A stretch of 64,000 bases of DNA, taken from assembly GCA_963833095.1 (NCBI GenBank), contig CAWHWQ010000004.1, positions 1 through 64,000 on the forward strand, given 5' to 3'. Source of the DNA: Vulcanimicrobiota bacterium (lineage in GTDB: Bacteria > Vulcanimicrobiota > Vulcanimicrobiia > Vulcanimicrobiales > Vulcanimicrobiaceae). The notes beneath the pieces were generated by a model. That model saw only the letters and a program-made list of their open reading frames with translations, had not been told where the DNA came from and made no database searches. Made by a program: the position numbers and the translations under genes. The number at the start of each line of letters is the position of its first letter. Within the stretch, counting starts at the first letter, position 1. Positions 1-64,000 of the stretch are shown here, piece after piece.

Positions 1-41
1 ATTTGCCTGGAACGGAACCGCTGCCGTCTTATTGATTTGGC

Positions 42-466
42 ATGAATATATCTTGGAACGATCTAGGTAACGCTCAGAAGGCCGGGGATTACCCATTCCG
101 AGACGGGACAATCACGGTCACTTTTGCAGAGATAGCTGCATGGCATGAGAACCCGACGGCCAAATTCCAGTTGATGCGCAAACATCCTATTCAAGGACCG
201 GTTAAATATGTGCTTGGCAAGCAAACCGACGAAAAATCTAAACCTGCAAGATCAGCTTATCTACCAAAGCAGCAACGGCGATTCGTGGCATTAACTACCA
301 ACGATCCGGCTACGGAGCTCAAGCCGTGCTGCACCGCCCAAACCCTCAATCAGGGGGCCGACCATCCTACACCGCGATCAGCGAATTTCTCGCCCAGGGA
401 GCGAGCGGCCCGGAGCACCAATCACTGCGGCGCATGTTGCAAGCGGAGCCTCGCCAACCTGAGTAG
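42..466 (+). pseudogene. Small hypothetical protein broken by indels (pseudogene or read errors)
   Basis: ATG at 42 (MNISWNDLG...). A coherent C-terminal segment (LIYQSSNGDSW...AVLHRPNPQSGG...GPEHQSLRRML) continues in other frames to TAG 464-466. Confidence 0.45.
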
Positions 467-684
467 AGGCCGAAGATCTTGCTTACGGTCACACCTTCCC
501 TTTGCTACGGATGACGGTTTGCGATCACGCGCCATCACGATTTTCGGTATCCTGATTTCCGGCGATGAGCGAAGCAATAATGATGATTTTCCCGAGGCGG
601 TAAATCGGCCAATCAGGAGGTGGGAAACAGCCTGTCTGTAGGCTTGTCCAAATGCTTGTCCACGACCTGGCGCCAGCGGCATCA

Positions 685-915
685 TCAAACGTCGTAGAGA
701 TTTCAGCCGTTCAATAATTACTTCAAAAAACGCCAGTAGATTCGCCTTGTTTGGCACCCGGGCCGGCCTCCACAGCAAACGTCAACCTCGAACTCCATGG
801 TTGAAACCACACGGTGACTTTGAGGCCACTTTTCGGGCAACCCTCGATCTGGCGCAGGTCTTGGAGAATCATTGCTGCCAATTCTTCGGCGGTCTTCTTT
901 TGTTTGACCGCAATC
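685..915 (-). pseudogene. Small hypothetical protein, frameshifted
   Basis: KQKKTAEELAAMILQDLRQIEGCPKSGLKVTV in ORF 723..1067 continues as VPNKANLLAFFEVIIERLK in ORF 422..778. Boundaries approximate. Confidence 0.4.
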
Positions 916-951
916 GCAGGCTCCGGATGTTCAGCTGTCAGATCGGTCACT

Positions 952-1326
952 TCATCGATCCTTTCGCCTTCGGCCGATCGCACGCACCTCTCGAAACTCT
1001 TCGGGCCCTTTGGTGAGCGGCGCCGGCGCTGGGCATGTTCCTCCGGATGGGCCGCGGGATCGCCCATTTGTCGATCGCATTTGCGGCGAGCTCGCGGCGC
1101 GCAACATCCGTCGGTTTTGCTTGCGACCCCGGGCTGGCGTCTTCACGGTGAGCCCGATCTCGACCAGGCGGCGGATGGCCTCGGGGCGGGACGGTTTAAG
1201 CTTCTGCTTAGCACTCCAACCATCTAAGGCCTCAAACTGGAGAAGGGTCCAAGCGGACCATAACGCCTTCACGGCGCCCACCTGTCGGGGGTCGACCTCG
1301 TCCTCTCTTTTTTGGGGTATCCGCAA
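952..1326 (-). pseudogene. Ribbon-helix-helix-like small DNA-binding protein, frameshifted
   Basis: ALDGW...KPSRPEAIRRLVEIGL motif. An N-terminal RGRPPTG reads in a shifted frame. Confidence 0.5.
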
Positions 1327-1422
1327 TTGACTTTGGCATTAATATAGGGTATCCCAAAAGCAAGCCGAGGGGAAGCGTCAACTTCCGCCCCGGCTCTAAC
1401 CCAAGCCAGAGGAGTTCAATCG

Positions 1423-1755
1423 ATGGCCCAGGCTACCAACGTTTCTACCATATCCCCATCCCGCTTTCACAATCTTGCCGACCCGGCGCTTGCCGATGCG
1501 CTCGGTCATGCCGATGCCGTGCTGAAGGGCGCGGAGGCCGAATGCAAGCTGCTCAAGGACGAATTTAAGCGCCGGGGCCTCGTTGAGGTCGCGGGCGGCC
1601 AATTCACATTCACAGCCACCGAACAGATCGCTGGTCGGCTCGATACCAAGGCCGTGAAGGAATATCTCGGCGAATCTTATCACCGCTTCGAAAATACGGT
1701 CATCTCGACCGTCATTCGCATCAAGTCGGTGCAGCGGATCACGAGCGCCGCATAG
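1423..1755 (+). CDS. Hypothetical protein (110 aa), mobile-element/phage-like accessory
   Basis: Clean ORF with GAGGAG RBS upstream, divergent from the RHH-like gene. Confidence 0.65.
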   Translation: MAQATNVSTISPSRFHNLADPALADALGHADAVLKGAEAECKLLKDEFKRRGLVEVAGGQFTFTATEQIAGRLDTKAVKEYLGESYHRFENTVISTVIRIKSVQRITSAA

Positions 1756-1851
1756 CGATCCCGGAGTGTCCTTCATAGCTCGCGGTCCCACACTGCGAGC
1801 ACCCTTATTTTTCAAAATTCGACGGAGACAGCAATGTCGATCCCATCTGTG

Positions 1852-2715
1852 TCAATCGGCGTTCAAATTTGACCCCGTATCGGCGTCCAATTTTGACCCC
1901 TTTGAGCGGCGGGTTTTGACAGTAGCGCTCGCCTCGTCGGAGCTGGCCGGGGTTGCGGAGACGTGGCGAGCGCGGGTTGCGTGATCGTCGTCGCGGCTTT
2001 TGAAGCGCCAACTGTCGTTGCCGGTTTCCACGATATCGCAATGGTGAGTCAGGCGGTCGAGCAGCGCGGTGGTCATCTTGGCATCACCGAACACGCTGGG
2101 CCATTCACCGAAGGCAAGATTGGTGGTGACGACGATGGATGTGCGCTCGTAAAGCCGACTGACGAGATGGAACAGAAGCTGGCCGCCGGACTGAGCGAAC
2201 GGTAGGTAACCGAGTTCGTCGAGGACGATGAAGTCCATTCGGGTCAAATGCTCGGCGATCCGCCCCTGCCGTCCGTTGCGCGTCTCGATCTCCAGACGGT
2301 TGACGAGGTCGACCACGTTGTAAAAGCGGCCGCGCGCGCCGGACCTGATGCAGCTTCTGGCGATTGCGATGGCCATATGTGTTTTGCCGGTGCCGGTACC
2401 TCCGACCAGGACGGCGTTACGTTGCTGGGCGATGAAGCCGCCGCCGGCGAGATCATTGACCAGCGTCTGGTTGATGGGTGTGCCTTCGAACTGGAAGTCC
2501 TCAAGATCCTTGGCCAGCGGCAGTTTGGCGATGGTGAGCTGGTACCTGATCGAGCGGGCTTGCTTCTCATTGATCTCGGCGTTGAGCAGATCGCCAACAA
2601 TGCGTTGAGGTTCGTGCTGGCGTTTGACAGCGGTCGCCATGATCTCGTCGAAGGCGGCCTTCATGCCGTAGAGCTTGAGCTCGCCCATGAGGTCGAACAG
2701 TTGAGTACGTTCCAT
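1852..2715 (-). CDS. istB: IS21 helper AAA+ ATPase IstB
   Basis: Walker A GGTGTGKT, Walker [15 protein letters not shown] and LDRL.HH motifs. Confidence 0.95.
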
Positions 2716-4214
2716 CAGATGGTTCTCCTGAGGTTGTCGTAACGGGCACAGTCAGCGATCGGCGCGTGACGCAATGTCAGCGAAGCCGGTGTGGCGATGT
2801 TGGCCGGCGGCGCAGGATCACGCTGGCGGGCCAGGATGTTGAGCACGACATCGGCGGAATGAACGCCGTGAGCGATCGCCTCGGCGCAGGCTGCTTCGAC
2901 GGCCGGCAAGCCGTCGGTCAGAACCGCGTTGAGGATGTCGACCATCTGCCGATTGCCATCGTCGGCACCGACGAGCTTGCGCCGTACACGTTCGATCGCG
3001 GCCGGCAGCACCCAGTCCTTGAAGGGAGCGCCGTTGCGCAGGGCACCGGGTTTGCGAGCCAGCACCGGCACGTAATGCCAGGGATCGTAGACGGTATCGC
3101 CGCGGCTGAACGAGCGAGCATGCTCAGCAACGATGCGTCCGTCCTGGCGGATCACAATGCGGTCGGCGTAGGCATGGACTTCGACAGGCCGTCCGACGGC
3201 ACTCGCCGCGACCGAGTATCTATTGTTGTCGAAGCGCACCAAGCAGGTCTTCGAGACTGATGCCGGCACTGCGTGGAATCCGTCGAACCGGCCGGCATAG
3301 GGAACGAGCTTCGGTCGCTCGGCTTCGAACACCTCCCAGAGCGTCTGTTCGGTCAGTTCCGGATGGGGGTGAGCCTTGGCGTAAGCGATGCACTTATCCA
3401 GCAGCCATGCGTTCAGCTCATTCAGGGTTTTGAACCGCAGCCGTGGCGTGAAGAATCGTTCGCGAACCAGCCCGACCTGGTTCTCGACCTGACCCTTCTC
3501 CCAGCCCGACGCCGGCGTGCAGGCAACCGGATCGACCAGGTAGTGACTGCACATCTGCATGAAGCGGCGATTGTAGAGACGTCCTTTGCCGACGAAGATC
3601 GTCTCCACGGCGGTCTTCATGTTGTCGTAGATGCCGCGCACGCAGGTGCCCTTGAACAGAGCGAATGCCCGGTCGTGGGCATCGAACACCATCTCCTGTG
3701 TCTCGCGCGGATAGCACCGCACGAACAGCATCCGGCTGTGGCAGAGTCGGACATGGGCGGCCTTCACCATCACCGTTACGCCATTGAGCAGAACGACTTC
3801 ATGGCTCCAGTCGAACTGATAGGCTTCTCCCGGCGCAAAGCTCAGCGGGACGTAGGCTGCAGCCGTGGATTCCCCACGCTCCTTGCTCCACCGTCTGGCG
3901 TAACGCCGTACGGCGTCGTAACCGCCGTCATAGCCCCGCGCACGCAGCTCTTCGAAGATCCGGATCAATGTCAGTTGCTCGCGAGCGGACTTGGCCGCGT
4001 TCCCTGCCAGCAATCCGTCGAGTTCTGCTGCCCATCGTCCCAGCTTCGGCCGCGGTTGGACAACACGCTCGTACTCGAATGAGGTCTCGCCCGACCTCAG
4101 CACCTTCCGGACCGTGTTCCGCGACACCTTCAGGTCACGGGCGATCTCCTTGATCGTCTTGCCCTTGATGAAGTGCTCGCGCCGTATCCGGGCAATCGTC
4201 TCCACGATCAGCAT
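2715..4214 (-). CDS. istA: IS21 DDE transposase IstA
   Basis: N-terminal HTH ([14 protein letters not shown]), [21 protein letters not shown]; overlaps istB by 1 base. Confidence 0.95.
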
Positions 4215-4404
4215 CCCCGACCACCTGCTTCATGACAAAGCAGGCAGCGCAACAGACCAATCTATAGGGGGTCAATTTTGGACGCCGATCCCCCGGCTTA
4301 GGGGGTCAATATTGCAGACGATGACGTAATTGCGGTCGGCGTTCGCGGTACGGAACATCCGCTATCTTCAAGCCTTCCTGCAATCTAACGAATCGGAGGG
4401 GACC

Positions 4405-5433
4405 GTGAAGCAATATGTTGGGTTGGATGTCTCGCAAAAAGAAACCTCAGTATGTGTGGTCGACGAAGTGGGTCAGGTCTTGTTCGAAGGAAGGGCCAAG
4501 TCCGACCCAGGGGCACTCGCGGCATTGCTTCGCAAGCGGGCGCCACAAGCGGAGCGCATCGGATTTGAGACTGGGGCGATGGCGAGTTGGCTATGGCATG
4601 AACTTCGTCGGGTCGATCTCCCGGTGGTTTGCATCGACGCGCGGCACGCCCACGCGGCTTTATCCGTACGCATGAATAAAAGCGATCAGAATGATGCTCG
4701 AGGCCTGGCCGAACTGGTGCGAGTTGGCTGGTATCGGGAAGTCAAGGTCAAGAGCGAGGAAAGTCAGAAGATCCGCGCGATACTCGTCGCGCGATCCCGG
4801 CTCGTGTCCATGCGCCGAGACATCGAGAACCAAGTCCGGAGTTTGATCAAAGAATACGGCTTGCTGTTCCCGCGCGCGATCGGCCAGCAGTTCCGCAACC
4901 AGGTCAGCGAGCTATTGGGCGACGATCATCCACTCCTCAGCGTGATATCGCCGCTCCTGTTGATCCATGAGCATATCTGTCAGCAGCAGAACAAGTTCGA
5001 CGACGAAGTTCGCCAGTTGGCGAAGGCGGATGAGACGACGCGCCGCCTGATGACGGTTCCCGGTGTCGGCGTGGTGACCGCCTTGACCTTCCGCCATACA
5101 ATCGATGACCCGTCGCGCTTCCGATCGGCATCGAGCGTCGGCGCCTATCTTGGCCTCACACCTCGGCGCAACCAATCTGGCGAAACTGACATCAATGGCA
5201 AGATATCACGATGGGGCGACCGGCTTCTCCGAACTTACCTGTTTGAGGCCGCGACCGTCCTGCTTTATCGGACAAAGAAGTGGTCTTCTCTTAAGGCCTG
5301 GGGCATGAAGCTCGCCAAGCGGATCGGCATGAGGAAGGCGAAGGTCGCCATCGCCCGAAAGATCGCCGTGATTCTTCACTGCATCTGGGTCGACGGCACA
5401 TCATTCGACTGGGGTCTGGCGAAGCCGGCCTGA
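4405..5433 (+). CDS. IS110-family DEDD recombinase/transposase
   Basis: GTG start after GGAGGG. YVGLDVS, IGFETG and [11 protein letters not shown] give the DEDD set; VPGVG and LGLTP...QSG mark the Tnp20-type domain. Confidence 0.95.
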
Positions 5434-5760
5434 CGATTTTGTAAGTTCCTGGTCCGGTCCGCCGGACTGGCGATGTCCCGCTGGGACGGTGTTGTGGCGA
5501 CCTCGTTCATTCGGCTGGTGGCGGCTTGACCGTACTCCGCTGCAAACGTTGAGGCGCCCGACCCGGACATCATCATGAGGCGCTGCGCGACCTCGGAAAG
5601 GACCATGACCCCAGCGAAGACATCAACCGGTCTCACGATGCCGGCCGGCACACCATGATCAGCCGCGCTCGCGCCGTCTCCGCAACCCCGACCAGCTCCG
5701 ACGGCGCGAGCGCTACCGCTTGCCGTCGGAGAGTTCAAAAAGGTAAGCTTGACAACAAAT
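5434..5760 (+). ncRNA. Candidate seekRNA/bridge RNA region of the IS1111-type element
   Basis: About 330-nt non-coding tract with hairpins (GTCCC-GCT-GGGAC 5475-5487; CTCCGACGGC/GCCGTCGGAG 5696-5731) and a target match TCATTCGGC at 5507-5515. Confidence 0.7.
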
Positions 5761-5957
5761 CCGCAATTAAAGGGCCGAATGACAGGCTGTTCTAAAATCA
5801 GTGCTTTTCGGAACACTCCCGACGGCGGTAGGACGGGAATCGGCTCTCCGGCCGTCGCAAATAGTGGCCGCTAATCCTTTGCCGATCGCGAATTTGCAGT
5901 GTGAAGCCGGCAACGCCATTAGTCGGCAGGCCCGCGCTAACAGCCACCGTCAAACCG

Positions 5958-6410
5958 CTACCGCACTACCAACACCGGCACGCTTCCGTCCGCTAGGACC
6001 TCCGATGTTTGACTCCCCAAGAATAGCTTCCTGAGGCCGCGACGCCCATGAGAGGCCATGACGATCAAGTCGCAGCCTCTGGACTTTGCTGTTTCGATAA
6101 TCGCAGTGGCTGGGTGCGCATTCGGAACATGCAAGAGTTCTGCAGATATCCCGATCTGCTCCGCCATAGCTCGAACTTCATCGAGCACTTTGCCCGCACG
6201 TTCCTTGCGGGCTGCGTCAAAGCTATCAACCTCTTCCTGCGAGGGAATCCATCCCGAGGCGTGTCCGCCTCCATAGTCGACCGGCAGCGGTTCCGTTACG
6301 GTGATGACTGTCACTTTAGCGTTCAAGGCCTTTGCTAAAGCAATCCCATGCTCAACGCCTTTTCTCGCGACATCCGATCCATCCGTGCTCAAGAGAATAT
6401 TGGCGTACAT
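5958..6410 (-). CDS. Universal stress protein (UspA family)
   Basis: MYANILLSTDGS N-terminus and DLIVMASHGRRG...LGSQT...VPVLVVR C-terminus. Confidence 0.93.
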   Translation of the reverse strand: MYANILLSTDGSDVARKGVEHGIALAKALNAKVTVITVTEPLPVDYGGGHASGWIPSQEEVDSFDAARKERAGKVLDEVRAMAEQIGISAELLHVPNAHPATAIIETAKSRGCDLIVMASHGRRGLRKLFLGSQTSEVLADGSVPVLVVR

Positions 6411-7007
6411 TCGGGGCTCCCTTGCTCATCGGAATTTGAAATGCAATATCCCCGCCGCTATGCAATTGCGCGCGGCGTTGGACAGCGCCCTTCTTCTTGC
6501 GCAGCCCGTTGAGTAATTAAGCCCAATTGCTACGACCCGCTGGCTCGGTAAAGTCCTGCGAGCCCGTCCATCGTCTGCAGTTGAAGGCCGAAACGTCATC
6601 ATCGCCGCAAAGCATTCGTGAATATTAAAGGCCTAGAACCGGAAGGCCACCGTTAATCTACTCGGATCAATGCGTTGCGGCGATGACGACCGAGAATTTC
6701 GATAAAAAGTCCCAACTAATATTGAATCTGGATGAAAAACCGCCCGGGCTTTACACCGGACGGTTCTTTTGCGTCTCCCGGCTTTTGACCGGCTCTGAAG
6801 CTGCTGTGTCAAGTGACGGACACACGAAAGGTTCCGTCAGATTGGCTAGAGCAGGACTTAAAATTGACCTTTCACCAAGTTGAAAAAGGCATCAGGTCCT
6901 TCTGCCAGCATTACTCAACATATGCCGGTGACGCGAGGTTCATTGGAGCGCCTCGTTGCCCGGCTTGGTGCGGCGCTTTGCTTTTGCCTACCTTTTGATG
7001 ACGCTGA

Positions 7008-7196
7008 TCAATGAGCTATCGACGGAACGATTGCCGGCGAGTCGTCGTCATCTAATTCGCGAAGTCTGCTTAAAGGATTTTCAATTTGAGCCGGTAGTTT
7101 TGTTTGGTCCCGGGCTAGAATTTCGCGCAGGCGCTCGCCAATCTCCGTGCACATCGCGCGACTGTGGGCGAGATCGATGTTGATTTGGTCTTGCAT
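7008..7196 (-). CDS. Small hypothetical protein (62 aa)
   Basis: MQDQINIDLAHSRAMCTEIGERLR...SPAIVPS; resembles small Rhizobiales proteins from recollection only. Confidence 0.45.
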   Translation of the reverse strand: MQDQINIDLAHSRAMCTEIGERLREILARDQTKLPAQIENPLSRLRELDDDDSPAIVPSIAH

Positions 7197-7251
7197 GGTG
7201 GAAATCCATTCTGTTACTAGACCAAGGCCGCCACCTGCAAATTGTTTCTGC

Positions 7252-7914
7252 TCAGTCTGCACGAAGATTGTTCAATCGTCTTGGAACAAATCCTGCGCGC
7301 ATCTTTCGCCCACAGGGGCAACGGATAGCTGCGGGCGCTAGGGTAATTCGGCGACCATCGCCGGCCTTGACAAATTCGGCAAGGCGCCAGCCGGTGCGGT
7401 CGCTTGGCCCCAGCATGATTTTGCTGCGCATTTCATCAGCGATGCCAAGACGCTCAAGGAGCTTCTCAAAATAGATGCCGCTTGTGCCTTCGGTGGAGCG
7501 CATGACCGATTTCGCTGACAGAATGGCGCGCTTAAAGCCATCAACCGTGCTGATGTCGGGCTTAGGCGCGCCCTCACGCACCGCGAGACCGAGCCCGGAA
7601 CGGAAAATATCAGTGCGGCTGTCGGCCGCAATTTTGCCCTGCTTGGTCAAATCGTCTATCACCGCACGAGTTACAATGGCGATATCGAACGCCGAGCCGC
7701 CTTCGATCTGACGCTTTATGATATTGGCCGGGTCGTAACTGAACGACAGCTTGCGGCCGGTTGAGCGCTCAAACTGAGGGCCGAGCTCGCTCAACACTTC
7801 CATAGCCGCGTGCGTGCTCAGGATTTTGATTTCATCCGCGTTCGCGGTGATACCTTGAGACAGCAGTATTGTGAGCGCCGTTTGCGCAACAAAGGCTAGT
7901 GGACGAAATCTCAT
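7252..7914 (-). pseudogene. ModA-like periplasmic substrate-binding protein, C-terminally truncated
   Basis: Signal peptide, then GLGLAVREGAPKPDIST and GTSGIYF motifs. The family pattern stops after IMLGPS (about 7400). Confidence 0.65.
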
Positions 7915-8140
7915 TGCGCTCTCCCAACGAGCCGCGCGGGTTTTCCCACTGTAAGTTTACGAGCTAAATCGTAAGATGCGCCAGCTTTCCTTGCGTGCGA
8001 GATACTTCCGTTCATGGCATGCACAAATGCGAAGCACCGGCTGTATCGAGCAATGTCGGCTGAGGACTTGCATTAGCACGCAAGTCCTCCCCGATAGCTT
8101 CATGCGCATCAATCGCAGTGCCACGTTTCATATGGCTGCG

Positions 8141-9568
8141 TCATCGTCGAGACGTAAGGGTGGGGCCTACCGCCGCGCTGCGAGCCCGTTCGACGGTGCC
8201 TGCTTGCAATGCCGCGCGCCTCTCGACGGTGGCGTGATCGAACAGTTCGAGCACCAGGCCAAAGGCCGCCAGTTCCTCTTCCTCGATGGCGCCGTCATCG
8301 TAGCATTCGAGCGCTTCACCGATGATGAGGTCGACCTCGCGCTGCATCGCCAGCAGTTCCTGGTCGGATTCGGCGGTGCGCGCCCCAGACACCATGGCCA
8401 GGATCCTGTTGCGATGGCTGGTATTTTCCTGCCTTTCGTCCCGATTCAAGTAGTGACGCAACCAGGCGCCGGCCGAACCGATCCCGGAGAGAAGCAGGAG
8501 CGCAAACCAGAAGTAATCGCCGTACCTGTCGAGAAAGGTGCGTTCGGTGCCGTTGATGACGGCTGCCGCTCCCCGATGTACCGGCAGCTCGGCGTCGTTC
8601 TCGGTGTCCGGCTTGGTGATGTGCGCAGCGCCAGGCACTTGCCTGGCAATCGCCTGACGGAGGGCGAATAGTTGCCGGAAAAATGCCGCCACCGTCGTTT
8701 CAGACAAAGCCTTCCGCGCCACGATCAGGTGGCTGACGCTGACCGTCTCGACCTTGTCATCCGGCCAGGCCGGATTCGCATTGAAGACGCTGGGTGGAAT
8801 TTCCTCGGATTCATAACGCGGGTGCTTTAGGGCGATGGCTTCCGATGCCTCGATCGCGAGAAACTTCGGCTCGCCTCGCGCCCGGGCCGTCGCGGCGATG
8901 GCGTCGGAGGTGATTTTGCTGTCGAGCGGACCGACCGCCATGAATGCATCGAGGGTGGGGTCGCGCGCCAGCTCCTCGATTTGGTCCGGGCCAAATTGCG
9001 TAACTGCGACTTTGTCCGCCTCCACGCCGGAGGCGCTCAGGATGACCCGCAGCAACGCGGCGTTCGCCGGTGTCCGGCCGATCACGCCGACCCTGTGCCC
9101 TTCGAGATCGGCGATCTCCTTGATTTTCGGTGCGGGCTTTCTTTTGGAGTTCTTGCCCGCAAGTCCGGAAGGCGACCACAGCACAACGAAGTTCTTGCGC
9201 ACGACGGCGACAGCCTGCGCGTCGGCCGGCATCTCCAGATCGCCACGACCGACCGCCAGGTCGGCCTTGCCAGCACCAAGCAGGGCGAGGGCTGCGACCG
9301 CTCCGTCGGACGTGATCGGAGACAGTTTGACAGTCCTGCTTTCGCTGGCGAAGGCTTCGGCCATCGCCTGAATCACTTTGTGATCGTCGCTTCCTTGCGG
9401 TCCGACCGCTATCCGTAGAGTTACCGGCCGCAACGCATAATATAGTGCGCCCGCGGCGGCGCCAAAAACAAGAAATCCAACGGCCAAGACCAGCAGTAAG
9501 GAATTGCTCCTTTTCCGCCGTCGGCGGGCTGCGTCACTGGTTTCATTTGTACCATCGGACGAGGACAT
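8141..9568 (-). CDS. TAXI-family TRAP solute-binding protein with membrane anchors
   Basis: N-terminal TM, LRIAVGP, GKADLAV.R.D, LPVH.GAAA, then a second TM and a helical tail. Confidence 0.8.
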   Translation of the reverse strand: MSSSDGTNETSDAARRRRKRSNSLLLVLAVGFLVFGAAAGALYYALRPVTLRIAVGPQGSDDHKVIQAMAEAFASESRTVKLSPITSDGAVAALALLGAGKADLAVGRGDLEMPADAQAVAVVRKNFVVLWSPSGLAGKNSKRKPAPKIKEIADLEGHRVGVIGRTPANAALLRVILSASGVEADKVAVTQFGPDQIEELARDPTLDAFMAVGPLDSKITSDAIAATARARGEPKFLAIEASEAIALKHPRYESEEIPPSVFNANPAWPDDKVETVSVSHLIVARKALSETTVAAFFRQLFALRQAIARQVPGAAHITKPDTENDAELPVHRGAAAVINGTERTFLDRYGDYFWFALLLLSGIGSAGAWLRHYLNRDERQENTSHRNRILAMVSGARTAESDQELLAMQREVDLIIGEALECYDDGAIEEEELAAFGLVLELFDHATVERRAALQAGTVERARSAAVGPTLTSRR

Positions 9569-10281
9569 TGCCGCTGCCAGTCGGAGATCAAACTTTGCAA
9601 CAATACCACGTTTTTCAGGGGAGACGTCGGAGCAGCGGCCCCTGGTTTCAACAGCGGAATAAACCCCTGGCGGCCTGAAAAATGCGATCCAGTTGCCCGC
9701 TGTCTTCGCTATCGAGGCATAGCGGACGTCGGTAATGACCTAACGACCACGACGCGCACGCGCAGGCTGTCGGAATCGCCGGTCAACTTGATATCTTGAT
9801 ATTAAATCAAAATTCTCGGCTTCCGTAGTTCTGTGCATTTTGCGCTGATCATTCCAAGCGAGCGTGACATTCTGGGAACAATGCAGGCAGTTTGGCGCCG
9901 GCGGTGAAGTGAGCGAATGCCGCGTTTGTAGCATCCGGAATGACGGGCACACCGTGCCGATATCACGCATATCAAACCAACTCCCGCATACGCAGCGCCC
10001 GCGCCGGTAATGGCGCGGCTTCGCCGGTGCGTCAAACCGGCGTGATGGCCTTGACACCCTGCGTCCTGGCAGAAGCCCGCTCCTGCCAAGCCAGCCATAC
10101 CTCCCGCACGATTTGGTCGCGCGCGGTCAAGGTGGTAGCTAAGGCGGCCCCAGAAGCCGAAAAGACGCTGCTTGTTGGGGCAGCAATTGGGACAATTCAT
10201 AAATGCTCGCCAAGTAGAGCCATTAACTCAACCGCTTACAGGCAGCGCGGGCGGAAACTATTTCCGCCTCGGTTCGGCGAG

Positions 10282-10515
10282 ACAATCAAGCCGCCGTCGA
10301 CGAACAGTTCGGCATCAGTAGTGTAGGTTGCATCGGCGGCGAGGTAGAGAGCTGCAGCGGCGATTTTGGCGGCGGTGCCGGTACGACCGAGTGGAATGGG
10401 GTCTTGGCCCCTCGATAAAGTTGTCCTTCTGCGCCGGTGTGAGTCCTCCTTTGTCGAGGATCGGGGTATCGATTGGACCGGGACTAATGGTTTTGACCCG
10501 GATGCCGCGCGAGCC
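10282..10515 (-). pseudogene. C-terminal remnant of a short-chain dehydrogenase/reductase
   Basis: RGIRVKTISPGPIDTP in one frame and IPLGRTG...AALYLA...ELFVDGG in another; no N-terminal half. Confidence 0.75.
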
Positions 10516-11107
10516 GCCGCGTAACATTTCAAGCAGCTTTACCGGCCAAAACCCAAAAGGTGCTAAATCCCTCGGCGGCCGCCCCCGTTTATGAAATACC
10601 GCAAACTCGGTGTCATCAAACCGGCAGCAGCTCAAATCTCCATTTCTTATTTTGCTATGGCGGATTTAATTGACTCGATCCGCTGCGCAAGATTAAGTTC
10701 ACGTCCGTATTTTAATTCATCTTAAATCGATTTTTCCTTTGGGCTGGTCCATGAATAAAGCGATCTCACCGGGCAGTGAGTTCGATCGGTATCGGCTTTG
10801 ATTTGCCCATCGAGCCGCAATATTTCGCGGAAACGGCCACCCTATCGAAACCAAATTCTCCTGCGCCAACGATCCAAACCACGTCAGCTCCGCCGAGTGG
10901 ATCTGCAGACGCGAAGCCTAGCCTGCTTACCCTGCCCGCGGAGTTGCCGACGCAACGCCGGCCGCAAGGATTGAAGTTCGATTTTGACGACGGCCGGGTT
11001 TTTTGCCCGACGATGAAGAGAAGCTACTGGACGAACCGTCAAGGTCGTACTGCGTATTTAGCGCGAACTTAGCCGCTAGATGAGCGTCACTAAAGCAAGG
11101 ATGGATC

Positions 11108-14100
11108 ATGGCAATTGTCACCGTGACTTCGGCAACGGAAGCTGCTTTGCAGCAGGCGATCACTCAAGCGGGAAATGGTGGTACGGTTGAGTTCGCCTCG
11201 GACGTTATTGCCATTGATTTTACTACACCCCTCGTCATTTCATCCAACGTCACCATTGATGGTGATGGAGTTGGGATAGTAGATTTCAACGGTGCGGTCG
11301 TCGTGGCGAGCGGGGCGACGGTCGCATCTTACGGCAGTCGATATAACTCTGAGAGCAGCGGGACGGATGGGGTCAGCGCCTTTCCCGGGGAAGCTGGCGA
11401 TAATGGAGTTCCATCTGGCGTACCCAACACGCAAGGAGGGCCGGGCGGTAACGGCACCTCAGGCTCGAGCGGCACGAACGCAACTGCCGGCGGGACCGAC
11501 ACTTGAGAATGACGGCGTACTAATAATAAACCGATCGATCATTGCCGGCACGGCAGTTGGCGGTGCTGGCGGTGACGGTGCTGATGGCGGGGACGGTGGG
11601 AACGCAGGCATCGGCGGAGACGGCGTAAGCAACGGCCAAGCGGGCACCGCCGGTGGCACGGGCGGAGACGGCGCTGCAGGAATGAACGGAGGAGATGGTG
11701 GTGATGCAGTCGGAGCGATCATCAACCTTGGTACGCTTACGCTGCAAGACACACTAGTCATCGGGACTGCAACCGGCGGCGACGGAGGCAGCGGTGGCGA
11801 TGGCGGAGACGGCGGAAAGGGCGGCAACGGCGGCTCGGGTAACAACGCCGACGGCGGTCACGGCGGAAATGGCGGCAGTGGTTCTGACGGCGGGGCGGGT
11901 GGCAAGGGAGGTTCGGCCGTTGGCGCGTTGGAGAACTCCGGTACCGTCAATCTTGTCGGTGCCGTCGTGTTTGACGGCGAGGCGACGGCCGGCTCAGGTG
12001 GTGCAGCGGTCAGGCTGGTAGCGGCGGATTGATCGGAGTTGGCGGCTCCGGCAACACACAAGGTCCGTCTGGCCAGGAGGGAAACTCCGGGGCTGATGGT
12101 ACAGGCGGTAAATTTGGTACCGCGACGGCAGACTATTTGGATAAGGGTACAACCAATGGCACCGCCGCGGCCAGCTCGCAGTTTTTTAGCTTTTCCGACA
12201 CAAATCCTTCCGCCGTCGCCTTGAGCAGCAGCACCGTTTCGGTTGATTACATCGTACAGTTATTTAGCACAGAATCCGCTCCTCCCACCGGTTCGGTGCA
12301 ATGGAAAGTCGTGACCAATTCTAACGGACCAAGTCTAAGTGATTTCGTAGGCGCGACTTCCGGCACAATCAATTTTTCAAATGGGTCGAACGCAATGTTC
12401 TATCGAAAACCCAGGCTCCATCGCTGAAAATTCAATATTTTTGGAAATTAAGGCGCGATGCTTCTGAGCCGGCTAGTGGAAGCTTCAGCGTCGAGCTGTT
12501 GAATCCGGCCGGCGGTCTGCTCGGGGCTGGCAGCCAGATGACGCAGAACGTTTTAAACGCACTCGCTCCGGTCAGTGGCGGCGAGGTTCTCACCGTCTCG
12601 GCGGGCCAGACCAGCAGCGGGCTTATGATCGAGAACGGCGGCACGGTGAACGTGTTGTCGGGCGGTAGATCGAATTTTCGACGGTCGTTGCCGGCGGCCA
12701 GCTGAATGTGTCGTCAGGCGGTAAGGCTCATGATCTGGCCGTTTCGAGCGGCGGTGTTCTGAACGTGCAGGGCACGGTGATCAGCAACAGCTTAATTTAT
12801 AGCGGTGCCGTCGAGAATATATTGTCGGGCGGATTTATCTCGGGGCAACTCTTACTCAGGCTCAGGCAATTACGGGACGGGCATATACGGCGGCACGGTC
12901 AATGTTCTGGCAGCGGGCTCGGCGTCCTTTATTGGCGTGTATAGTGGGGGCGCCCTCAATGTTCAGGGCGTTATCACCGAGGAGCTCGGCGTTTATGCCG
13001 GCGGCGTTGCCAACCGTTTCCTCCGGCGGTGAGATTTCTGGCGGATTCAATTCCGGCACCGGCGTTTCTTCGGCGGAACGGTGAACGTCCTTTCTGGTGG
13101 CACATTTAGTTTCTTCGATGATGACGCTGGCGGCATCACGAATTTGTCCGCCGGCGGGACGGCTTATAATCTTAGCATTTCGAGCGGTGGCACGCTCAAT
13201 GTTGCGGGCACCGTCACCAGCAATGCTACCGTTTTTCGCGGCGGCATCGAGAATGTTTCGTCCGGCGGTGTGGTTACTGGCGGAACAGACGGCACTGGCA
13301 CCTACGTTTCAGGCGGAACCGTCAACGTCTCGTCAGGATGGGACGGCGGATTTACTAATTGTCTTAAGTGGCGGCTCAGTGAATATTCTGTCCGGGGGCG
13401 TGGCACATGACATCCTGGTTTCGTCAGGCGGCGCGCTGAACGTTGCCGGTACCATTACCAGCGACGTCACGATACTTGCGGGCGGCGTCGAAACTGTATC
13501 GTCCGGCGGTTTGGTTTCGGGAGCGCCACCTGATGCCGGCACGGGGGTTTTCGGCGGCACGGTGAACGTGCTGTCGGGCGGCACTTTCGAGTTTTCGACG
13601 ATCTTTAGTGGCAGCAAGCTGAACATATCCGGTGGTAGCGTCAACAATGTCTTCGTTTCCAACGGCGCCACGGCAAACGTGTTGTCGGGCGGAGAGATCG
13701 ACGCTTCGGAGGTCTTTAGCGGCGGCAAGCTGAATGTATCGGCCGGTGGCAGCGCCTTCAATATTTTCGTTTCCAGCGGCGCCGCATTAAATGTGGCTGG
13801 CACCATCACGAGCGAAGTCACGGTATTTGCCGGCGGCGTCGAGACCGTGTCGTCGGGCGGCGTGGTCACCGGTTCGATCGGTGCTGGCACTGGGATTTCC
13901 GGCGGCACGGTGAACGTGCTGTCCGGCGGTGCGTTCGAGTTTGCGACGGTCTATAGCGGCGGCAAGCTGAATGTGTCCAAAGGGGGAACGGTCGACCATA
14001 TCAGCGTTTCCAGCGGCGGCGCGTTGAACGTGGCTGGCACTGTCACCAGCGATGTCGCGGTATTTGCCGGCGGCGTCGAGACCGTGTCGTCGGGCGGCTT

Positions 14101-17100
14101 GGTCTCCGGCTCGAGCGGCGCCGGCACTGGGATTTCCGGCGGCACCATGAATGTGCTTTCGGGCGGGACCGCCGAATATCTTACGGTATTCAGCGGCGGC
14201 GCCATCAATGTCTCTGCTGGAGGGCTAGTCGAGTTTTTCGGGATCTCAGCGAGCGGCAAGGTCAACGTCTCGTCAGGTGGGACGGTGGATTTTCAGACTA
14301 TCTCAAGCGGCGGGGCGCTGACCGTCCTGCACGGCGGCACCGATAAAGATTTCGAGGTAGCAAGCGGCGGAACACTGGTTGTTTTCGGTCTCGCCAATAC
14401 CGTTTCCGGCCTTTCCCAAGTGGACAGTGGCGGCACGAGATTATTTCGTCGGGCGGCACAGGGACCGGTGGCGGCGTCTGATAAGCGGAATTTTACCCGG
14501 CACCGCGGTCGACGGAACGGTGGACGTTCTGTCCGGCGGCTCATTCAGCTTTTCCATCGATATCGGCGGCGGTCTACGAATTTGTCTGCCGGCGCTATCG
14601 GACACGATCTGGTCGTCGACAGCGGCGGCATTCTGAATGTGGCGGGCACCGTCACCAGCAATCTTCTATGGGCCAATACGGACGGCGTTGTGAATATCTT
14701 AGTCCGGCGGCGTGGTCAACGGCACCAGCGCTGCAGAGACCTCGATTGCCGGCGGTACGGTGAACGTGCTTTCCGGCGGCAAACTGGGCTTTGCGGCGGT
14801 GTCATCCGGCGGCAGCCTCAACGAATCCTCGGCGGCACGGCGCATGACGTCATGGTGTCGTCGGGCGGCGCGTTGAACGTGGCCGGCACTATCACCAGCA
14901 ATGTCACGGTTTTGAGCGGCGGCATCGAGACGGTGTCGTCGGGCGGTGTGACCACCGGCACAAGCCTTGTCGGCACCGGGATCGCGGGCGGCACGGTGAA
15001 CGTGCTGTCAGGCGGTACGTTCGGGTTTGGCTTTGTCCTCGACGGCGGCAATCTCAATGTGTCGGCCGGCGGTACTGCACAGCAATTACGCTATTGAGTG
15101 ATGGTAATGCCGATGTGTCGTCGGGCGGCACGGCGCAGCGAGTTCACGGCTTCGAGTGGCGGCACGTCAATGTGTCATCGGGCGGGATTGCGCACGACTT
15201 CACAATATCAAGTGGCGGTAGTGCCAGCATATTGGGCACCGTCACCAGCGATGTGTTGATTGCGAAAGGCGGCGTCGAGACGGTTTCGTCGGGCGGCGTG
15301 GTCAGCGGTCAGGTTAATACCGGCACCACCATTTCCGGTACGGTAGACGTTTGTCGAGTGGGGCGTTCGAGTTTTCGACGGTCTTTAGCGGCGGCAAGCT
15401 GAATGTGTCGTCGGGCGGGACGGCTTATAACATTGGGGTGTCTTCCGGCGGCGCGTTGAATGTAGCAGGCACGATCGCCAGCAATGCCACGGTATTTGCC
15501 GGCGGCGTCGAGACGGTATCGTCGGGCGGCTTGGTCAGCGGTGTGCTTGGTTCCGGAACCTCGATTTCCGGAACGGTCAACGTGTTATCGGGCGGCACCT
15601 TCGAGTTCGGGCGGCTTTTCAATGGTGGCAAGCTAAATGTTTCGGCCGGTGCAACCGCCGACAATATTTTGGTTTCGAGCGGCGGCACGTTGGGCATAGC
15701 CGGCACTGTCACCAGCGATGTCACGGTCTTCACGGGCGGCACCGAGATCGTCTCTGTCCGGCGGCGTCGCTTCCAGCGCGATCATCAGCAGCGGCGGCAC
15801 CGAGACCGTCTCGTCCGGGCGGCACCACCGTCGGGACTACGATCTCGGGCGGCGGCGTTGAGATCGTGTCGGCAAGCGGCACCGCCAGCAACACCACGGT
15901 CTCGAGCGGCGGTACGCTGGATGTTCTGTCCGGCGGCCTTGCCGATCCGGCGACGATCTACAGCGGCGGCAGCGAGATCGTCAGCGCCCACGGCACCGAT
16001 GACGGCGCGCAGATCTCGGGCGGGCGGCAGCTCGATTACGGCTTGCGAGCGGAGCGACGGTCTTCACCGGCTCCCAGGTGGTCGAAGCCGGCGGCACGGC
16101 GAGCGCCACGACGGTGTCGAGCGGCGGCAGCGTGACCGTGTTGAGCGGCGGAACGGCGGTCGGATTCACGATCGTCTCTGGCGGTACCGTGACGGTTTCG
16201 TCGGGCGGCACGTTCGAGTTCACCGACGGCGCGACAGGCACGCCGATTGCGCTCGCCGGCGCCACGCTTGGAAGTGGGCTCCGGTTACGTCTTCAGCGGC
16301 AGTGCAGGCACTGGCGTCAAGGTTGAAGTGCTGTCCGGCGGCACCGACAGCGGTGCCACGGTAAACCTCGGCGGCAGCGAGATCGTGTCGGCAGGTGGCA
16401 CGGCGAGCGCGACCGTGCTCAAAGGCACCGAGATCGTCTCGTCCGGCGGCACCACCGTCGGGACCACGATATCGGGCGGCGGCGTTGAGATCGTGTCTGC
16501 AAGCGGCACCGCCAGCAACACCACGGTCTCGAGCGGGGGTACGCTGGATGTTCTGTCCGGCGGCCTTGCCGATCCGGCGACGATCCACAGCGGCGGCAGC
16601 GAGATCGTCAGCGCCCACGGCACCGATGACGGCGCGCAGATCTTGGGCGGGCGGCAGCTCGATTATGGCTTGGCGAGCGGAGCGACGGTCTCCACCGGCT
16701 CCCAGGTTGTCGAAGCCGGCGGCACGGCGAGCGCCACCACGGTGTCGAGCGGTGGCAGCGTGACCGTGTTGAGCGGCGGAACGGCGGTCGGATTCACGAT
16801 CGTCTCCGGCGGTACCGTGACCGTTTCGTCAGGCGGCACGTTCGAGTTCACCGACGGCGCGACAGGCACGCCGATTGCGCTCGCCGGTGCCACCTTGGAA
16901 GTGGGCTCCGGTTATGTCTTCAGCGGCAGTGCAGGCACTGGCGTCAAGGTTGAAGTCCTGTCCGGCGGCACCGACAGCGGTGCCACGGTAAACCTCGGCG
17001 GCAGCGAGATCGTGTCGGCAGGTGGCACGGCAAGCGCGACCGTGCTCAAAGGCACCGAGATCGTCTCGTCCGGCGGCACCACCGTCGGGACCACGATATC

Positions 17101-17730
17101 GGGCGGCGGCGTTGAGATCGTGTCAGCAAGCGGCACCGATGACGGGGCGCAGATCTCGGGCGGGCGGCAGCTTGATTATGGCTTGGCGAGCGGAGCGACG
17201 GTCTTCACCGGCTCCCAGGTTATCGAAGCGGCGGCACAGCGAGCGACACCACGGTGTCGAGCGGCGGTAGCGTGACCGTGTTGAGCGGCGGCACCGCGGT
17301 CGGCCTGACGATCCTCACCGGCGGCACCGTGATCGCCTCCAGCGGTGGAAGCGCCACCATCAACGGCGCCACGAGCGGGCTCATCGAGGCTTCGGGTAAA
17401 GGCGCGCAAGTTCAACTCAATAACGCAGTTGTTTCTGGCGGCACGCTGAGTGCCGGTGCCGGCGCAGTGATCGCGACGGGCAGCGGCACAAACGATGCGA
17501 TCGATGCCGCGACGATTGCGAGCGGCTCACTCGTTGAGGTCACCAGCGGTAGCACACTGACGCTTAGCGGCGGAACGGTCCGTCTCGGTGCGCTCGTCGA
17601 GACCTTGAGCGGTGGCACCGCGATCGTTAGCGGTACCATCAGCAATTCCGGCACTTTGTTCGCCAGCGGCTCCGGCAGCCTGCTGGAGATTGCGAACGGT
17701 GCCGTAGTCAACGGCGGCGTCGCCGAGGTT
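11108..17730 (+). pseudogene. Giant adhesin/autotransporter-passenger-like protein (Gly-rich region, possible Calx-beta-like domain, AIDA-type 19-aa repeats); many frameshifts, 3' end missing
   Basis: Successive ORFs share GGDGG repeats, then VSSGG/VLSGG repeats with about 57-nt periodicity; the frame changes repeatedly. Confidence 0.8.
15803..17300 (+). repeat. Near-perfect 627-bp tandem repeat (two copies plus a partial third)
   Basis: CTCAAAGGCACCGAGATCGTCTC recurs 627 nt apart (AAAGG at 16421 and 17048); 627 nt = 11 x 57 nt. Confidence 0.8.
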
Positions 17731-18450
17731 GAAAGGCGTCATTCTCGCCGGCGGGCTCGCTCGAGGCTTCGGCCCCTTACCAAGGTCACGAACAAGCATC
17801 TGCTGCCGATCTACGACAAGCCGATGATCTACTATCCGATCGAGACGCTGGTCAAGGCCGGGATCAAAGACATCATGATCGTCACCGGCGGCAACTCCGC
17901 CGGCGATTTTCTGCGCTTGCTCGGAAACGGCAGCGAGTTCGGCCTGAAAGACATCTACTATACGTACCAAGAGGGCGAGGGCGGCATCGCCGACGCGCTC
18001 AAGCTGTGCGAACACTTTGCCGAAGGCCAGCGCATCGCCGTGATTCTCGGCGACAACATCATCCAGGACGACATCTCGCCGTTCGTGCGCAAGTTCGAGG
18101 CGCAGGATCCGGCGCGCGCATCCTGCTGAAAGAAGTCGACGATCCCGAGCGCTTCGGCGTGCCCGAACTCGACGGCGACCGCATCGTCCGCATCGAAGAG
18201 AAGCCGGACAGATCCGAAGAGCGACTACGCCGTGACCGGCATCTACATGTACGACCGGCGCGTGTTCGATTTTTGCAGAACGCTCAAGCCGTCGAAGCGC
18301 GGCGAACTCGAAATCACCGACGTCAACAACGCCGTACATCAAAGAAGGCGATCTTTCTACGACATTCTCGACGGCTGGTGGACGGACGCCGGCCAATTCG
18401 AGTCACTCTATCGCGCTGCGGCAATTGGTGGCCGAACAACGCGACGTAGC
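17729..18450 (+). CDS. rmlA: Glucose-1-phosphate thymidylyltransferase (short RmlA/SpsI type), with apparent indel errors
   Basis: KGVILAGG from 17729, then RLRPLT...KHLLPIYDKPMIYYP, ILGDN, EEKP, RGELEITD and WWTDAG across shifted frames. Confidence 0.85.
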
Positions 18451-19278
18451 GACGCTGCGTGGAGCCCTGGCCTGGAACGATAGAGGCGCTTCTCGGCAGG
18501 AACGTAGTACTCGTCGAGGCTCGTAACCACCCGTGTGTACCATCCCAGGATCTGCTGCGTGCGTGGCGGCAACGCCTCGACGACGTCGTCGCCGAGGGCG
18601 CGCACGTAGTCGATTTGCTGCTTGAAGTACGCGAGCGTGAACTGGTGATTGATGGCGACGCGGGTCGCGGCCCGAGGTATTCCGGCCCGCAGCATGATAG
18701 AGCATCGCATCGAAGACGAGCGCCGAACCTGCGGGCAAATCCCCGGGACCGCGGTCGCCGCGAGAAATTCGTCCGACGGCCGGCCGCCGTAGAGATGTGA
18801 CCCCGGGGCGACAAGCGTCGCGCCGGTTTCCTCGGTGAACTCGTCGATTGCGAAGAGCACGCTGATCGACGCCCGGTAACCGTTCATGAAGCGCGGAAAG
18901 TCGCGGTGAAACGTCTTTTGGAAGACGCCGCGTTCGTCCGGCGACGCCGACGGTAAAATCAGTCCATTTTGCGTGTGCAGGATCGACGTGGGTGCGAGCA
19001 CGTCGTCGAGAATGCCATGCAACGCGGGGGAGGCCGAGGAACTCTGCAAAGAATGGCTCGTACTTTAGCGGGAGGCGCACGACGCCGAGTTCGCCGCTTC
19101 GTGCGACGCGTTCGGGACCGATTTCGCGATCAATTTTATCCTTGGCCGCGTACATTCGCTCGCGTGCCTGCGCGCAGAACTCGGGCGACAGCAAGTCGGT
19201 AACCACCGCGTAGCCCTGCAGCCGCACGGCCTCGCTCGTCTTGGCCAACCAATCACGGTCGCGCGTCGAGACGTTCAT
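18408..19278 (-). CDS. PhyH-family Fe(II)/2-oxoglutarate dioxygenase, frameshifted
   Basis: GYAVVTDLLS, FHRDF, FTEETGAT.V.PGSH and, in another frame, AGSALVFDAMLYHAAG.N.S. Confidence 0.8.
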
Positions 19279-20183
19279 TTCACCAGTCTCGCCAGGCCAA
19301 TGCCCGATTCACCGTAGCCGTTGCCGTTGTACAACATATACCGCTCACCGGCGTGGTCGAAGACGAAGGCATAGCATACCATTTCAGAATCCCATCCCGA
19401 TGGCGACGATTCGATCCCAGCAAGGTGATCCATGCGCTTCCAGCGCAGGCCGTCGTCCGATTCCGCGTATCCGATTCGGTAGCGATCGCCTCGATACGAG
19501 TACCACATCATGAACCGTCCCCCGTCTTCACGCACGCACGGGCGGGCGACGACGTATTCGTCCTTGTTCGCAAAATCTACGCAGACCGTTCCGTCGCGCC
19601 GCCAAACGATGCCGTCGGAAGATTCGGCATATTTGATGTGATAGTAGTGCCGCGGCGTTCCGTCCACGAGATCCCACCGCACACCCGAGGTGTACCACAT
19701 ACGGAATCGCTCGCTGTCGCGCAATACGCATGGCGAACCGGTGAGATAAGGATCGACTTCGTTCATACCCAGAAGCGGCGCCGCCGAGAGCTTACGCGCG
19801 GTCTGCCCTCCGTCGTCGCTCACCGCGACCGAGGCAAAGAAGCGAAAAGGCACACTTTTTCCAAGCGTGATGCCCGAGTAGTAGTGAAGCTGGCGATCGC
19901 CGTCATCGAGGTAGCAAGCGTTAAGCACGCCGCAGTCGTCATAGGCGCCAAGCGGTCCGATCGCAAGGAACGGCTGCTCCGAGAAATCCAAAACCTCGCT
20001 TGGGCGCTTGAGGTCCATCTCGAAAAATCCCACCTGAGATCGTTGCTGAGCGTCACGTCCGCAACAGTAGATTCTGAAGCGATCACCTCCGACCGGCATT
20101 GCAACAGGATTCGCCGCATGCGTTCGCATCCACGGCGCGCGACCGACAGGATCGAAAATCCGGCCGAGTTTCTCCCACTTCAC
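19275..20183 (-). CDS. Beta-propeller glycoside-hydrolase-like protein
   Basis: MKWEKLGRIF start; repeated PCV...F.MWY...I.YAES.DG..W.R blades. Confidence 0.75.
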   Translation of the reverse strand: MKWEKLGRIFDPVGRAPWMRTHAANPVAMPVGGDRFRIYCCGRDAQQRSQVGFFEMDLKRPSEVLDFSEQPFLAIGPLGAYDDCGVLNACYLDDGDRQLHYYSGITLGKSVPFRFFASVAVSDDGGQTARKLSAAPLLGMNEVDPYLTGSPCVLRDSERFRMWYTSGVRWDLVDGTPRHYYHIKYAESSDGIVWRRDGTVCVDFANKDEYVVARPCVREDGGRFMMWYSYRGDRYRIGYAESDDGLRWKRMDHLAGIESSPSGWDSEMVCYAFVFDHAGERYMLYNGNGYGESGIGLARLVK

Positions 20184-21055
20184 AATGTTTCGCCGGGAAA
20201 CGCGCGCTCGAAGCGCGAGCGAAGCGAATCTCCCTTACCTGGTATCGGCAGGTCCAGATCGACGCTCGGCGGCCCCGAGCCGACGTCGAACGCGATAAGG
20301 TAAAACACGCCGCCGAGTGTCCACGTCATCTGCACGTTGCGCGCCGTCTCCGGCAGGGCTTCCAGCGGCGGCACGTGTTTGTATAATTTGTTCGCGTTCA
20401 TCAGGACGCGGCCAAACGTCGTCTCACGCAGCCACGGAGGCACGCTCTCGTCGCCAAAGACAACGCGGCCCCCGATTTTTGCGACCCGGGCCATCTCCGC
20501 AATCGCGCGTTCCTTTTCCGAGAACTCGTTGATTCCGCCGAAATGAAAGACCGCGTCAAAAGTTCCGGCTGCAAAGGGAAGATATGCCCCATTGCATTGG
20601 ATGAACGACATTTGAGCCGAGTTCTCTTTTAGCCGCTCGCGGGCGACCTGGAGCATCCCCCGCGACAAGTCGGTCGCGACGAGCCAACCGGTGGAGCCGA
20701 TACGCCGCAGAATCTGCACCGAGTCCGAACCGGAGCCGGTGCTGATTTCGAGGACGCGTGCGCCCGGTTGGAGCCCCAGCAGGTCGGCCATTGACGAACG
20801 AACCTGCTCCTCGTCCTCATAAAAGCTTCCGAAAAGCCAGCGCATACCGGTGTCATACACTCGCGCGCCGCTATCGTATTTCCCGCGAAATTCGGCGTCC
20901 GAGGGGAGCAAGGTCCGGGGATGGACAAGGTCAAGAATGCCGTCGACGACGTGGAATTCGTGGTCGCGATCGCACCGAAGGATGTCCTCCCCGCGCGGTA
21001 CCATCGCTTCGCCGCACTCTGGGCAGCGCAAAACGGCGAACAATTCCTGCCTCAT
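20180..21055 (-). CDS. Class I SAM methyltransferase with N-terminal Trm112-like zinc ribbon
   Basis: LRCPECG...C...H, VLEISTGSG, DLSRGML, LPFAAGTFDAV. Confidence 0.85.
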   Translation of the reverse strand: MRQELFAVLRCPECGEAMVPRGEDILRCDRDHEFHVVDGILDLVHPRTLLPSDAEFRGKYDSGARVYDTGMRWLFGSFYEDEEQVRSSMADLLGLQPGARVLEISTGSGSDSVQILRRIGSTGWLVATDLSRGMLQVARERLKENSAQMSFIQCNGAYLPFAAGTFDAVFHFGGINEFSEKERAIAEMARVAKIGGRVVFGDESVPPWLRETTFGRVLMNANKLYKHVPPLEALPETARNVQMTWTLGGVFYLIAFDVGSGPPSVDLDLPIPGKGDSLRSRFERAFPGETL

Positions 21056-21080
21056 CCTTCCTCCGTGGATTCAAGAGCCG

Positions 21081-21108
21081 TAAACCGCTTCTCTTCGAAA
21101 GACGATAC
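21081..21108 (+). promoter_or_regulatory. sigma28-like promoter for the wecE operon
   Basis: TAAA-N16-GACGATAC, 10 nt before ATG 21119. Confidence 0.55.
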
Positions 21109-21118
21109 TACTTCTAGA

Positions 21119-22270
21119 ATGCCTGACGAACACCATATACCGTTTAGCCGTCCTGTGCTCAGCGGCAACGAATTGGAGTATATGCGTGATGCAGTCGCCT
21201 CGATGCACATATCAGGGGATGGCGCATACACGCGAAAATCCGAAGCGCTCCTCAACGACGCGCTCGGCGCGCGGCGTGTATTGCTTACGACCAACTGCAC
21301 CCACGCCCTCGAGATGGCCGCCCTGTTGCTCGATTTCCAGCCCGGCGATGAAGTCTTGCTGCCGGCCTTTACATTCGTTTCGACCGTCAATGCTTTTGCG
21401 CTGCGTGGAGCCGTCCCCGTGTTCGTCGATATTCGGCCGGATACGCTCAATATCGACGAGAGTCTCATTGAAGAGGCCATTACGCCGAAGACCAAGGCGA
21501 TCGTCGTCGTACACTACGCCGGAGTCGCCTGCGAGATGGATGCTATCGGCGCTATTGCGCAACGTCATGGGCTGATGCTGGTCGAAGACAATGCGCATGG
21601 CCTATTTGCAACGTATCGGGGCAAGCAGCTAGGTACGTTCGGAGAGCTAGCGACGCAGAGCTTCCATGAAACGAAGAACTTTACATGCGGGGAAGGCGGC
21701 GCACTCGTGGTCAACGATGAACGCTTTATAGAGCGTGCCGAGATCATTCGCGAGAAAGGAACAAATCGTTCCCGATTCTTTCGAGGACAGGTCGACAAGT
21801 ATACATGGGTCGATCTCGGTTCGAGTTACGTGTTGAGCGACATGCTCGCCGCATTCTTGCTCGCACAACTCGAACAGCGCGAGGAGATCCAAAGGACTCG
21901 TAAACGCATTTGGACGACCTATTTTGAAGGCTTGGGCAAATGGGCAGAAGCCCAAGGCGTCGTGCTTCCGTTCGTTCCCTCCGATCGCGAGCAGTCGTAT
22001 CACATGTTTTGGATGCTCCTACCGACGTTGGCCGAACGCACCCGCTTCTTGGACGAACTGCGTAGCCGAGGCGTCAATGCGGTTTTCCATTACACTCCGC
22101 TCCATCGGTCAGAGGAGGCGTTACGCCTAGGGGCTCGGGGCGAGTGCCCGTTGACCGAAAACGTCAGCGATCGCCTGGTTCGGCTCCCGTTCTACAACGA
22201 TTTGAGCTCGGTTGATCAGCAACAGGTTATCGACTGCGTACGCAACTTCGCGACGACGGTCCACGCATGA
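21119..22270 (+). CDS. wecE: dTDP-4-amino-4,6-dideoxygalactose transaminase (DegT/DnrJ family)
   Basis: SGDG.YT, CTHALEMAALL, SFHETKN (PLP lysine), EKGTNRS.FFRGQVDKYTW. Confidence 0.9.
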   Translation: MPDEHHIPFSRPVLSGNELEYMRDAVASMHISGDGAYTRKSEALLNDALGARRVLLTTNCTHALEMAALLLDFQPGDEVLLPAFTFVSTVNAFALRGAVPVFVDIRPDTLNIDESLIEEAITPKTKAIVVVHYAGVACEMDAIGAIAQRHGLMLVEDNAHGLFATYRGKQLGTFGELATQSFHETKNFTCGEGGALVVNDERFIERAEIIREKGTNRSRFFRGQVDKYTWVDLGSSYVLSDMLAAFLLAQLEQREEIQRTRKRIWTTYFEGLGKWAEAQGVVLPFVPSDREQSYHMFWMLLPTLAERTRFLDELRSRGVNAVFHYTPLHRSEEALRLGARGECPLTENVSDRLVRLPFYNDLSSVDQQQVIDCVRNFATTVHA

Positions 22271-22929
22271 AAAAGGCGATCATCTTCGGAACGACCGACT
22301 TCGCGCAAGTCGCGCGCGTTTACCTACGGGACGACAGCGAGTATGACGTCGTGGCGTTCACCGTAAACGAGCAATACGTGACCGACCCGATGCTTCTTGG
22401 CCTACCGGTGGTGCCGTTTGAACGGATCGCCCAGTCCCATCCGCCCAGCGATCACGTCGCTTTTGTCGGCGTAGGATTTAGTAAGGTCAATGCGGCGCGG
22501 CGCAGTGTCTACGAGTCGCTCAAGTCCCTGGGTTACGAAACGCCTACCTACATTCACTCCACGGTTCACCGTTGGCCGGAAACCAGCTATGGCGAAGCCT
22601 GCTTCATCTTTGAAGAAAACGTGATTCAGCCGTACGTCTCGATCGGCAACAACTGCGTATTGTGGAGCGGCAACCACATCGGTCACCACTCCACGATCGG
22701 CAACAACGTCTTCATCGCAAGTCATATCGTTGTGTCCGGCAAGTGCACGATCGGCGACAATTGCTTCCTTGGCGTCAATGCTACGCTCCGCGACGGCATC
22801 ACCGTCGCTCCCGACTGTGTCGTCGGTGCGGGAGCGCTCCTGCTCAAGGACACCGCTCCTTCTGCCGTCTATAAGGCGGCCGCTACCGAGCCCTTGGAGC
22901 GGCGCAGCGACGAACTTCGAAACTTCTAA
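22267..22929 (+). CDS. NeuD/PglD-like hexapeptide-repeat sugar acyltransferase
   Basis: Rossmann-like N-terminus plus IG.N hexapeptide repeats and WSGNHIGHH. Confidence 0.85.
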   Translation: MKKAIIFGTTDFAQVARVYLRDDSEYDVVAFTVNEQYVTDPMLLGLPVVPFERIAQSHPPSDHVAFVGVGFSKVNAARRSVYESLKSLGYETPTYIHSTVHRWPETSYGEACFIFEENVIQPYVSIGNNCVLWSGNHIGHHSTIGNNVFIASHIVVSGKCTIGDNCFLGVNATLRDGITVAPDCVVGAGALLLKDTAPSAVYKAAATEPLERRSDELRNF

Positions 22930-22931
22930 CG

Positions 22932-23636
22932 GTGGGCAAACGCGTCGGGATCATCCAGTCGAACTACATCCCTTGGAAAGGCTACTTCGACTTCATCGCA
23001 AGCGTCGACGAGTTCGTCCTGCTCGACGAAGTGCAATATACGCGGCGCGATTGGCGCAATCGCAACAAGATCAAGACCGTCGATGGCCTACGCTGGCTTA
23101 CGATACCGGTCGACGTTAGCGGCAAGTACACGCAATCCATCGATCAAACCCGGATCGCCGAACCCGGGTGGGCGCACGAGCACCTAGCTTCGCTACGACA
23201 CGCCTACGCGCGAGCACCGCACGCAAAGGAACAGTGGGGGTGGATCGAGGGACTGTACGAAGCGGCGGCAACGCTTCCAATGCTCACTGCCGTCAATGAG
23301 TTGTTCATTCGCGCGATCGCTGAGCGCCTGGGGATTGCTACGCGAATCTCACGCTCTACCGACTACGCGGGAGCACCGGGAAAGAACGAGCGGCTGATGG
23401 CAATTTGCCGCCAAGCGGGTGCCTCGGTGTACCTTTCCGGCCCCGCCGCAGCGTCCTATATCGACCACGCGCTTTGGAATGCGCAGGGCGTAAACGTCGA
23501 GTTTAAGAGTTACGAAGGCTACCCGGAATATCCGCAGCTCCATGGCCCCTTCGAGCACGGTGTTACGATCTTGGATGTTTTCTTCAACCTCGGCGACGAG
23601 GCGCCGGCCTACTTCCGCGCGGGGGCGCGCGCGTGA
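22932..23636 (+). CDS. WbqC-family protein
   Basis: IIQSNYIPWKGYFD, QYTRRDWRNRNKIKT, YLSGPAA, YPQL. Confidence 0.9.
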   Translation: MGKRVGIIQSNYIPWKGYFDFIASVDEFVLLDEVQYTRRDWRNRNKIKTVDGLRWLTIPVDVSGKYTQSIDQTRIAEPGWAHEHLASLRHAYARAPHAKEQWGWIEGLYEAAATLPMLTAVNELFIRAIAERLGIATRISRSTDYAGAPGKNERLMAICRQAGASVYLSGPAAASYIDHALWNAQGVNVEFKSYEGYPEYPQLHGPFEHGVTILDVFFNLGDEAPAYFRAGARA

Positions 23637-24259
23637 GCGAGCACGATCCTATCCTGGGCAAGATCGACGCGTATTACAGCGGTAAGTTACGCGACTTCGG
23701 ACCGACACCGCGCGGCGTGGATTGGAACTCGGAACAATCCCAAGTGACCCGATTCGAACAGGTGGCGCGCCTTCTCCCGGAAGGGAGCGACTTCTCTGTG
23801 CTCGACTACGGCTGCGGGTACGGCGCATTTTTGGATTTCTTGAATGCGCGCGACCGATATCCGCACTACATCGGCTTTGACATATCAGAAGCGATGATCG
23901 AGAGCGCGCAAACGTTGCACGCCCACAACGAGCGTGCTTTCTTCACTGCAAACGCCGCCGCGCTGAAGCCCGCTGACTTCGTCGTCGCGAGCGGTATTTT
24001 TAGCGTGAAAATGGACGTGACTGCGCCGCAGTGGGAAAAATACGTGCGCGCTACGATCGAGCGCATGCACGCGCTATCACGCAAAGGGTTCGCCTTCAAC
24101 CTTCTGACGTCATATTCCGATCCGGAGCGAATGCGGGACGATCTCTACTACGGGCAGCCTGCCGAATATTTCGATTTGTGCGAAGGCTATTCGCGCTGGG
24201 TTGCGCTGCTGCACGATTACGGACTCTACGAATTCACGCTTGTCGTGCGGAAACCGTGA
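23633..24259 (+). CDS. Class I SAM methyltransferase
   Basis: VLDYGCGYG, GFDIS, DFVVASGIF. Confidence 0.88.
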   Translation: MSEHDPILGKIDAYYSGKLRDFGPTPRGVDWNSEQSQVTRFEQVARLLPEGSDFSVLDYGCGYGAFLDFLNARDRYPHYIGFDISEAMIESAQTLHAHNERAFFTANAAALKPADFVVASGIFSVKMDVTAPQWEKYVRATIERMHALSRKGFAFNLLTSYSDPERMRDDLYYGQPAEYFDLCEGYSRWVALLHDYGLYEFTLVVRKP

Positions 24260-25865
24260 CTCCCGAGGCGGACAACTTCCGCACCAGGATCGCGCGCAAA
24301 TCCTCGGCGTAACGCTTCGATTTCTCGAACGCGTTGCAATCCCGCGACGCCTTTTCATAGACTGCGGCACCGTCGCGTGCGCGGCGTTCGGGCTCGTTGA
24401 TGTACGCAAGCGCAATTCTCGCATAGTCCGCCGCGTCGCCCGCGCGCGCCAGCTCCAAAACGCCTGAGAGTAACGACGTCGCGACTGAGGTTATGGAACT
24501 GACACCGGTCGGATCGAGATCGGTATCGGGCGCAGGCAACATGGCCACGATCGGCCGGCCGCCCTGCATCGCGTCGAGAAGCGTCTGACCACCGACCCAC
24601 GGATACGTATCGCAATAGATGTCGACCGTCTTGTTCAATGCCGGCGCGTCGCCCTGGCGCGGTCCCAGAAAGCGCACTCGCTCGAGAACGCCTTCGGCGG
24701 CGAACCGGCGTTGCAGCGACGCAACCGCGTCGAGCCCGTCACGACCGGCCAGAAGCAGCCACGCGCGCCGATCCGACTTCAAGATGATCGACATCGCGTC
24801 CTGATACACGCTCGTGTTGGCCTTTTCCATACGACCGAAGGTTCCGAGCAGCACGGCATCGTCGGGGACGCCGAGCAACGACCGCTGTAACGGCACTGCG
24901 GCATCGATCTCCTCGCCCATCATTACCGAGCTGCCATAGTACTTGCTGATCCCCGGCCACTCCGTAATCTGCTCCTGACGTGAATCGACACCTTGATAGA
25001 TCAGATCCCATTTCCCGATGAACGGCTCGAGACTGCGATTCTCCCAGGCCTGCACCGGCGCAAGTCCAATGGTCGCGGCGAGCTTTCCCAAATTGTCGTA
25101 GAGCGAAGTCGTCCACGAGATCGCGTGAACGGGATGCTGCTCAAAGTGCGCGATGAGCCACTCGAGACGCGCCTTGTTCTCCTTCGAAGGGGGATGAAAA
25201 AACGGGACCCCCATCGCTGCTAGCCGCCCAAGTTTTTGCTGGCTGTTCGTCTCCGAACCGCCGCTCGCGACGACGCTAACATCGTAGCCAAGTTTCTTGA
25301 AATGCTCCGCGCGCTTCATGATCAGCACGGTCGGACCATCTTCATCTTGAATGCCCGAGCAGGTGATCGCTATCCGAAACGGCTCGATCTCGGGAACCCG
25401 CAGGTGCGGCGTTTTGAATAAGCCCGCGAGCGACGCAATCGCCGCGTCGATTTCGCGATCGTGCCCGTATCGAATCGCCGGCCGCGAGCGCTTGTCACGC
25501 CGCTGCCCGATGATCGCGCCCCGCGTCGTTGCTAACTGCAGGTACTGCATCGCCCCGTCGAACCGGCCGGCTGCGGCCGCCTGGATGCCGATCTGTTTGA
25601 GCGTTTCGATATATGGCTCGTCGATATCGGATAGATTGGCGAGGCGTTCCACCGCGGTAACCGAACCCTGATCCTGGTAATTGCACTCGCGCGCGAGACG
25701 CGCCGCTGCTACGAGCGCCTGGCGAATCTTGGTTCGTGCCAACGCCACCGTTGCGAGCAGACGCGCATCGCGATCCTCGGATTCGAGCAACGCGCGCACG
25801 TCGTCTTCCTCGACATCCAGGCATTCCGCCAGCGCATTGCGCAGCTCGTCGAGGTTCAAGGTCAT
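24234..25865 (-). CDS. GT-B glycosyltransferase (GT4/GT41-like C-terminal domain, helical N-terminus)
   Basis: GTFGRMEK, RVRFLG, DIYCDTYPWVGGQTLLDAMQGGRPIV. Confidence 0.75.
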   Translation of the reverse strand: MTLNLDELRNALAECLDVEEDDVRALLESEDRDARLLATVALARTKIRQALVAAARLARECNYQDQGSVTAVERLANLSDIDEPYIETLKQIGIQAAAAGRFDGAMQYLQLATTRGAIIGQRRDKRSRPAIRYGHDREIDAAIASLAGLFKTPHLRVPEIEPFRIAITCSGIQDEDGPTVLIMKRAEHFKKLGYDVSVVASGGSETNSQQKLGRLAAMGVPFFHPPSKENKARLEWLIAHFEQHPVHAISWTTSLYDNLGKLAATIGLAPVQAWENRSLEPFIGKWDLIYQGVDSRQEQITEWPGISKYYGSSVMMGEEIDAAVPLQRSLLGVPDDAVLLGTFGRMEKANTSVYQDAMSIILKSDRRAWLLLAGRDGLDAVASLQRRFAAEGVLERVRFLGPRQGDAPALNKTVDIYCDTYPWVGGQTLLDAMQGGRPIVAMLPAPDTDLDPTGVSSITSVATSLLSGVLELARAGDAADYARIALAYINEPERRARDGAAVYEKASRDCNAFEKSKRYAEDLRAILVRKLSASGVTVSARQA

Positions 25866-25910
25866 CGTCCTCGCGTTTGCGAACGCCAGTCGCCTAAACT
25901 CACACTGCTC

Positions 25911-25938
25911 TTATCGGCTTCGCCGGAAAGGGACCTTA
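25911..25938 (-). promoter_or_regulatory. sigma28 promoter
   Basis: Minus strand TAAG-N16-GCCGATAA upstream of the glycosyltransferase start at 25865. Confidence 0.75.
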
Positions 25939-25948
25939 GGTCACGTAG

Positions 25949-26797
25949 ATGGACGACTTGCGTGAGCGAGCGCTTGTTTTGCTCGCGAAAGGTCAGGCTG
26001 CGTTTGGATTCGGCGACGCCGTGCTCCAGCGCGATTTGGCGAAGACACTCGATCCCAATTGGCAGACGGGCCTTTTTCAGATGGTCGCAAATGTCATCCA
26101 GTCTCCAGAGTTTTGGTCGACGCCGCGAAGCGTCCTGGAAGTGGGTTGCGGCAGCGGATCGTTCGTTACCGTGGGACTCACGCAGGGACACGATGCATGG
26201 GGCATCGACAATGACGCCGACCGGTTGGCCATCGGCTACGCCCGCATCGACGCGTTCGGGCTCGAGCCCGCCTGGAAGAGCCGTCTCGTCCAGGGAGACG
26301 CGAGCGCTACTCATTTCGAACCGAATCGATTCGACCTCGTGCTCGGGCATCAATTCATCGAACACGTGCCCGACCCGGCCGGTACGATCAGCGAATTGCT
26401 ACGCATCACCAAGCCCGGCGGCTTCGTCGTGCTGTTTGCGCCGGATTACCGCGCGCCGTTTGAGGCGCACTACGAGATCCCTTGGCCGCCATTCTTACCG
26501 CGAGAATTGTGCAAGGCGTGGCTGGACGGTTTCGATCGCCCGTACGGCGGGCTGGACATGTTCTACTACACCACCGTCGCGCAGATCTTGGGTATCCTCG
26601 AGCCGCTGAACTGCCGTGTCGTTACAGCGTATAACGATCGCAAAATCGAGCCGCAGGCGATGCGGCATTTTGATTGCTCCACTCCGCAAGCTACCTTCGA
26701 CACTGCGCGAAAATTCCGGACGGCCTACGAAGCTCGATCGCTGCCGGAGAACTTCATGATCGCGACGAGCTTCGGCGTCGCCGCGCAAAAGCTTTAG
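25949..26797 (+). CDS. Class I SAM methyltransferase
   Basis: VLEVGCGSG, FDLV...FIEHVPDP...RITKPGG. Confidence 0.88.
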   Translation: MDDLRERALVLLAKGQAAFGFGDAVLQRDLAKTLDPNWQTGLFQMVANVIQSPEFWSTPRSVLEVGCGSGSFVTVGLTQGHDAWGIDNDADRLAIGYARIDAFGLEPAWKSRLVQGDASATHFEPNRFDLVLGHQFIEHVPDPAGTISELLRITKPGGFVVLFAPDYRAPFEAHYEIPWPPFLPRELCKAWLDGFDRPYGGLDMFYYTTVAQILGILEPLNCRVVTAYNDRKIEPQAMRHFDCSTPQATFDTARKFRTAYEARSLPENFMIATSFGVAAQKL

Positions 26798-27762
26798 AGC
26801 TTCGGCTCCGCGATGCCGGTGCTGGGCATCGGCTGCGAAGCCCTGACCTGCGCTTCGAGTTCGGAAATCCGCGCGCCACGCTGATTCGCGATAGTATTCA
26901 ACTCGGTGAGCTTCCGATAGAGCGGCACGGCCACCGCGCTTGTGAGCGAGCGGCTGATATTGAACAGTTCCGCGAGGTTCATAATCGCGGGCAGATCGCG
27001 CTTGAGGAGCGCTTCGTAGAGCGGCCCGGTAAAAGGCAGGCGAAACGCGTTCGACGGAGCATGATGACGCAACTCGGGCGCAACCACGCGCGCGAGCATA
27101 GCGCGCAGTTCGTCGTCGGTGCCGGAATACGGCAGCGTCAGCTTTTCCATCATATAGCGCGCTTGCTCGACCGGGCGATCGATCCATTCTTGGTAGTCGA
27201 CGATCGCGGCGATCCGGTCGCGGCACGCGAGCAACGCATCGGCGTTGTGCTCGAGCCAGAGCAGCTCCGAGATGACCGGATCGAGTTTTCCGCGCGCGTG
27301 AATCGATCCCGCGACTTCGTTTGGATGGCGTGTCACGAGCAGATAGCTCGGCTCGGCTCCAAGTTCTGCGACGATTTCATGCCACATCGGCATGAGGCGC
27401 ATCGTTCGAGGATCTTTGAAGGCCCAGACGGGATGCTTCTGCAGCTCGGAGTTCACGAATGCCGCGATCTGATTGCGCAGAGGTGTGATCGACGGGGACT
27501 TCCACCACTCCGGCGGAAGCGCGCGCATCGACGTCGGGGTGTCCCACGCAAGCCCGAACGAAGCCAGGATGCGATCCTGCAAGAACGAGATCGTTTGCGA
27601 CTCGAAATATCCGCGCGCATTTTCGTGGGTAGCCGGCATGAGGTCTTCGCTGAGCGAGACGCCGAGCTCGGACAACACGTTGGTCGTGAGCGAGGTGCCC
27701 GAACGATGCATGCCCAGGACAAAGATGATCCGGGGCTTGGCTGGGGTGTCCGACTGATTCAC
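26794..27762 (-). CDS. Sulfotransferase-family protein
   Basis: VLGMHRSGTS 5'-PSB-like loop, N.RGYFE, FKDPR, RHPNEVAGS. Start reassigned to GTG 27762. Confidence 0.85.
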   Translation of the reverse strand: MNQSDTPAKPRIIFVLGMHRSGTSLTTNVLSELGVSLSEDLMPATHENARGYFESQTISFLQDRILASFGLAWDTPTSMRALPPEWWKSPSITPLRNQIAAFVNSELQKHPVWAFKDPRTMRLMPMWHEIVAELGAEPSYLLVTRHPNEVAGSIHARGKLDPVISELLWLEHNADALLACRDRIAAIVDYQEWIDRPVEQARYMMEKLTLPYSGTDDELRAMLARVVAPELRHHAPSNAFRLPFTGPLYEALLKRDLPAIMNLAELFNISRSLTSAVAVPLYRKLTELNTIANQRGARISELEAQVRASQPMPSTGIAEPKL

Positions 27763-27770
27763 GTTTAAGG

Positions 27771-27798
27771 GTATCGGCCCGCCCACCACGGGCGCTTA
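27771..27798 (-). promoter_or_regulatory. sigma28 promoter
   Basis: Minus strand TAAG-N16-GCCGATAC, 8 nt before GTG 27762. Confidence 0.75.
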
Positions 27799-27802
27799 GG
27801 GA

Positions 27803-28564
27803 CTAGAAGAATAACCGGATGCCGACGATCACGAGAATCAGCGAAAGACCGATCCGAAACGCTCGCTCGGGTAGGCGCCTAGCCAGCGGCGTACCAATGA
27901 GTACGCCCGGGATCGACCCGGCGAGCAGGAGCATCGCAAGCCGCACATTCACGTCGCCGAGCTTAAAGTGCCCGAGGATTGCCGGCACGAGCAGCACCAC
28001 CGCAAATGCGACGTCGGTGCCGACCAGCGTGCGCAGCTGCGCTTGCGAGAGAACCAGCAAGAGCAACGGCAGCGTAAGCGATCCGCTCCCGATCGAGGTT
28101 ATGCTCACCAGCGTACCGACGACGAAACCTGTCACGGCTAACGGAACGCGCGGCAGCGGCGAGGCCGTCGGCTGCTTGTCCGGCGCAACTGAACGCGTCA
28201 GAGCCACCGCTCCCGACGCAATGAGCAGAGCGACGCCGAGCGCAAGCTTCAATACGTGGTTGACCACGCCCAGCGGCAGATGCGCGTGTAGCCAACCGGT
28301 GATCAACACGCCGAGGATCGCCCCGGGAACGCCGCCGATCGAAAGGAAGAGCAGCGCACGGTAGTTGACCGTTTGCGCGCGGATATGGGTCAGGAAGGCG
28401 ACGATCTTGGTTCCCAAGCTAAAGAGCAGATCCGAACCGATCGCCGTACTCGCATCGTATCCGAGGAAGAGCACGATCAACGGCGTGGTGAGCGATCCCG
28501 CGCCGACGCCGGAGTACGAAATGCACAACCCGACGATGAAGCCGATCAGCACGATCTGAATCAC
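27803..28564 (-). CDS. TauE/SafE (TSUP) family sulfur-compound transporter
   Basis: Multi-TM with duplicated GVGAGSL..P / SIGSGSL..P and AIGSD / LVGTD motifs. Confidence 0.88.
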   Translation of the reverse strand: MIQIVLIGFIVGLCISYSGVGAGSLTTPLIVLFLGYDASTAIGSDLLFSLGTKIVAFLTHIRAQTVNYRALLFLSIGGVPGAILGVLITGWLHAHLPLGVVNHVLKLALGVALLIASGAVALTRSVAPDKQPTASPLPRVPLAVTGFVVGTLVSITSIGSGSLTLPLLLLVLSQAQLRTLVGTDVAFAVVLLVPAILGHFKLGDVNVRLAMLLLAGSIPGVLIGTPLARRLPERAFRIGLSLILVIVGIRLFF

Positions 28565-30390
28565 TTGACGAGATGCCTCTCCACGTATTCGAGAAGTTGC
28601 GCCGCTGATTCCTCAATAAGATGGCTCGCGGTATCGACCACGAGTTCGGGGTTACTCGGTATCTCGTACGGCGAGGAAACGCCGGTGAAGTGGGCGAGTT
28701 CACCGCGCCGGGCGCGACCGTAGTGTCCCTTGACGTCACGGCCTTCTGCGGTGACCAGATCGCACGACACGTAAATCTCATGAAATCCGTCGGGGTACGC
28801 CGCCCGCGCCAATTCCCGATCAGCCGCAAAAGGCGAGATCAAGGCACAGATCACGATGAAGCCGGCGTCGGCGAAGACGCCCGCAACCGCCGCGGTGCGG
28901 CGCACGTTCTCCGAACGGTCTTCGTCGCTGAAGCCGAGGTCGACGTTGAGCGTGGTGCGCAGCGTATCGCCGTCGAGCACGTAGACCAGCCGGCCGCGCT
29001 CGAAGAGCATGCGCTGCACCGCCATGGCGACGGTCGATTTTCCCGCGCTCGGGAGCCCGGTGAGCCAGAACACGCCGCCAGCATGGCCGTTGCGCGTGGT
29101 TCGCTCGACGCGTTCGACCGACGACGTCATCGCGACGACGTTGGTTGCTCCCTCGCCGCGAGCGTGACCGACTACGGCGTCGATGCGGCCGCCGGCGACG
29201 ATTGCGCCGCTACGGACAAGGACGAAGCGGCCGATGCTCGACTCGGCCAAGTTGGTGTCAGCCGCGATCAGCTCACGCGACACGAGCGATACGACGCCTA
29301 CATCGCCGCTGCGCAGTTCCTGCGCCTCGCGCGGCTCCAGCGTATCGGGATCGATGCTTTCCTCGATACGCGCCAGCGTGACCGAGATCTCACGAGCCCC
29401 CAAACGCATGCGCAACGGCTCACCGGCGCGCACTGGATCGACGCCAAGCCACACAACGGTGGTCTGCGCAGCGTGGCCAAGTTCGGGGGCGTCGATCGCG
29501 CGGCTCCCGACCGCTCCGCGATCGACGAAGACGCGCGCGTCCAATTCCACCGCGATCGATGCTCCGGTTGCGGCAATCTCTAGCTCGTCCGGCCAGTCGT
29601 GAATCGCTACGACGCGCGCACCGGTTTGCAACGGCCAAAACGTGAGATACTCGCCGCGTTCGAGCATACCGCTCTCGACCCGCCCGGCGATCAGGCGTTT
29701 GCCGTCACGACGATAGACATCTTGGACTACAAAGCGCAACGGGCCGTCTTCGCGGACCTGCACGCGTTCGAGCGTGCCCAAGGCCTCGATCAGGGTCGGT
29801 CCCTGCCACCACGCCGTCAGCGGTCCGGGCTTGACGATTCCATCACCGCTGCGCGCCGCAACCGGCACGATCGCCCGCGCTTGCATCCCGAGCTGATCCA
29901 GAAACGCCGTGACTTCGGCGGCGCGCGCAGCGTATGCCGCTTGCGGGTCGTCCGCCAAGTCGAGCTTGTTGATCGCCACCAGCACATTGGCAAATCCAAA
30001 CCAGCGCAAAAAGAGCGCCTGGCGCCGCGTCTGTTGCGTGATACCTTCATCGGCAGCGACGACCATCACCGCGGCATCGACTTCCGATGCGCCGCTAAGC
30101 AGATTGCGGATTAGCTCGCGGTGTCCGGGCGCATCGACGAAAACAAACTCCGCGTCCCGCGTGCGCACCCAAATACGCGTGAGGTCCAGCGTAATGGCTT
30201 GGTCGCGTTCGAGCTGGAACGCATCGAGCAAGAACGAATACTCGATCGGCACGCCGCGTTTGCTGCTCGAGGTTTCAAGCTCCTCGAGCTTTGCCGGCGT
30301 CACCAATCCAAGATCGACCAGCAGACGCCCGAGAATCGTCGACTTGCCGGCGTCGACGTCGCCGACCATCACGATGCGAACGTTCTTCAC
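28561..30390 (-). CDS. cysNC: Bifunctional sulfate adenylyltransferase subunit 1 / APS kinase
   Basis: GTPase GDVDAGKST, DAPGH, NKLD; C-terminal WLTGLPSAGKST, LDGD, RD.KG.Y, FTGVSSPYE.P. Confidence 0.93.
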   Translation of the reverse strand: MKNVRIVMVGDVDAGKSTILGRLLVDLGLVTPAKLEELETSSSKRGVPIEYSFLLDAFQLERDQAITLDLTRIWVRTRDAEFVFVDAPGHRELIRNLLSGASEVDAAVMVVAADEGITQQTRRQALFLRWFGFANVLVAINKLDLADDPQAAYAARAAEVTAFLDQLGMQARAIVPVAARSGDGIVKPGPLTAWWQGPTLIEALGTLERVQVREDGPLRFVVQDVYRRDGKRLIAGRVESGMLERGEYLTFWPLQTGARVVAIHDWPDELEIAATGASIAVELDARVFVDRGAVGSRAIDAPELGHAAQTTVVWLGVDPVRAGEPLRMRLGAREISVTLARIEESIDPDTLEPREAQELRSGDVGVVSLVSRELIAADTNLAESSIGRFVLVRSGAIVAGGRIDAVVGHARGEGATNVVAMTSSVERVERTTRNGHAGGVFWLTGLPSAGKSTVAMAVQRMLFERGRLVYVLDGDTLRTTLNVDLGFSDEDRSENVRRTAAVAGVFADAGFIVICALISPFAADRELARAAYPDGFHEIYVSCDLVTAEGRDVKGHYGRARRGELAHFTGVSSPYEIPSNPELVVDTASHLIEESAAQLLEYVERHLVK

Positions 30391-31190
30391 ATGTACCCCG
30401 TGGTCCGCAGCCGCTCGAACGCGTCCTCGCTCTCATTATCCATCGCGCGGCCGGCGCGCTCGGGTTCCCGCGTTATTTCGAGTTCCGCAACGATTTTTTC
30501 GAGCGTGTCGGCGTCACTCGCGATCGGAAAGGTGATGTTACTCTCGCCGAGCGAGCGATACCGTTTCCCGTCCTTGGCCAAGTAGAGCGGCACGTACGGA
30601 ATCTGCTCGCGCAGTGTGTAACGCCAAATGTCCAATTCAGTCCAATGCAGTAGCGGATGGATGCGCACGTGCGCACCGTCGGGCACGTCGTACGCGTAGT
30701 AGTCCCATAATTCGGGCGGCTGCGAGCGCGGATCCCACGAGCCGTCGGCGTTGCGCGGACTGAAGATCCGCTCTTTGGCGCGGATCGCTTGCTCGTCGCG
30801 CCGGATTCCAAGGAGAATCCCGCGGTAGCCCTCGCGCGCGATGAGCGCGCGCAGACCCGCCGTTTTGCGCGCCGCGTGCCGCGCGGCCGGCGGAAGCGTT
30901 TGATCGACGGTGCTTTCCGGCGGGCAGGCTTCATTCGCAACGGGGAGGTTCCACTGCGCAACCAGATGATCGCGGAAGGCGTAGACCTCCTCGAATTCCA
31001 TGCCGGTGTCGAGCAGCACGACCGGAAAGGGAACCTCGCCAAGAAAGGCCTTGCGTACCATCCAAAGCAATGCGGTTGAATCTTTACCAATCGACCAGAG
31101 CATGGCAAGCGGCGACACGCACGAAAACGCTTCGCGCAGAATGAAGATCGTGCGGGCTTCGAGTTCGTCGAGATAGTCGAGGCGGGACAT
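30387..31190 (-). CDS. cysD: Sulfate adenylyltransferase subunit 2
   Basis: LWSIGKDS, RRDE...RAKERIFSPR, RIHPLLHWTELDIW. ATG 31190 follows AAGGA. Confidence 0.93.
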   Translation of the reverse strand: MSRLDYLDELEARTIFILREAFSCVSPLAMLWSIGKDSTALLWMVRKAFLGEVPFPVVLLDTGMEFEEVYAFRDHLVAQWNLPVANEACPPESTVDQTLPPAARHAARKTAGLRALIAREGYRGILLGIRRDEQAIRAKERIFSPRNADGSWDPRSQPPELWDYYAYDVPDGAHVRIHPLLHWTELDIWRYTLREQIPYVPLYLAKDGKRYRSLGESNITFPIASDADTLEKIVAELEITREPERAGRAMDNESEDAFERLRTTGYM

Positions 31191-31288
31191 CTCGTCCTTA
31201 TCTCGACCTCGTCTGCGTAAGGTCCTCGTTAGATTGCAACCAGTGCACAATGACTTTGCGCTCGCAGGTCTAACCTATCGGTGGCGCT

Positions 31289-32230
31289 ATGTCACGGTAC
31301 TTTGAATTCTTCGGCCTCGAACGCGACCCGTTCTTGGATACCGCCGACCCGTTTTTCTATTGCGAGTTCGGCGCGTTGCGCAAGGCCAAGGAGCGTCTGT
31401 ACGACGCGGTCGACGCTTCGCGCGGACTGACCGTGATTCTTGGCGACCCCGGGACGGGGAAGACGAGCCTCAGCGGCGCGCTCGAGCAGGAGCTCCTAGC
31501 CGACGATAAGGTCGTTCTCGCCAAAATCCTCGATCCGGCGTTCGCAACCGAGGTCGAATTCCTCATCGCCATCGGACGCGTTTTCGGCCTGGCGCTTCCG
31601 CCGCGCTCGAGCGCCGCGCTCAAGAATGCGCTCAAGAACTTCTTCTTCGAAACCGCGATCCTCGAAAAGCGCAACCTGGTCCTCACGATCGACGAAGCGC
31701 AGAACCTCAGCGACGAGAACCTCGAGGCGCTGCGCCTTCTCCTTAATTACCATGTGCCGCAGCGCAAATTGCTCAACATCTTGCTCTTTGGGCAAAGCGA
31801 GCTAGCCGAGCGCATTCGTGCCAAGGGTAATCTCGAGGACCGCGTGGACGGCTGGATACGCCTCGAGCGGCTCGATCCCGGAATGGCGTCCGCTGTTCTC
31901 GATTTCCGCCTCGCCAAGGCCGGTCTGCTGCCGGAACGGCAATTCTTCACACCGGACGCGCGCGCGCTCATGATCGACGCGGCCGACGGCCTCCCGCGCC
32001 GTCTCACGATGCTTGCTCATGCCGCAATGCAAGAGGCCTGCGATCGGGCGAGCACGCTGATCAACGAGGATCATGTCCGCTCGGCCATGCTGGTACGCGG
32101 CATCACACCGCGGCCGGCTGCCGTGGTGGCGCGGTCGGAAAATGGCGTTGTCGACGCCCCAGAATCCGACAACGAACCAGCACCGTGGGGTCTGCTCAGC
32201 CGGCTGTTCGCCCGGCGCTCCTCGTCATGA
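31289..32230 (+). CDS. ExeA/GspA-like AAA ATPase
   Basis: YFEFFGL..DPF..T.DP, GDPGTGKT, TIDEAQNL, LFGQ.EL, GLPR. Confidence 0.85.
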   Translation: MSRYFEFFGLERDPFLDTADPFFYCEFGALRKAKERLYDAVDASRGLTVILGDPGTGKTSLSGALEQELLADDKVVLAKILDPAFATEVEFLIAIGRVFGLALPPRSSAALKNALKNFFFETAILEKRNLVLTIDEAQNLSDENLEALRLLLNYHVPQRKLLNILLFGQSELAERIRAKGNLEDRVDGWIRLERLDPGMASAVLDFRLAKAGLLPERQFFTPDARALMIDAADGLPRRLTMLAHAAMQEACDRASTLINEDHVRSAMLVRGITPRPAAVVARSENGVVDAPESDNEPAPWGLLSRLFARRSSS

Positions 32231-33696
32231 ACCGCGAGCCCGACTTCGAATCAAGCGCGGACATGCGCCTGCTCGAGTTGCAACGCACGTCGCTAGGCCT
32301 GGTCGCTCCCGAGCGCGCTTCCTGGGAGAGCCGGTATGCCGTCGACTCAACACCCGGCATCGAAGAGCCGGCGGAAGCGGCGAGCGCCCGGAGCGCGATG
32401 CTGGCCATCACCTTGACCGCAACGCCACCCGGTGAGGTGATTCCCGGTACCGTCGTCACCTATGCGCTGAGCATCGTTAACGAAGGCGCTGCACCCGCAA
32501 ACGGGGTCGTTGCCGGAGTGCCTTTGCCGGGCGGCGTCACCTATCGCCTCGGATCGCTCCAGATAAATGGGCGCGCGGCCGACGATAGCGCCGCCGACGC
32601 GCTCTTTGGAGCGGGTCTGGATCTTCGCACCATCGCCGGCGGAAGCCGTGCCGCCCTTATGTGGAAAGTCGGCGTCCGGATGGGCACCAAGCCGCTGCTG
32701 ACGATCCCCCAAGTACGCGCGCGCGATGCCGCCGTCATCGGCGGGGGTCCGCTCACCGTCGAGCGACGAGGCACCCTCGGCGCCTTTGCCGGCGAACTCG
32801 CCGCGGCCGACCGCGCGCTTTTTGAGCCAAGACCGCTGATCCCAGTCGAGATTCCCACCTCGGAGCTGCCGATCTACGAGCTCGACGCAGAAGAGCAGAT
32901 CGTCTACGAAGCCGCCGACGCAGCCCTGTCCGACGCCGCCGCGCGGCCTGCTCCTGCGCCTGAACCGATTTTGGAAACTCTCGCCGAACCGGAACCCAAA
33001 CCGGAACCTGAGCCGCTGCCTGAGCCGTTGCCTGAGCCGCTGCGCGAAGCGGTCGTGCTTTATGGCGGACTCGATCGTCCCACGCTCGCGTTTTTCGAGC
33101 GTGTATTCAACGGATCCAAAGAGCCCACGATCCTCCAACACTGCATATTCGCAAGCGCCTTGGCCTGCGCGGTCGACGTCGACGGGAAAGACGACCTCGG
33201 GCTCAAGGCACACCTTGCGGCGCAATCGCAGATTCTTCATCGCGTCTCGTTGCACGAAAAGCTCGGTAAGAAAGAGCCGATCAGCGAATATTCGGGCCAG
33301 CTCCTCGCCGCTATCGCCGCGATCGCGCCTCGTCCCGTGCGGCCAATCGAATTGCCAAGCAACGAGCGGGTTACGCTTGCCAACGAACTGCACGAGCCCG
33401 CGCTCGCCGTGGTGCGCAAGATCGCCGAAGAGCGCGACCGTTGGGATTTCGTCAAAGCACGCCAACTCACGCTCGCCCTGCAGGCTCAGCGCGCGCTCAT
33501 CGACGACGACGCGCGCGCCGCTTCAATCGACAATGCCCTGCGCTCCTATGCGCAACACTCGATGACCGTATTGCAAAAGCTCTTTGTGCGCTTGCGTATC
33601 GATCGGACCACGGGCGTGCTCTTCCAAACGGATACGGCTCTTGACTCCGCCGCTCGCGTACTGCTCGCCGCATTGGCTGCCGCGCTCACGAATTGA
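32227..33696 (+). CDS. Hypothetical protein with DUF11-like Ig domain, Pro/Glu linker and helical C-terminal domain
   Basis: PGTVVTYALSIVNEG..PA.GV....PLPGGVTY..GSLQING; (PE)n linker; 4-bp overlap with the ATPase. Confidence 0.7.
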   Translation: MNREPDFESSADMRLLELQRTSLGLVAPERASWESRYAVDSTPGIEEPAEAASARSAMLAITLTATPPGEVIPGTVVTYALSIVNEGAAPANGVVAGVPLPGGVTYRLGSLQINGRAADDSAADALFGAGLDLRTIAGGSRAALMWKVGVRMGTKPLLTIPQVRARDAAVIGGGPLTVERRGTLGAFAGELAAADRALFEPRPLIPVEIPTSELPIYELDAEEQIVYEAADAALSDAAARPAPAPEPILETLAEPEPKPEPEPLPEPLPEPLREAVVLYGGLDRPTLAFFERVFNGSKEPTILQHCIFASALACAVDVDGKDDLGLKAHLAAQSQILHRVSLHEKLGKKEPISEYSGQLLAAIAAIAPRPVRPIELPSNERVTLANELHEPALAVVRKIAEERDRWDFVKARQLTLALQAQRALIDDDARAASIDNALRSYAQHSMTVLQKLFVRLRIDRTTGVLFQTDTALDSAARVLLAALAAALTN

Positions 33697-34460
33697 AGCT
33701 GCTTCTCGGAATCCCGAGCGCCGGTTCGCCGGTCGCGCCGTTCCTCGAGAGCGTCGCCCAGCTTCGCCTGCCGCCGTCCGTCACCGTGCTCGAACGCGTG
33801 CTTATAACCGGAAACTTCGTTCCTGCGCAGCGCGATCTCATCGTCGAGCGCGCGCTCGAACGCAATGCCGACGTGCTAATCATGTGCGACGACGACATGG
33901 TGCTCTCGCCCAACGCGTTGGTCGATTTGTGCGCCCTGCTCGAAGCGGATGCGCGCAATGCTCTCGCCGGTGCTCTGTATTACTCGCGGGACAGTTTTCG
34001 TCCGATGGTCGTTGACCGTTGGGACGAAAACGACACGCGCACGGCGGTGATTCCCGCGTTCGATCGTGAGCCGGTTCCCGTCGACGGTGTCGGCTTCGGC
34101 TGTGTGGCGCTACGAGTGAGTGCCCTGCGCGAGCTGATGCCGCCGTATTTCGCGGCCCACGTGTTCATCGAACGCAGCGCCGGCAGGGTGCGCGTATGCG
34201 ACGAGGACTATCTCTTCTGCGCGCGCCTTCGGAAAGCTGGGCATCGCGTGTTTCTCCACCCCGGCGTGCGCTGCGGTCACTACGATCGCCAGTCGAGCGC
34301 CATTGCGCCCAAGGCCTGGGAGCCGCCGGAAATTACGCGACGGGAACGCATGGCCGCGCTGGTTGACGGCCACCCGGTGCTGGTCGAAGCAAGGCCCGCG
34401 CCCACCAGCACGACCGAATCGCACGTTCGCGCGAACGTAGACTACGTGATTGTTCCCTAG
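33693..34460 (+). CDS. GT-A (GT2-like) glycosyltransferase
   Basis: MCDDDM, GVGFGCVAL, EDYLFC, V.CGH. Confidence 0.75.
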   Translation: MKLLLGIPSAGSPVAPFLESVAQLRLPPSVTVLERVLITGNFVPAQRDLIVERALERNADVLIMCDDDMVLSPNALVDLCALLEADARNALAGALYYSRDSFRPMVVDRWDENDTRTAVIPAFDREPVPVDGVGFGCVALRVSALRELMPPYFAAHVFIERSAGRVRVCDEDYLFCARLRKAGHRVFLHPGVRCGHYDRQSSAIAPKAWEPPEITRRERMAALVDGHPVLVEARPAPTSTTESHVRANVDYVIVP

Positions 34461-34834
34461 CGGATTTCGCTGAAAAGCGCCGCCTGATTGCGGCGTTTTC
34501 CGGCAACCGAACGCGCGTAGGACTTCCAACGCGAAATAAGTTGCAAGCGCCCGCCGACCTCATCGTTGAATCGCTGGAGTCGCTTGAGTTGCCACTCCCG
34601 GTACTCTAGGACTCGGCGAACGCGCCCCGCGATTTCTTCGTCGAACTCGGGCGTACGCTCGGGCTGCGCCTCCACCCAGGCGTTCATAACGACGTGGCGC
34701 GCATGGCCCATTGCGGAAAGCAGCGCTTCGAAGGCCGCCCAATCGCAGCGATCGATCAACGGCCCGAGTTCTTTACACTGCCCCTCGAGCATCGCGACGC
34801 CGGAGCGAACTTCATCGAGCAACTTGCTAGCCAA
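34457..34834 (-). CDS. Helical hypothetical protein in the FliT position
   Basis: 125 aa, overlapping the end of fliS; positional inference only. Confidence 0.55.
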   Translation of the reverse strand: MASKLLDEVRSGVAMLEGQCKELGPLIDRCDWAAFEALLSAMGHARHVVMNAWVEAQPERTPEFDEEIAGRVRRVLEYREWQLKRLQRFNDEVGGRLQLISRWKSYARSVAGKRRNQAALFSEIR

Positions 34835-35276
34835 CTGCAGCGAACGTCGACGTCACGCCGTCGCCCCCCGAAAGATTCTTTTGCGCGCGGCGCTGCGCTT
34901 TGAATTGCGTCACCGCGGTGCTCCACGTCTCGCGATATTCCCGGGCGTAGCCCAGAATGCGTTCGACACGTTCGGGATCCTTACGCATATTGGCCATGAC
35001 GAGTTCCTTGTGCCAAAAGCCGTAGACGCGCAGGAGATTCTCTGAAAGTTCGCCGCCGATCTCCATATTCAGCGAACTCATCAGCACCGTACACGCGCGT
35101 TGGGCGCGCAAAAGCGCTTTGTGAATCCCCTCGATGTCATCGCGCTCGTTCACCAGCTTGTCGTGAGCTTGCTGTGAAGCGATGATCAATACGTCGAAGA
35201 TTTTGACGATCAGATCCTCGGGTGCGGCCGTGAGAATCGACGTCTCGAGATAGGTCTGCTCGTTGTTCTTTTTCAT
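34827..35276 (-). CDS. fliS: Flagellin chaperone FliS
   Basis: Y.ETSILTA.PEDLI, LMSSLNME.GGELSENL..VY.F, L..ANM.KD. Confidence 0.9.
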   Translation of the reverse strand: MKKNNEQTYLETSILTAAPEDLIVKIFDVLIIASQQAHDKLVNERDDIEGIHKALLRAQRACTVLMSSLNMEIGGELSENLLRVYGFWHKELVMANMRKDPERVERILGYAREYRETWSTAVTQFKAQRRAQKNLSGGDGVTSTFAAVG

Positions 35277-35285
35277 GATGGTCCG

Positions 35286-37298
35286 CTAGGCGCCCGAACT
35301 CGAAGAACTGCTGCTGCTGGTGGTTGAGAACCCAAAGACCGACGCCAACTCCTGTTGTTCGGCCTGCAGTCCAGCGATTGCCGTTTCACTTGCCACAAAC
35401 CCGTCGCGCAGGGAGGTGGCTTGCGCGTTGGCCTCGTCGGTGATCTGCGAAACCTGCTGCTGGAGGGTCGTAATCGTGTCGGTGTTGCCGTTTTCGAAGT
35501 TCTGAATGAGCGATACCGCCGGTACATACCCCACCGGCCCGCTGTTGAGGAGCGTCGGACTGCCGGTCACCGATGCAAGATACGATCCGAGCTCTTGGGT
35601 CAAGCTGCTGGCGCCGACGAGCAGGTTCTGCACGGCATTGGGATTGCTCGCGTACGCGTGCAAGAACGCCGAAACGTTGAGCGGCGCGAGCGTTCCGTTC
35701 GCTCCGTCGACGGTTTGGTTCTGGACGGGCGTGCTGTTCGGACCGCCCTGCTGGTCGATACTCGTCGCCTGCACCGTCGTAAACGAGCTGGCGAGCAACA
35801 GACCCGCCTGCGCGAGCGAGTTATAACTCTTATCGGTGCCGAGGAAGCCGCCAACGATGTTTTCGAATTCCGAAATGATAGAACCCACATCGGAATTGCC
35901 CCAGAGGACGCCTCCGGGCACGGATTGCGCGGTGGCGTTCGTGCCGGGCTGAATCGCGAGGACGATCGGCGGCGCGGTCGCCGTATTGATTTCGTTGACC
36001 GCCGCATTGTACGTAGAAACGAACGCTTGGAGCGTCGAGACCAGTAACGTCGTATTCTGCGTGACATCGAGCGTGAACGCGGAAGTCGTGTTGCCGGTAA
36101 TCGAAAGCGAGAGCCCCGGAAGCGCGTTGGTGACCGTGTTCGAGTTTCCGTAATAGGTACTCGACGTCCCGTCGGGATTCTCGACCGTGATCGCCGACTG
36201 CTGACCCACGGTCGTCTTCGCGCCGCTCGCCGCCGTCAAGCCCGATGCAGTCAGGAAATTGCTGGTATCGCCGGATGCCCCGAGCACGATGCTCTGCGGC
36301 CCTGAGTTGGCGTTCGTGAGCTGGATCTGACCGGTTACGGAGTTGAAGACCGCGGTCACGCCGGCGGTACTGCTGTTGATTGCGCCGAGGATATCGCGGA
36401 GGTTCTCGGTTCCCGACACGCTGATCTTGACGCCATTGATGGTGAACGTCCCGGACGTCACCGGCGTCACAAAACCGGCGTTCGCTCCCGAATTGAAGTC
36501 CGCGTCCGGATTGATCCCACCGACGTTACCCGTACCGGAAATCGAGGCCGAACTGCCACTATTGAGCAACTGCGCATTGCTCAACTGAAGAACGCTGAGC
36601 AAATTCCCTTGATCCTGATTACTGCCGAGGGAAATCTGCTGGTCACTCGAGGTAAAATCGACGACGCCGTTAACGAGGGTCGCTAGGAAACCAGCATCCG
36701 CCTTCGAGTCCACCTGCGTCGTGATATTGTGCAAAATCGCATCGAGCGACTGCGAATCGACGTTGTAAGAAATCTGCACGCCGTCGACCGTGACCGATCC
36801 GTTTCCGTTGGTCCCGTTCTGCGGCACGACTCTTGCGTAGGAATAGGCGAGCGGCACCGTGTCGGATGCCTGACCGGCGTACGTTCCGCTGGTAATCGTG
36901 TCGGTGATCGAGTGCCCGGCGCTCGCGCTGGAAAGTATCGACGTGTTCGTCGCTGCTTTGACGCTGTCGATCGTGTAGAGTCCCGGCGTGGCGGTCACGC
37001 CCGGAATGCCGGTGGCCGTCAGCGCCCCAGTGTCGCCCGAGCTCGCTTGATAGGTCGAGAACAAGTTGGGGTCCGAAAGATTGCCGAGAGCGTTTTGCAC
37101 CGACGCGACGAGATTACTGATCTTGATCAGTTCGGCGTTGGCATTATTGAGCGTCGCGATCTGCGCGTTGAGCAGAGTCGTCGGCGCAAGGCTCAACTGC
37201 GTCAGTTTGGAGATGATCGCGTTGTAATCGATGCCGGAAACGATCCCGGGGAACGAGATCGGAGCGGTGGTGCCGTAGACGGGGCTATTGCTTGACAC
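35286..37298 (-). CDS. fliD: Flagellar filament cap FliD
   Basis: ISFPGIVSGID...IISKL N-terminus, SNTVTNALPGLSL, FVSTYN; position between flaG and fliS. Confidence 0.9.
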   Translation of the reverse strand: MSSNSPVYGTTAPISFPGIVSGIDYNAIISKLTQLSLAPTTLLNAQIATLNNANAELIKISNLVASVQNALGNLSDPNLFSTYQASSGDTGALTATGIPGVTATPGLYTIDSVKAATNTSILSSASAGHSITDTITSGTYAGQASDTVPLAYSYARVVPQNGTNGNGSVTVDGVQISYNVDSQSLDAILHNITTQVDSKADAGFLATLVNGVVDFTSSDQQISLGSNQDQGNLLSVLQLSNAQLLNSGSSASISGTGNVGGINPDADFNSGANAGFVTPVTSGTFTINGVKISVSGTENLRDILGAINSSTAGVTAVFNSVTGQIQLTNANSGPQSIVLGASGDTSNFLTASGLTAASGAKTTVGQQSAITVENPDGTSSTYYGNSNTVTNALPGLSLSITGNTTSAFTLDVTQNTTLLVSTLQAFVSTYNAAVNEINTATAPPIVLAIQPGTNATAQSVPGGVLWGNSDVGSIISEFENIVGGFLGTDKSYNSLAQAGLLLASSFTTVQATSIDQQGGPNSTPVQNQTVDGANGTLAPLNVSAFLHAYASNPNAVQNLLVGASSLTQELGSYLASVTGSPTLLNSGPVGYVPAVSLIQNFENGNTDTITTLQQQVSQITDEANAQATSLRDGFVASETAIAGLQAEQQELASVFGFSTTSSSSSSSSGA

Positions 37299-37306
37299 AG
37301 TATCCC

Positions 37307-37684
37307 TTAGACTTTGCGGTCGAGAGTGACGCCGTCGATTTGATCGAAGAACTCAGCAAGTCCGATCAGCTCCTGCGGCGGAAATTGCGCGACCTCTTCA
37401 CCCGTCTGCGGATTAGTGAAGACGGTCACGACGAGTTGAAGCTCGCTAACGTACTTATACGAAATCGCGAGCTGCGGTTGACCCGAAGAGCCTGATGAAA
37501 CGTTGTATAGCTTTGCGACTGCGGCTGCAATCGTCGATCCTTCAACAGGCTTAGGCTGTTGTGGGCCGGCGGACGGCAAACCCGAAGAGGTCGCCGGCGC
37601 CTGTGGCGCAGCAGCAACACCTGCAGTTTGGGCAGTGCCTTCGCCAGGCCCGCTCGTGGCCGGGGCGACGGTCGGAACGTCCAT
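37307..37684 (-). CDS. flaG: FlaG-family protein
   Basis: VVTV.NPQTGEEVAQFPPQEL...G..LDRKV C-terminus, upstream of fliD. Confidence 0.8.
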   Translation of the reverse strand: MDVPTVAPATSGPGEGTAQTAGVAAAPQAPATSSGLPSAGPQQPKPVEGSTIAAAVAKLYNVSSGSSGQPQLAISYKYVSELQLVVTVFTNPQTGEEVAQFPPQELIGLAEFFDQIDGVTLDRKV

Positions 37685-37826
37685 GTTTACAATCCTTTTC
37701 CCGCTACTATACGTCTTCGACCCATGCGAGGGACTATATTAGCCGTGGTCCGGCGGCGCGTCCCGGGGCCGCCCAAAAGCGGCTGAAGGCCTGGAGCACA
37801 GGATGTGCGTCCGACCCGAACCATCT

Positions 37827-39803
37827 CTATACCGTCTTGACCGCCGCAGCCTCCGCGTAAGCCCCCAAAACACCCTGGAGAGAGCGGAGCGGGTCGCACA
37901 GTTGGGTGGTCCGTTCGGCGACCTGGTAGCCTACCGCGGGAGCTCGCATCCAAGCCTGGCGCAGCACGGTCGTCGCACTCTCGAGCGATGCGGGGTCGGC
38001 CCCTCCGGCCAGCTCAGGCCAGAGTTCGCTGAGGGCGAGTGCCGTGGAGAGGACCGGCATGACCCCGTGGCTTGCAGCTCGGACGATGCGTGCGGCCCCG
38101 TGTCCTGCCCACCCAAGGTCAGCATAGACGCGCGCGCCGCCATAGAGCGCTTCGAGCTGTCCGGCAGAGAGCGATTCATCCGGGAGCCAGATCACGCCGG
38201 GTCCGGCCGCTTCGAGAAGGCTCTGGTAATACTCGGCATTCTCGACGGTTCCCACGAGGACGCACGCAGCACCGATCGAGGCCGCAGCGCGCATCGCGAT
38301 CCACTGATTTGCTCGGGGTTCGACCGCCGCATGGATAAGGACGTATTCATCCGTGCCGCACAGGGCCCCGATAGGCTCGGGAGCCATTGGGGGCGCGGGA
38401 ACGCAGGGTACCAAGCGGGATGGACCGGCAAAGCCGAAGCGCGAGCGCACTTCCGCTTCCTCGGCCCGGGTTGCGAAAATCGCCGCTCGGCACTGCGCGA
38501 ACATCCTTCGCAAGAGCGCATCATCGTAAGCGGGCTTCCCTCGTGCCGAATCCGCATCGGTCACGATCAGACGAGCGGCCAGTCCGCGCTCGATCGACTG
38601 CTGCGTCGCCTCGTCGCGGATGCCCGAGAGCATCGTGCGAATTGCCGACGTTCCCCAAAGCGACTCGTTGGCAAAGTCGTCGAACAACGGCGTCGCCACA
38701 ATGGGAATGTCGAGACGTTTCGCTTCGCCGAGCATGTATTCGAACTGCTGCACGTGACGATGTCCGAAGAAATGGACCAAGTCGCATCCTTCCGCGCGCG
38801 CGGCCGACGCAACGGTCAATCGCGCATCGAATCCCTGGGCTTGCAACGCTTCGGCGAGAGCGCGCGCTTGGTCAACGTCGGCCTCGGGCGCAATGAGTCC
38901 GTCATCACGAATCACAATAGCGATACGACCTGCGGAGCCGCCGATAACCGGTGCGGCGCTCAGCCGGTTCGCACGCAAAATCGGGTCGCGGGCGCGAACG
39001 AAGAAGCGCCGCGCCGGCGCTGCATCGGCAACGTCGAACGAACATGCGAGCAACGGAAAGACGGGCCGCGCGAGCGTAACCTCAGTGTCGCCCTCCATCG
39101 GTGCTTCAAGAGCGATCGATACCGTCGAGCTACTCGACCCAGCCGCAGAAATGTCGACGTCAAAGCTCGCGCGCGGGATCTCACCGTAGATGCCGATCCC
39201 ATACCACGATCGCGCGAGTTCGTTACGCGCCGCCGAGCCAAGATCCGCGTGCACGGTGTTTGCGACGCGCGCCAGCAACGAGGCCCCAAAGGATCCGTCG
39301 TCCGATGAAATGCCGACGCGCCTCCCCGTAGCGAACCGCTGCGCGTACACGTAGGGCGCAACATCGGTCAACACCTCATCCACCGGGGCGGCGCAAAGGA
39401 AACGCGCCGCTCGAGCCGACTCGAAGATTGCGCGCGCCTGCGCATCGTCAGTAAAGAACCCGATGACCTCCTCTTCGAGTGATCCGAGCAGCGTATGCGC
39501 GAGCAGCCACGGCTCGAGCAGCGCCTCTAAGGCCGCCACAGCCAGGGCTTCGCACGGAAGCCACAACGGCCAGATGAACGGGCTTGCCTCACGAACGAAG
39601 ACCATCGGCGGATCGATTTGCACAAACGGAAGCAGCGCGATTTCGCCGTCACGCGAAAAAACGAGATCGATCCAGCCCTCGCCCCAAGGATAGAACGACG
39701 GCTGCAATCGGGCGGCGACCAAGTATGGCGCGCCCACGACCCGGGCAAAACGGCCCGGCTCGATAAATGGCGCGAAGCGCGAGAGCAGCGCGTGACGCCT
39801 CAC
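37827..39803 (-). CDS. GT4-like glycosyltransferase fusion with a degenerate methyltransferase-like N-terminal part
   Basis: CDLVHFFG, IPIVATP, AAVEPRANQ, L..LYGGARVY; N-terminal YVYAQRFATGRRV...GSFGASLLA. Confidence 0.6.
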   Translation of the reverse strand: MRRHALLSRFAPFIEPGRFARVVGAPYLVAARLQPSFYPWGEGWIDLVFSRDGEIALLPFVQIDPPMVFVREASPFIWPLWLPCEALAVAALEALLEPWLLAHTLLGSLEEEVIGFFTDDAQARAIFESARAARFLCAAPVDEVLTDVAPYVYAQRFATGRRVGISSDDGSFGASLLARVANTVHADLGSAARNELARSWYGIGIYGEIPRASFDVDISAAGSSSSTVSIALEAPMEGDTEVTLARPVFPLLACSFDVADAAPARRFFVRARDPILRANRLSAAPVIGGSAGRIAIVIRDDGLIAPEADVDQARALAEALQAQGFDARLTVASAARAEGCDLVHFFGHRHVQQFEYMLGEAKRLDIPIVATPLFDDFANESLWGTSAIRTMLSGIRDEATQQSIERGLAARLIVTDADSARGKPAYDDALLRRMFAQCRAAIFATRAEEAEVRSRFGFAGPSRLVPCVPAPPMAPEPIGALCGTDEYVLIHAAVEPRANQWIAMRAAASIGAACVLVGTVENAEYYQSLLEAAGPGVIWLPDESLSAGQLEALYGGARVYADLGWAGHGAARIVRAASHGVMPVLSTALALSELWPELAGGADPASLESATTVLRQAWMRAPAVGYQVAERTTQLCDPLRSLQGVLGAYAEAAAVKTV

Positions 39804-42397
39804 GACGCGCGTTCCCGCACGATTCGGCGTAGGGCGCTTGGACTGCGATCGGTGAGCGACGCAATGTCGATCCAGCGAGCATCATCGGCATACGCAGCCC
39901 ATTCCCGGTCGTCGTCGTAATCGGCGATGTCGATGTCCGCGCAGTCTTGGGCAGTCACCTCAGCCTTTTCGAGAATGCGTTCGACGCGCGCGGCAATCGC
40001 ATGCGCGTGGGGCTCGCCGAAGGCACCGATAGCCAACAGGACGCCGTCGTCGACTTTAAACGCGGTCGCGAAGCGGCGCACGAATTGAGCCGCCGCGTTC
40101 CAATCTGCCTCGTTGCGAACGGCGATCCCGAAAACGGTCCGGGCCGACGCAAAACCGGCCGGCTCGGTGGCAACCGCGGTTGCAACCTGGGGCTCACGTT
40201 CTTTGGGGAAGGGCAGGAAGTGCTCGGAGCGCACGAACCCGCGGGCATGTATCTGCGCGCCGCGATAGCCCTGGGCGGGAATGGGACCACTCATGCCCCA
40301 TTTCTTCGCAAACCGCGCCCAGTTTTCGTTCATCGTAGCGCGGTAATCGACGTTATTTGCGGCAAACGAGCGGCTACCAAAATGGTGGATGAAGACGTCG
40401 TCGCACACGTAGATCCAATATCCGGCGGCACGCACGCGCATGCAATAATCGTCGTCCTCGAAATTGCCGATAGCGTAGCGTTCGTCGAGTGCACCGACTT
40501 GCTCGAGCACCTCTCGGCTAATGCACCAACAGAACCCGATCGCTCGATCGGTGATGTAGCCCTTCTCGGCGAATTCCCGCCGGCGCTGCAACGAGAATGC
40601 TTGCATCTCGGATTCATCGCGGTACTGGACGCTGGGAAGCTGTTGATCGCCCGTCACGAGATTACTGCGCGGCGCCGAAATGCCGAGACCGGGCAAACGC
40701 CTGAACGCATCGACGAGGCCGTCGGCCCAACCCGGCGTCACGATGACGTCGTTATTGAGGACGATCACGTAATCGCCACGCGCGTGCGCGATCCCGTCGT
40801 TGTTCCCTCCGGAGAACCCGCGATTGGTCTTGTTATAAATGATGCGCACGTGCGGATCGTCGATCGTCGCCAGCGCTTTGAGCGTCTCGGGACCCGACCC
40901 GTTATCGACGACGATCACTTCGTACGGCTCCGCGGTGTGCTCCCGAATCGACTGCAGGGCCTTGATCGTAAACTCCGGCGCGTTCCAACTCAACGTAACG
41001 ATCGAAACGAGGCCGCGCTGAAATGCCGGCCTTCCCCGTAGAACTCGCTCGATCGCCGCCGGATCGCGGTCGAACGCGTCAGGATGCGCAGTCGGTCCCA
41101 TTGTTGCCATCGGCCGGACGCCGATCGTGCCGCGTTCGCGTTGCAGCGACCGCGTGAGCAGATCGACCATTGCAGCATCCAGCGTAAGCCCTTCACGCAG
41201 CTCCAGGCCTTGCGGAAACTGCCGTAGACGCAGCAGCACGCAGCGCGCGTCGCTTGCAACGAGCGGCTGATGCGGATCGCGCTCGACGCCCTCGGCGAAG
41301 GTTGCAGCCGCGGCGTTGATCGGCGTCGTCACGCGCGCGAGCAGTTCATCGAGCCATCCCGGTTCCACGTGCGTATCGGCGCGAACCAGCGCCACGAACC
41401 GCTCGCCGCGTAGTTCCATCAATGCGCGCGCGCGCTCGACCGCATCGCGCTTCCCAGCCCAATGCACTTTACCAATCGGTGTGCGAACCGCGCGCAGCCG
41501 GCGCTCAAATTCGGGCCGGTTGAATTCCTCGGATACGTCGTGAACCAGAACCTCAACCGGGTGCTCGACCGGCCACAAGAACAGGCTCATGCCACCGTTC
41601 CCACTCCGTCGTAGCCCCTCGATCTTGCCTGAATCCACCCAAGCCCGCGGTGCGTCGTGGGCAACGCGATCGCGCCAGCGCTCGGCCAGGAGCTGCAGGT
41701 TTGCCTGCGTGCGGCGGAAGCGCTGCGATCCGGATTTCGATTCGTAGTGGAAGAGCGTCGCGGCCGGCTCGTACACCACGCGCAGCCCGCGCTTGCGCAC
41801 GTTGAGACAGTAGTCGACGTCTTCGTAGCCGTTCCAGTACGCCTCGTCGAGGCCGCCCAGGTCGAGATAGAGCGCGCGCGGCGTCGCCATGCAGGCGCCG
41901 GTCACGATCTGATAATCGCGCCGCACGTTCGCTTCGGGTGTGTTCCCCGGCTCGTGGACGAGATAATGAAACGGATAGAGCCCGGATGCGCTAAACGGCC
42001 ACCAGCGAACCAGAACGCCGGCGTGTTGGATCGTTCGGTTCTCAAAGAGCAGCTTTGCTCCAACCACACCGACGGCCGGGTCGTCAAACAAGCGCATCAT
42101 CGGCGTGAGCCACTGAGTGATCGGTTCGGTGTCGTTGTTGAGTAGCACCAGGATGCGCCCGCGCGCTTCGCGCGCGCCTTGATTGTTTGCCCCGGCGAAA
42201 CCGAGGTTCTTCTCGTTGTGAATCACCCGGATCCAGGGAAAGCTCGCGAGCACTTCCGGCGTGTGATCGGTCGACGCATTGTCGATGACAATTACTTCAC
42301 CATCACCCGCTCCGGCGAGGGAGGGCTGCAGCTTGGCCAGGCAATTGCGGGTCAGTTCCGCCTTGTTGAAGACGGGAATGATGATCGAATAGTCCAC
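39800..42397 (-). CDS. Multidomain GT2 glycosyltransferase (two intact GT2 domains)
   Basis: SIIIP...DNAS.D...LNND...EDVDYC, and again SIVTL...DNGS...LNND...EDDDYC. Confidence 0.9.
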   Translation of the reverse strand: MDYSIIIPVFNKAELTRNCLAKLQPSLAGAGDGEVIVIDNASTDHTPEVLASFPWIRVIHNEKNLGFAGANNQGAREARGRILVLLNNDTEPITQWLTPMMRLFDDPAVGVVGAKLLFENRTIQHAGVLVRWWPFSASGLYPFHYLVHEPGNTPEANVRRDYQIVTGACMATPRALYLDLGGLDEAYWNGYEDVDYCLNVRKRGLRVVYEPAATLFHYESKSGSQRFRRTQANLQLLAERWRDRVAHDAPRAWVDSGKIEGLRRSGNGGMSLFLWPVEHPVEVLVHDVSEEFNRPEFERRLRAVRTPIGKVHWAGKRDAVERARALMELRGERFVALVRADTHVEPGWLDELLARVTTPINAAAATFAEGVERDPHQPLVASDARCVLLRLRQFPQGLELREGLTLDAAMVDLLTRSLQRERGTIGVRPMATMGPTAHPDAFDRDPAAIERVLRGRPAFQRGLVSIVTLSWNAPEFTIKALQSIREHTAEPYEVIVVDNGSGPETLKALATIDDPHVRIIYNKTNRGFSGGNNDGIAHARGDYVIVLNNDVIVTPGWADGLVDAFRRLPGLGISAPRSNLVTGDQQLPSVQYRDESEMQAFSLQRRREFAEKGYITDRAIGFCWCISREVLEQVGALDERYAIGNFEDDDYCMRVRAAGYWIYVCDDVFIHHFGSRSFAANNVDYRATMNENWARFAKKWGMSGPIPAQGYRGAQIHARGFVRSEHFLPFPKEREPQVATAVATEPAGFASARTVFGIAVRNEADWNAAAQFVRRFATAFKVDDGVLLAIGAFGEPHAHAIAARVERILEKAEVTAQDCADIDIADYDDDREWAAYADDARWIDIASLTDRSPSALRRIVRERAS

Positions 42398-42404
42398 GGA
42401 TTCG

Positions 42405-44264
42405 TTACTTCAAGGCGCGGTCCGCGACGGCTGCCGCCTCGGCGAATCGTTCGTTGCGCAGGTAATACAGCGAGAGCGCGACGCTCGACCGAACGGGGTC
42501 GATCTCGCGCGCCCGTATTAGCGACGCCTCTACCCCGGCAGGCGAGGCCAACAATTCGAGCGCTCCGGCCCGGGTCATCAGCATGTCGAAGCTCCTCGGA
42601 TCGAGCGCAAGCGCGGCATCGACGGCGGAAAGCGCGGCTTCGGCACGCTGTTCGTCGAGCGCGCGTCGCGCGCGTTGGCGCCACTCTTCGAACGTCTTGG
42701 GCGTTGCCTGCCGCTCGCGCAGAAGTTGCAACTCCTGGGCATGCCCGCGCGCTTCGAGGACGCGCTCCAAGTGCTGCGTCGCCTTTTCGGATTCGGGATC
42801 CAGCTCGACGGCGAGACGCAAAAAATATTCCTCTTTCCCGAGCTCGTAACGCTCTGAGACTCCCGCGGCGCTTACGAGCAATTCGCACGCTTCGGCCGGC
42901 TTGAGGCGCGGGTACCACTTCTCGACGATGTCGATCGCCTCGCCACCCCGCTTCATGCGCAATAAGAAGTTCACGAAGTGCAGCATCGCCGGCGAGCTTT
43001 CGTGGGTATCAAGAACGAGCTTGTAGGCATCGTACGCCTCGCCGAAGCGCTGCAGGCGCTCGAACGCCTTCGCTCGGTTGAGCATCAACGGCTCGACGGT
43101 CGGCGCATTGGCCAAGCCGCGCTCGAACCATTCGAGCGCCTGGGCGTCGTCGCCCTGAATGGCATAACTCGAGCCCATCTCCGAGTGCGCCTTCCAGATA
43201 TACACCTGGTCGTCCACGATGAACTGTTGTTTGGCAAAGGCCTGGTCTTCGATTGCAGCCGCAAAGGCCTCGCGCGCTTCGTCAAAGCGCTTCTGCGCGA
43301 CTAGCGCCTTCCCGAGCATCATGTGCGCGTTCGCGTAGTGCGCGCTACGCCGCAACGACTGACGCGACATCTCTTCACCCTTGACCGGATCCTCGAAGTG
43401 ATCGCAATAGAGGTCGCCGAGTAAAGCGAGTCCGTTAGGCATGAATGCGCGCGGCGTATCCCCGACTAGCTCAAGCATCTTCAAGAGCGAACTCAGCGCG
43501 AGGCCATAGTCTTTATTGAGATACGCCGTGGTCCCCAAGTTGTACCAGTGGTAGGCGTTCTCGGGATCGTTCTGCGTTGCCGCGAGCAGAATTTCGAGAT
43601 TGCGTTGTCCCTTGTTCCGCTCCGCGACGACTGTGTTAACGTAGCCGTGATGGATCAGCGTTATCGCGCTTGCGACGGCGTCGACGCTGAGGCTGGTTCC
43701 GTCGAGCGCCGGGTACTCGTGTATCGGACCAAAGAATCGGATTCGCTCGTCGTTGGGAAAGATGCGAATGACGTGATGCGAAACGTCGCCCGAGCCGCGA
43801 TAGTCGTCGGTGCGATTGACGATGCGTGTATAGAGCGCCGTGACATATGCGGGAACGTTCTTGAGCGCAAGCAATGCCGCGCGCGAGTCCTCCGCCAATT
43901 CCTCGTCGGCGTCTAGGAAGAAAATCCATCGCTTGGTGGCCATCTCGATCGACTTGTTTCGCGACCACGAAAAGTCGTTGCGCCACGGATCTTCGATCAC
44001 GGTGGCCCCGTAGGAGCGCGCGATCTCGATCGTGCGATCCTGCGAGCCGGTGTCGCAGATGATGATCTCGTCCACGTAATCCTTCACGCTTGCCAGCGCT
44101 TGCGGCAGAAACTTCTCTTCGTCGCGCACGATCATGCACAGACTCACGCCGGCGGGCTTCTGAGGATATCCCGGCGGCGGCGGCGGAAGCGGCGGGGCAT
44201 TCGCCCCGGCCGGCTGAGAAGTCGGCTCTGGTTTCGGTCGACGAGACCGGACGTGAATCGGCAT
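42405..44264 (-). CDS. GT2 plus TPR glycosyltransferase (candidate flagellin O-glycosyltransferase)
   Basis: SLCMIVRDEE, DTGS.D.T, FLDADE, IHE, HHGY, then TPR-like helices. Start reassigned to ATG 44264; directly downstream of fliC. Confidence 0.88.
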   Translation of the reverse strand: MPIHVRSRRPKPEPTSQPAGANAPPLPPPPPGYPQKPAGVSLCMIVRDEEKFLPQALASVKDYVDEIIICDTGSQDRTIEIARSYGATVIEDPWRNDFSWSRNKSIEMATKRWIFFLDADEELAEDSRAALLALKNVPAYVTALYTRIVNRTDDYRGSGDVSHHVIRIFPNDERIRFFGPIHEYPALDGTSLSVDAVASAITLIHHGYVNTVVAERNKGQRNLEILLAATQNDPENAYHWYNLGTTAYLNKDYGLALSSLLKMLELVGDTPRAFMPNGLALLGDLYCDHFEDPVKGEEMSRQSLRRSAHYANAHMMLGKALVAQKRFDEAREAFAAAIEDQAFAKQQFIVDDQVYIWKAHSEMGSSYAIQGDDAQALEWFERGLANAPTVEPLMLNRAKAFERLQRFGEAYDAYKLVLDTHESSPAMLHFVNFLLRMKRGGEAIDIVEKWYPRLKPAEACELLVSAAGVSERYELGKEEYFLRLAVELDPESEKATQHLERVLEARGHAQELQLLRERQATPKTFEEWRQRARRALDEQRAEAALSAVDAALALDPRSFDMLMTRAGALELLASPAGVEASLIRAREIDPVRSSVALSLYYLRNERFAEAAAVADRALK

Positions 44265-44272
44265 CGTTACGG

Positions 44273-44280
44273 TTATCGGC
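44273..44280 (-). promoter_or_regulatory. sigma28 -10 element (no clear -35)
   Basis: GCCGATAA exactly 8 nt before ATG 44264. Confidence 0.45.
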
Positions 44281-44316
44281 AGAAAAGCAACGAGGACCCG
44301 CCGGAGCGGGCCCTCG
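44281..44316 (-). terminator. Intrinsic terminator after fliC
   Basis: CGAGGGCCCGC-TCCG-GCGGGTCCTCG followed by TTGCTTTTCT. Confidence 0.7.
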
Positions 44317-44349
44317 AGGAAACGACCGTGCGGTTGCCCGCAGAATCGA

Positions 44350-45612
44350 TTATCGGAACAGCGTGAGGACCGACTGCGCGTTTGCGTTCGACTGCGCCAG
44401 AACCGACGTGCCGACTTGAACGAGCAGTTGTAGTTTCGTGAACTGCGTCGTTGCTTGACCCACGTTGAGGTCGGCGATGTTCGATTGCGAGGCTTGCAGG
44501 TTGACCGCTGCGGTATCGTCGTTCTGCTGGTCGATGCCGAGGCGAACGACAACGGCGCCGAGGTCAGCTTGCTGCGTGTTGAGCGTCTGCAGCGCAATGT
44601 CGAGCTGGCCGATCGCGTCTTCCGCCGCGAGCGACGGATTCGACGAAGAGCTAACCGCGAGATTGACGTTCGATAGGCGCAGCGTATTGGTGTTCGTCGC
44701 TGCGATACCGAGCTGAATCACGTCGCCTTCATCAGCGCCCGACTGGAAGTTGAACGCCGGAGCAGTCGCAAAGTTCGACGGCTGGACGTACTGCGAGATC
44801 TTGACGTATGCGGTTTGACCGATATCGCCAAGCGTCGGGGTGCTGAAGTGCAATGTCACGCCGGTGTTGATTGTCGCCAGCGTGTACGACGTTGCCGCGC
44901 CGAGCGACAAGAACGTCGAGAACGAAGCCGAGGTCGAGCTGTTGAAGGTCGTGATTTCCAGCTCGGGGGTCGCGGCCGTCGGGTTCGCGGTGTTGGCGAT
45001 GACTTGGATTTCAATCGTCTCGTCGCCCGTATTGGTCGACGTGAAGAAGTTGCCCGCCGCGATGCCGATGCTGGCAACGAGGAAGCCGGTCGACGTACCG
45101 ATCGCTTGCGCACCGCTCGAAAGGAGCGCCGCGTTTGCAGTGATCGTGTAGTACGCTTCCGCGCCCGCTTGGTCGCCCTGGTGGCTTCCATTGAGCAGCG
45201 CTTGACCGTTGAAGTTGGTGTTTTGCGCGATGCGGTTGACTTCGAGCAAAAGCTGCGAAACTTCGGTTTGCAGATTCGCGCGATCGCTCGAGCTGTTGAC
45301 ATCTGATGCCGCCTCAACCGCGAGAACGCGGATGCGCTGCAGAATGTCAGTTTGCTGGGTCAACGCACCCAGCGCGACCTGCGCAGCGTTATTGGCGTTC
45401 TGCACGTTTTGCGACGCTTGATTGAACGCTTCATACTGCGAGGTAAGGTTGGTTGAGATCGCGTTACCAGAGGGGTCATCCGCAGCGGTGTTGATCCGCA
45501 GACCGGACGACAGTTGGGTAACGACGTTTTGAAGTTGCTTTTGGTTGTTGTCGAGGTTCAGCTGAACTGAATTCGACAGCAGATTCGTGGCAATGCTCAG
45601 GCCTGTAGCCAT
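44350..45612 (-). CDS. fliC: Flagellin
   Basis: LSSGLRINTAADDPSG, LQRIR.LA, TNFNG..LL.G and C-terminal S.IAD...SVLAQSNANAQSVLTL. Confidence 0.96.
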   Translation of the reverse strand: MATGLSIATNLLSNSVQLNLDNNQKQLQNVVTQLSSGLRINTAADDPSGNAISTNLTSQYEAFNQASQNVQNANNAAQVALGALTQQTDILQRIRVLAVEAASDVNSSSDRANLQTEVSQLLLEVNRIAQNTNFNGQALLNGSHQGDQAGAEAYYTITANAALLSSGAQAIGTSTGFLVASIGIAAGNFFTSTNTGDETIEIQVIANTANPTAATPELEITTFNSSTSASFSTFLSLGAATSYTLATINTGVTLHFSTPTLGDIGQTAYVKISQYVQPSNFATAPAFNFQSGADEGDVIQLGIAATNTNTLRLSNVNLAVSSSSNPSLAAEDAIGQLDIALQTLNTQQADLGAVVVRLGIDQQNDDTAAVNLQASQSNIADLNVGQATTQFTKLQLLVQVGTSVLAQSNANAQSVLTLFR

Positions 45613-45692
45613 TTTTCCTCCATGATGTGGTGCTCAGAGGCACCGATACGTATCCTATGGGGGAAGAGTGTCCGTTCTCCCCCTAAAAGATG

Positions 45693-45719
45693 ATATCGGC
45701 CTGTTTTTACAGGACTTTA
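45693..45719 (-). promoter_or_regulatory. sigma28 promoter of fliC
   Basis: TAAA-N15-GCCGATAT consensus match; the -35 overlaps the csrA stop codon. Confidence 0.9.
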
Positions 45720-45965
45720 GTGAGGGGGCTTGGCTCTTGGACGCAGCGTCGCACGTTCGGGTTTACCGGTCGTAGCCGGGGCCGCGCCTAAGGCCTCTTG
45801 ATTCGCCCTCCGGATCTCTTCGTAGACCTCGGAGCGGTGGACGGGAACGGCGCGGGGCGCCTCGATCCCAAGCTTCACTTGGTCGCGGTCAACCGCGACG
45901 ATCACAATGCGAACGTCGTCACCAATCATAATGGATTGATTGATCTTACGGCTCAGAACCAGCAT
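45717..45965 (-). CDS. csrA: Carbon storage regulator CsrA
   Basis: MLVLSRK..QSIMIGDD...VKLGIEAP..VPVHRSEVY. Confidence 0.95.
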   Translation of the reverse strand: MLVLSRKINQSIMIGDDVRIVIVAVDRDQVKLGIEAPRAVPVHRSEVYEEIRRANQEALGAAPATTGKPERATLRPRAKPPH

Positions 45966-46007
45966 CGAAGGCCCTCCTTGGCGATTAAAGAGGGGCTTTC
46001 GGCAGGG

Positions 46008-46502
46008 TCAGGCGCTCTTACTGCTCGCTGGCATCTTCTCTGCAGCTTTGCGCGGCAGCGGTTCTCGCGGCGAATAGCTCGAGCCGTCGAGCATGATCTG
46101 GCGTCCTTTGCGGGTCCGCAAGTTGACGATCACGGGCGCCATGAGATTGATCGTCATCTCCTCCGCGTCGGGAGTCACGACGACCACGCAGAGGGTCGCA
46201 AAATCGGTTGGCTCGCGGATCTCGAGCGAGGTGAATGCATAGGCGGGCAGCTTGGGTTCGTAACTCTCAAAGACCATCCACGGATCGACCGCCGGAAGCG
46301 CTACCGACGGATCGTCAAGGCTCTGCAGCCAGACGAAGGTCGGATGGCTGTCAAGGTTGAGCGGAAGCCATCGGTGCAGGTCTGGGAAGCCCGGCAAGCC
46401 CCACGGAAACTCCAGAACCTCGCTTGCTTCAAAGGTACAAGGTCCGAATCGGGGGAGATCGACGGTGATCTGTTCTTGTTCCATTGTGGCTCCGCTATTC
46501 AA
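46008..46502 (-). CDS. fliW: Flagellar assembly factor FliW
   Basis: FPWGLPGF, WLQSLDDP, TINL.APVIVN...RKGRQI. Confidence 0.93.
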   Translation of the reverse strand: MNSGATMEQEQITVDLPRFGPCTFEASEVLEFPWGLPGFPDLHRWLPLNLDSHPTFVWLQSLDDPSVALPAVDPWMVFESYEPKLPAYAFTSLEIREPTDFATLCVVVVTPDAEEMTINLMAPVIVNLRTRKGRQIMLDGSSYSPREPLPRKAAEKMPASSKSA

Positions 46503-46508
46503 GCTGCG

Positions 46509-47828
46509 CTATCCGTTCGGGAGGTAGGTAAAGAGGTCTTCCTGCTCGAGCCGGGTCGTCGTTTGGTAGGCCGCTTGCAAGGCGGTCTGGCTCAAGCTGA
46601 ACTCGCTGGTCACCTTAGCAATATCGGTATCTTCGAGGCCCGATTGCACTTGGGTATCGCTGGTTCCGCGTGAAGATTCGATGGAGGAGAGCGAACTGAC
46701 CGTCTGAACGGTCGCTCCCACCAAACCGGCTGCGTTGAGCGTCACGGTGAGGGCATTGTCGATGTCGCCCAATTGGGTGGAGAGGTTGTTCACCACGTCA
46801 CCCGTCGACCCCAGGAGGAAGGCATTGGTAAAATTGCTCGCCAGGGTCGCCGGCGGGGCGGCGACGTTGCTCACCAGGAAATTTTGATTCCCGACGTCGT
46901 TGAGTGAGAGCCGCTGCGTTTGGTAGTCGAAGGACGCGACCACGCCGGTCGCGGTCGAGGCGCCGTTGATCGCAGCGATGACGTTCTGCATCGACTCTCC
47001 GACGGTGAACATGATGGTGGTGCCGGTCGGCGAGAGCGACGATGCGATCGAGAATGCCACGTTGCCGCCTCCGACCGAGGCTAACGGAATCGACAGCGGT
47101 GACGTCGCGGACTCGAGCTGCCCGATGGTTGTGCCGGTCGTGACCGCGTGGTAGCTGAGGTTGACCTGCGTGCTGCTTTCGTCCGTCGTCTGGCTCTGCT
47201 CGAGCGTATCGCGCAGGCGAATGAGCATGTTAAAGACGCTCGGCGAGCCGTTGGCGGCGTTCACATTGAAGGCTTGCTGCAAGGTCACGTTGGTCGGGAC
47301 TTGCTGGCCGTTGGGCAACTGCTCGGTCTGCTGAACGATATTCGACTTCGCCGTAACGCCCGACGGTGGGTTGCCCACTGCGGTAACCAGCGATGAACCC
47401 GCCGCAGCGGCCGTACCCGAGAAGATGTATTTGCCGTCGTACTGCGTGTTGGCCAAACCAATGGCTTGCTGCAGCAACTGATTGACTTGTTGCCCGATCG
47501 ACGCGCGTTGCGCGGGCGTAACCGTATCGCTTGCGCCCTCGATCGCGAGATTGCGCGAGCTCTGCAGCAAGGTCGTCAGGCTCGAAAGCGTGCTGTCGGT
47601 CGTCGAGAGCAAATTGTTCAACCCAGTTAGGTTCTGCCCTACCTGCGTCGTGACGGCCGAATCATTACGAACCGAAAGATCTTGCGCAATGATCGTCGGA
47701 GCGTCCGACGGTTCGTTGAGCGCGATTCCGGTCGAAAGTTCTTGCCCTTGCTGTTGATATTGCGATTCCAGATTCTCGATCGCGAGCGTCTGGTTGGAAT
47801 AGATCGTCGAGGTTGCGATGCGCATCAT
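46509..47828 (-). CDS. flgL: Hook-filament junction protein FlgL
   Basis: MRIAT, LSTG....PSD.P, ANTQYDGKYIFSG, ED.DIA...ALQAAY. Confidence 0.92.
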   Translation of the reverse strand: MMRIATSTIYSNQTLAIENLESQYQQQGQELSTGIALNEPSDAPTIIAQDLSVRNDSAVTTQVGQNLTGLNNLLSTTDSTLSSLTTLLQSSRNLAIEGASDTVTPAQRASIGQQVNQLLQQAIGLANTQYDGKYIFSGTAAAAGSSLVTAVGNPPSGVTAKSNIVQQTEQLPNGQQVPTNVTLQQAFNVNAANGSPSVFNMLIRLRDTLEQSQTTDESSTQVNLSYHAVTTGTTIGQLESATSPLSIPLASVGGGNVAFSIASSLSPTGTTIMFTVGESMQNVIAAINGASTATGVVASFDYQTQRLSLNDVGNQNFLVSNVAAPPATLASNFTNAFLLGSTGDVVNNLSTQLGDIDNALTVTLNAAGLVGATVQTVSSLSSIESSRGTSDTQVQSGLEDTDIAKVTSEFSLSQTALQAAYQTTTRLEQEDLFTYLPNG

Positions 47829-47849
47829 TGCTGGTTCTTCCGCCTCTCC

Positions 47850-50054
47850 TTAGGATCCGACGCCTAAACCGTTGACCACGGTGTCGAGCAGCTGATTCAG
47901 CGTCGAAATGGTCTTCGCGGCCGCCTGATAGGCCGTCTGGTACTTGATGAGGTCCTGTGTCTGCTCGTCGATGTTGATACCGGCGATACTCTGGCGCTGT
48001 TGGTCGATCGATGAAGCCAGATTGGTTTGCGTAGTGGTGCCGGTGTTCGCAGTCTGCGTGTCGAGCCCGACTTGCGTCACCAGTTGGCCGTAGTATTGTT
48101 GAAACGTCTGCGTCTGCGCCGAAGTGATCGTGTAATTAGCGCCATGATTTTGCTGGGGCGTGAAGGTCACCGATTCGACACCGTTGGCATTGACGCTCAC
48201 TGCAGACACCGTAACGTTCTCTTGCGGCAATCCGCCGCCGATCTGCGCGTCGATCGTCAGCTGTTGGCCGACCTGAACATCATTTACGCCCTTCGGCAGC
48301 GCAATCGTCGTTGCCACGCCCGCCGTTGCGGTCACGCCCGCGCCGCTCGTGGTCTCGAGCGCCGGAAAACCGACGGTGCTTTGAAACAGGCTGGTCAGCG
48401 AATTTGCGACGCCGTTGTCGGCTTGACCGTAAGCGTTGCTCGCATTCTGCTGCACGGCGCTGATATTGCCGGCGCCGAGCGCGCCGAGAATCGACGTGTT
48501 GGGCGTCGCGGCGTTATATTGGTTATCGGCTATCGTAAACGAAGGTGTCTCCAAAGCGCCTTGCTGCGCGCCGCGCAACGCCAGACTTTCGTTCGACGGA
48601 TCCCTCGCGAAAACGATCTCCTGCGATGCCGAGTCATAGGACGCCGTTACACCGGCTTGCAATGCGTTGAAGCTGGACACGAAGTCGCCGACGTTGTCGG
48701 CGTAAATCGTTCCGGCAAGCGGCGGCGAAGGCGGGGCCGCCGACGTATACCCGAACGTTTGCGCAACACCATCAACCGTGATCGTTAACTGAGAGCCGGC
48801 GGCGAACGCTGCCGTAGGCGCATTGGCGAGCGCACCGTTGTTGATCAACGCTTGCGATGTATCGACCGTATTATTGGCCGAGTTCATCGGAACGATGCCG
48901 GTCAGAGCATTTGTGTTTGCCTCGGTGTTTGCAAGGACGATAGGCAACTGAGTCGCGACGGTGATGCCGGCCTTGATATTGCCGGCCGAGATCGGCAGCT
49001 GAGCGTCGATCGGCTGAAACAATGCCGTGCCGGGCTGACCATTCGAATCGTAGCCCGATTGGGTGATTCGGTTGACCTCGTTCGCGAGACTCGAAGCAAA
49101 CTGATCGAGTTGCGTACCGTAGCTGCTCAGCTTGTTGTTGTAGAGATCTTGCAATGCCGCAAGCTGCCCGCTACCCAGCGCGACGCTGGGCGAACTCGGC
49201 GATTGCGGCGGATTGGTCGCGAAGTAGACGTTGAAGCTCTGCGACCCGTTGGATGAGGTGCCGACCACCGGCGCCGCAAGATGATACGCGACCGTATCGT
49301 TGACCAGCGCTTGACCGTTGACCATGACCAGCACCGAGCCGTCAGGCTGCACCGACGTTTGCGTCGAAATGTACTGCGAGAGCTGATCGATGTCGTAGTC
49401 GCGCTGATCCTCAAAGGTGTTCGGGTTGTCTCCCACCGCGGTCGAGGAACGAATCTGCCCGTTGAGCGCCGCGATTTGATCAAGCAGTCCGTTGACGGAC
49501 TGTACGATCGTCGCGCCCTGGGAGACGGTTTGGTTCTCCGCGTTGGAAACGGCGGAGGACGAGTTGCCCAACGCCTGCGCGAGCGACTGCGCGGTGGTCA
49601 GCACGCCCGACGACGCGGAGAGCGTGCTACCGGTGGGGCCAGCATTGACCAGATTCGTGATCGCCGTCTGGAAATTGTTAAAGGCCGTGCTGACGCCGGC
49701 AGTCGGATCGCCGAGCTGTGACTGGACGCTGTTGAGGATCTGCTGCTCGGTCGTATAGTAATTTTGCGAAGAACTCGCGCCGCGAAATAGCTCGTCGTAA
49801 GCCTGGATGTTCACGCGCTGAATCTGCGAAACGATCACGCCGTCGCCGGCGGTCCCCGGAACCTGCGTCGACTCAAACGGTGACCCAACCACAGGAGGAG
49901 CTTCGGTAAGCACGACCTGTTGCTGCGTTGCCCCGGGCGTGTTGACATTGGAGATGTTGTCGCCCGTCACGTTCTCGGCCACCGAGAACGATTGGAGCGA
50001 CGTCGACATCAAGTCGAGCCCGAAAAAAGTGCCTTGCGGGAAGAAACTACTCAC
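47850..50054 (-). CDS. flgK: Hook-associated protein FlgK
   Basis: NISNVNTPG...Q, G.GV...I.R, DQRD, SIAGINIDE...LIKYQ.AY.AAAK. Confidence 0.93.
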   Translation of the reverse strand: MSSFFPQGTFFGLDLMSTSLQSFSVAENVTGDNISNVNTPGATQQQVVLTEAPPVVGSPFESTQVPGTAGDGVIVSQIQRVNIQAYDELFRGASSSQNYYTTEQQILNSVQSQLGDPTAGVSTAFNNFQTAITNLVNAGPTGSTLSASSGVLTTAQSLAQALGNSSSAVSNAENQTVSQGATIVQSVNGLLDQIAALNGQIRSSTAVGDNPNTFEDQRDYDIDQLSQYISTQTSVQPDGSVLVMVNGQALVNDTVAYHLAAPVVGTSSNGSQSFNVYFATNPPQSPSSPSVALGSGQLAALQDLYNNKLSSYGTQLDQFASSLANEVNRITQSGYDSNGQPGTALFQPIDAQLPISAGNIKAGITVATQLPIVLANTEANTNALTGIVPMNSANNTVDTSQALINNGALANAPTAAFAAGSQLTITVDGVAQTFGYTSAAPPSPPLAGTIYADNVGDFVSSFNALQAGVTASYDSASQEIVFARDPSNESLALRGAQQGALETPSFTIADNQYNAATPNTSILGALGAGNISAVQQNASNAYGQADNGVANSLTSLFQSTVGFPALETTSGAGVTATAGVATTIALPKGVNDVQVGQQLTIDAQIGGGLPQENVTVSAVSVNANGVESVTFTPQQNHGANYTITSAQTQTFQQYYGQLVTQVGLDTQTANTGTTTQTNLASSIDQQRQSIAGINIDEQTQDLIKYQTAYQAAAKTISTLNQLLDTVVNGLGVGS

Positions 50055-50530
50055 GCTTTACTACTCACCAGAACGCTGTTCTGCGGAGGCGGAACGAAAC
50101 CGCGGCGCTTATATGTTTGGGGAGCATCGCTGGCCGCGCGCTGCAACGCCGTCGTGATCTTGACCAATCGCTGCATACCGCTCTGAATCAACGCCTTGTT
50201 GTTGTTATTGGTGATCCGCAGGCCGATCGAGGTCGTGGTCAGTTCGACCAAACGCTGATTGAGCGTCGGCCACATCTGCCGCGGCGCATAGAGACACACT
50301 TGGCGTAGCGTGAGCGCGCCGAAGCCGCGGATCTGCATACCGCGACGCTTGCCGGAGGCCGAGTGATACGCGCGCCGGGCCGAATCCAGACCGCGCTCGC
50401 ACTCGAGAATTTCGGTTGCATCGCTCTTGACCAGCGCTTTGGTGAGCAACAGAGCCGCCTCATGCGTGCGCCGGAGCAGCAGTGATTCTTCGTGCAATGC
50501 GCTCGCGAAAGCTTCCCACGAATCGCTCAC
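50051..50530 (-). CDS. flgN: FlgN-like export chaperone
   Basis: Helical 159 aa with N..N..LI motif, directly upstream of flgK. Confidence 0.7.
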   Translation of the reverse strand: MSDSWEAFASALHEESLLLRRTHEAALLLTKALVKSDATEILECERGLDSARRAYHSASGKRRGMQIRGFGALTLRQVCLYAPRQMWPTLNQRLVELTTTSIGLRITNNNNKALIQSGMQRLVKITTALQRAASDAPQTYKRRGFVPPPQNSVLVSSKA

Positions 50531-50898
50531 GGTTCGATCCTCCGGTCAACGTCGACGTTAGCCTCGTGACTTGCGTCACCGAGTACTTGATTGCGGAACT
50601 GACTCTCGAGCTGCTGCGCGAGTCCAAACGAGCCGCTCTTTGCCATCTGCTGCGAGCGCTCGTCGTTGAGCATGCTTTGCCAGGTCTGTTCGGCCGAGTT
50701 ATCTCCACCCATGAGCGTCTGCTGCGGAACGGTCTCTTGCATGGCGTTCATCAGCATCTCGATGAAGACGCCTTCGAATTGCGTCGCCGCGTCGTGCAGC
50801 TTCGCCAGAGCCTGCTTTTGCTGGGGCGTGAGCGGCTGCTGCGGTTTGACGCCGGAGGCTTGCTCATTGCCGGCGGTAGGGTCGATCGGCGATGCCAC
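50527..50898 (-). CDS. flgJ: Rod-binding-only FlgJ
   Basis: L.DAATQFEGVF..ML.AM..TVP...M...G.FGLA; no muramidase domain. Confidence 0.85.
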   Translation of the reverse strand: MASPIDPTAGNEQASGVKPQQPLTPQQKQALAKLHDAATQFEGVFIEMLMNAMQETVPQQTLMGGDNSAEQTWQSMLNDERSQQMAKSGSFGLAQQLESQFRNQVLGDASHEANVDVDRRIEP

Positions 50899-52022
50899 TA
50901 GATGATCTCCAAGTCAGCCTGGAGCGAGCCGGCCGTGCGCAGCGCCTGCACGATCGCAATCAAATCCCGCGGCGAGACGCCGAGCGCGTTGAGCGCACGA
51001 ACGACCGACGAGAGCGTGGCTGCGCCGGCAACGAAGGTGAGTTGGTGGCCCTTCTCCGCGGCGTTGACCGAGGTGTTGCGCTGGACGGCGGTGTTGCCGG
51101 TGGCAAAGGCGTTGGGCTGAACGACTTGATTCGTCGTTGTGATGGTGATCGAAAGATCCCCCGAGGCGATCGCGCATGGGGCGAGCCGAATGTTACCACC
51201 GAAGACGATCGTCCCGGTACGCTCGTTCATCACGACTTTGGCAAGTTCGTCCTGATTGAAGCTCAGGTCCGACGCGTCGGCAAGAAACTGCACGGGGTTG
51301 CCGCTATACTGCGGCGGCAGGTTGACGTGGACCGTTTCGGCGTCGTTCGCAAACGCAGTCCTCGCTCCGAACCGCGCGTTGAGCAGCGCGGCGAGATTGG
51401 CGGCGGTCTTGAAATCCGGCGTCGTCAGGACATAGTTGAACCCGCTGGGCGAATTCTGAATCGGCGTGACCATGTCGCGCGCGATCACCGCACCGTTGGG
51501 GATGCGGCCCGCACCGGTGAAATTCTTGTTGACGGTCGATCCGCCAAAACCCGCGACGAAGCCGCCGACGGAAAGCGGCCCTTGCGCGGTTGCATAGACG
51601 AGGTTGTTGGCCGCTTTGAGCTGGGTTAGCACGAGCGTGCCGCCCTGCAAACTCGTCGAGTCGCCCATCGCCGAGACGTCGACGTCGACGTTATCGCCGG
51701 AATGCGCGAAGGGAGGCAGCGTCGCGGTCACGATCACGGCGGCGACGTCGCGCGTGCGCACTTCGGTCTGCGTCACCGTCAGTCCAAAGGACTGCAGGAT
51801 GTTTTGAATCGTCTGGCTGGTGAAAATAACCGAGGTGGAATCGCCGGTGCCTTGCAAGCCCACGACGACGCCGTAGCCCACGAGCTGGTTGCCGGTCACG
51901 CCTTGCACGTGCGCAATATCTTTGACCAGCACCGGCTTTCCGACGGCTTGCGCCCACGCGCTCGATCCTGCGCAAACGAACGCGAGAATCAGCGCCGTCA
52001 GCGAACGTGTTAGAATAGCCAA
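50898..52022 (-). CDS. flgI: Flagellar P-ring protein
   Basis: NQLVGYGVVVGL.GTGD, AAV.VTA.LPPF, SLQGGTL, NERTGTIV, GSLQADL. Confidence 0.96.
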   Translation of the reverse strand: MAILTRSLTALILAFVCAGSSAWAQAVGKPVLVKDIAHVQGVTGNQLVGYGVVVGLQGTGDSTSVIFTSQTIQNILQSFGLTVTQTEVRTRDVAAVIVTATLPPFAHSGDNVDVDVSAMGDSTSLQGGTLVLTQLKAANNLVYATAQGPLSVGGFVAGFGGSTVNKNFTGAGRIPNGAVIARDMVTPIQNSPSGFNYVLTTPDFKTAANLAALLNARFGARTAFANDAETVHVNLPPQYSGNPVQFLADASDLSFNQDELAKVVMNERTGTIVFGGNIRLAPCAIASGDLSITITTTNQVVQPNAFATGNTAVQRNTSVNAAEKGHQLTFVAGAATLSSVVRALNALGVSPRDLIAIVQALRTAGSLQADLEII

Positions 52023-52603
52023 CTTAGTATCCTCGACAAGAGACCTTTGCTCTTCTGATCGTCGCCTTTAAAGACGCCCTGGACGTTCGCGACGCGCGAA
52101 GCAAGCACGGTGTCCGTGCTGTCGATGTCTTCAGGGCGAATCATTCCGGTGATGTGCAGGGTCTGCTGGCGGCCGTTGATGGTCATGCCTTGATCGCCCG
52201 CAATCTGGAACGCGCCGCTTGGCATCACGCTGGTCACCGTCGCCATCATCGTCGCGGTAAACGCGTCCGCGCCCGTGGCGCTTTGAGCGACGCTCGCCGC
52301 CGTCTGTCCCGAGACGCCGTTGTTGAGCCGAACAAGCGGAATGCCGAAGATGCCGGTGCCGTTGCCGCCGCTAACCGACGCGGACTTCGTGCTCGAGTAA
52401 TTGTTGGTATGCGAATTCGCATCCGCGATGTCGAACTGGACGTAGACCAGATCGCCGATTTGCGCAGCGCGATGATCGTTCATCAAATTCAGCGGATGAC
52501 CGGGCGCCGCGGCGGGCGGGGGAGGCTGGTAGAGTGAGTCTGCGGATGCTGCGACCGGAGCGAGCGCAAGCAACGCGAGTGCGGCAAGCAATGTGCGCAT
52601 CAT
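52010..52603 (-). CDS. flgH: Flagellar L-ring protein
   Basis: D.RA.QIGDLV, V..VMPSG...I.G, G.IRPEDI...TV.ASRVAN. No lipobox Cys is visible. Confidence 0.88.
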   Translation of the reverse strand: MMRTLLAALALLALAPVAASADSLYQPPPPAAAPGHPLNLMNDHRAAQIGDLVYVQFDIADANSHTNNYSSTKSASVSGGNGTGIFGIPLVRLNNGVSGQTAASVAQSATGADAFTATMMATVTSVMPSGAFQIAGDQGMTINGRQQTLHITGMIRPEDIDSTDTVLASRVANVQGVFKGDDQKSKGLLSRILSWLF

Positions 52604-53316
52604 AATGTGTCTCCCGACAGGTTCAGTTCGACGCGGTCCGGACCGACGACGGTTCCCGTTAAGGTCTTGTTGGTAAGCGGATTGAAGACGTTCACTTGTT
52701 CACCGAGTCCACCGCTCGTGCGCGCGACCACGTCGGCCGCGACGCGCACGCCGTCATTGTCGACGATCAACGTGACGGTATTGCCGGCTTTGACGATTTG
52801 ATCGACCTGCGTGCCTTCGATGGTCAAAGGCGCGCCGGAGCGAACCGCGGAGATCACGCGCCGTCCGACCAGTGCCGCGGTGCCGTTGGTGCGCTGGCCT
52901 ACGAAGACCATCCGCGCCATCTTGAGGTCGCTCGCTGCAAGCACCGCGCCGGGGAGAAGATCGTGCGTCGCAACCGCGGTCGAGACATAACGCTGGACGC
53001 GATAGCCCACGAAAATCTGGCGGAGGAAGCGCCCATCGAGATCGATCTCGATCGGCACGTTGACGTAGGACGGCGTCACGATCGCGCTCTGCACGACCAA
53101 CGACACTCGGCCGGGCGGAACGACTTGATCCGGAATCCGGTACGATTGCACCAGCACGGCGTCGCCTTCCAAGCGCACGCCCTTGGTAATCGGCGCGGCG
53201 AGCGCTTCGAAGCGCGCTCCAGAGAGCACCTGCATCGCCGTGGCGCGCGCCATCCCCGCGTCGCATCCGAAGAACGCGAGCACGAGGAGGAGAGCGACGG
53301 CGAACGAGTGCTTCAT
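52600..53316 (-). CDS. flgA: P-ring formation chaperone FlgA
   Basis: SAF-like VATHDL.PG.VL...DL; VKAG..V, GG.GEQV.V.N....K.L.G.V. Confidence 0.88.
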   Translation of the reverse strand: MKHSFAVALLLVLAFFGCDAGMARATAMQVLSGARFEALAAPITKGVRLEGDAVLVQSYRIPDQVVPPGRVSLVVQSAIVTPSYVNVPIEIDLDGRFLRQIFVGYRVQRYVSTAVATHDLLPGAVLAASDLKMARMVFVGQRTNGTAALVGRRVISAVRSGAPLTIEGTQVDQIVKAGNTVTLIVDNDGVRVAADVVARTSGGLGEQVNVFNPLTNKTLTGTVVGPDRVELNLSGDTL

Positions 53317-53324
53317 CCAGGCGC

Positions 53325-54116
53325 CTATTGGAACGGCGAGAGCTGGACGGCGGTTTGGAGCATCTGATCGGCGGCCCCGATCGCCTTGGAATTGGCTTCG
53401 TAAGCGCGTTGCGCGACGATCATGTTGACCATCTCGTTGACGACCGACACGTTGGAATTTTCCAAGTAGCCGTCTTCGAGCACGCCGGTGCCGTTGAGGC
53501 CTGGGGTGCTGACGATCGGCGGACCGCTCGCAGCCGTCTCGACGTAGAGGTTGTCACCAGTCGGCGTGAGACCGGCCGGATTCACGAAGCGCGCGAGCTG
53601 TAACTGTCCCAGCGTCTGCGGCTGAACGCTGCCCGGCACTTGCGCGGTTACCGTACCGTCCGGACCGATCGAGACCGAGACCGCGTTCTGCGGAATCGTT
53701 ATCTGCGGCTGGACGAAGTAGCCTTCGGCCGTAACGATCGAGCCGTTCGCGTCTTCTTTGAACGAACCGTCGCGCGTATAGCCGGTCGTGCCGTCAGGCA
53801 GGGTAATCTGGAAGAATCCGTCGCCCTCGATCGCCGCGTCGAGATTATTGCTGGTTTGGACGAGCGAGCCTTGTGTGAAGATCTTCTCCGAATCCGAGAC
53901 CTTCACGCCAAGACCAACTTGCTGACCAACCGGCACAATCGACGCGCCGACCGGTGCGCCCGGCGCTTGAATTTGCTGATAAACCAGGTCCTGGAAACGG
54001 GCCTGATTGCTCTTGAATCCCTGCGTGTCGACGTTCGCGAGATTGTTGGAAATCGTGTCCATGTTGTACTGCTGGGCTTCCATGCCGCTTGCAGCCGTAT
54101 ACAGTGATCGCATCAT
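53325..54116 (-). CDS. flgG: Distal rod protein FlgG
   Basis: SLYTAASGMEAQQ...ISNNLANV.T.GFK, YTRDGSF, LENSNV.VV.EMV.MI.AQRAYE.NSK. Confidence 0.96.
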   Translation of the reverse strand: MMRSLYTAASGMEAQQYNMDTISNNLANVDTQGFKSNQARFQDLVYQQIQAPGAPVGASIVPVGQQVGLGVKVSDSEKIFTQGSLVQTSNNLDAAIEGDGFFQITLPDGTTGYTRDGSFKEDANGSIVTAEGYFVQPQITIPQNAVSVSIGPDGTVTAQVPGSVQPQTLGQLQLARFVNPAGLTPTGDNLYVETAASGPPIVSTPGLNGTGVLEDGYLENSNVSVVNEMVNMIVAQRAYEANSKAIGAADQMLQTAVQLSPFQ

Positions 54117-54137
54117 GTCGGTTCGTTCACTCCTGGC

Positions 54138-54962
54138 CTAGGCCGTCTTTGCGACGACCGAGATCGCCGTGTTGGTAGCATCGTCTTGGGTCTTGATCGA
54201 TTTCTCGTTTGCGTCAAACCAGCGCTCAGCGGTGATGAGATCGACCATCGATTTCACCACGTTCGCGTTGCTCGTTTCGACTGAACCTTGTTGCACGGTC
54301 ACGCCGGTCGCCGTCGTGGGCCCGGCGTTACCACTGATGGCGTAGTTGTTCAGGCCTTCGGGGCGCAAGTTCAACAGGCTGTTGAACTGCGTCAACTGAA
54401 GTTGGCCGACGACCTGCGAACTCTGCGCGTTGTTGAGGCCGCCGTTTTGCACGATCGTGCCATCCTGTTGGATCGTAACGGGGCCGGACGTATTTTGCAG
54501 CTGGATCTGCTGGCCTTGCGTATTCAACACGGTGTTGCCGTCACGCGTACGAAGAATGCCCTGCCCATCCTCGGCGAACTCGCCGTCGCGGGTGTAGCGA
54601 ATGCCGTTCGGCGTCTGGATGGTGAAAAAGGCGTTCGGGGTGCCGGTGATCGCGACGTCGAGCGGATTGCCGGTCTGCTGCAACGAGCCTTGATCGTAAT
54701 TTGTCGGCGTGTCATAGACCAGCGCGCCGGTACCGAGTTGCCCGACTTCCTGCGCAACAGGCGTACCAGCAAGCGGATTGGAGGCGGTCTTGCCCGGATC
54801 CGTTTGTATACGATAGATGTCAAGCGACGGAGCCGACTGAATTTGGAGCAGCGTCTGTTTGAAGCCGCTCGTATCAACGTTGGCGAGATTATTCGCAACG
54901 TTGTCAGCCATACTCTGAGCTACGAGCGCGCCGCTCGCAGACGTGTACAGGCCACGTACCAA
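54138..54962 (-). CDS. flgF: Proximal rod protein FlgF
   Basis: RGLYTSASG...ANNLANV.T.GFK, YTRDGEF, ETSNAN. TTG start at 54962 after GGAGG. Confidence 0.85.
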   Translation of the reverse strand: MVRGLYTSASGALVAQSMADNVANNLANVDTSGFKQTLLQIQSAPSLDIYRIQTDPGKTASNPLAGTPVAQEVGQLGTGALVYDTPTNYDQGSLQQTGNPLDVAITGTPNAFFTIQTPNGIRYTRDGEFAEDGQGILRTRDGNTVLNTQGQQIQLQNTSGPVTIQQDGTIVQNGGLNNAQSSQVVGQLQLTQFNSLLNLRPEGLNNYAISGNAGPTTATGVTVQQGSVETSNANVVKSMVDLITAERWFDANEKSIKTQDDATNTAISVVAKTA

Positions 54963-55105
54963 AAGAAAAAACCTCCGCACGAACAGGTTCCGGTTTCCCG
55001 GTTCTTCGCAAGACCGTCAATCAGTCGGGTCTCGCTCCGGCCTTCCACCCTTCGTGCGAGGTAGTCCAGGCCGCAAGTGCCAGCGAGCGCTGGTACTCCA
55101 TTGGG

Positions 55106-55132
55106 GTTTCGGCAGACTGGGGCAAAATTTGA
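55106..55132 (-). promoter_or_regulatory. sigma28-like promoter of the flgF operon
   Basis: TCAA-N15-GCCGAAAC. Confidence 0.6.
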
Positions 55133-55259
55133 GGCCGACTTCGGGCCTATGGCCCTGGAGCAGCATTGCCCCTCGCTCAAAGCCTCGCGTCTCGGACAGT
55201 GAATGTCAGGGTCCTCGCCGCTTCGGCTAATCCGCTCGGAGCGAACGCTGCTCTGGACC

Positions 55260-55285
55260 AAAGAAAAAGCCGCCCCGGGGCGGCT
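55260..55285 (-). terminator. Intrinsic terminator after fliE
   Basis: AGCCGCC-CCGG-GGCGGCT followed by TTTTCTTT. Confidence 0.8.
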
Positions 55286-55378
55286 GAAAGATGGATAGCA
55301 GATTTTTTCCTGGTTAGGCACGGCGGGCCGAAGTGTGCTTCGCACTCGAGGCCCGACGTAACGGCACCAGGGGGAAAT

Positions 55379-55735
55379 CTAGAACTGCATCTGAGCGATT
55401 TCGGTGTAGGCGGACATTATTTTATTCCGCACCGAGAGGGTCATCTGCATCGCCAGGCCGGCCTCTTCGACCGACTTGACGGTCCCCTCGAGGTCGTTGC
55501 TCTTGCCCAGTGCGTAGTCGGTCGACTTCTGCTCGGCGTCGTTCATCTGGCTGTTGACGTTGGTGAGCATTCCCGCGAGCGTGTCCTTGAACGAGACGCC
55601 GGCCCCTGCGCCGGCCCCGGCCACGCCCATGTCATCCGGCAGCGGCTCGGACTGCGGTCCCTGCGGGCTGATGTCCGGAACGAAGGTCCCGGGCGAGACT
55701 TTGCTCATCGCATCGCCGTAACTGTTGATTTCCAT
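55379..55735 (-). CDS. fliE: Hook-basal body protein FliE
   Basis: SFKDTL...VN.Q..A...VRNKI.SAY.EI.QMQF. Confidence 0.92.
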   Translation of the reverse strand: MEINSYGDAMSKVSPGTFVPDISPQGPQSEPLPDDMGVAGAGAGAGVSFKDTLAGMLTNVNSQMNDAEQKSTDYALGKSNDLEGTVKSVEEAGLAMQMTLSVRNKIMSAYTEIAQMQF

Positions 55736-55747
55736 GTATCTCTTCTG

Positions 55748-56239
55748 CTAGCTCTTGAGGATCGAAAGGTCTTGCGCGCCCATGTTCTGCGAGGCGGTGA
55801 TTGCCGCGACGTTGGCCTGGTAGGCGCGCGAGGCGGCCATCAGGTCGACCATCTCTTTGACGATCTCAACGTTGGGGTAGTGCACGTAGCCGCGCGGGTC
55901 GGCTTCGGGATTGTTCGGATCGAAGACCAGGCGGTCGGGAGTAGGGTCATCGGTGATGCCCAGCGCCTGCACGCCCTCGACGTTAGCCGGCTGCGAGGAC
56001 GCCGGGTCAAACGGATCGGGCGGGGCGAAAGGGTCGCTCGATCCCGAGGATCCGACTTGGTCGCTGCCGCTCGGGGCTGCGGGTTTCTGGGCGAAAATGA
56101 CCAGTTGGCGCTTGAAGGCGCCGCCTTGCGGGGTGCGAGTCGTATTGGCGTTGGCAATGTTGTTGGCGATGACGTCCATCGCCAGACGCTCCGCCGAAAG
56201 ACCCGACGCGCTGATCTCGACTGAATCGTAATAGCCCAT
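55748..56239 (-). CDS. flgC: Rod protein FlgC
   Basis: ISASGL.AER..MDVIANNIANANTTRTP.GG, DP.NPEAD..GYV.YPNV, ASRAYQAN. ATG at 56239. Confidence 0.95.
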   Translation of the reverse strand: MGYYDSVEISASGLSAERLAMDVIANNIANANTTRTPQGGAFKRQLVIFAQKPAAPSGSDQVGSSGSSDPFAPPDPFDPASSQPANVEGVQALGITDDPTPDRLVFDPNNPEADPRGYVHYPNVEIVKEMVDLMAASRAYQANVAAITASQNMGAQDLSILKS

Positions 56240-56240
56240 C

Positions 56241-56678
56241 TTAGTTCGGCTGCTCCGTCGCGGCTTCGCGAATAAACTTGTACTGCTCTTGCAAGAGCTG
56301 GGATACCGTCTCCTGATAGCCCGTGTTCTTCGAGAGTTGCGCCATCTGCTGATCGATATCGACGTTGGATCCGTCGACGCGCATCTGCGTGGTGGTATCG
56401 ACTTGCGCCTGCGGATCGTAAGGCACCGGCGCTGCCCCGTCGCCGATCGCGAATTGCCGGTCGTCGTCGGTGGCCATCGCCAGCTCGTTCGGATCGGGCG
56501 GCACGCCCAGGCTGTCCTGCAACGCCGACTTGAAATCGACGTAAGAACTACGGAACTCGGGCGTGTTGACATTCGCGATGTTGTTCGCGATCTGTTTGTG
56601 TTCCATACTTGCGCCCTTGGCCGCCTCGCCCAAAAGCGTGGTCGCTTGTCCAAGCGGAAGAATGCTGAAATCAGCCAT
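56241..56678 (-). CDS. flgB: Rod protein FlgB
   Basis: IANNIANVNTP.F....V.F, R.DGSNVDID.QM. Confidence 0.93.
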   Translation of the reverse strand: MADFSILPLGQATTLLGEAAKGASMEHKQIANNIANVNTPEFRSSYVDFKSALQDSLGVPPDPNELAMATDDDRQFAIGDGAAPVPYDPQAQVDTTTQMRVDGSNVDIDQQMAQLSKNTGYQETVSQLLQEQYKFIREAATEQPN

Positions 56679-56686
56679 CTAAAGGT

Positions 56687-56713
56687 CTATCGGCCTCCCG
56701 AGGGCGCAGCTTA
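56687..56713 (-). promoter_or_regulatory. sigma28 promoter of flgB
   Basis: TAAG-N15-GCCGATAG, 8 nt before ATG 56678; the -35 overlaps the upstream stop codon. Confidence 0.75.
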
Positions 56714-58465
56714 AGCAGAAAATTGCGCTGCATGCAAGGCGGCGTATGCGCCTCCCTGAGCAAGCAGCACGTCGTGCGAGCCGGCCTCGAGCACGCGTCC
56801 GCCTTCGATATAAAGGATCGTGTTTGCGCGGCGGATCGTCGAGAGCCGATGGGCGATGATCAGGGTCGTCCGTCCGGGGAGCAAGCGATCGAGCGCCGAT
56901 TCAATGAGGGCCTCCGAGTGACGGTCGAGCGCGCTGGTTGCCTCGTCCAAAATGAGAATGCGCGGGTCGCGCACGATTGCGCGCGCAATCGCGATGCGCT
57001 GGCGCTGGCCGCCGGAGAGGCGAACGCCACGCTCGCCCACCTCGGTCGCGTAGCCCTCGGACAACGTCTGCACGAACTCGTCGGCATTCGCCTCGACCGC
57101 AGCGCGGCGAACGTCATCGTCGCTCGCGTCCAGACGGCCGTAACGAATATTTTCCGCGATCGAGGTCCGGAAGAGTTGCGGATCCTGCGGAACGATCGCG
57201 ATCTGCGAACGCAGATCGCCCAGGCGCACTCCGGCGATGTCGATGCCGTCGATCAAGACCCGGCCGCGTTGCGGGCGATAGAAACGTGGGATCAAGTTGA
57301 CCAGCGTCGTCTTGCCCGCGCCCGACGGCCCAACCAGCGCGACGATCTCGCCCGCTTCGATCGCTGCGGTAACATCGGCGAGAGCCGGTGCTTCTTGCTC
57401 GTCGTACGAGAACCACACACGGTCGAACTCGATGCGTCCGGCGATACGCGCCATCGGGGCTGGATCCGCAACGGCTTCTTCTTCGGCCGGTAGATCGAGC
57501 AATTCGTATGCGCGTCCCGCGGAGACGAGCGCTTTGCTCAAATCGCCGACAAATGCGGCGATACGATTCATCGGATTGACCAAATTGACGACCAGCAACC
57601 AATAGGTCATCAGCAAACCGCTGTTGAGATGGCCCACCAAGACCTCGCGAACGGAAAGCCAGATGATCGCGATCACGCCGCACGTCAGAATCGACGAAAT
57701 CACGACCGGCTGCATGAACACGAATTGATTGAGTTTCATGAACGCGCCATAGTAGTCGTCGTTACGATTGCGAAAACGCTTCGACTCGAAGTCCTCGCGC
57801 CCGAACGCTTTCACGACCCGCTGCGCTTGGAGAATTTCGGTCAACGTCGAAGAAAGGTTCGCGATACGCGATTGCGAGCGCGTCATGCTGGTCGAAATCA
57901 ACTTCTGAAAACGCGAAACCGCGACCGACATCAGCGGCGCGATCACGATCAGCACGAGCGTGAGCAGCCAGTCGATCCAGATCATTGCAATGAACGAGCT
58001 CGCAAACGTCAGCGTTGCGTTGATAAGTTGCGGCAGCGAAACGCTCACCGCGTCGCTCATTACTTGGAGATCGCTGTTGAAGCGCGCGATGAGCTCACCG
58101 GGCCGCCAGCGGTCGAAAATCTGGATCGGCAGGCGAAGCAGCCGGTCGTAGAGTCTCTGCCGCAGCTTGGCAAGGAAGCCTTGCCCGCACAAGGTCGTGA
58201 TGTAGTTCGTTCCGTAGGTCGCGAAATTGGAGAGCACCAGCGCAACATAGGTTGCGCCCAGCGCCAGATAGAGCACGCGCAGATCGGGCGGCGCGCCGGT
58301 GTGCGCGGTCGCTGGGACGATGACGCGATTGAAGATGACGCCCAGCGCCCATGGTCCGACCAGCACGAGCAGACTATTGAGAGCGCCCAAACCGATCGCT
58401 ACGAGCAACCGGGGGTAGTAGGGACGCCCTTCACGCGCCAAACGCGCGACCGTGGATTGCGCCAT
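56711..58465 (-). CDS. MsbA-like ABC exporter (fused permease/ATPase)
   Basis: TM domain plus GPSGAGKT, LSGGQRQR, ILDEATSALD, IAHRLST. Confidence 0.92.
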   Translation of the reverse strand: MAQSTVARLAREGRPYYPRLLVAIGLGALNSLLVLVGPWALGVIFNRVIVPATAHTGAPPDLRVLYLALGATYVALVLSNFATYGTNYITTLCGQGFLAKLRQRLYDRLLRLPIQIFDRWRPGELIARFNSDLQVMSDAVSVSLPQLINATLTFASSFIAMIWIDWLLTLVLIVIAPLMSVAVSRFQKLISTSMTRSQSRIANLSSTLTEILQAQRVVKAFGREDFESKRFRNRNDDYYGAFMKLNQFVFMQPVVISSILTCGVIAIIWLSVREVLVGHLNSGLLMTYWLLVVNLVNPMNRIAAFVGDLSKALVSAGRAYELLDLPAEEEAVADPAPMARIAGRIEFDRVWFSYDEQEAPALADVTAAIEAGEIVALVGPSGAGKTTLVNLIPRFYRPQRGRVLIDGIDIAGVRLGDLRSQIAIVPQDPQLFRTSIAENIRYGRLDASDDDVRRAAVEANADEFVQTLSEGYATEVGERGVRLSGGQRQRIAIARAIVRDPRILILDEATSALDRHSEALIESALDRLLPGRTTLIIAHRLSTIRRANTILYIEGGRVLEAGSHDVLLAQGGAYAALHAAQFSA

Positions 58466-58556
58466 CGGGCCCGGTCTTGCGGCCCGCCGCGGATGAAACC
58501 TGCACCCGCGCGCAGCAGTACACGAGGGTGTAGGATTGGAGCCTGAAGCAAGGATT

Positions 58557-59117
58557 ATGGACTGCTACTTTCACTCAAACGTTCCGTCGATAGCGCCGTG
58601 CGCGCATTGCGGAAAGTCGATTTGCGCAACCTGCCGTGACGAGCAGGGCGGATGCCCAAGCTGCCGTTTGGGACAGAAAATCGATGCTACCGTCGCCGAA
58701 CCCAAGCAACTGTGGGGCAAAGTTCCCCCGCGCCCGAGTGCGCCGCCGCAGACAACGGCCTCGGCAAAGGTAACGACCGTGTCGGACGATCCCGTCGAAA
58801 GCCGCGCCCTGGTTGCGCTGGGCTATCCACTCTGGCCGCTCGCGCTCCTCGGGCTGCTCGACTCCAAGAAATCGAACTACATCAAACGCCAAGCGCTGCA
58901 AGCGCTCGGTTTTAACGTGGGCTTCGCCGCCTTCTGGGGTCTTCTCGAATTGACGAGTCAGATTCCGGTGCTGGGTTGGTCGTCGAGCTTCGTGCTCTTG
59001 ATGATGCTGCCGATCTTTCTGGTCGCCAGCGTCTTCTTCGGCATCAAAGCCTGGCACGGCGATCCCGTTCGCGTGCCCATCATAAGTGACTGGCTCGACG
59101 AACGAATGCCCGCCTAG
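58557..59117 (+). CDS. B-box-like zinc finger plus DUF4870-like membrane protein
   Basis: CYFH...CAHC...ICATC...CPSC followed by three hydrophobic segments and ..P.I..W; AAGGA RBS. Confidence 0.7.
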   Translation: MDCYFHSNVPSIAPCAHCGKSICATCRDEQGGCPSCRLGQKIDATVAEPKQLWGKVPPRPSAPPQTTASAKVTTVSDDPVESRALVALGYPLWPLALLGLLDSKKSNYIKRQALQALGFNVGFAAFWGLLELTSQIPVLGWSSSFVLLMMLPIFLVASVFFGIKAWHGDPVRVPIISDWLDERMPA

Positions 59118-59123
59118 GACAAA

Positions 59124-60551
59124 TCAGAGCTTCCTCTGCACAAATTCTTTGTATCTTTCTAAAAAGGTCCGGGCTTCGCGCCCGTGATCGACCACCGCGC
59201 TTGGATACGCATCGCGCGTAAAGAGCGGAAGCATCGGTTGATACTCGTCGACGCGTGCGCCCCAAGCGCTCATCGGTAACTGCGCAAGCTCGGGTACCCA
59301 GCGCTTGACATAGGCGCCGCTTGGATCGTAGCGGCGCCGCTGCTTTTCAGGGTTGTAGATGCGCGGGTATTGCGCCATGTCGGCGCCGACGCCGGCGATC
59401 CACTGCCAATTGCCGCTCGCGAGCACGGGATCGTCCTCGGTTAGCCAGCGTTCCCACTCGTCGCGTCCCACGCGCCAGTCGACCCCAAGATCGAAACAGA
59501 GAAATGAGGCGACCACGGAACGCACGTGCGGATGCATCCAGCCGGTTTCGTGCAATTGGCGCACACCGGCGTCCACCAGTGCAAAACCGGTTTTACCGCC
59601 GCGCCACCGATCGAGAGCCGGGTGCGAACGCGCAAACGGAAAGCCGCGCATCTTGACCTGCAGCGCTTCATCGTCGAACGGTCCGTAGAAAAATCCCAGT
59701 TGCAGGAAGAAATCGCGCAGCGCGAGCGAGCGCACGAAGAGCCGCAGCGACACCCGCTCTTCCGTCAGTAAAAACGAATCTTCTAAGCGCGCAAGCGTGG
59801 AACGAAGCACCGTGCGCGACGCGATAGTGCCAAACGAAAGATGCGCGGCGAGGTGCGAGGTGCGATCGTCGCTCGGCACGTTCATCGCGACGGCATATTG
59901 CACCGCGGAACCGTTCAAGAAACGATCGAGCGTGGCTGCGGCAACCGCGGGGCCGGCCTCAATCTCGCGTTCCCCCGCTCCGAACTCGTGCGGCAGCGGG
60001 AGCGGCTCGCTCTGTAATTCGCTCGATGCGAAACGGACGAGCAGCGGCGCGTCATACATTGTCGGCCGTAACGAGCGCCAGACGTCGTAGTAGGGAGCAA
60101 ACGCGCGATATCCGTCGCCGCCGCTGGGTCGCGCAGCAGCCGTCTCCTCCGGCGGTATCGCCGGCGCATCATGGACCAGCGCGGCACGCAAGCCCGCTTC
60201 CTCGAGTTCGGATTGCACGCGCGCGTCGCTCGTCGCGCCGGCACCGTCGTAACTCATGCTCCAGGCAACGCCGCCGGCCGCGCAAGCGCGAGCAATATTT
60301 TTTAGCGTCGCTCCGGTAGCCCCGCGTCGCACGATCAGACGCGCGCCCCGTTCGCGTAGCGCGCTATCGAGCGCGGCGACGGCGGAACAAAAGAATGCCG
60401 CGCGGCGGGGTGAACGCGCGAGTCGCGCTTCCGTCGCGCGATCGATCACGAGCACCGGAAGGACGTCACCGAGCGAAGCGGCTTGCGCCAAACCCGCATG
60501 GTCCTCAATACGTAGGTCGCGCGTGAAGCGGTAGATGAACGGCGCCGCCAT
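59124..60551 (-). CDS. Photolyase/cryptochrome-family protein, divergent active site
   Basis: RDLRIEDH, TS.L..HL.FG, G.TGF.LVDAG.RQL..TGWMH, GNWQW, RIYNP..Q...DP.G.YV.RWVPEL. Confidence 0.9.
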   Translation of the reverse strand: MAAPFIYRFTRDLRIEDHAGLAQAASLGDVLPVLVIDRATEARLARSPRRAAFFCSAVAALDSALRERGARLIVRRGATGATLKNIARACAAGGVAWSMSYDGAGATSDARVQSELEEAGLRAALVHDAPAIPPEETAAARPSGGDGYRAFAPYYDVWRSLRPTMYDAPLLVRFASSELQSEPLPLPHEFGAGEREIEAGPAVAAATLDRFLNGSAVQYAVAMNVPSDDRTSHLAAHLSFGTIASRTVLRSTLARLEDSFLLTEERVSLRLFVRSLALRDFFLQLGFFYGPFDDEALQVKMRGFPFARSHPALDRWRGGKTGFALVDAGVRQLHETGWMHPHVRSVVASFLCFDLGVDWRVGRDEWERWLTEDDPVLASGNWQWIAGVGADMAQYPRIYNPEKQRRRYDPSGAYVKRWVPELAQLPMSAWGARVDEYQPMLPLFTRDAYPSAVVDHGREARTFLERYKEFVQRKL

Positions 60552-60565
60552 GGTTCCCTTCTAGC

Positions 60566-60898
60566 CTAGAGCGTCTTCACGTAGGCGGCAATGTCGGACA
60601 CGTCCTGATCGGTGAGTGTACCCGGATACAGCTTGGGCATCGGCGGGTCGGGCTCTTCGATCGCGCGCACGATCTGCGCGAGCGTTCTTTTTCGGCCTTC
60701 GCTCGCAAGCGACGGACCGATACGTGCAGAGTCAAGAGAGGAATTGTGACAGACCTGGCAATTTTTTGCAAAGAGCTCCGCTCCCCGGCCTCGATTTGAA
60801 CTCGCCACGGTGGCGCGCTGATGCGAACAGCCCACGTTCGTAAGTCCCGTAAGGATTACGACGACCGCAGCGAATACCAGGCGACGGCGGGTGTGCAT
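60566..60898 (-). CDS. Monoheme cytochrome c, probable lipoprotein
   Basis: Signal peptide ending NVGC; CQVCH heme motif, GPSL, PMP. Confidence 0.85.
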   Translation of the reverse strand: MHTRRRLVFAAVVVILTGLTNVGCSHQRATVASSNRGRGAELFAKNCQVCHNSSLDSARIGPSLASEGRKRTLAQIVRAIEEPDPPMPKLYPGTLTDQDVSDIAAYVKTL

Positions 60899-60959
60899 TG
60901 CTGGGCGGGCGTTTCGTCTGAAGAGCCCGTTTCTCCCCACTTGGGAATCGAAAGGCGAC

Positions 60960-61451
60960 GTGGCCCGAAAGATCTTCCTGCGGTTTGGACAAACGAACGA
61001 TATCGAGCGCCTCACGAAAGAAGGCGTTCTTACCGGCGCGCCCTCTCCGCGGGAAAGCTGGACAACACGGATGACGATGTGCCTCGGCGAACAAAAAGCC
61101 GGCCGGCGCGTCATTCTTATTGCCGAAGACCAAAGCGGACTTTTGGGGATGGTGCAGCTCGTCTTCAAGCTGCCGCCTGGCTACGACGATCCCGAGGCCG
61201 CCAACGGTATGGACGTCGCGATGATGGAGAGTCTGCGCCTCAAGCCCAACGCGCCGCCGGAGATTGGAAACGAACTCGTAGGCGAAGTGCAGCGGCTCGC
61301 GATGAAGCGCAAAGTCAGGACGCTGACCTTCTTGATCTCAATGAACAACACGCGCGGGATCAATCAGGCCAAGAGCTGGGGCTTCGAAGAATTCCGCATC
61401 ATGCCTGAGGCCGACAAGATGCTCGCCTTCTTCCGCAAATCCATAGATTAG
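60960..61451 (+). CDS. GNAT-fold protein
   Basis: LLGMVQL, IG.ELV......A, N.RGI.....WGF. The acetyl-CoA loop looks degenerate. Confidence 0.65.
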   Translation: MARKIFLRFGQTNDIERLTKEGVLTGAPSPRESWTTRMTMCLGEQKAGRRVILIAEDQSGLLGMVQLVFKLPPGYDDPEAANGMDVAMMESLRLKPNAPPEIGNELVGEVQRLAMKRKVRTLTFLISMNNTRGINQAKSWGFEEFRIMPEADKMLAFFRKSID

Positions 61452-61453
61452 CA

Positions 61454-61474
61454 GGATTCAGCTTCGCTGAATCC
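61454..61474. terminator. Hairpin between convergent genes
   Basis: GGATTCAGC-TTC-GCTGAATCC; no U-tract. Confidence 0.4.
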
Positions 61475-61533
61475 GTGGCGTTCGAGCGCTTCCGCGCCCG
61501 ATCCGCAGGATCTCGGCGAAAGCGAAGCATTTC

Positions 61534-62523
61534 TTACTGCGGGATTCCGGTGTCCTCGTCTGAGGCCGCCCGGAAAGTAAACGCGTCGCGATAGAGGCCA
61601 ACCGTCGGTTTTCCGTTGACGAGACGCGGCGAATAGCGCGCGGTCATCGCCGCTTTGCAGACCGCGACGTCGAGCGCAAGATATCCCGACGATTTGGTGA
61701 TCGTACACTTGGTGGGTAGGCCGCGTTCGTCGACCAACACTTCGAACGCGGTTGTTCCTTGCGCATTTTCCGCATACGCAATCGGGGCCGGTCGCGGCTT
61801 GATCGCCGCATCGCCGCCAAGCGGAACGACATCACGTACCGTAGTCAGCGGCGCCACCGCAATTGACTCCGCGCGGCCGGCCAATACCGGCACGGCGGTG
61901 GTCTCGGCTTGGGCGCCCTTTTGCGACGGCATTGCCTCGTCACGTCGCCAGATCGGCACGTTTGACGCGGGCGCCGTCACGCGCGGTATCGGCGCTTGCG
62001 CGACGACCGTCGTTTGCGTAGTCGTCTGCGTTACCTTATTCCCGTGCCGCTCGACAACGTTGTGAATGACCACCATGCTGCGCGGCGCAGGCGAAGGTTT
62101 GGCCGCCGGCGGCTGCGCCGTGGGGGCGATGCGCGGGCGATGTTCGAGCGCAACGTGAAACGTCGTCGTGTGTTCGGCGTCGGCAACCTTCGGTTCGATC
62201 GCGGGGGGCGCAACCACCGCCGCGAGCATCGCATGCACGCCAAACGAAATCGCGATCGCCGCAGCGAGCACCGCTGCGCCGGTGCGCCACACACCCGCGC
62301 GCGAACCCGACATAACGCGAGGCAGAGGCTCCCACGTCTCGCTGTCACGCGCGTGCGCAATCGTCGACATGACGCGTTCGATCTCGCGCTCGCCGCCCAG
62401 GGCGTTGAGACACGACGCGCAGGTCGCGATATGCTTACGATATTCTTCGCGCTCGGTTTGCGTCGCTTCGCCGAGCGCGATCGCTCCGGCGAGGATCTCC
62501 GTGCGCGAACATTGGTTGGTCAC
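61534..62523 (-). CDS. Zinc-binding anti-sigma factor fused to a TonB C-terminal domain
   Basis: HIATCASC (HxxxCxxC), one TM, Pro/Thr linker, then QGT....V.VDERG.......SSGY.ALD.A...A....YSP...NGKP. Confidence 0.8.
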   Translation of the reverse strand: MTNQCSRTEILAGAIALGEATQTEREEYRKHIATCASCLNALGGEREIERVMSTIAHARDSETWEPLPRVMSGSRAGVWRTGAAVLAAAIAISFGVHAMLAAVVAPPAIEPKVADAEHTTTFHVALEHRPRIAPTAQPPAAKPSPAPRSMVVIHNVVERHGNKVTQTTTQTTVVAQAPIPRVTAPASNVPIWRRDEAMPSQKGAQAETTAVPVLAGRAESIAVAPLTTVRDVVPLGGDAAIKPRPAPIAYAENAQGTTAFEVLVDERGLPTKCTITKSSGYLALDVAVCKAAMTARYSPRLVNGKPTVGLYRDAFTFRAASDEDTGIPQ

Positions 62524-63041
62524 AATCGCTCCGTCATCACCGACCGCAAGATCTTCATGGCCCGGCAGACGCGTTGACGAACGGCGTCGGGCGAGGTTCC
62601 GAGGATCGTTGCAGCCTCATTGGAGGAGTAGCCCGCATAGCTGGTCAGTAAGACCGCCGCCGCCTGCTCGGGCGGCAACTTCGCAATCGCCGCTTGCAGG
62701 TCGACCGACGACGCACTGCGTTCGTCGATCCGCCACGACCGGTCGTCGCTTTCGCGATCGAGCGGGAGCATGCGGATGATCTTGCGTCGTCGCAGGTGCG
62801 AAATCGCACCGTTCGTCGCAGTCTTATAGAGCCACCCCGCGGTCAGCGGTCGATCCGGATCGCGCTGGAGCGTCCGAAACGCCGCTAAGAACACGTCCTG
62901 CGTCAGATCGAGCGCGAGCTCGCTGTCGCCGACCATGCGCCGCAAATAGCGCGCCAGCTTGGTTTGGTATTCGCGCACGAGTGCTTCGATCCGAAGCTGC
63001 ACGCCGGCCGCCGATTGCGTGGTGAGGTAGACCTCCTCCAT
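62520..63041 (-). CDS. ECF RNA polymerase sigma factor
   Basis: A.DLTQDVFL, WLYK.A.N, LP.EQ.......GYS..E.A.ILG.S...V..RV.RA. Confidence 0.92.
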   Translation of the reverse strand: MEEVYLTTQSAAGVQLRIEALVREYQTKLARYLRRMVGDSELALDLTQDVFLAAFRTLQRDPDRPLTAGWLYKTATNGAISHLRRRKIIRMLPLDRESDDRSWRIDERSASSVDLQAAIAKLPPEQAAAVLLTSYAGYSSNEAATILGTSPDAVRQRVCRAMKILRSVMTERL

Positions 63042-63063
63042 GCGTTCTGGTCCCCCTTTGCCA

Positions 63064-63092
63064 TACAACGGGGTCATGGGGGTGGTTGTGAC
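63064..63092 (-). promoter_or_regulatory. Putative ECF autoregulatory promoter
   Basis: GTCACA-N16-CGTTGTA upstream of the sigma gene. Confidence 0.4.
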
Positions 63093-63174
63093 CGAATTTT
63101 GGTCAGGTCGAGGAAGCGCGCCCCGAAGTTTGCTCTAGCAAATGAGGGGCACGCTGACGACGACCGGGACAAAA

Positions 63175-64000
63175 TTAGCCGCCGATTTCGGAGAAGGCGC
63201 GCATTCGGGAGCTAGCCTCGCCCAGGCGGAGGTGATGGCGCTCGGGTTTGATCGCCATGCTGGCGGTCAGCAAGCCGGCGATCTCGTCCGTAGAAGCGCC
63301 CGCTCGCAGCGGCGTGCGCAGGTCGACGTGCTGATCCCCAAAGAGGCACAGGCGCAGCCGCCCGTCGGCGGTGAGACGAACCCGGTTGCAACGCTCGCAG
63401 TAGTCGTGCGAGAGCGGGCTGATGACGCCGACGGCGCCAGCAGCGCCGGGGTAGGCGAAGTAACGCGCCGGACCGTTGCCCGGCGGTCCGGGCACCGGCT
63501 CGATCCGCTCGACCGCCGCGACCCGTTCGAGAATTTCATCGGATGACACGTAGCTATCGCGCTGCAACTCGAGGTTTTCATGGACAGGCATTACCTCGAT
63601 GAAGCGTACGTACACAGCGCGTTCGCGCGTCAGGGCGGCAAAGTCCGCGATCTCGTCGTCGTTTTCCCCGCGCATGACGACGCAATTGAGCTTGACCGGG
63701 CCCAGGTTTGCCGCGATCGCGGCGTCGATGCCGCGCAGCACCTTGTCCAACCCGGGCCGGCGCGCGATGCGGACGAAACGGTCTTCGCGCAGGGTATCGA
63801 GCGAGATATTCACGCGCCGCAAGCCGGCAACCACCAGCGCATCGAGCTGCTCCTCGAGTAACACCGCGTTGGTGGAGAGCGCAATGTCGTCGATGCCGTC
63901 GATGGCGTTTATACCGGCAACGAGGCGATCGAGATCGCGACGGACCAGCGGCTCGCCGCCGGTCAAGCGAATCGTACGAACGCCGACTTGCGCGGCCGCT
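63175..64000 (-). CDS. moaA: GTP 3',8-cyclase MoaA (5' part outside the window)
   Basis: LTGGEPL.R, NISLDTL, RFIE.MP, C..CNR.RLTADG.LR.CL, C-terminal IGG. Confidence 0.95.
   Translation of the reverse strand, partial: AAAQVGVRTIRLTGGEPLVRRDLDRLVAGINAIDGIDDIALSTNAVLLEEQLDALVVAGLRRVNISLDTLREDRFVRIARRPGLDKVLRGIDAAIAANLGPVKLNCVVMRGENDDEIADFAALTRERAVYVRFIEVMPVHENLELQRDSYVSSDEILERVAAVERIEPVPGPPGNGPARYFAYPGAAGAVGVISPLSHDYCERCNRVRLTADGRLRLCLFGDQHVDLRTPLRAGASTDEIAGLLTASMAIKPERHHLRLGEASSRMRAFSEIGG

Follow-up and report, generated by a model that had tools for sequence, protein, structure and literature searches.

We identified an autonomous insertion sequence of the IS110/IS1111 family lying precisely within a terminal inverted repeat of an IS21-family element, in a 64,000-nucleotide stretch of DNA from a Vulcanimicrobiota bacterium (hereafter the window). 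It is very probably an RNA-guided IS1111-type element, directed to IS21-type ends by an RNA from its own downstream region. Close relatives in many soil bacteria recur at the same position in such ends, and the segments that would serve as guides vary together with the sites that the elements occupy.

Host IS21 element and reconstructed junction

The following features were assigned to the host element.

1850–1876, minus strand: uninterrupted right terminal inverted repeat of IS21, TGTCAATCGGCGTTCAAATTTGACCCC; it contains the stop codon of istB (1852–1854)
1852–2715, minus strand: istB, IS21 helper ATPase, 287 aa (PF01695, E 9e-76; NF038214, 266.2 bits, cut-off 200)
1922–1975, minus strand: IS21 copy of a hairpin module, in the 3' part of the istB frame beyond the conserved IstB domain
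2715–4214, minus strand: istA, IS21-family transposase, 499 aa (NF033546, 300.5 bits, cut-off 160; rve and Mu-transposase C domains)
4215–4317, minus strand: IS21 left end, inner part; 4302–4317 are the inner 16 bases of the terminal repeat, and an inner repeat runs from 4268
5774–5784, minus strand: GCCGAATGACA, the outermost 11 bases of the left terminal repeat of IS21, severed from the rest by the insertion

The host of the insert is an IS21-family element. Members of this family are marked by terminal inverted repeats that start with TG and by repetition of the same motif inside each end. In the window, istA and istB overlap by one base at 2715, the two ends are alike at 22 of 27 positions, and inner repeats are present from 4268 and around 1874–1900. 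By eye, no direct repeat was seen between the flanks ending in CCCATCTG and beginning with GGCTGTTC; a target duplication around this IS21 could possibly have been lost through an old rearrangement.

The earlier note had proposed precise insertion into the IS21 terminal repeat, and this was borne out by comparison with intact copies. Joining 4302–4317 (GGGGTCAATATTGCAG) to 5774–5784 (GCCGAATGACA) gave a 27-mer that matched the reverse complement of 1850–1876 at 22 of 27 positions (binomial probability of at least 22 matches ~3e-9, given the base composition of the window). When both strands of the window were scanned, only three 27-mers had at least 20 matches, namely the IS21 right end and one inner repeat in each IS21 end. 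In Nitrobacter, six loci (L038, L039, L041–L043 and L071) hold intact IS21 copies; these copies, whose IstA proteins are 90–92% identical, start with TGTCATTCGGC[C/A]TGCAA[T/A]ATTGACCC, and the inner left end of the window IS21 (4215–4317) matches these uninterrupted left ends. Since the intact Nitrobacter left ends equal that of the window without 4318–5773, the boundaries of the insert are exact and no target bases were duplicated. The Nitrobacter copies do terminate with the GCCGAATGACA segment, as the note had expected of intact IS21 elements.

Boundaries were thus defined by the rebuilt IS21 end together with 63 relatives for which both ends were found. A simple join accounts for the sites of all relatives except L006 and L007, which have an extra AC. 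A two-base core common to donor and target, of the kind known from IS621, was considered but not adopted: AC is found at the left junction and GC at the right one.

Anatomy of the inserted element

Features of the insert, all on the plus strand, are listed below.

4318–5773, plus strand: IS110/IS1111-family element, ISBdi12-like, 1,456 bp (rebuilt IS21 end and 63 relatives)
4327–4335, plus strand: TAATTGCGG, the left subterminal inverted repeat, with 9 bases between it and the left end
4405–5433, plus strand: DEDD transposase/RNA-guided recombinase gene, 342 aa, GTG start (PF01548, E 3.8e-21; PF02371, E 1.8e-22)
5443–5616, plus strand: predicted seekRNA/bridge RNA, conserved structured core of the downstream non-coding region (consensus fold)
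5505–5515, plus strand: predicted T guide GTTCATTCGGC, complementary to the top strand at 5774–5782, where the right target half reads GCCGAATGA
5541–5548, plus strand: predicted B guide TGCAAACG; its first 5 bases correspond to the last 5 of the left target half and its last 3 (ACG) are the first 3 bases of the element
5567–5603, plus strand: candidate donor-binding loop (tentative, from sequence reading)
5663–5716, plus strand: 54-bp hairpin module, 91% identical to IS21 1922–1975 (minus strand)
5749–5754, plus strand: TTGACA, conserved and resembling a -35 box; 19 bases separate it from the right end, compared with 18 in most relatives; part of a putative promoter
5761–5769, plus strand: CCGCAATTA, the right subterminal inverted repeat, separated from the right end by 4 bases

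The insert is an insertion sequence close to ISBdi12, as judged by eye. Its gene product contains both the DEDD (RuvC-like) N-terminal domain and the IS110-type C-terminal transposase domain, and scored 252.8 bits (cut-off 140) against NF033542, the model for the IS110 family RNA-guided transposase. Non-coding DNA is concentrated 3' of the gene (5434–5773, 340 nt), with a 5' stretch of only 87 nt. The subterminal repeats measure 9 bp in the window (10 bp in most relatives) and leave 9 and 4 bases outside them, and one relative (L068) carries a compensating change in both repeats (TAATCGCGG and CCGCGATTA). These features, along with the guides and the single orientation without target duplication, agree with the IS1111-type character that the insert had been given at first sight.

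The 54-bp hairpin module was missing from short variants of the element (1,334–1,342 bp); its IS21 counterpart also occurs in the two IS21 subgroups of the Nitrobacter genome described below. Most metatranscriptome matches on 5663–5719 run on into IS21-like sequence on both sides.

The downstream region contains a predicted structured RNA. A consensus fold of 37 sequences had 52 pairs, of which 8 showed compensatory changes, compared with 3.1 in shuffled alignments, and none of 500 shuffles scored as high. The window sequence folded alone was no better than shuffles (z -0.9), and a scan of 1500–6500 against Rfam (E up to 1) detected no bridge-RNA or seekRNA family, the one match being a chance hit to a snoRNA. 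In the putative donor loop, ACATCATCAT (5567–5576) is complementary to the left end of the element at 8 of 10 positions, AAAGGAC (5597–5603) equals the right end plus the first two bases of the left end, and a hairpin (5577–5594) lies between the two segments. These segments are almost invariant among relatives; in the two variants, L068 and L115, the guide is altered but the end shows no matching alteration. We tentatively regard 5567–5603 as the second (donor) loop.

Among public sequencing runs, none contained more than a third of the sampled words of the element. Contigs of four metatranscriptomes (88% likeness) cover parts of relatives, among them stretches corresponding to 5303–5688 and 5337–5603, with the end of the gene and the non-coding core; these contigs show neither strand nor transcript ends and may derive from DNA, and so were not counted as expression.

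Insertion sites of relatives

The 63 close relatives with both ends represent 58 unique insertion sites. The right flank was exactly GCCGAWTGACA in 48 of the 58 and had at most one mismatch in 51. It always adjoined the right end of the element, i.e., a single orientation was used, and the DNA beyond it was diverse and unrelated. Forty-four sites were within 5 mismatches of the 27-base IS21-end consensus. The relatives do not sit in unrelated targets; siting of that kind would have spoken against the earlier note. The exact right flank was absent from the remaining 10 sites, and left flanks unlike IS21 ends were seen at L005, L049, L053 and L055.

The identity of the hosts was more varied. The note had named IS21 ends as the target, and this holds for terminal repeats of the IS21 type rather than for IS21 proper alone, as istA or istB was adjacent in only 10 of 58 sites. 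Six sites were in a 1.9-kb element with only an rve-type transposase gene, 11 were in miniature elements of 35–92 bp built of IS21-type ends, and 9 were in IS21-type ends adjoining an ISL3 element; 22 were left unclassed by our script, many of them still with an IS21-type 27-mer. IstA had no significant BLASTP match to the 573-aa rve protein (E 0.14), and a PHROGs search returned no match. As these sites are in different elements that share the end sequence, "IS21-type ends" is a more accurate description of the target than "IS21".

Four more distant relatives, located on plasmids of Mesorhizobium, Bosea, Agrobacterium and Rhizobium (65–72% DNA identity), were also inserted 11 bp inside IS21-type ends, the ends hit being GCCGATTCACA, GCCGAAACACA (twice) and GCCGATTGACA.

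Co-variation of guides and targets

The predicted guides were compared with the flanks of each element. The T guide and the right flank agreed at position 6 in 56 of the 58 sites, and a fit of 9 or more out of 10 bases was seen in 54. The B guide fit at all 5 bases in 21 sites and at 4 or more in 46; the window copy itself has 4 of 5, with one mismatch to its own target (TGCAA versus TGCAG). None of 10,000 shuffles of the guide/site pairing reached the observed totals. Twenty guide combinations occurred in the 58 sites, and the window copy has a combination of its own (GCCGAATGAAC with TGCAAA).

Several relatives are natural examples of re-targeting. In L018, the flanks are CCCCAC on the left and GCCGATTAACA on the right, and the corresponding guides are CCCCACA and GCCGATTAAC; further cases are L051, L068 and L013/L049. 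Misfits between guide and right flank were seen in L076 and L079. All four distant relatives have fitting T guides; the B guide fits completely in one of them, has a single mismatch in two others and fits poorly in L115. Along a tree of the transposase gene, 6 changes occur in the state of guide position 6, and the target changes likewise in 4 of 4 independent pairs, although tests based on independent pairs are underpowered (p 0.125, 0.25 and 0.06). The guide variants appear to be tuned to the left-end form of IS21 (GCCGAATGA, as in the window), to its right-end form (GCCGATTGAC) or to the ends of other IS21 lineages, and some guide pairs separate the left from the right end of a host by one base in the right half and one or two in the left half.

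These data also bear on the possibility that there is no real tie to IS21, such that the guides match a common 15-base word of which IS21 ends are merely the most frequent carriers. Recognition spans only about 5 plus 9–10 bases, and three relatives (L005, L055 and L049) have a fitting right half next to an unrelated left flank, which, along with the scarcity of neighboring istA and istB, would agree with this idea. Yet nearly all carriers are IS21-type ends or their derivatives, and the likeness of most sites to the consensus over 27 bases extends far beyond the ~15 recognised. Moreover, the guides of relatives with DNA identities as low as 65%, found in four other bacterial families, are fitted to the local variant of the IS21-type end (GCCGAAACA and GCCGATTCA), suggesting that the association is old and that guides track ends. 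We therefore consider the absence of a tie very improbable.

Proposed mechanism

We propose that the 340-nt region 3' of the recombinase gene gives rise to an RNA that the recombinase binds and that directs it. An internal loop closed by a conserved stem would carry both short guides: the 5' guide (5505–5515) would pair with the top strand of GCCGAATGA, and the 3' guide (5541–5548) with the bottom strand of TGCAG. The two half-sites are expected to lie side by side only in the outer terminal repeat of one IS21-family group and its derivatives, so that integration would occur 11 bp inside the repeat, in one orientation, with no base duplicated or lost. Recurrent siting in IS21-type ends would then arise because the guide RNA of the relatives spells out that end sequence. 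Following the published mechanism, the element may move as a circle, in which the joined ends would form a promoter consisting of TTGACA, an 18-nt spacer (17 in most relatives) and GACGAT; excision would be expected to restore the IS21 end.

While in place, the insert would separate the IS21 cleavage site, in the outer 11 bp, from the transposase-binding repeats, and movement of the IS21 should consequently be blocked. From the layout of the ends, it is plausible that, as the note had put forward, the insertion immobilises its host until excision.

Occupancy in Nitrobacter and in the window genome

In one complete Nitrobacter genome, all 6 full-length IS21 copies with a fitting right end were occupied. 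A second IS21 subgroup in this genome has 5 full-length copies, all of them unoccupied; in their ends, the right half fits the guides, whereas the left half (CCAAC) is a misfit. For 5 of the 6 occupied copies the left ends were read; these ends differ from the guides of the residents and are empty. By eye, target duplications around the IS21 copies were inconsistent: 5 bp at L038, 7–8 bp at two copies of the second subgroup and none at the rest.

A different explanation is that the element spreads mainly as a passenger inside a composite IS21 that still transposes, rather than by new insertion into each end. Of the 10 full element copies in the Nitrobacter genome, 8 lie against the right end of a single IS21 subgroup, arranged alike but in different surroundings, as a travelling composite would. 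In the genome of the window, the insert and its IS21 are both single-copy and nested, with no further copies of either detected, and neither was found in 300 other genomes of the same family, which would fit arrival as a pair. However, the resident copies in Nitrobacter are nearly 100% alike (nine at 2646–2668 of 2668 bits and one 99% identical), whereas their IS21 hosts are 91–97% alike, which fits recent separate colonisation of older copies. The same type of element is also found in other hosts (the rve-only element, the miniature elements and ends beside ISL3), and its insertion parts the outer 11 bp, with the terminal cleavage site, from the inner repeats. Spread mainly as a passenger thus seems unlikely, and RNA-guided insertion into each end is the reading that we prefer.

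A search of the window genome for a spare cognate target gave one match with a single mismatch, no more than a control with the reversed pattern. The flanks of the composite (1–1849 and 5785–7300) were not found in 17 genomes of the same genus, so no empty site was recovered.

The view of IS21 ends as a multicopy safe harbour, put forward in the note, is an interpretation that fits the data. A bolder reading, which we consider doubtful, is that this clade is a dedicated hyperparasite of IS21 with guide versions for the left and right ends, which would saturate and lock all fitting copies; the 54-bp hairpin would have been taken from the 3' end of the host istB, and several unrelated insertion sequences (this element, ISL3-type and rve-only elements) would use IS21-type ends as a common landing site. 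If this reading is true, an insertion sequence can naturally hold another one in check.

The general picture of how IS1111-type elements work is unchanged by these observations. They extend the nesting of IS1111-family elements in the ends of mobile DNA, described before for Tn21-family transposons, to the widespread IS21 family. The natural series of re-targeted guides provides material for specificity rules of IS1111-type RNA-guided recombinases and also sets up a test of the silencing of one insertion sequence by another.

Comparison with known systems

Elements that Partridge and Hall are said to have described in 2003 reportedly insert at a fixed position and in one orientation inside the terminal inverted repeat of another mobile element, and reportedly have subterminal inverted repeats and produce no target duplication. 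The window insert is likewise site-specific, with a single orientation and a fixed position in the terminal repeat of a mobile element, as are IS4321 and IS5075, whose target is a Tn3-family end instead of an IS21-type end. According to the source data of Siddiquee et al. 2024 (PMC11187229), the transposases of ISBdi12 and IS4321/IS5075 are only 22–23% identical. The subterminal repeats described here (9–10 bp, with 9 and 4 outer bases) also differ from those of the IS1111 family (11–13 bp, with 7 and 3; PMC11187229).

The closest named element was ISBdi12 in ISFinder, whose transposase is nearly the same as the 342-aa protein of the window (~95%, judged by eye and not computed); its C-terminus, GQPQPV, is common to loci L005, L010 and L014. 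ISBdi12 is listed as IS1111 family, with 244 copies and 39 unique insertion events (PMC11187229 source data, Siddiquee et al. 2024). For ISBdi12, as distinct from the window protein, identities of 22–29% to the IS1111 cluster, 17–22% to the IS110 cluster and 40–48% to a group including ISMex9, ISMno22 and ISAzs32 are given (PMC11187229). Its target is not stated in the main text ("IS21" occurs 0 times) or the text supplement of PMC11187229, and the picture supplement or GitHub logos may show it. A full-text literature search gave no match to the name ISBdi12 and no description of an IS110/IS1111-family element targeting IS21 ends; ISFinder lay outside this search.

The bridge RNA of IS621, attributed in 2024 to Durrant et al. 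and Hiraizumi et al., reportedly has a two-loop architecture, in which the sides of the second loop match the element's own ends; a counterpart of that loop is tentatively located in the window. In the seekRNA systems of ISEc11, ISKpn4 and ISPa11, a DEDD recombinase is combined with a non-coding RNA in which two short segments match both target strands, and in IS1111-type elements this RNA lies 3' of the gene, its segment for the top strand being located 5' of the one for the bottom strand (PMC11187229). The window element shares with these systems both the position of the predicted RNA region, 3' of the gene, and the order of the guides, its top-strand match likewise preceding the bottom-strand match. 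The targets differ, being REP, attC or other sites for ISEc11, ISKpn4, ISPa11 and IS621, and IS21-type ends here, as seen in the sequences. Finally, the re-direction by altered guides that separates ISEc11 from ISXne4 (PMC11187229) is paralleled by the naturally re-targeted relatives L018, L051 and L068.

Exact insertion of an ISBdi12-like element into an IS21 end

The DNA that splits the IS21 left end encodes a 342-aa protein which carries both IS110-family transposase domains and scored 252.8 bits, against a cut-off of 140, with the NCBI model "IS110 family RNA-guided transposase". The gene is preceded by 87 nt and followed by 340 nt of non-coding DNA within the insert.

Host IS21 and insert in the window
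From 1850, minus strand: IS21 right end, reads TGTCAATCGGCGTTCAAATTTGACCCC
1852-2715, minus strand: istB (NCBIfam, 266.2 bits, cut-off 200)
2715-4214, minus strand: istA (NCBIfam, 300.5 bits, cut-off 160)
4302-4317: inner piece of the split IS21 left end, reads GGGGTCAATATTGCAG
4327-4335 and 5761-5769: 9-bp inverted repeats, set in from the insert ends
4405-5433, plus strand: transposase gene, 342 aa (PF01548, E 3.8e-21; PF02371, E 1.8e-22)
5774-5784: outer piece of the split IS21 left end, reads GCCGAATGACA

The ISFinder transposase set is printed in the supplement of Siddiquee et al. 2024 (PMC11187229), and comparison by eye puts the ISBdi12 transposase given there at about 95% likeness to the window protein; the element itself is thus already on record. 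For ISBdi12, which it assigns to the IS1111 family, the paper counts 244 copies and 39 unique insertion events. The identity values in its matrix are 22-29% against the IS1111 cluster, 17-22% against the IS110 cluster and 40-48% against a set of elements from Alphaproteobacteria. Its target is stated neither in the main text of PMC11187229 nor in the other literature searched.

GGGGTCAATATTGCAG and GCCGAATGACA are separated by 1,456 bases of other DNA. When joined, they agree with the reverse-complemented 1850-1876 segment at 22 of 27 positions (chance ~3e-9 at the base composition of the window), and apart from the inner repeats of the IS21 itself no comparable 27-mer was found elsewhere in the window. 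Six IS21 copies in Nitrobacter loci, whose IstA proteins are 90-92% identical, have an uninterrupted left end that equals the left end in the window minus 4318-5773 and terminates in the GCCGAATGACA segment. The junctions are thus base-exact, nothing having been duplicated or lost, and the earlier claim that the insert sits precisely in the IS21 terminal repeat holds on both the rebuilt 27-mer and the intact ends. At the opposite end, the istB frame extends across the right terminal repeat and ends with the TGA of TGACA (1852-1854; likewise in Nitrobacter loci L038-L044), so that a right-end insertion, as in Nitrobacter, swaps out the last few istB codons.

IS21 is cut at its terminal TG/CA, its transposase requires an intact end, and transposase expression is driven by a promoter formed from abutted ends. 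In the window, istA and istB are intact and the insert parts the outer 11 bases, including the terminal TG/CA, from the inner repeats by 1.46 kb; both the intact-end function and the abutted-end promoter should be lost. Since the insert splits the end on which transposase and promoter depend, it is reasonable to suppose, as the earlier note did, that it would immobilise the IS21 until it excises.

Insertion sites of related elements

A search for close protein relatives, limited to one genome per species, identified 78 loci, mostly in Bradyrhizobium and Nitrobacter, and PLSDB added four plasmid copies. Both ends could be placed for 63 elements, representing 58 different sites. The 11 bases to the right of the element were GCCGAWTGACA exactly at 48 of the 58 sites and with no more than one mismatch at 51, and the DNA beyond differed at every site, which identifies TGACA as the true host terminus. 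The left flank read ..CAAWWTTG(C/A)A(G/A/C) at most sites. Compared with a 27-base consensus of IS21 ends, 44 of 58 sites had at most five mismatches and 34 at most three. The expectation of the earlier note that flanks of homologs would be IS21 terminal repeats is thus supported for the repeat itself, but only 10 of the 58 sites adjoin istA or istB. Four distant relatives on plasmids of Mesorhizobium, Bosea, Agrobacterium and Rhizobium (65-72% DNA identity) were also located 11 bases inside IS21-type ends, with the variants GCCGATTCACA, GCCGAAACACA (twice) and GCCGATTGACA; the flank of L086, a relative with 55% protein identity, differed. Two copies of one site (L006 and L007) had an extra AC between the right element end and GCCGATTGACA, the sole departure from simple cut-and-join, which may bear on the position of strand exchange.

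The hosts at these sites were not all complete IS21 elements.

Hosts at the 58 sites
10 sites: adjoining istA or istB (left end: the window; right end: nine sites, of which one Nitrobacter genome contributes eight)
6 sites: 1.9-kb element that codes for a 573-aa rve-type protein and shares the 27-bp termini
11 sites: 35-92-bp elements consisting of two IS21-type ends
9 sites: ISL3 element directly adjoining the remaining end piece
22 sites: unclassed by the script, many nevertheless with an IS21-type 27-mer

The 1.9-kb element (L029:1545-3423; also L010, L063, L066, L070 and L006) encodes only the rve-domain protein and has no istB. This protein had no significant BLASTP match to IstA, and with neither the IS481 nor the IS21 model did it reach the cut-off. 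The 27-bp IS21-type termini of the element directly adjoin an inner repeat of its own, CGTATTGCC..GTTACC, at each of the 10 ends seen. In L014:1535-3230, L028:1728-3423, L032 and L037, two IS21-type end pieces enclose an ISL3-family element (ends GGCTCTGAC..), as if ISL3 had entered a miniature IS21-derived element at its AT-rich centre, and the same ISL3 neighbourhood occurs on Agrobacterium and Rhizobium plasmids (L114, L115). Miniature elements of 35-70 bp with only two IS21-type ends (L081:3375-3401 plus the 11 bases after the insert, L026, L073, L052, L059, L017, L035 and L036) were found in varied surroundings and serve as targets too; near-perfect palindromes occur among them, for example TGTCAATCGGCTTGCAAAAATTTGCAA/GCCGATTGACA. 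Insertion sequences of several kinds seem to gather at IS21-type ends.

Guide segments and their co-variation with targets

The seekRNA of IS1111-family elements comes from the downstream non-coding region and contains a segment complementary to the top strand followed, on its 3' side, by one complementary to the bottom strand (Siddiquee et al., PMC11187229). The non-coding region in the window has the same two-segment order as described there.

Guide segments in the window
5505-5515: T guide GTTCATTCGGC, reverse complement of GCCGAATGAAC (the right flank is GCCGAATGACA)
5541-5548: B guide TGCAAACG, which repeats the end of the left flank (TGCAG) with one mismatch and then reads ACG, as the element itself begins

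Both segments vary with the flanks across the 58 sites, among which 20 different guide combinations were observed. At 56 sites the guide matches the A or T found at position 6 of the right half, and at least 9 of 10 bases of the T guide fit at 54; the 5-base left guide fits fully at 21 sites and with one mismatch at 25 more. Neither of these totals was reached in any of 10,000 shuffles of the pairing. Re-targeted elements show this most clearly: L018 has flanks CCCCAC and GCCGATTAACA and guides CCCCACA and GCCGATTAAC, and further re-targeted elements with matching guides are L051 (GCTTATTCACA), L068 (GCCGATCCACA) and L013/L049 (GCCGAATAACA). The exceptions are L076 and L079, whose guides misfit the right flank. 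All four distant relatives have T guides that fit; of their B guides, one is a full fit, two have a single mismatch and one is a poor fit.

Because kinship inflates such counts, a tree of the 58 elements was built from the transposase genes, excluding the non-coding region. This tree shows six changes in the guide state at position 6, and the target follows the guide in all four independent pairs on supported branches (p 0.125). For C as the last left-guide base, about 4.8 of 5 pairs agree in direction (p 0.06); for G, 3.7 of 6 agree, 0.3 are opposite and 1.9 show no difference. The direction is consistent, each test alone being underpowered. With about six changes between left-end and right-end guide types, guides or whole non-coding regions seem to have been often exchanged or re-evolved.

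The complete Nitrobacter genome behind L038 provided a natural experiment. It has 10 full copies of the small element (nine at 2646-2668 of 2668 bits, one 99% identical), eight of which adjoin the right end of one IS21 subgroup: all six of its full-length copies are occupied, plus two truncated ones. These hosts are only 91-97% alike and the inserts nearly identical, so the inserts are probably younger than the hosts and arrived separately. A second subgroup (83% identical) is occupied in none of its five full-length copies. The resident guides are GCCGATTGAC and TTGCAA; the right end of the second subgroup, ..GTTCCAAC/GCCGATTGACA, fits them in its right half but not in its left. For five of the six full-length copies that are occupied, the left end was read as well: it is empty and has TGCAG/GCCGAATGA, the form that the insert in the window uses, or a near variant of it. 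Both target halves seem to be needed, and the two host ends seem to be told apart by one right-half base and one or two left-half bases. The element in the window is the left-end guide version.

Predicted guide RNA and a shared hairpin

A consensus fold of 37 different sequences of 5443-5616 contained 52 pairs, with 98.3% of cells paired. Eight pairs keep pairing through two-sided changes; shuffles gave 3.1, none of the 500 reaching eight, and a slid-partner control gave 0-3. A guide-bearing RNA is predicted from this region, in which the two guides would face each other across an internal loop. The stem 5496-5504/5549-5558, which includes two co-varying pairs, would close this loop from below. 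A single-sequence fold of the region was no better than shuffles, and no Rfam family matched the non-coding region.

Second loop
5567-5576: one side, ACATCATCAT, complementary to the first ten bases of the element at 8 of 10
5597-5603: other side, AAAGGAC, equal to the last five plus first two element bases

Durrant et al. are said to have described in 2024 a bridge RNA with a two-loop design, and the second loop is a candidate for its donor loop. We keep this assignment tentative because there is hardly any variation on either side, and in the two variants seen the element ends have not changed to match.

A 54-bp hairpin (14-bp stem, 21-nt loop containing CCGCAA) occurs both in the non-coding tail of the small element (5663-5716, plus strand) and in the 3' part of the istB frame (1922-1975, minus strand), in the same sense relative to each gene. 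The copies are 91% identical (local alignment score 83, versus at most 26 in shuffles), and the IS21 copy has one compensating stem change. It was also found in L038 and L105-L111, and both IS21 subgroups of the Nitrobacter genome carry it. Five short variants of the small element (1,334-1,342 bp; L036, L049, L053, L054, L068) are devoid of it, which suggests that the small element took it up from the host. In L067:4526-4950 (79% protein identity) the hairpin module is flanked by two copies resembling the right end (CTTGAC..CCGCAATT), which may be a trace of module acquisition.

Origin of the pair

The small element and the IS21 are each single-copy in the genome to which the window belongs, and no spare target was found there. 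Neither was found among 300 other genomes of the family (170 of them at least 90% complete), and the DNA flanking the pair was not found among 17 genomes of the genus. As the nearest relatives of the window protein are in Bradyrhizobium (97% protein identity), the pair looks recently acquired by horizontal transfer, within accessory DNA. The same absences might also reflect a binning error, the pair lying 1.8 kb from the contig start in an assembly that is 81% complete; such an error would not affect the finding on insertion.

Comparison with known systems

The insertion into the IS21 end is real and well explained. In the literature searched and in the text and text supplements of PMC11187229, we found no description of an IS21-type end as target or of left-end and right-end guide versions. 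The closest described behaviour is that of IS4321/IS5075, which insert in the ends of Tn21-family transposons. The mechanism proposed for the element in the window is the same as that of the IS1111 seekRNA, as presented in the text of PMC11187229.

Follow-up and report, generated by a model that had tools for sequence, protein, structure and literature searches.

We found that positions 4318–5773 (+) of the analyzed stretch of DNA (64,000 nucleotides, hereafter the window) constitute an intact insertion sequence of the IS110 family, IS1111 type, with a length of 1456 bp, and this element very likely moves by RNA-guided recombination. A preliminary description of this DNA had proposed an RNA-guided IS110/IS1111 element, and the proposal is supported by the intact anatomy of the element, by the order of its two target guides, and by the covariation of these guides with the flanking DNA. 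The anatomy, the conserved fold of a structured non-coding RNA candidate, the joint variation of guides and flanks, and the existence of empty target sites were all directly observed. The target of the element is the outermost ~17 bp of the terminal repeats of IS21-family elements.

We identified relatives of the element by a protein-guided scan of one genome per species, which yielded 78 loci, mostly in Bradyrhizobium and Nitrobacter, with 55–97% protein identity. Matches were also found in 170 plasmid records, 78 of them from Bradyrhizobium, where the PGAP annotation of the copies reads only "IS110 family transposase". When the DNA of the 78 loci was compared to the window, homology typically started at 4299–4318 and stopped at 5784–5789, and this homologous stretch corresponds to the element plus a short conserved target on either side. 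The boundaries of the element itself are given by uninterrupted sites, where the flanks rejoin exactly as TTGCAG followed by GCCGAATGACA, and the left boundary at 4318 is set by loci whose left flank ends in C. No bases are repeated at the two junctions of the element, which indicates insertion without target duplication.

The left end (4318–4335, +) includes the left subterminal inverted repeat TAATTGCGG at 4327–4335 and is nearly invariant among relatives, reading ACGATGACGTAA in most events. The right end (5761–5773, +) is composed of the right subterminal repeat CCGCAATTA at 5761–5769, which is the reverse complement of 4327–4335, and a 4-nt terminal extension; it reads CCGCAATTAAAGG in nearly all events among relatives. 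These subterminal inverted repeats are 9 bp long and perfect, with terminal extensions of 9 nt on the left and 4 nt on the right. The non-coding ends are of unequal lengths, with 87 nt upstream of the transposase gene (4318–4404) versus 340 nt downstream (5434–5773). Membership in the IS1111 group of the IS110 family was assessed on four features, and we found all of them: a DEDD transposase with a RuvC-like N-terminal and a Tnp C-terminal domain, a longer downstream non-coding region, subterminal repeats, and site-specific insertion free of duplication. A few relatives depart from the common organization. The left end of one locus (L046) starts with GCGATGATGCAA and not ACGATGACGTAA, and this change of the first base would be accounted for if the target (G), and not the donor (A), had supplied the base immediately right of the cut. 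Three other loci (L017–L019) share the left end and the transposase gene with the window (87% over 4274–5433) and present an unrelated 3′ non-coding region.

The transposase (recombinase) gene is located at 4405–5433 (+), begins with a GTG start codon, and encodes 342 amino acids with matches in Pfam, NCBIfam, and PDB. The protein matched the Pfam families DEDD_Tnp_IS110 (E = 3.8e-21) and Transposase_20 (E = 1.8e-22), with PF01548 covering residues 5–151 and PF02371 covering residues 213–294. It scored 252.8 bits against the NCBIfam model NF033542, "IS110 family RNA-guided transposase", for which the cut-off is 140. Similarity to transposases of known structure was also detectable, namely to ISCro4 and to the IS621 transposase (PDB 8wt6, E = 4.4e-8), for which the C-terminal domain is detectably related and the PRRYESG segment aligns with a PRR-x-x-SG stretch of the window protein.

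The element interrupts a host IS21-family element, which occupies 1841–4317 (−) with its last 11 bp at 5774–5784, such that its outer ends lie at 1841 and 5784. The host carries istB (1852–2715, −; Pfam IstB_IS21, NCBIfam IstB helper ATPase) and istA (2715–4214, −; Pfam rve and Mu-transpos_C_2, NCBIfam IS21 family transposase). From the outside in, the IS21 right end (terminus 1841) reads TGTCAATCGGC and then presents two copies of a ~22-bp motif. The same ~22-bp motifs are found at the left end up to 4317, where the tip is absent. This missing left tip, the 11-bp sequence GCCGAATGACA (complement of TGTCATTCGGC), is found at 5774–5784, which indicates that the IS110-family element occupies 4318–5773, 11 bp inside the IS21 left terminal repeat. 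The segment 5774–5784 matches the other IS21 terminus (1841–1851) at 10 of 11 positions, and homology among loci ends at 5784. The left target flank (4312–4317, +) belongs to the outermost terminal repeat of the IS21 left end, of which it forms the inner part, and is continuous with 5774 in empty sites, and the right target flank (5774–5784, +) is the terminal 11 bp of the IS21-family element. Because the outermost repeat is split 11 bp from its tip, this end of the IS21 element should be disabled. We found no direct repeats outside 1841 and 5784 that would represent an IS21 target duplication. The first gene past the nested insertion sequences (5958–6410, −) encodes a member of the universal stress protein family (Pfam Usp, E = 5.4e-30).

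Empty copies of the target exist in related genomes. Searching for uninterrupted sites of the form TTK-NNN-GCCGAWTGACA returned 25 sites in four related genomes (3, 5, 5, and 12 sites) and none with reversed-pattern controls. In addition, a metatranscriptome contig from an RNA library carries the sequence of 4266–4317 running straight into GCCGAATGACA, i.e., an empty site. In the window's own assembly (80.7% complete), the element is single-copy. The host IS21 element offers the only other such site there, its uninterrupted right end, where the right flank deviates from the window guide at a single base and the left flank at more than one. The IS21 tips of the window and of Nitrobacter end in GAATGACA on the left and in GATTGACA on the right. 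Elements with an AATGA guide sit in left-end-type sites and elements with an ATTGA guide sit in right-end-type sites: the window guide is the version for the IS21 left end (GCCGAATGA) and a sister version fits the right end (GCCGATTGA).

The preliminary description had designated IS21 ends as the target. This is true in the window, but among relatives the same ~17-bp target is also occupied outside full IS21 copies. Enough upstream sequence was available for 58 copies. An istB gene lies directly upstream in 10 of them, nine from a single Nitrobacter genome and one from a Bradyrhizobium locus, and these are insertions into the right end. An istA gene lies upstream only in the window, and two copies present another arrangement. 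For the other 45 copies, no IstA or IstB homolog was detected within 1300 nt upstream. The flanks of these 45 copies include mini-elements of 37 and 53 bp that consist of nothing but two IS21-type tips, and others lie beside ISL3-family, IS66-family, or rve-type transposase genes or beside housekeeping genes. Such units were also found uninterrupted, with lengths of 53 bp (L084, 1464–1516) and 37 bp (L088, 1480–1516), each with two inverted IS21-type tips, TGTCAATCGGC...GCCGAATGACA. These 53- and 37-bp units are miniature IS21-end elements that carry an empty target. At one locus of genome G006 (L101, 1995–2040 and 5170–5200), two inverted copies of the element bracket a segment with fragments of an ISL3-family transposase, and an ISL3-type repeat (GGCTCTGACTC...) abuts the AT-rich center of the IS21-tip palindrome. 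A second family of insertion sequences, of the ISL3 type, may also prefer this palindrome. At another locus (L015, ~100–1420 and 1409–2905), two copies are arranged head to head with ~16 nt between them. This short spacer contains a pair of TTGCAG-type half-sites, which gives the impression that each arm of a palindromic target has received a copy.

One Nitrobacter genome (G004) carries ten loci (L031–L038, L055, and L065), all with the ATTGA guide at right-end-type flanks. Nine of these copies have istB directly upstream and their outer flanks differ from one copy to another. A pattern scan of this genome detected no uninterrupted right end of that IS21 type and found 12 left-end-type sites that are empty, and in at least six of the IS21 copies that carry the element, the left end, ~2.5 kb away, is unoccupied. 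This occupancy fits a fine discrimination by the guide, and it also fits a nested pair moved as a unit by IS21. The same genome contains a second IS21 subtype (eight copies, with an IstB 90% identical to that of the window), whose ends did not match the pattern.

The 3′ non-coding region of the element contains a conserved structured non-coding RNA, a candidate seekRNA or bridge RNA, at 5447–5626 (+), as determined from an alignment and a consensus fold. The RNA region had initially been described as spanning 5434–5760 (327 nt), which proved too wide: conservation as an RNA is restricted to ~5447–5626, or ~180 nt. The mean column identity of the alignment (A2, 30 sequences) is 85%. The consensus fold of these 30 sequences comprises 47 pairs, seven of which show compensatory changes, a number reached in 0 of 500 shuffles. 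Five measures in total were compared to shuffled controls: the observed value was reached in 32 of 500 shuffles for one measure and in 0 of 500 for each of the other four. Pairing was maintained in 97.6% of the paired cells relative to 36–45% when the partners were slid, a comparison in which the structure is favored since it was derived from the same alignment.

The consensus fold starts with a small hairpin (5454–5470, +). A closing helix (5479–5485 with 5610–5616, +) then encloses a long helix (5487–5505 with 5550–5565, +) that leads to an internal loop. The 5′ side of this internal loop reads TTCATTC running into GGC and corresponds to the right guide, which extends into the first three pairs of the next helix. 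The 3′ side reads GCAAACGT; the left guide begins two bases upstream of this sequence, within the helix before it. The target internal loop is topped by a capping hairpin, and the two guides face each other across a single internal loop of the conserved fold. Between the long and the closing helices, a multiloop is formed by GACATCATCAT, a hairpin (5577–5594), and GGAAAGGACCATGAC. The region 4100–6100 had no match in Rfam on either strand at E-values up to 1. Contigs of relatives assembled from RNA libraries span 5303–5688 and 5337–5603, although DNA may be present in such libraries. Four metatranscriptome runs yielded short contigs of relatives only, which carry no information on strand, RNA ends, or transcription, and none of the public runs contained more than 0.30 of the sampled words.

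The right target guide is TCATTCGGC (5507–5515, +), and we confirmed the initial observation that it is the exact reverse complement of GCCGAATGA at 5774–5782 in the right flank. The left target guide is CTGCAAA (5540–5546, +), which reads in the same direction as the left flank (4312–4317) followed by the first base of the element. The similarity noted earlier between CTGCAA (5540–5545) and TTGCAG (4312–4317) is indeed present, in the same sense and with five of six bases matching. The mismatch next to the cut (A in the guide versus G at 4317) is not unique to the window, as the same guide/flank pair recurs in five events. The 9-mer of the right guide has only two occurrences in the 64-kb window (the right flank and, reversed, 5507–5515) for 1.30 expected. 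When the non-coding region was scanned permissively, in any register, against the empty site (32 nt), a match as good as 9/9 was obtained in 61 of 300 dinucleotide shuffles. Within the window alone, the 9-mer is not compelling, apart from the fact that the match starts exactly at the junction.

The comparison of guides and flanks across relatives raises the matches of both target guides above the chance level. We anchored the guides and the ends of the elements with short patterns and collapsed the copies with identical flanks, which left 64 distinct events, including one that reflects a spurious anchor in L008. Both guide and flank were available for 58 events for the right guide and for 56 events for the left guide. 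The complement of the right guide matched the right flank at nine of nine positions in 51 of the 58 events. The others matched at eight positions (L047, L066, and L073), seven (L064), six (L056 and L070), and five (L061). The flank of L056 looks rearranged. The low score of L061 is an artifact, since the anchoring pattern selected an incorrect right end; the alignment gives this locus the flank GCCGAAACACA, to which its guide is complementary at 9/9 positions. Seven different guide/flank pairs match exactly: GCCGATTGA (28 events), GCCGAATGA (18 events), GCCGAATAA (two events), and the single-event pairs GCCGATTAA, GCTTATTCA, and GCCGATCCA, as well as GCCGAAACA, which was recovered from the alignment. 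None of 2000 label shuffles reached the observed mean; this control ignores the relatedness of the elements, and the number of distinct pairs that changed together is therefore the stronger argument. We searched for homologs with different targets that keep the same 9-mer, a check proposed in the preliminary description, and found instead that different flanks carry correspondingly different 9-mers. At two loci that share an unusual flank (GCTTATTCACA), L045 has a guide that matches at nine of nine positions and L070 carries the common guide (6/9). It is possible that the guide of L070 was supplied in trans by another copy or that its non-coding region was later replaced.

The left guide covaries less strictly than the right guide. 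It matched the left flank at six of six positions in 5 events, five in 28, four in 15, and three or fewer in 8 (n = 56). The match thus involved at least five of six positions in 33 of the 56 events, and the observed mean was reached in 0 of 2000 shuffles. Several left guides that have switched at multiple bases match their own flanks (CCCCAC in L012, TGGAC in L045, and TCAAC in L030), and wherever the left guide has a C next to the junction (10 guides), the flank also ends in C. Together, the guides form two segments, one for each side of the insertion point, that match opposite strands and covary with the target. These natural variants suggest that the guides are reprogrammable.

Downstream of the conserved RNA, the window carries a variable spacer (5627–5664, +) that is restricted to the lineage with a long right end and is poorly alignable among relatives. 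It is followed by a GC-rich hairpin with a 14-bp stem and a 21-nt loop (5665–5713, +; 49 nt), which is homologous to the 3′ end of istB. Indeed, 5663–5716 and the 3′ terminus of istB in the neighboring IS21 element (1922–1975, −) share 91% identity. The hairpin has a predicted energy of −33.4 kcal/mol and is not followed by a run of T. Its pairs are retained in 17–24 of the 24 sequences, some of them in exchanged form (e.g., GC replaced by CG at 5673/5705). The right end is short in six divergent relatives (L030, L043, L047, L048, L061, and L062), in which 62–64 nt separate the GGAAAGGACC motif from the subterminal repeat. This distance is 139–217 nt in the window and all other relatives. The hairpin is present in all the long-right-end relatives that we examined and absent from the six short-right-end loci, and the extra DNA of the long right end is variable except for 5665–5713. 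We considered whether an IS110-type end might lie near 5660, with 5663–5784 representing the right end of a second IS21 copy. This boundary was rejected because the whole 4318–5773 unit recurs in many contexts and because short-right-end relatives share the terminal 40 nt.

The hairpin could be a relic of sequence capture, a protector of the RNA 3′ end, or part of a mimic of the IS21 end. Its distance from the tip is about the same in the element copy and in IS21 (68 versus 72 nt), and the element occupies the right end of all copies of one IS21 subtype in a Nitrobacter genome. In a broader scenario, the lineage would be a dedicated parasite of IS21 ends with guide versions split by end, and the copied hairpin would rebuild a usable IS21 end for carriage by the IS21 transposase; we view this scenario as unlikely. 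The right end also contains TTGACA (5748–5753, +), which may serve as the −35 box of a junction promoter, and CTTGAC is kept in both long and short right ends. Inspection by eye revealed no convincing −10 box 16–18 nt further on across the joined ends.

The location of the donor guides is less clear-cut. Because the left and right ends hardly vary, we infer the assignment of a donor loop from sequence matches and position in the fold. The preliminary description had put forward CATCATC (5568–5574) as a donor guide. This heptamer is present, within a nearly invariant and unpaired stretch of the multiloop (5566–5576, +) that is a possible right-donor guide, and it agrees with the complement of GATGACG at six of seven positions, but the match is at chance level: the best register against the complement of the left end is 7/8, and a second-best match of that size occurred in 50 of 300 shuffles. 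A candidate left-donor guide lies at 5597–5609 (+), also in the multiloop, and matches in the same sense the right end joined to the left end, i.e., the circle junction. This segment spans the junction and matches the joined ends at 12 of 13 positions, which none of 300 dinucleotide shuffles reached. Its partner for the opposite strand would be the CATCATC stretch. It is the best match of the non-coding region to the joined ends, it is invariant or nearly so in alignment A2, and it appears to be a better candidate donor match than CATCATC. In many IS1111 members, the donor-binding bases have been placed in a multiloop (Durrant et al., PMC11208160). We also searched for a core dinucleotide shared by donor and target, and the candidates GG, G, and [G/A]C were rejected since each conflicts with some junctions. 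Likewise, the bases beside the right guide and beside CATCATCAT, when compared by eye, do not complement the exchanged partner as handshake-type guide extensions would.

These observations suggest a mechanism for the movement of the element. The transposase mRNA would read through into the 3′ non-coding region and give rise to a structured RNA of ~180 nt (5447–5626), which would then be bound by the recombinase. In the target loop, UCAUUCGGC (5507–5515) is predicted to pair with the top strand right of the insertion point and UGCAAA(C) (5541–5547) with the bottom strand left of it. The element would be excised as a circle, and the multi-branched loop (5566–5576 and 5595–5609) probably holds the joined ends of this circle. 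The recombinase would finally exchange strands between TTGCAG and GCCGAATGACA without target duplication. Production and binding of the RNA, circle formation, the role of the donor loop, and the sequence of strand exchange are deduced from what has been published on this family.

The similarity between the non-coding region and the target could also have arisen without any RNA-guided choice. One explanation is that the matches are relics of captured IS21 DNA and that the site is chosen by the protein alone. The right end does hold IS21-derived DNA (5663–5716, 91% identical to the istB 3′ end), and the statistics of the 9-mer within the window are weak (61 of 300 shuffles). However, the captured segment lies elsewhere (5665–5713) and is absent from the six short-right-end relatives, four of which (L030, L043, L048, and L062) still carry guides matching 9/9. 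Moreover, the 9-mer is in the reverse-complement orientation, sits in the loop of a conserved fold, and changes together with the flank through seven variants, which renders capture a highly improbable origin of the matches. It has also to be considered that the 3′ region might be mainly a cis-acting DNA site or an element for mRNA stability or termination, in which case the complementarity to the flanks would reflect similarity between ends and target at the DNA level. The left-guide region does resemble the left junction beyond the flank (ACGTTGA versus ACGATGA) and several ACG-TGA-like motifs recur in the 3′ region. Against this, the compensatory changes preserve helices and thus point to a folded single strand, and seekRNAs and bridge RNAs that have been demonstrated by experiment within this family have an identical arrangement. 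We consider a role limited to DNA or mRNA hardly credible.

Alternatively, the flanks may be constant because the element hitch-hikes inside IS21-type units that are moved by the IS21 transposase. The Nitrobacter genome described above is in line with such transport: at all 10 of its loci the insertion point within the IS21-type right end is identical and the outer flanks differ, and an uninterrupted right end of that type was not found there by the pattern scan. The many Bradyrhizobium copies found in tiny IS21-end units or beside genes of other insertion sequences, and not in full IS21 elements, can be read in the same way. Transport by IS21 may well add copies, but it leaves the joint change of guides and flanks unexplained. 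Insertions of the element also occur in either IS21 end and have several left-flank contexts that are unrelated to one another, and empty copies of the target site exist. Finally, an insertion 11 bp from the tip parts the tip from the inner repeats and should result in a poor IS21 substrate. As a full account of the constant flanks, transport by IS21 is therefore very unlikely, and RNA-guided recombination is the reading that we retain.

The element is a natural example of a mechanism that is already known and leaves that mechanism unchanged. It provides seven natural guide/target pairs for one closely related IS1111-type recombinase, which constitute comparative data on the guide positions that can change, and this series also informs the length of the right guide (9–10 nt here). 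In one genome, right-end sites are occupied and left-end sites, which differ by one base of the right flank, are empty, which hints at the discrimination of single bases. The targeting of IS21 tips explains the nested structures of insertion sequences in Bradyrhizobium and Nitrobacter genomes. It represents an RNA-guided insertion sequence that uses the tips of IS21-family elements and their 37–53 bp derivatives as a safe landing site, in parallel with IS4321/IS5075. The latter are IS1111-type elements that reportedly insert at a fixed position inside the terminal repeat of Tn3-family transposons (Tn21 ends). In the window, by contrast, the host is an IS21-family insertion sequence together with its miniature derivatives, and two guide versions fit the two slightly different ends of the host. 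Our literature search found no report of an IS110/IS1111 element aimed at IS21 repeats, and the supplement of PMC11208160 and the target logos of PMC11187229 may list such a case.

The comparison with experimentally characterized systems reveals both shared and divergent features. Relative to the bridge RNA of IS621 (Durrant et al. 2024, PMC11208160; Hiraizumi et al. 2024, PMC11208158), the left guide likewise corresponds to the bottom strand and the right guide to the top strand, the guides face each other in one internal loop, and there is a second loop that may accommodate the donor. In contrast to IS621, the RNA of the window is encoded in the right end and not the left, the order of the guides is reversed, the candidate donor loop is a multiloop, and the CT core and handshake positions were not recognized. 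The elements ISEc11, ISKpn4, and ISPa11 (Siddiquee et al. 2024, PMC11187229) are closer: they share with the window element the DEDD transposase, the downstream non-coding region, the subterminal inverted repeats, the guide order, and site-specific insertion free of duplication. The order of segments given for IS1111 seekRNAs in that article is the segment complementary to the top strand first and then the segment complementary to the bottom strand. The subterminal repeats of the window element are 9 bp long with extensions of 9 and 4 nt, whereas those described there are usually 11–13 bp with extensions of 7 and 3 nt; a length of 9 bp falls within the range of 7–17 bp given in PMC11208160. 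The RNA data of the seekRNA elements in PMC11187229 are experimental, whereas the RNA of the window is predicted from sequence. The window element further differs from ISEc11, ISKpn4, and ISPa11, as they are described there, by a target that is the tip of IS21-type terminal repeats and by a right end that carries an extra hairpin derived from IS21.
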